Notes: a model not told the origin generated them from the sequence alone. Shown: positions 1-17,197, counted from the stretch's first letter. The stretch is DNA of 17,197 nucleotides from an uncultured archaeon (GCA_964589775.1 CAZPUN010000030.1:1-17197), one strand, 5' to 3'. Translations and numbers: made by a program.

Positions 1-4
1 CCTT

Positions 5-931
5 TTAAAGTCTGTATTTCATACTGTCTTGCGCCCCAACCTCATCATTGACCTCATCATTGACCTCATCATTGACCTCATCATTGACCTCATCATTGAC
101 CTCATCATTGACCTCATCATTGACCTCATCATTGACCTCATCATTGACCTCATCATCGTTTGACTCAATAGTATCATTGCTCGCTATCTTTACTACCCAA
201 CTATCATACTCCTTAACAAACATATCATCCAATAAACTAAAACACATCATTTCTTTTCCTTTTCGTACTTTCAGTTTCTCATAGATCCATTCCGATATTT
301 TTGATACCCCGAATTTCATTGCATCCACTAGTATCTCTGTCAGAATTGCAAATATTATTGCAGACATAATTTGTAGCACGGGCATTTGGTGTGGCAGATG
401 CCTGTTATATTGTATGGGGGTATCTTCTATATATGTTTTATTCAGATTTTGGACCATTTCACCGTATTGAGTATTCATTAATGTGATATAATCAATACCT
501 ACATTATGAATGACCTGCCCAAAATGCTTTATCCCACCCGTTCGATAAGCATCTGAAATAATCCATCTTAGATCTTTTCGAATTGGACAGTACTCAATAC
601 TTTGGTGTGGTCTATTATTATATGCGAATTGCGAATAATCCATTATTTGAAAATCAAGCAATTGATTTTGTTTTATAGAGCCTACATTTTCTGAAACTTG
701 TTTGCGGATTTTGAAATTATATTGTGTACGAAATACTTGTTTTTTGTTCTTATGATTAAATTTTCCCACAAAATTTGAATTATGTTTTGTATGTGTTAAT
801 TTCTGAATGCTGTGTGTGAGTGTTTTTATCCTTATATATACTGAAAAATCAGTTGGTGTTTTCATATTACGAATGTTATCCATTAGCATGTGTGTCTTAT
901 AGTATTGTGTTATTGTTAAACTCCCCCGCAT
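5..931 (-). CDS. Hypothetical protein with a hydrophobic/amphipathic helix and an acidic C-terminal (NDEV)9 repeat tail
   Basis: 308-codon ORF in AT-rich DNA. Hydrophobic segment MSAIIFAILTEILVDAMKFGVSKISEWIYEKLK. A decayed copy at ~5455-5607 keeps the peptide motifs, partly through synonymous changes, which supports coding status. Start codon uncertain and no family recognised. Confidence 0.6.
   Translation of the reverse strand: MRGSLTITQYYKTHMLMDNIRNMKTPTDFSVYIRIKTLTHSIQKLTHTKHNSNFVGKFNHKNKKQVFRTQYNFKIRKQVSENVGSIKQNQLLDFQIMDYSQFAYNNRPHQSIEYCPIRKDLRWIISDAYRTGGIKHFGQVIHNVGIDYITLMNTQYGEMVQNLNKTYIEDTPIQYNRHLPHQMPVLQIMSAIIFAILTEILVDAMKFGVSKISEWIYEKLKVRKGKEMMCFSLLDDMFVKEYDSWVVKIASNDTIESNDDEVNDEVNDEVNDEVNDEVNDEVNDEVNDEVNDEVNDEVGAQDSMKYRL
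39..158. repeat. 12-bp tandem repeat ACCTCATCATTG, 9 perfect copies plus one single-mismatch copy
   Basis: Read directly: perfect units at 39-146, last unit ACCTCATCATCG at 147-158. Encodes DDEV(NDEV)9 on the minus strand. No spacers. Confidence 0.98.
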
Positions 932-1092
932 GGAGAATCTATTTTTCGTATGTTGCCGCTGATTTTATAATTTGTAAAATCATATTTTTAAGTTTTATAT
1001 TTCTTTTTTACTATTAATTCCAAAATTTACAAAAAAATAAAATAAAAAGTAAAATTAGAAATCTTTCTGATTTCCGTTAGCGCCAAAAATGT

Positions 1093-2229
1093 TCAATTGG
1101 GTGTTAAGCATGGTACGCTGTTAAGTAATTTTTCTACTGTGTAAGCTATGTAATATGGATGATGCTCGCTTCCCGTCCATAATAGGACGATTAGATTACC
1201 AAAATGGTATAATCTTTGTGCCAATGCTATTGAGACCGGATGTGGGACTTTCAGAGCAAGGTACAATGTGCTTTTTGTTGTTTCTAGTATTTGTTCAAAG
1301 ATTGTTGAGATTTTGATAAATGCAGCAGATGAAATCTCTTTGACATCCTTACTTGGCAACCATTGATCACTCTTTGATGATTTTATCTCGATCCATGCGT
1401 CTGCATTTGGGCATGTTTGTTTAATATTGAAATCTTTTCTCGCAAGTGATTCAGTTATATTGATAAAAATAACCGGATATTTGATTCCAAACTCTTTTAC
1501 TAGATCTGGAAGATCTTCTATATCTACAGTTGTTGTTTGATTTGTTTGAAAGTGATGTACGATGGCGAAAAATTCTATTTTTTCCTTATATTGTGATGGA
1601 CTCGGGCGAGACTGCCATACTTTTTTCATTTTTTTCTTTGAGAAGTCCCATACTATATATTTCTGGTGAGATTTTCCTAAGAATAAGCCTAATGCGAATG
1701 ATACTGGTATTGGTGTTTCATTATCGATGTATATATGCATAACTGTATTTTCAGTTCCGAATAGGTATTCTTGCAGAATTTTTAGTTTGTACCAAGTTTG
1801 ATTTATCAAGTCGTACACTTTTTTGTATGGGTTTTCGTTTGGGATTCGCACGAGGTATAAGTTATCCTCTGTAAGTGCAGTTTTGGTGCCTAATAGAGAA
1901 TCAAATTTATCTATGTTTACTTTTCTATATCTCCATCCCATATTAGCTTTTAATATTTTCAACGTATCTACCGAACTACCTATTACAAATGGGACATTAT
2001 GTACTGATTTGTACCGAATCATTCCACTTATGAAGCTTCCGAGTATAATAAAAAGTATTTTTAGTGTCATGGTATATATTGAGGAAGTTATAACTGGAAT
2101 ATTTTGAAGCGGAAATTGATCTATTATTGTAAAAATCTCCGGAAATGAGATAATCAATAGAATAGTTGCATTAGCTGATAAGATAAAATCTTTTGTATAT
2201 TTGCCTCCGGCAATAAAATAGTCTATCAT
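1093..2229 (-). CDS. 2TM-SAVED domain protein (membrane effector with a cyclic-oligonucleotide sensor; Saf-2TM/Cap14-like architecture)
   Basis: Two N-terminal hydrophobic segments (FILSANATILLIISFPEIFTII; IYTMTLKILFIILGSFISGMI). Two pseudo-symmetric SAVED lobe motifs follow, HIYIDNETPIPVSFALGLFL and LYLALKVPHPVSIALAQRL...VLLW...HPYY. ATG at 2229 is preceded by the SD-like AGGAGTAGAGG and is preferred over the GTG at 2247. Confidence 0.8.
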   Translation of the reverse strand: MIDYFIAGGKYTKDFILSANATILLIISFPEIFTIIDQFPLQNIPVITSSIYTMTLKILFIILGSFISGMIRYKSVHNVPFVIGSSVDTLKILKANMGWRYRKVNIDKFDSLLGTKTALTEDNLYLVRIPNENPYKKVYDLINQTWYKLKILQEYLFGTENTVMHIYIDNETPIPVSFALGLFLGKSHQKYIVWDFSKKKMKKVWQSRPSPSQYKEKIEFFAIVHHFQTNQTTTVDIEDLPDLVKEFGIKYPVIFINITESLARKDFNIKQTCPNADAWIEIKSSKSDQWLPSKDVKEISSAAFIKISTIFEQILETTKSTLYLALKVPHPVSIALAQRLYHFGNLIVLLWTGSEHHPYYIAYTVEKLLNSVPCLTPN

Positions 2230-2265
2230 AACCTCTACTCCTAACACATAATATTCATTATATAC

Positions 2266-2285
2266 ACTTTTTATAATAAAAAAGT
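2266..2285. promoter_or_regulatory. AT-rich inverted repeat / TATA-like element between herA and the SAVED gene
   Basis: ACTTTTT-N6-AAAAAGT; the minus strand contains TTATAAAA about 40 bp upstream of ATG 2229. Could be an internal promoter or a T-tract terminator. Confidence 0.3.
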
Positions 2286-2286
2286 T

Positions 2287-3807
2287 TTAGTATCTGAAAT
2301 AATCTGATTCTCCAATATGTCTTGAATATCGCCTTCGCATTTTCATTAGGATTCCAGAACGAACTGCAATTCCTGTTAGCATTGCGGAGCCATTTGGCAA
2401 GTGGGGGATCCTTTTCTGTTCGGAGCTTACTCCAATATCTACGTACGGCAAAATATAATCTAAATCAGTCTTGCTAGTAATTCGCAATATGAATTTTGTT
2501 CCGCACTGACTAAGAGCATCCTTGTCGAGTCCGATAATTCTCTGACTTGCAAATATTAATGATACCCCGAATTTTCGTCCTTCTCTTGCCAATCTACGCA
2601 GTACATATTTCGTATAAACTCTACGATCCTGAGGCGCAAATTTGTGAGCTTCTTCTACTACGATTACTATAGGTGGGATTTTTTCTTCTTTTCGTAGTTC
2701 AAACAATGAATCTAAGAGGTATCCTGTTAATGCGAGCTTTACTTTTTCTGGCAGGTCTTCGCTGAGGTCAAAAATTGTAGCAACTCCTTTCTTGATGTAT
2801 TTTTCAACAGGAAACTTGTCACCAAAAATATGGAATCTTTCAAGTGTCTTTAATTTTCGTATTAATGTTCTTATAGTTACTTTATTGAAATTTTCTTGCT
2901 TGATTAATTGGTCTTGGAAGAGTTCCAGGTCTTGAATTGTATTTATATTACTTAATGCACTATTTTCTGAATTATTTTCAAGTGCTTTTTGTTTTGCTGC
3001 ATATATAATATTTGAAAGTGTGTATATAACATCTTGTTGCGCCTGTGTTGCATCAATTAGTTCAATAATTGCATCGGGGCTAATATCATTTATTGGTATT
3101 CTAAAGGCTGATTTTCCTTTATCATCTCGTATTGGTATTTTCTTAATTGGGAACCCTCTTCCATTAATGCCTTCTTCATTGAGCAATTCGGGATCATCGG
3201 ATGGTTGTGCCAAACCATGATATTCTCCATGTGGATCTATTATGACAACTGGAATTCCTCTATCAAGTAACTCTTCTACAATTATACCCACAGTATAACT
3301 TTTGCCGGAGCCTGTAGAGCCTAGAATTGCTATATGATGTGACAATAAGCGATTAGCGTTCAGATGTACTTTCATATTGTTTGCTACTAAGCGGCCGATG
3401 TATATTCCGGTCGGATCAAAATTTAGGTAATCTTCAAGCATTTTTTCATTTGCAGGATAGACGTATTCGCCAGGTTCAGGAGCATCATTTGGAACTGTGA
3501 ATTTATTATCCTCATAGTTGGTAAGAATCTCGACATGTGCGATTCTCCATCTTGACAAATTTTGTGGAAAGTGAGCGGATGGTGGAATTTCATAAGTCAT
3601 CTGCTCTTGAACCAATTTTGGATTCTTGAAAAATTCATTTGACGTGCTAATCAATGTAATTCTACCTAATATGACTCGTGTTCCTATTGGGATTTCGACA
3701 AACTGCCCGACACGAACATCCGCTTCATCGTGGATTTGAAACCTAAATGAAAGATGGGTGGGCCCATTATAATCCGAAATAATTATACCGAGTTCGTCTT
3801 TCATCAT
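2287..3807 (-). CDS. herA: HerA-family (FtsK/HerA) ATPase/DNA translocase with N-terminal HAS barrel
   Basis: N-terminal beta-rich HAS-like region (VRVGQFVEI...LGRI), Walker A HIAILGSTGSGKS, IIDPHGEY, Walker B IVIVVEEAHKF, arginine finger REGRKFG, sensor ASQR. Starts 3 nt after the upstream stop, with SD GGGGT overlapping that stop. Confidence 0.93.
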   Translation of the reverse strand: MMKDELGIIISDYNGPTHLSFRFQIHDEADVRVGQFVEIPIGTRVILGRITLISTSNEFFKNPKLVQEQMTYEIPPSAHFPQNLSRWRIAHVEILTNYEDNKFTVPNDAPEPGEYVYPANEKMLEDYLNFDPTGIYIGRLVANNMKVHLNANRLLSHHIAILGSTGSGKSYTVGIIVEELLDRGIPVVIIDPHGEYHGLAQPSDDPELLNEEGINGRGFPIKKIPIRDDKGKSAFRIPINDISPDAIIELIDATQAQQDVIYTLSNIIYAAKQKALENNSENSALSNINTIQDLELFQDQLIKQENFNKVTIRTLIRKLKTLERFHIFGDKFPVEKYIKKGVATIFDLSEDLPEKVKLALTGYLLDSLFELRKEEKIPPIVIVVEEAHKFAPQDRRVYTKYVLRRLAREGRKFGVSLIFASQRIIGLDKDALSQCGTKFILRITSKTDLDYILPYVDIGVSSEQKRIPHLPNGSAMLTGIAVRSGILMKMRRRYSRHIGESDYFRY

Positions 3808-3810
3808 GAA

Positions 3811-5217
3811 TTACCCCAGAATATCTTGTACGCCTGAATGAAGAGCACTCCTTATCATTGCGGCGATTTCTTCGCTCAAGAATCCATTATGCCGGCTACA
3901 TAACAACTCAGCAGCGGAAATAACTCCAGGTCCTGCATCAATATCATTTGAAGCTGCCGGAATTGTATTCGTGTATAAAATATCTAAAATTTCTTTGTAG
4001 TCTTCTTCTGGATGATTTGAGATAAGTTCGATTTTGAATACATTTGGTTCTCTCTTGAAATAAAATTCATACCAATTGTTAATTTTCATACGGCCTTTTT
4101 CGACGGGTCTATGTATAAGGCATGTTGCATCGCCATCTTCAAGTATGCTCATAAGAAAGTTTAGATCATTCGTATCTGTAACCTTAATTCCATATTCTGT
4201 TTTGAGAACTTTTTGGATATATCTATCATGGGAAATCCTACTTATTCCTACGATTGGAATATCTAAGTTTCCTGATTTAAATACTAGATCTAAGAATAAT
4301 TCTTCAGATTCCTTATATAATTTGGTTAATTCCCGGCTGATCTTCTTGATGAATCCATGCGTCTTAAGTGTTCCTTGATGTAATAAGAATTTCAGCTCAT
4401 CCTTATGTTTTTCTATTGTATTTATGTCAAGCCGATAATGCAAATTCGTTTTCAAAACGCGTGCAGCTTCATTCCTAGCAGATTCAAGTATGTCCGGAAA
4501 ATCTGTTATTATTTCATAAAATGGGTCTACTTCACTAATCGGATAATTCTCTTCAATAGGTATTATCGTCGGAATTGAATCTTTAATCGATTTATTTTCG
4601 TCCATAATCCCTCTATTGTAATACGCAACATATACAGATGCACTAAGTATCACCATCGACATAACTGCAAAATTTGAAATGCGATAGTTTCTCAAAGAAC
4701 TTTTTGAAACTGTACCCGCAAACCATATGTTATGTAATCTTAATCTTCTTGCGATCTTTTTATTTATTAACCATTTCCCCATAAATCCATACTCTTTTAA
4801 TTTTTCATTGATTTCTAAATTCCTAATCTGTTTAACAAAATGTTCATCCCATGCGATATCTAAATTAATCTTCTGTAATACTGATTGAACTTTTTTTCTA
4901 ATTTGTGGATTCTCCCATTCTTCCCCAGTATAATCAATCAGGTTTTCAATGGAAATTTGACTTTTGGGATCTAACGGATCTATCTTAACAATTGCAGCAT
5001 ATTTTTCATGATTTACTCTATATTTCCCATTTCCCAAATAAATTAGAAAGTTAATGTCGCGTAGATGCTTTAGATAATTCCTTATTGCTCTCTCCGTTAG
5101 GTTTAATGCTTCTGCAAGGTCTTTGCCTGTAAATTCTCCCTTTGTATAATCTAATTCGATCGCTTTTTGAATTACATCATTTATTCGGGCTTTCAGGGTC
5201 GATACTGTCTTTCCCAG
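3811..5217 (-). CDS. nurA: wHTH-NurA-like fusion protein, NurA domain apparently catalytically inactive (about 468 aa, CTG start)
   Basis: The frame of ORF 3811..5037 stays open for 60 more codons to CTG at 5217, which has SD AGGGGG upstream. The extension encodes a wHTH (FTGKDLAEALNLTERAIRNYLKHLRDINFLIYLGNGKYRV). NurA-type motifs: IPIVGISR, NDLNFLMSILEDGD, YEFYFK...VFKIEL, PGVISAAELLC. Directly adjacent to herA. Confidence 0.75.
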   Translation of the reverse strand: MGKTVSTLKARINDVIQKAIELDYTKGEFTGKDLAEALNLTERAIRNYLKHLRDINFLIYLGNGKYRVNHEKYAAIVKIDPLDPKSQISIENLIDYTGEEWENPQIRKKVQSVLQKINLDIAWDEHFVKQIRNLEINEKLKEYGFMGKWLINKKIARRLRLHNIWFAGTVSKSSLRNYRISNFAVMSMVILSASVYVAYYNRGIMDENKSIKDSIPTIIPIEENYPISEVDPFYEIITDFPDILESARNEAARVLKTNLHYRLDINTIEKHKDELKFLLHQGTLKTHGFIKKISRELTKLYKESEELFLDLVFKSGNLDIPIVGISRISHDRYIQKVLKTEYGIKVTDTNDLNFLMSILEDGDATCLIHRPVEKGRMKINNWYEFYFKREPNVFKIELISNHPEEDYKEILDILYTNTIPAASNDIDAGPGVISAAELLCSRHNGFLSEEIAAMIRSALHSGVQDILG

Positions 5218-5271
5218 AACAATTCCCCCTTACATTATATTTCCTTTTTGGTCATATATTATTTATATTAC

Positions 5272-5308
5272 AAAGATATATAAAGATATATATAAATGAA
5301 CTCGTTCA
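5272..5308 (-). promoter_or_regulatory. Putative promoter/operator of the wHTH-NurA/HerA cassette
   Basis: Minus-strand TTTATATA at 5296-5289, overlapping a tandem 10-bp repeat AAAGATATAT (5272-5281, 5282-5291) and flanked by the palindrome TGAAC-TC-GTTCA (5297-5308). Confidence 0.4.
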
Positions 5309-5454
5309 AAAAAAGGTTCCATCATAAATATACGATTTTTATTTATTCAATAATTTATTTTCAATCAGCGATCTTTGCGGGCTACTTTTCAACAGACGGA
5401 TATCATATCTTCTTATGGCCTGTTCTACATGTGAATAAACTGATCATCTTTTTG

Positions 5455-5607
5455 TGGTGTGGCAGATGCCTATTATATTTTGTGTCATTTCCTTATATTA
5501 TATACTTTATTCAAATCATGGACCATTTAATCTTATCATTGTCTCATTTGAAAATATAGAATCTACTTATTTACTGAATAGCTTACACAAAATGCTTTAT
5601 CTCCACC
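5455..5607 (-). pseudogene. Frameshifted relic paralogous to the central part of the 5..931 gene
   Basis: Three collinear exact matches: TGGTGTGGCAGATGCCT (387-403 vs 5455-5471), TGGACCATTT (450-459 vs 5519-5528) and CAAAATGCTTTATC (520-533 vs 5588-5601), with offsets 5068/5069/5068. Peptides IKHFV, MVHDLNKVY and YNRHLPHH compare with IKHFG, MVQNLNKTY and YNRHLPHQ, and are no longer in a single frame. Confidence 0.8.
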
Positions 5608-5803
5608 ATTTGAAACAATGGACATTTTTAATTGGGTCCCTATATTTCGTCTCAGTCATATCAAATGTTAAAAATTAGATCAAAATGTAAATGATTATCG
5701 TGTATTGCATATTTTTCGCTATATCTACATTTAATTCATAAACAGAGAAAATGAATAGTTGTGTCCTGCCATTTCACTGTGTCGAGTGCCTTTTGCAAAT
5801 CAA

Positions 5804-5866
5804 TTATTTATTATTCATTATTCATTATTCATTATTTATTATTTATTATTTATTATTCATTATTCA
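5804..5866. repeat. Heptamer tandem repeat TTATT(C/T)A x9
   Basis: Read directly: TTATTTA, 3x TTATTCA, 3x TTATTTA, 2x TTATTCA. Confidence 0.92.
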
Positions 5867-5919
5867 CTTATGCATTCTTGTTTATTTCTAATTGTATTTT
5901 CTCTATTTAGTTGTTATTG

Positions 5920-5958
5920 TATTTATTGTTGGTTTTATTATTATTTATTGTTGGTTTT
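5920..5958. repeat. 17-bp direct repeat TATTTATTGTTGGTTTT x2
   Basis: Copies at 5920-5936 and 5942-5958. Confidence 0.85.
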
Positions 5959-6570
5959 CAAAGATCTGCATAGTATGGCACTCTACACTTTAGTGTGGCA
6001 GTGCACATTATATTATTTCTATTTATTATTAAATGAATATTATTTTAAAAATATTCCTATAATTTATAGTGTTAAAATCATTGTATTGGAGCAGTGATTT
6101 GATTAATTTTTTATCTTTAAAATCATTAATTTTACTAAATTGTACTTTTAGTATTATTAAAAAGTTGAAAAATACTGATTTTCTAATTAAATATAAATTT
6201 CTTAAAGTGATTGGAGATATTTTTCGTGAGTGCCTCACGTATATATGATTTATGATAAAATAAGACTTTTGAGATTGCATGATTTTATGTAATTTTTCAG
6301 ACTATTAATTCGATTTCAAATTTGGGTCCTTTGATCATTAAAATTTGACGATATAATAATACATAATGTTTTCGTCCTAAAAAGAGAAAATTATGGGATT
6401 TTTCAATTTGTAATAGGAAATATCTATTTTGCAATTGTTAATTTATGATTCATTCAGAAATATTTTATTCAAAAAATGCCTGAAATATAATTTTCTATTT
6501 TTTCTACGGACTATTACTAACTTAAGTATATAATTTAATGAGCCACAAAAAAGTAAATTAATTCGACTAG

Positions 6571-6581
6571 TTTATAAGCTT
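6571..6581 (+). promoter_or_regulatory. TATA-box-like element upstream of the amidotransferase gene
   Basis: TTTATAAGCTT about 50 bp upstream of ATG 6623; the same 11-mer occurs at 11420-11430 upstream of the wHTH regulator. Confidence 0.45.
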
Positions 6582-6622
6582 TTGATTTTTATCAAATCAA
6601 AAATTTAAAGATGTGAGCGATA

Positions 6623-7372
6623 ATGTGCAGATTGTATGCGATTATTTCTGATTCATTTATTGATGGAAATTTTATCGACAGTGCATTAAATTATTTAAGT
6701 CCATTAAGTAAAAAGCACAAAGATGGTTGGGGTGTTGGATATTACAATTTTGGGCGTCCTATGATTTATAAAAGCGACAAGTCTCTTTATATGGATACTT
6801 TTCCGGAATCACTTCGTAAAGACTTAAAAAATTCGAAAATTATCTTTTTCCATATTCGAAGGGCGAGTCCTGGTATTGCCATTAATATGGATAATGTTCA
6901 TCCTTTCAAGCTGGGTAATTACATTTTTGCTCATAATGGAACAATTAATAATTATAAGGATAGAATTTTACCGCAATTAAGTAGAAAAGTACAACAATCC
7001 TTGAGTGATCATACGGACTCTGAAGCGATGTTTTATTATCTATATGACAAGCTAATACAAGGGTATTCCTACAAAGAATCATTTGAGAAACTTTTGGGCA
7101 TATTAGATAACGATTTTACTGCACTCAACACTATGCTATCTGATGGTTTGTCATTTTATGTTACAAACCTATGGAATATCAAGCCAAATTATCATTCATT
7201 GTATTATCGAATAATTGAGGAAGAAGAAACTCGTACAATGATGATACGTTCGACAGCAGATTCTAAAAATGACGAAGATATTGCTCCGATTGGTCCAGAA
7301 TGGATAAAAATTGGGAATCACAAGATGATGATAGTATCGCCAAATCTTGAGATTCGAATGGAGGACATATAA
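6623..7372 (+). CDS. Class II (Ntn) glutamine amidotransferase, YafJ/EgtC-like stand-alone family
   Basis: N-terminal nucleophile MCRL, HKDGWGVGYY, HIRRAS, NVHPF, FAHNGTI, TDSE. Confidence 0.93.
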   Translation: MCRLYAIISDSFIDGNFIDSALNYLSPLSKKHKDGWGVGYYNFGRPMIYKSDKSLYMDTFPESLRKDLKNSKIIFFHIRRASPGIAINMDNVHPFKLGNYIFAHNGTINNYKDRILPQLSRKVQQSLSDHTDSEAMFYYLYDKLIQGYSYKESFEKLLGILDNDFTALNTMLSDGLSFYVTNLWNIKPNYHSLYYRIIEEEETRTMMIRSTADSKNDEDIAPIGPEWIKIGNHKMMIVSPNLEIRMEDI

Positions 7373-7389
7373 AAATAAGATTGTGAGGA

Positions 7390-8217
7390 CTACCAGAGAT
7401 CTGGTAAGTCTTCAACTTCTGAAAGGTAAAATGTTGGGCCATCTCTACAAACATAATATGGACCAATATTGCAATGTCCGCAGAGACCAACGCCGCACTT
7501 CATCATTCGTTCCAGTGATAGAACTATTCTGTCTGAAGTGAAGCCTAACTTTTTCAATTCGATCGAGGCGTATTTTATCATAATTGGGGGTCCCACTACT
7601 ATTGCATATGCCGATAATGGATCTACGTCAATTTGATCAAAAATTGTAGTGACTACGCCTACATGTCCTTTCCAATTGTTATCGCCGTTATCCACTGTAA
7701 GTTTAATATCCAAATCGCCCCAACTTTTTAGGCGTTCTTTATACACAAGGTCTGCAGGACTTCTTGCACCGTATAGTAGTTGCAATTTTCCATAGTCACT
7801 CCGATGCTTTAGTGCATAGTCTATCATGCTTCTCAGTGGTGGTAATCCGATACCTCCTCCAACGAATAAGATGTCGTGTCCTTTCATTTTATCAACAGGG
7901 AAGGGACGACCAAATGGGCCTCTAATACCGACTTGGTCTCCGACTTTCAATTCATGTAGAGCGTTTGAAACTTGTCCGACTTTTTTAATACAGAATTCCA
8001 GTTTGTTGTTTGCTAATGATGGTATTGATAACGGGATTTCGCCTACACCAAATGCGGTAACTTGTGCAAACTGGCCGGGAATGTTCTGCAGGCTCATATC
8101 GATTACGAGTGTTTTCACATCTGGTGTTTCATCGATCACATCGATTATCTCTGCGACTTTCGGCACGTGCAAGTCATCACGCAATGAGATTTGGAATTTA
8201 TCAATTATCGCATTCAT
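7390..8217 (-). CDS. FAD/NAD(P)-binding [2Fe-2S] subunit, sulfhydrogenase gamma (HydG)/AsrB-like
   Basis: PGQF, GEIPLSI, GPFGRPF, GGGIGLPPLRS, YGARSP, GPPIM, SLERMMKCGVGLCGHC...VCRDGP. ATGA overlap with the upstream gene. Confidence 0.92.
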   Translation of the reverse strand: MNAIIDKFQISLRDDLHVPKVAEIIDVIDETPDVKTLVIDMSLQNIPGQFAQVTAFGVGEIPLSIPSLANNKLEFCIKKVGQVSNALHELKVGDQVGIRGPFGRPFPVDKMKGHDILFVGGGIGLPPLRSMIDYALKHRSDYGKLQLLYGARSPADLVYKERLKSWGDLDIKLTVDNGDNNWKGHVGVVTTIFDQIDVDPLSAYAIVVGPPIMIKYASIELKKLGFTSDRIVLSLERMMKCGVGLCGHCNIGPYYVCRDGPTFYLSEVEDLPDLW

Positions 8218-9221
8218 TTTGTTGCCCTCCTTACATGAAGTATGAACTCCCTTAGGTCTATTCCCACCGGGCAGACGTCATAGCACCTTCCGCATCCTGT
8301 ACAATGGTACGCTCCATATATTAGAAAATGATATGCGAACTTGTGATATAGTCGTTGTCGCATTCTTGCAGTGTCTTCCTTGCGTATATTTTCGCCTCCT
8401 GCAACACGAGTGAATGATGGCAAAAGGCATGAGTCCCAATCTCTTATGCGCTCGCCATATTTTGTTTCCTCATCGTAAATATCTGTGGCATTATAGCAGA
8501 AACAAGAGGGACATACGAAATTACACCCACCGCACATAATACATCTGTCTGCGAAATCTTGAATGATTGGGTCGTCCCATTTGATTTCATTATGGATCCC
8601 AGATACCGGGATATCCGGTAGTTTTTCCATAACTGCATTAAGGCGTTCTTGTTTCATCTGGACATGTTCATCTGTGGCATCATAAAAATATTGAATGTAA
8701 TGATCCACAAGTGCCTGTCCTTTTTCGCTTCCCACATCAACAAAATAGCAGTCTCCAATATCCGTGAATTGTAAATCGAAGCCGTTCTGTGCTGAAGGTC
8801 CACCTAGATTCTTACAGAATCCATGTTCACATGGTGTTGTACATGAAAAATTGATGATAATCGTGTTTTCTTTTCGTTTCATGTAATATGGATCGATTTT
8901 AAAAGTATCTTCAAGTCTTTGCATGCCTCGTAGGTCACATGATCTATATCCGAAAATTACCTGCTTCTTATAGTCTTTTTTAACTGAAACTTCAATTTTC
9001 TTATCCTTTTTATAGCTGAATAAGGTTTCGAATTGTGGGTATAGAAATTCTTTGGGCCCTACTAATGTATGAGCATCTATGAATTCTGAACCATTCTGTA
9101 TCTCGTCGAACACAATATCATTCAATGTCTTTTTGGGTGATATTACTGTGTATTCGTCCTTGATTAGTGCATCGATCAGTTGTGGAACCTTTGTTTTTAC
9201 AATGACAAATGCTTCATCCAT
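8214..9221 (-). CDS. 4Fe-4S dicluster subunit, sulfhydrogenase beta (HydB)/AsrA-like
   Basis: PKEFLYPQFETL, GYRSCD, CTTPCEHGFC, RCIMCGGCNFVCPSCFC, RDWDSC, RMRQRLYHKF, CTGCGRCYDVCPVGID. TAATG overlap with the fdh gene. Confidence 0.92.
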   Translation of the reverse strand: MDEAFVIVKTKVPQLIDALIKDEYTVISPKKTLNDIVFDEIQNGSEFIDAHTLVGPKEFLYPQFETLFSYKKDKKIEVSVKKDYKKQVIFGYRSCDLRGMQRLEDTFKIDPYYMKRKENTIIINFSCTTPCEHGFCKNLGGPSAQNGFDLQFTDIGDCYFVDVGSEKGQALVDHYIQYFYDATDEHVQMKQERLNAVMEKLPDIPVSGIHNEIKWDDPIIQDFADRCIMCGGCNFVCPSCFCYNATDIYDEETKYGERIRDWDSCLLPSFTRVAGGENIRKEDTARMRQRLYHKFAYHFLIYGAYHCTGCGRCYDVCPVGIDLREFILHVRRATK

Positions 9222-11254
9222 TATTCAATCGCCTCCACTTTTACTGGTGTGACTTTATATTCGGGAATGTATGATACCGGATCATGGTTGTGTAAGGTGA
9301 GCAGATTCGCAGGGTCTTCAGTGAAATGAAATGGCATAAATATCGTTTTAGACGTTAATTTCTTGTTGAACCGTACGGTTGCTGTTACTGAGCCGTTTGG
9401 AGAAGTAACCTTAACTCGTTGATGCTCCCTTATTCCCAGTTCTTTTGCATCGTTGGGATTTATCTCAATATAGTTTTCAGGTTCCTCCCTCTCTAATATT
9501 GAGATCTTTCGTGTCATTGTACCTGTATGCCAATGGAAATACGAACGCCCAGTTGTAAGAATGAATGGATATTCATCAGTTCTCCAACCAGGTGGGTGTT
9601 TCCAATCAATAGCATGGAATTTACCTTTTCCGCGTGTGAATTTCTTAGAATGCAGATATGGAGTGCCCGGATGGTCTGGTGAATAGCATGGCCATTGTAC
9701 TCCAACTCCATTTGTAATTCGTTCCCACGTCATCCCGCCGTAAATTCGTGCATATTTGTTGATTTCATCCATTATTTCTTTTGCGCTCGTATAATGCATT
9801 GGCAATCCAAATTTAGTAGAAACTTCGCAAATAATTTCATAATCTTTCTTCACTCCTTCTAACGGGGGTATTGCAGCTTCAAATCCTTGGACTCGTCGTT
9901 CCGTGTTTGTGTATGAGCCATCTTTTTCAAGCCAAGATGTTCCCGGTAGAATAACATGTGCATACTGTGCAGTCTCGGTCAGAAATATATCCTGTACAAT
10001 GAGAAGTTCTAATTTCTTTAGTGCTTCAATAGTATACTCCTGATGTGGGTCGCTTAATACAGGATTCTCTGCCATAATATATGCAGCTTTGATCTTTCCT
10101 TCATGCATTAGGGGTATCGCTTCTGTGAGTGTAATTCCGGGTACACTTGGTAGTTTCGTGTTCCATGCGTCTTCCCAGATTTTTCTTCGCTCATCTACAT
10201 CCACTCTTGCATATCCCGGTAAGTATTCTGGTAGTGCACCAAGATCGCACGCACCCTGAACATTGTTCTGGCCTCTTAATGGATTAACGCCTGTGCCGGG
10301 CTTTCCTACGTTTCCAGTAAGTAATGCGAGATTTGCAACTGCCATTACATTATTTGTTCCTGATGTGTGTTGTGTAATTCCCATCGCATAGAAAATCATT
10401 GCAGTTTCAGCTTCGGCATAGAGATGAGCTGCCTTTTCGAGGTTTTCCGGTGGTACTCCTGTAATCTTTGATACATATTCTGGAGTGTATTTTTCCACTC
10501 CTTTCACAAGTTCTTCGAACCCCTCAGTTCGTTCTTCGATAAATTTCTTATCATAAATTTCATCGCGGATAATTACATGCGCAAGCCCGTTTAATAATGG
10601 TACATCTGTGCCGGGCAAATGAGAAAGTTGTACTTTGGCAAATCTTGATAATCGTAACTCTCTTGGATCTGCAAGTATTAAAGGTGTGCCATTCTTTGCA
10701 GCTTCTATGATTCTAGATCCGATTAATGGATGTTGTTCTGTAGTATTTGAACCTATTACAAAAATTGCACCAGTTTCATAAATCTCATTTATACTGTTTG
10801 TCATGGCACCTGAACCAAACGCATTGATCAATCCAGAAACAGTAGGTGCATGACAGAGTCGTGCGCAATGGTCTACATTATTAGTTCCAATTCCAGCTCG
10901 TGCGAATTTTTGCAGCAGGTAATTCTCCTCATTTGTACATTTTGCTGAAGATAGTACCATAATACTATCTGGGCCGTATTTATCTCTAATTTCTCTAAGT
11001 TTAGTTGCTGCAAAATCGATAGCTTTGTTCCACGAGACTTTCTCAAATTTTCCATTTATTTTCATAAGTGGATCTCTTAATCGTTTCGGGTGCATTACAA
11101 ATTGAAAACTTTTCCAACCCTTTATACATAATGAACCTTTTGCTACTGGATGTGATTTTGAAGGTACAATTCCTACTGGCTTTCCATTTTTTATATCTAC
11201 AAACAATCCACATCCTGTCCCACAAAATGGGCAGATTGTGTATTTTTTAACCAC
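9221..11254 (-). CDS. fdhF: Formate dehydrogenase alpha (catalytic Mo/W-bisPGD) subunit, cysteine type
   Basis: TICPFCGTGC...LCIKG [4Fe-4S] motif, SAKCTNEENY, active site DHCARLCH (TGT Cys), PLRGQNNVQGACD, TNTERRVQ, C-terminal LTTGR...HWHTGTMTR and FMPFHF. GTG start with SD GAAGGTGA. Confidence 0.96.
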   Translation of the reverse strand: MVKKYTICPFCGTGCGLFVDIKNGKPVGIVPSKSHPVAKGSLCIKGWKSFQFVMHPKRLRDPLMKINGKFEKVSWNKAIDFAATKLREIRDKYGPDSIMVLSSAKCTNEENYLLQKFARAGIGTNNVDHCARLCHAPTVSGLINAFGSGAMTNSINEIYETGAIFVIGSNTTEQHPLIGSRIIEAAKNGTPLILADPRELRLSRFAKVQLSHLPGTDVPLLNGLAHVIIRDEIYDKKFIEERTEGFEELVKGVEKYTPEYVSKITGVPPENLEKAAHLYAEAETAMIFYAMGITQHTSGTNNVMAVANLALLTGNVGKPGTGVNPLRGQNNVQGACDLGALPEYLPGYARVDVDERRKIWEDAWNTKLPSVPGITLTEAIPLMHEGKIKAAYIMAENPVLSDPHQEYTIEALKKLELLIVQDIFLTETAQYAHVILPGTSWLEKDGSYTNTERRVQGFEAAIPPLEGVKKDYEIICEVSTKFGLPMHYTSAKEIMDEINKYARIYGGMTWERITNGVGVQWPCYSPDHPGTPYLHSKKFTRGKGKFHAIDWKHPPGWRTDEYPFILTTGRSYFHWHTGTMTRKISILEREEPENYIEINPNDAKELGIREHQRVKVTSPNGSVTATVRFNKKLTSKTIFMPFHFTEDPANLLTLHNHDPVSYIPEYKVTPVKVEAIE

Positions 11255-11326
11255 AACATCACCTTCATTAAAATGAACGTTTTAGATATTTTTTCAAGTT
11301 TCTATATTCACACTTATTAATTCTTA

Positions 11327-11457
11327 TTTATAAAAATTACCGAATTTTAAATTATATTTCCTGTTGATAATTCTAAAAATTATATATTCCGTATTTTCAT
11401 GATATAAAATCGAAATTTATTTATAAGCTTAATTACATCTTTTATTACATGATATAA
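11327..11457. promoter_or_regulatory. Divergent promoter region of the fdh operon and wHTH regulator
   Basis: TTTATAAA at 11327-11334, TTTATAAG at 11420-11427, direct repeat CATGATATAA at 11398-11407 and 11448-11457. Confidence 0.45.
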
Positions 11458-11501
11458 TAATTTTTTATAAAAATGACCAATGCCCAAATGTTGGAATCAA
11501 G

Positions 11502-12983
11502 ATGTCCCACCCCCCTAAAATCGACCCCAAAACATATGAATTTATGAATCTATTTAATATACCTTTACAAAAAGCATTTGCGACTCTACCTGAGTCTGAG
11601 TTATCTAAAATTGAAGATATATATTTGAAGCTTAATCCAAAAATGAATACGGTATTTATGGATGTATTTTTCCTGTATCTTACAAGCATTTTGAGAAACT
11701 ATAATTCAAACTATATGAAAATATTACAAAACTACTGGAAATTACATTCTCAAAAAATAATAATACCCTATTTTGTATATAATTCACCAAAGGATTATGA
11801 CATTTTATTTGATAAAGAAGATTATATTTGTAAGTTGTTGAACTACGCAATAAATATTGATAAAAATGATCCAGATGCTACGAGCAAATATATCTTTTTC
11901 TTTCAACTTCTTCTTGATGAACTTCCTATAAAGATGACGCAAAAGGAATTTCTTGCTTTTAATGAAATTCTAACAAAAAGGATCACGAAAGCAAGCGAAC
12001 TAGCAAAAAATAGTACTATGAATCCAACACACGCATCACGTATATTTAATACTCTCTTAAAGCGTCGTATCATAAGGAAAAAAGGGCTTTTAAACCTAAA
12101 TAAATTAGGATTTGATATTTTTCTCGTTATTGCACAATTGAGAGAGGCATCTACAAAACGAATGTTTTTGGGACCGTGGACATATTCTGAAATTCTTTCC
12201 ATAAACGATGATCGACTACGTTTTATGAATTTTCTAATTCCTCGTTATTGGATATCAAAATATCAGAACCCATACCAAAAATTAAGTTCCCTTATATCTG
12301 AAAATAAAAATGTTGATAGTGTGGAAGTATTCAAATTCTATTTAAAAGGAAGTAGTTATAATTTTTCAAATTTTGATTTTCGAACCGGTAAATGGAAAGC
12401 GATCGATTATAACAAAATACTTCAACGGTGGGAATCTGGCAATATGGTTCCGTTGCCTCCACAATCTTCCAATAACTCAAATACAATTCATCTGAAAAAT
12501 ATACATCTGAAAATACTTCAAACAATTTGGGATTATGGTCCATTATCCGTAAAAGAACTAAGGCACATTGTCAAAATTAACTACAATCAATTTATCAAAT
12601 ACTATAATGCACTTAAAGAAAATAATTATTTTGCTGAAGCTGTCTTTCCAAGTTTGCATTTGACCAAAAATGAAATCTTTCTAATGGCTGAAACAACTAT
12701 TGATGAATGGCGAAGAATTGCGTATGCTTTAATGGAAAATCCCATTTTATATTATGGACTTTATGAATCAGATGACAATAAATACTACGGTGTATATCAT
12801 ATTAGAACTTCCGAGACTGGTTTTAATCTTATATCTACAGTTTTTCGCGAAATGGTTAGCAAGCTTCATCTTGCGATTTTCAATGAAATAACAAAAGAAA
12901 AGATCTGGACATTACCTATTGAACGATGGAATGAAGAAAAGCAGCACTTTGAAATTCTTGAGGATGATTTTATTTTTTCATGA
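11502..12983 (+). CDS. Large transcriptional regulator with two Lrp/AsnC-like winged HTH modules
   Basis: wHTH1 MTQKEFLAFNEIL...ASELAKNSTMNPTHASRIFNTLLKRRII followed by the Lrp-type linker LNLNKLGF. wHTH2 LKNIHLKILQTIWDYGPLSVKELRHIVKINYNQFIKYYNALKENNYF. Divergent from fdh. Confidence 0.72.
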   Translation: MSHPPKIDPKTYEFMNLFNIPLQKAFATLPESELSKIEDIYLKLNPKMNTVFMDVFFLYLTSILRNYNSNYMKILQNYWKLHSQKIIIPYFVYNSPKDYDILFDKEDYICKLLNYAINIDKNDPDATSKYIFFFQLLLDELPIKMTQKEFLAFNEILTKRITKASELAKNSTMNPTHASRIFNTLLKRRIIRKKGLLNLNKLGFDIFLVIAQLREASTKRMFLGPWTYSEILSINDDRLRFMNFLIPRYWISKYQNPYQKLSSLISENKNVDSVEVFKFYLKGSSYNFSNFDFRTGKWKAIDYNKILQRWESGNMVPLPPQSSNNSNTIHLKNIHLKILQTIWDYGPLSVKELRHIVKINYNQFIKYYNALKENNYFAEAVFPSLHLTKNEIFLMAETTIDEWRRIAYALMENPILYYGLYESDDNKYYGVYHIRTSETGFNLISTVFREMVSKLHLAIFNEITKEKIWTLPIERWNEEKQHFEILEDDFIFS

Positions 12984-12992
12984 AATATGTAC

Positions 12993-13961
12993 TCAGCCTT
13001 TTATTTTTTTATTTAATTTTGTAAGGAATTGTGAAAATTTATCCGCAGGAATTGAAGCCCCAGCTGCTTTTGGGTGTCCGCCGCCTGTTGCCTTTTTTCC
13101 TAATTGTGGAATTATGTCATCCAGAATCTCGTTCAATTTGATATTTTCTTCGCGTGTTCTTAAAGACATATCAATCATGTTTGAATCATCATGGCTTGCA
13201 TTAATTCCGATTTTTGCATCAGTATATCCTGCAGCATATACGGCACCTTTGCCCCTAAATCCTCGTATTGGCATATCCATAATATATGCGACTTTGCCAT
13301 TTACAATTACATTGTGTTTAATCCAGTTCATCACGGATCTTTCAGTATTTGCCGCTTTGATCGCGAGGGGTACAATATCACTCATTTGGCTGGGTCTAAG
13401 CCCGAGTGTTAGTCTGCTAGTCAATTCTTTTTTTACGCTATCGTTGTTAATTTCTTGTAGTGCTTGAACGATTAGTGCAGACTCCATGTATAGTATTCTT
13501 TTATCCCAATTCTTAAGTTCATCATGTACGAACGGTGTATTATCGCAATAATCTCCAATTGCACCAATCAATGCAAGTTCTGAAAATTCTTGTTGTAATT
13601 CATCTCTGTACGTTCGATATGCCAGTTCTGCTGCGCATGGGCCCGTTTCATGTACTACAAGATTTGCAGGTATTTTCTTTTTCGAAAGTGATTTTGGTAG
13701 TGGATGATGATCAATATAAATTACTTCAGCAAATTTTGAAAGTTCTTCTAACTTTTCGATGATTTCGTCCATGCGTGATTTGTTTATCGCAATGTCTGTT
13801 ATTGTAACTCTGTCTGGATGTTTCTTAATTACATGTTTTAAATGGCTGCTAAGACTTCCAGGTCTAGTGAATAATAGGTCGCCCGTAGTATATTTTCCGA
13901 GCATAATTGCACCAGACGTAATTCCATCAGTATCCCCATGAGTCATTATGATCGTTTTCAT
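12993..13961 (-). CDS. DHH/DHHA1 family phosphoesterase (RecJ/NrnA-like)
   Basis: Motifs THGDTDG, ITDIA, YIDHH, CAAEL, GAIGD, and DHHA1 motifs SLR and GGGHPKAAGA. TTTATAAA at 13994-14001 upstream. Confidence 0.93.
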   Translation of the reverse strand: MKTIIMTHGDTDGITSGAIMLGKYTTGDLLFTRPGSLSSHLKHVIKKHPDRVTITDIAINKSRMDEIIEKLEELSKFAEVIYIDHHPLPKSLSKKKIPANLVVHETGPCAAELAYRTYRDELQQEFSELALIGAIGDYCDNTPFVHDELKNWDKRILYMESALIVQALQEINNDSVKKELTSRLTLGLRPSQMSDIVPLAIKAANTERSVMNWIKHNVIVNGKVAYIMDMPIRGFRGKGAVYAAGYTDAKIGINASHDDSNMIDMSLRTREENIKLNEILDDIIPQLGKKATGGGHPKAAGASIPADKFSQFLTKLNKKIKG

Positions 13962-14031
13962 TATATTTCCCTATTATTAATTAGAAAATCAGTTTTATAA
14001 ATTAATGGTAAAAATGTAGGGTTCAAAATTT

Positions 14032-14850
14032 TTAAAGTAGCACACTAGCATCAGTTAAGCTGTCTGGCCGCGTGATTTCAGTTACCATTGTATCAAGTAA
14101 TTTGGCTAGAGCATTCAAGTTTTCGTCTGTTTCAAATTCTGCGCTATCCCGTCGTAAGCAAACATCAAATGCTTCGATATCATCTGCAGTGATACCATTA
14201 CCTAGCCAATAATCAATTGTTTGTGCAAGCCATGCTCGTGCTTTTTTGACTACTGCCCACGATTCATTATACGACATGCCCAGTAAATCCCTTTTTGTAA
14301 CAATGAGGAAGAATTTTATTTTCGAGCAATCTGTAACTTGGCATGCATTAGTAATCATTTCCATAAATCTGTTAATATCATTGAACTGACGTTTCTGAGG
14401 ATTATCCCCTTTACTATTACTGTGTGTTCTATGTGCATAAAGATCAAAAACAACTCCAATGAATCTCTTTCGTGGCATAAATAGTGATTGTTCTGCAAAT
14501 CCATGAATCTGTCCGAGATCTTGTCCTCCAACTGCATATACGCCATAGTAACTTGATTTACCGGTTTCGGGTGATTGATGTTCAAAAAATAGTGTATCAA
14601 GTTCGGTGGTCATAGATATTTCATTATCTGATTTAAACTCGTCTAATCTTGGAACTTTGTCAAGATATAGTGCATTATTTTTTATTACTTTATTTCGTAA
14701 TATTTCTGAATTATGCAGTCTTAGTTTTCCTTGAAATGCCTCCCATAATCTGATTATCAGGCTTGTTTTTCCTGCAGCCCATGTACCAACCAGATGTCCT
14801 ACACCGATCATTTTTGAGGTCCAATCATCATAGGTGCCTTCAAACGCCAT
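14032..14850 (-). CDS. Divergent small (Ras-superfamily/MglA-like) GTPase
   Basis: G1 GTWAAGKTS, G2 region TTELDTLFFE, G3 YAVGGQ, strand GVVFDL, G4 IVTKRD. ATG at 14850 follows a strong SD AGGAGG overlapping the upstream stop, so it is preferred over 14922. Confidence 0.8.
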   Translation of the reverse strand: MAFEGTYDDWTSKMIGVGHLVGTWAAGKTSLIIRLWEAFQGKLRLHNSEILRNKVIKNNALYLDKVPRLDEFKSDNEISMTTELDTLFFEHQSPETGKSSYYGVYAVGGQDLGQIHGFAEQSLFMPRKRFIGVVFDLYAHRTHSNSKGDNPQKRQFNDINRFMEMITNACQVTDCSKIKFFLIVTKRDLLGMSYNESWAVVKKARAWLAQTIDYWLGNGITADDIEAFDVCLRRDSAEFETDENLNALAKLLDTMVTEITRPDSLTDASVLL

Positions 14851-14863
14851 TTTTTCTCTCCTC

Positions 14864-15892
14864 CTAAAAGTCCATGGCTGGTGCAGCTTTTCGTCTGGGC
14901 TTTGGTTGTACATAGGTACCAAATGGAGGCCCGGCCATTTCGATAGATAACATCATCTCTCCTGCTCTTAGCTTCTCATATATTCCCAAGAGATATTCAT
15001 AGAATTCGCTTTCTAATTGTAGTCTTTTTCTCTTTGGTAGATTTTCAAGAGCTGCTCTCATCTGATCATAATTTCGATCCCGTAGATATAGCACAAATAA
15101 AATCGGGTCTGTTACGTCCTGTGGTGCAATTCTAATTATATATACGGGATATGATAAAATTCTTGCAGTTATGTCTGCAAGTGGCATATGATAAATCTGA
15201 ATATCTACAGATCGATTTGTAATAACGCGAGTGAATTCGCTTTCTTTTATTATTGGGTGGGGTCTATTTGCAATAAAAAGAATTTTCGATTCTGTATGCT
15301 TTATTTCTTTGAATGCCGCCAAGTATCCTAATGCGCTTCGCATTTCATCTAAAGCCGCCTTTACCCTACTTTTTCTTACGATAATCTCGCCATCTGCTGT
15401 ATCCGAATCATCCATATTATATTCATCAAGTTCTTCTATTGAGCGTTCAATTGCCTGAATGGCAGATTCTAATGTTCTCTGGCTAGTTGTAAAATAATCT
15501 GCGGCACGTAATACTTGTGTGAGTGCAATTGATACAAGATCTCTAAATGGGTAATAGTTTCCTTGTTCTCCTATTCGAAGTAGTTGCTCGCCTCTATTTG
15601 GAAAATTACTATCCACGGTCGCTCTATAATATCCACTTCTCGGACCAAACAGATCATTATTTAGATGATTATCGCTTAATACAAAGTAATTATACCGGGT
15701 TCCTTTTCGTTCCATATATACTAAATTAAACATTGGTCCAAATCTGGATTTAGGATAATTTCCCGCAATTTTTGTTATAATTGCTTTTATATCATTTCTC
15801 CATTTTTCAATTCTTTTCCAATAACTTTTAACTTCTCCACGTGAAAGTCTGTTCACAATCTGAACATCGGATACTCTAAATGGCGGCTTCAT
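14864..15892 (-). CDS. Hypothetical GTPase-associated protein, possible longin-like fold with a helical insertion
   Basis: 342-aa ORF translationally coupled to the GTPase. Helix DLVSIALTQVLRAADYF, helical/coiled-coil segment TLESAIQAIERSIEELDE, then strand-strand-helix YPVYIIRI..ILFVLYL..YDQMRAALENL. Confidence 0.6.
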   Translation of the reverse strand: MKPPFRVSDVQIVNRLSRGEVKSYWKRIEKWRNDIKAIITKIAGNYPKSRFGPMFNLVYMERKGTRYNYFVLSDNHLNNDLFGPRSGYYRATVDSNFPNRGEQLLRIGEQGNYYPFRDLVSIALTQVLRAADYFTTSQRTLESAIQAIERSIEELDEYNMDDSDTADGEIIVRKSRVKAALDEMRSALGYLAAFKEIKHTESKILFIANRPHPIIKESEFTRVITNRSVDIQIYHMPLADITARILSYPVYIIRIAPQDVTDPILFVLYLRDRNYDQMRAALENLPKRKRLQLESEFYEYLLGIYEKLRAGEMMLSIEMAGPPFGTYVQPKPRRKAAPAMDF

Positions 15893-16014
15893 GAATAAAG
15901 ACCCTTCTCGTTATTTATATAGCAATATTAAGATTATGCATTTTTAAATTTATTTCAATTCGTTTATAAATTGGAATTATTTTCATATGCTTGTATAATA
16001 GGAGTGTAAATATA

Positions 16015-16914
16015 ATGTCTGGGCTAAATTTACGTACCGTTAAACCCAATGAGATTGACCACAAACTCTGGAATGAACTTTGGGACAATCATGCAAGAAA
16101 TTATCGTGATTTCTTACCTTATTATTTAATTAAAAACGAACTATTATTTAGCCTTTCTGAAAGCAACACTATTATCTTCGAAGGATATGAGGCAGATGGC
16201 GAATTAATTGGATTTGCAGTAATTAAACAAAATATGCATGTCTTTTATTTTGATAGATTTGTGATTAAAGAGCAATTGCGTTCTCTCGAATTTATTACGA
16301 AAATTCTTGACTATCTGGAAAATTTGGATGCAGAATTTGTCTCTGCGGAAGTATTTGAAAAAAACCCTGAAGTTTTAGATGCATTTTTACAGATAGGTTT
16401 TGAGGCATATAATGTAGAAGTCTGGATGAAGCGACCTAACACTCCTGTGGATTTTGACTATAATACGGAAGTTTCAATAAAGATTGCTGAAGATCCAAAA
16501 CTATTTGCAAAACTGAGCAATGAAATTTTCAAAGAATTGGATAATGTGGAACTATCTGAAAATGATGTTAAAAACCTTCCAAAGAAGCTTCCGGGTGTTT
16601 CTCCAGATTTCTTATTTATTTCATATTTAAATGAAACTCCCGTAGGCGTTATGTACTTACGTATTGACCCTGCATGGGAAAAATATTATGGTAAAAAAAG
16701 GGGATGGATTCTTGGTTTGGGCGTTCTTGAAAAATATCAAGGAAAGGGTATTGGACGCGCATTGCTTGCAAAAGGCATCAATATATTAAATGAGCACCAT
16801 GTAGATGAGATTTTTGTGGTTACCGATTTTAATATGGGCCCATATAATTTGTATAAAAAGTGTGGTTTTATTCCTGATGAAAAAATTATCGATCTCATCC
16901 TTGCTATAAAATAA
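16015..16914 (+). CDS. Tandem (double) GNAT N-acetyltransferase
   Basis: Degenerate N-terminal GNAT (ELIGFA, RFVIKEQLRSL, FLQIGF) and intact C-terminal GNAT (GWILGLGVLEKYQGKGIGRALL, YNLYKKCGF). ATG 16015 follows SD AGGAGTG; TTTATAAA at 15963-15970. Confidence 0.9.
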   Translation: MSGLNLRTVKPNEIDHKLWNELWDNHARNYRDFLPYYLIKNELLFSLSESNTIIFEGYEADGELIGFAVIKQNMHVFYFDRFVIKEQLRSLEFITKILDYLENLDAEFVSAEVFEKNPEVLDAFLQIGFEAYNVEVWMKRPNTPVDFDYNTEVSIKIAEDPKLFAKLSNEIFKELDNVELSENDVKNLPKKLPGVSPDFLFISYLNETPVGVMYLRIDPAWEKYYGKKRGWILGLGVLEKYQGKGIGRALLAKGINILNEHHVDEIFVVTDFNMGPYNLYKKCGFIPDEKIIDLILAIK

Positions 16915-16939
16915 AAAAGGTAAAAATTTAGTTTTTATA

Positions 16940-17197
16940 TTACACTCTTTTTTTGTTTGGTGCCCCACAATTTGGGCAGAATATAGCTTCCGGTGGATAT
17001 AGTGTGCCACAGTATTTACATTCGACGAAATCTGGGGCTGGAGCGTACTTTGGAGCATCTTCTCCAAATATAACTTCACCTGTTTGCATATCGAAACGTG
17101 CCTTGACTTTACCATCTGTTTTTCCTTTGTAGATTTCGACTCTTGCGCTTTCGGGATCGGTTCCGAGTTCTTTAGCGACATCATCCAGAGATTTGCG
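16940..17197 (-). CDS. Partial gene (3' end): PCI-like winged helix plus C-terminal zinc ribbon
   Basis: Own translation, absent from the ORF track: RKSLDDVAKELGTDPESARVEIYKGKTDGKVKARFDMQTGEVIFGEDAPKYAPAPDFVECKYCGTLYPPEAIFCPNCGAPNKKRV*. Open to the window edge. Confidence 0.85.
   Translation of the reverse strand, partial: RKSLDDVAKELGTDPESARVEIYKGKTDGKVKARFDMQTGEVIFGEDAPKYAPAPDFVECKYCGTLYPPEAIFCPNCGAPNKKRV

Follow-up and report, generated by a model that had tools for sequence, protein, structure and literature searches.

[quoted passage not shown]

We report here a gene of an uncultured archaeon whose product, judged by its predicted fold, is a two-helix membrane protein with a two-lobed SAVED domain (2TM-SAVED), and which probably functions as a membrane-anchored SAVED receptor and ancillary effector of the type III CRISPR-Cas systems encoded in the same genome. 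The observations behind this reading are the architecture of the protein, the SAVED fold, the presence of intact Cas10 cyclases in the genome, and the CRISPR-Cas neighbourhoods in which other members of the family are found. The stretch of DNA analysed (the window) is the entire contig C30 (17,197 bp) of a metagenome-assembled genome (MAG) of 64 contigs, 2.16 Mb in size and 96.75% complete; its best DNA match among public runs is labelled as a hydrothermal vent metagenome, and no RNA was listed among the public runs matching this DNA. As TM-SAVED accessory proteins have already been predicted bioinformatically for type III CRISPR (PMC9704534, citing a CARF/SAVED census), the protein is a new and highly divergent archaeal TM-SAVED and not a new kind of system.

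The gene, its membrane helices and the SAVED fold

The reading frame of the 2TM-SAVED gene is intact (Table 1). An alternative in-frame start, a GTG at 2247, would give a protein of 384 instead of 378 amino acids; however, the ATG is the likely start since it is preceded by a Shine-Dalgarno-like motif (GGAG..AGAGGT) and since the alignment with the orthologue P0002 begins there. The spacer separating the gene from herA also contains an A/T-rich TATA-like box (TTTATTATAAAAA) which, as read from the sequence, is a putative promoter, and RNA folding of this spacer did not differ from that of shuffled sequences (z -0.6). The T-rich tract past the stop codon is a possible archaeal terminator.

Table 1. 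Features of the window discussed in the text, with coordinates counted from its first nucleotide
Feature	Position	Strand	Evidence or remarks
2TM-SAVED gene	1093..2229	minus	intact ORF, 378 aa from ATG at 2229
TM helix 1, residues 15-41	2107..2187	minus	hydropathy >1.5; helical in AF2 model
TM helix 2, residues 44-72	2014..2100	minus	hydropathy >1.5; helical in AF2 model
SAVED domain, residues about 76-372, two CARF-like lobes	1114..2004	minus	VIA, Foldseek, Atlas shape search
Lobe-1 motif ETPIPVSFALG, residues 171-181	1687..1719	minus	P179 and G187 (384-aa numbering) invariant in family
Lobe-2 motif KVPHPVSIALA, residues 327-337	1219..1251	minus	K.PHP.S kept in all full-length homologues
herA-SAVED spacer, 57 nt	2230..2286	minus	TATA-like box and Shine-Dalgarno-like motif, sequence read directly
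T-rich tract past SAVED stop codon	1040..1092	minus	sequence read directly
HerA-type hexameric ATPase, 506 aa	2287..3807	minus	DUF87 E 5.9e-36, HAS-barrel and HerA_C matches; PADLOC HerA E 6e-47
wHTH-NurA-like nuclease gene	3811..5236	minus	408 aa from TTG 5037; NurA fold Z 13.8
308-aa ORF with C-terminal (NDEV)x10	5..931	minus	last gene before contig end

Membrane helices were called from Kyte-Doolittle hydropathy in 19-residue windows with a threshold of 1.5, which was exceeded only at residues 14-41 and 44-76 and thus yields two TM helices. Positively charged residues are found at the N-terminus (K10 and K13) and directly past the second helix (R72 and K74), and the loop between the two helices carries none. 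By the positive-inside rule these Lys and Arg residues flank both cytoplasmic sides, and the SAVED domain should therefore face the cytoplasm. The Saf_2TM family (Pfam PF18303) gave no match in the 378-aa protein at E<=0.1; the nearest language-model clusters in the Atlas feature search were those of bacterial Saf_2TM+SAVED proteins (score 0.92-0.93, 216 shared features), in which 13-61% of the members carry Saf_2TM.

Sequence profiles alone are marginal for the SAVED domain; the fold was decisive. The Pfam SAVED profile (PF18145) scored 17.6 bits (E 0.0033, cut-off 26.2 bits) and the NCBIfam SAVED profile 16 bits (E 0.0064, cut-off 33), while the PADLOC SAVED_TIR profile matched with an E of 2.2e-7 and the homologue P0006 clears the Pfam SAVED cut-off with 26.8 bits. 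A search of PDB sequences with the family profile gave no SAVED match and only chance matches with an E of about 0.3. When the AF2 model of the protein (pLDDT 75.6) was used in Foldseek, the best 50 matches were all SAVED proteins, with a lowest E of 3.9e-9, and the Atlas shape and feature searches returned SAVED clusters only, several of them with Saf_2TM. Comparison with solved structures by VIA gave Z of 16-21 for 13 SAVED proteins, in alignments of 222-267 residues that cover about residues 81-378 of the model. The highest values were those of the CalpL SAVED domain (Z 21.1 for 9eyi and 20.0 for 7qda, over 255-267 residues) and of a viral SAVED ring nuclease (9r8s; Z 19.5), followed by Cap4 (17.8), Cap5 (17.6), SAVED-CHAT (16.8), the SAVED domain of BtCap14 (16.2) and TIR-SAVED (13.0), with unrelated folds at about 7 and below. 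In the AF2 model each of the two lobe motifs sits at the strand-to-helix junction of its Rossmann-like lobe, and both motifs are conserved across the family alignment.

These data bear on an earlier note, written from the sequence of the window alone, which had described the product as a 2TM-SAVED effector with two TM helices and one motif per lobe. Hydropathy, the AF2 model and the motifs themselves bear out this description, and the SAVED identity is upheld by the VIA and Foldseek comparisons. The note had named a Pfam SAVED search as a check: the search did return the family, and its score lies under the cut-off. It had further held that the lack of any SAVED or CARF structural match would speak against the assignment; such a match was found, with a Z of 21.1.

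Family neighbourhoods and cyclases of the same genome

The family is tiny. A phmmer search of 1.84 billion representatives gave five matches at E<1e-3, making six sequences in all, and word-indexed searches gave two matches with the protein and three with the alignment. A pattern scan of a collection of genome contigs for the family found nothing, and no member was present in any of the 40 genomes searched within the order of this archaeon (0/40). Three of the family neighbourhoods, those of P0002, P0006 and P0005, were informative; the contigs of P0003 and P0004 are too short, and P0004 is frameshifted.

The only close relative is P0002 (48% identical), which shares the synteny of the window, with genes for GNAT, a 342-aa protein, DHH, HTH, FDH and GATase_4 followed by SAVED. 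Directly behind the SAVED gene of P0002 lies a type I-D-like module (L003 11391-16757) composed of a 607-aa Cas10d-like protein (weak PADLOC matches), Csc2/Cas7d, a Cas5d-like protein and two unknowns of 111 and 473 aa; this immediate neighbour makes no cyclic oligoadenylate (cOA). The type I-D-like module has no counterpart in the genome of the window. Further downstream of P0002 there are a RAMP gene at 7.5 kb and a Cmr2 gene with GGDD at 8.4 kb, the products of which are 45% (RAMP) and 49% (Cmr2) identical to their counterparts on contig C39 of our genome. P0006 has a DUF1874/STIV_B116-like gene (E 1e-23) on one side and cas6 on the other; DUF1874 corresponds to Crn2/AcrIII-1, a family of ring nucleases specific for cA4. 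Directly past P0005 there are csx1 (Csm6 HEPN E 5e-30), an RT gene, cas1 and cas2. No CD-NTase was present in the family neighbourhoods, and cas genes were present in three.

The earlier note had called the effector an orphan with no cognate cyclase. Within the window the observation was right, as neither Cas10 nor CD-NTase was found there. The conclusion is not supported by the rest of the genome, in which two Cas10 genes lie near the start of C39, or by the siting of the orthologue and two distant homologues in CRISPR-Cas loci. The orphan call was a consequence of the limits of the window, which is a complete short contig of a fragmented MAG, and it shows that an effector seen on a short MAG contig should be called an orphan only after a check of the whole genome. 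The scan of the genome for CD-NTase, Cas10 and DAC genes that the note had proposed accordingly found the two Cas10 genes, and gave no match for DAC profiles and none for SMODS/CD-NTase at E<=1.

Annotation of positions 1-18,000 of C39 (L011) identified cas6 and then an HD-Cas10 (882 aa) with five RAMP genes behind it, as well as a Cmr module composed of a RAMP gene, Cmr2 (594 aa), Cmr3, a 133-aa ORF without family match, a RAMP gene, Cmr5 and a last RAMP gene. The GGDD cyclase motif is kept in both Cas10 proteins, at residue 649 of the HD-Cas10 and residue 390 of Cmr2. CRISPR arrays were found at the ends of four other contigs (C48, C54, C64 and C5), a position which is typical of assembly breaks.

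The absence of a CD-NTase also bears on the reading of the protein as a CBASS-type effector similar to Cap14, whose CD-NTase would have been missed by the assembly or lost, leaving a true orphan or relic. The bacterial Saf_2TM-SAVED proteins in the nearest language-model clusters and the roughly 3% of the genome that is unseen speak for such an origin; the lack of any SMODS match in the genome, the family neighbourhoods with cas genes and without CD-NTase, and a fold that matches CRISPR-type SAVEDs (Z 21) better than Cap14 (Z 16) speak against it, making this the most improbable of the readings considered here. Since a genome that is 96.75% complete gave no SMODS match, the system is not CBASS; the same result answers the suggestion of the earlier note that a CD-NTase just outside the window would turn the locus into an ordinary CBASS.

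In the present assembly the 2TM-SAVED gene and the cas genes are on separate contigs, and C30 ends 1.1 kb downstream of the gene. Look-ups of the exact 308-aa and 378-aa proteins found no other contig, and the Logan contigs of three runs, fragmentary over positions 1-2400, contained no bridge across the left end of C30, where a link to C39 was sought. If reverse-complemented C30 were joined to C39, the resulting orientations would match the SAVED-to-Cmr order of the relative.

Other potential receptors of cOA in the genome were also searched for. The type III locus of C39 has its own CARF-PIN gene, which is spread over three overlapping frames (9203-9433, 9421-9675 and 9669-10685) matching positions 1-65, 77-144 and 169-456 of one PADLOC CARF_PIN profile. 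As the pieces match consecutive parts of the profile, two frameshifts are implied in 9203-10685, so that this is either a pseudogene or decayed gene or an assembly error at low coverage. A 221-aa Csa3/CasR-like CARF protein (C20:13582-14247, L036 1279-1944; PADLOC CARF3 E 3e-17), encoded away from the cas loci, is by its sequence likely to be a cOA-responsive transcription regulator. A genome scan with a few profiles identified no further CARF genes, and DUF1874 ring nuclease and Csx1_HEPN gave no match in the genome. With the CARF-PIN gene split and the other CARF protein being a Csa3-like regulator, the TM-SAVED protein is the only apparently intact sensor with a toxic output found in the genome within the reach of that CARF scan. 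As the CARF-PIN gene of the type III locus itself appears to be frameshifted, the two Cas10 complexes may be served by this intact sensor alone.

Proposed function and relation to known systems

For the ligand, the oligomerisation and the membrane effect of the protein we infer the following sequence of events. Upon binding of target RNA by the Csm/Cmr complex, Cas10 with its GGDD motif would produce cyclic oligoadenylate, which would be bound by the cytoplasmic two-lobed SAVED domain. The SAVED domains would then associate head to tail in a ligand-driven manner, by analogy with solved SAVED proteins that self-associate on ligand (filament structures among the Foldseek SAVED matches are 9eyi, 8tl0 and 9wq3), and the N-terminal two-helix hairpins would assemble into a channel or pore. 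This would depolarise or permeabilise the membrane and halt the growth of the infected cell. The most likely cyclic oligoadenylate is cA4, a tentative choice to which we give slightly less than an even chance, made because cA4-binding SAVEDs of the CRISPR type take the first three places among the fold matches and because one homologue adjoins a DUF1874 gene. The ligand would hence be made in trans, as the earlier note had proposed, in the ordinary sense of a Cas10 product and in no sense beyond this. Its further suggestion of a non-canonical ligand such as linear oligonucleotides from DNA processing finds no support, the NurA/HerA neighbours of the gene not being conserved beside SAVED.

Several features of a type III ancillary effector are present, namely a SAVED sensor fused to an output domain (the TM hairpin) and a GGDD Cas10 in the same genome. 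Siting in or beside a type III locus is seen for the relatives, whereas in this fragmented assembly the gene and the type III modules are on the separate contigs C30 and C39.

Instead of a toxic effector, the protein could be a regulator tethered to the membrane, which would either sequester cA4 (a cOA sink) or degrade it (a ring nuclease). Of the three best structural matches two, the CalpL filament (9eyi) and the viral SAVED 9r8s, are reported to have ring-nuclease activity (PMC12751052; bioRxiv 10.1101/2024.05.08.593097), and the genome, as noted above, lacks a detectable DUF1874 ring nuclease. Nevertheless a ring nuclease has no need of a TM hairpin, and the architecture fits that of the channel-forming Cap14 (PMC10402079), so that we regard a sink or ring nuclease as unlikely.

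Among characterised proteins, the membrane effector proposed here resembles Cap14 in its architecture, and in context and fold it is closest to CalpL and other CRISPR-type SAVEDs. The Saf-2TM+SAVED protein Cap14 forms a chloride channel gated by nucleotides (PMC10402079). As in CBASS Cap14 (BtCap14, PDB 9om7) and the 3TM-SAVED filament (PDB 9wq3), a small N-terminal TM module precedes a C-terminal SAVED domain in a protein of similar length, and the likeness extends to the SAVED fold of BtCap14 and to the Saf_2TM-SAVED clusters among the language-model neighbours; the working principle of a nucleotide-gated channel or pore is, by this analogy, likely to be shared. Unlike Cap14, the protein is found in an archaeal host with a genome devoid of CD-NTase, its family is located in CRISPR-Cas loci and not in CBASS operons, there is no Pfam Saf_2TM match and identity is about 10-13%, and the expected ligand is cOA and not the 2',3'-cGAMP of Cap14.

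CalpL is a cA4 sensor which self-associates on ligand binding (PMC11229360). This type III SAVED-Lon protease (7qda, 9eyi) is the best structural match and shares the CRISPR type III context, whereas its output is a Lon protease in place of a TM hairpin, it has the partners CalpT and CalpS which are missing here, and identity is 10-15%. Type III CRISPR systems also have membrane effectors that are activated by cA4, namely Cam1 and Csx23 (PMC11229360), and the likeness to them consists in N-terminal TM helices on a cytoplasmic cOA sensor, in being type III-encoded, and in membrane depolarisation as the output proposed here. The sensor is a CARF dimer in Cam1 and a novel tetrameric domain in Csx23, whereas here it is a monomeric two-lobed SAVED domain.

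With the type III TM-SAVED class that was predicted bioinformatically (PMC9704534) the protein shares the pairing of a SAVED with a TM domain and the association with type III loci; it differs in that the divergence of its six-sequence family is too great for the SAVED cut-offs of Pfam and NCBIfam, with the result that standard annotation overlooks this divergent archaeal family. Our literature searches found no bench studies of a TM-SAVED protein in a CRISPR context, and the only characterised TM-SAVED proteins in the literature searched (Cap14 and 3TM-SAVED) belong to CBASS. The protein is thus a clean candidate for asking whether SAVED-gated channels operate downstream of Cas10.

The NurA-HerA pair and the surrounding sequence

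The order of genes on C30 toward SAVED is GATase_4 (6623-7372, plus strand), a 1.4-kb low-GC stretch, the NurA-like gene, herA, SAVED, the 308-aa ORF and the end of the contig. The 408-aa NurA-like product has a fold with Z 13.8 to S. solfataricus NurA (2ygk) and 9.0 to the HerA-NurA complex, followed by TdpAB complexes. Homologues bear a winged-helix-like N-terminal extension of about 75 aa, and the corresponding wHTH-coding part is found at 5038-5217, in frame upstream of the TTG at 5037. At 5217-5236 (minus strand) a TAA (5231-5233) comes directly behind an ATG (5234-5236). The winged-helix part of about 60 codons, which all homologues have, then follows in the same frame, and between this stop and the TTG at 5037 there is no ATG, GTG or TTG. 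The arrangement could be due to a nonsense mutation in the second codon or to an assembly error, or translation could begin at a non-canonical start past a GGGGG stretch. Two further NurA-HerA pairs are present in the genome, on C51 and C63, and the pair on C30 is therefore an extra paralogue.

Clusters of the type nurA-csm6-herA are known beside CRISPR arrays in Thermoproteales (PMC3396285), and HerA/NurA 'type III coevolved' accessory genes have emerged from a census of type III accessory genes (PMC6546367). Because CRISPR-associated NurA/HerA paralogues beside a CARF gene are thus on record, it is conceivable that NurA, HerA and SAVED form one functional unit, in which the SAVED protein would gate, or be gated by, wHTH-NurA/HerA, with cOA or oligonucleotides from DNA processing as the ligand. 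All three genes share one strand, with just 57 nt between herA and SAVED, the HerA protein is also recognised by the PADLOC model for 'Type III coevolved' HerA (E 9e-29), and a homologous NurA/HerA pair adjoins Cas7/Cas5/Cas3 genes in L028. As in the Thermoproteales clusters, an extra NurA/HerA paralogue pair adjoins the gene of a cOA sensor; unlike in those clusters, this sensor is a TM-SAVED protein encoded downstream of herA and not a CARF protein encoded between nurA and herA, and the adjacency is not conserved in relatives. None of the SAVED homologues P0002, P0006 and P0005 has NurA/HerA beside it, and the NurA homologues (L028, L034 and L035) always have a HerA gene next to them and never a SAVED gene. 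Moreover the herA-SAVED spacer bears its own TATA-like box and the NurA gene has a stop directly behind its ancestral ATG. Taken together these data render the single unit improbable, and we attach an equally low probability to its strongest form, in which wHTH-NurA/HerA and TM-SAVED would constitute a cOA-controlled, membrane-tethered DNA-degrading machine as the counterpart of the Thermoproteales nurA-csm6-herA clusters; if true, this would be the first mechanistic role for CRISPR-associated NurA/HerA paralogues. Since the linkage is not conserved, the SAVED gene has a TATA-like box of its own and the pair is absent at the orthologous locus, we favour the view that NurA/HerA and SAVED are two separable modules of one defence island.

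In the relative about 280 nt separate the GATase_4 and SAVED genes, for which reason the NurA-HerA pair together with the 1.4-kb stretch looks, from the comparison of the two sequences, like an insertion here or a deletion in the relative. This 1.4-kb stretch (5240-6620; 23-28% GC) contains short ORFs only and a 7-nt tandem repeat at 5803-5876. In addition a 152-nt sequence at 387-538, within the 308-aa ORF, is 73% identical (E 3e-11) to 5455-5607 in the same orientation; the second copy lies upstream of the NurA gene, within the AT-rich spacer, and the two copies bracket the NurA-HerA-SAVED block. They may be what is left of a duplication or insertion event, or may reflect mere AT-rich resemblance.

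Searches of Pfam, PADLOC and NCBIfam gave no family for the 308-aa ORF, and the genome contains no paralogue of it. The ORF terminates in ten perfect NDEV repeats encoded by a 12-nt unit (window 39-156). C39 likewise begins with a 24-nt tandem repeat in 3.1 copies (L011 1-75), and with both contig ends at tandem repeats these have probably caused the assembly breaks. Elsewhere in the window a 493-aa protein with weak MarR/HTH matches is encoded at 11502-12983 (plus strand). Its paralogue in the relative (28% identical; L003 17063-18544) sits between the I-D-like and Cmr modules, and the two proteins may represent a family of CRISPR-locus regulators.
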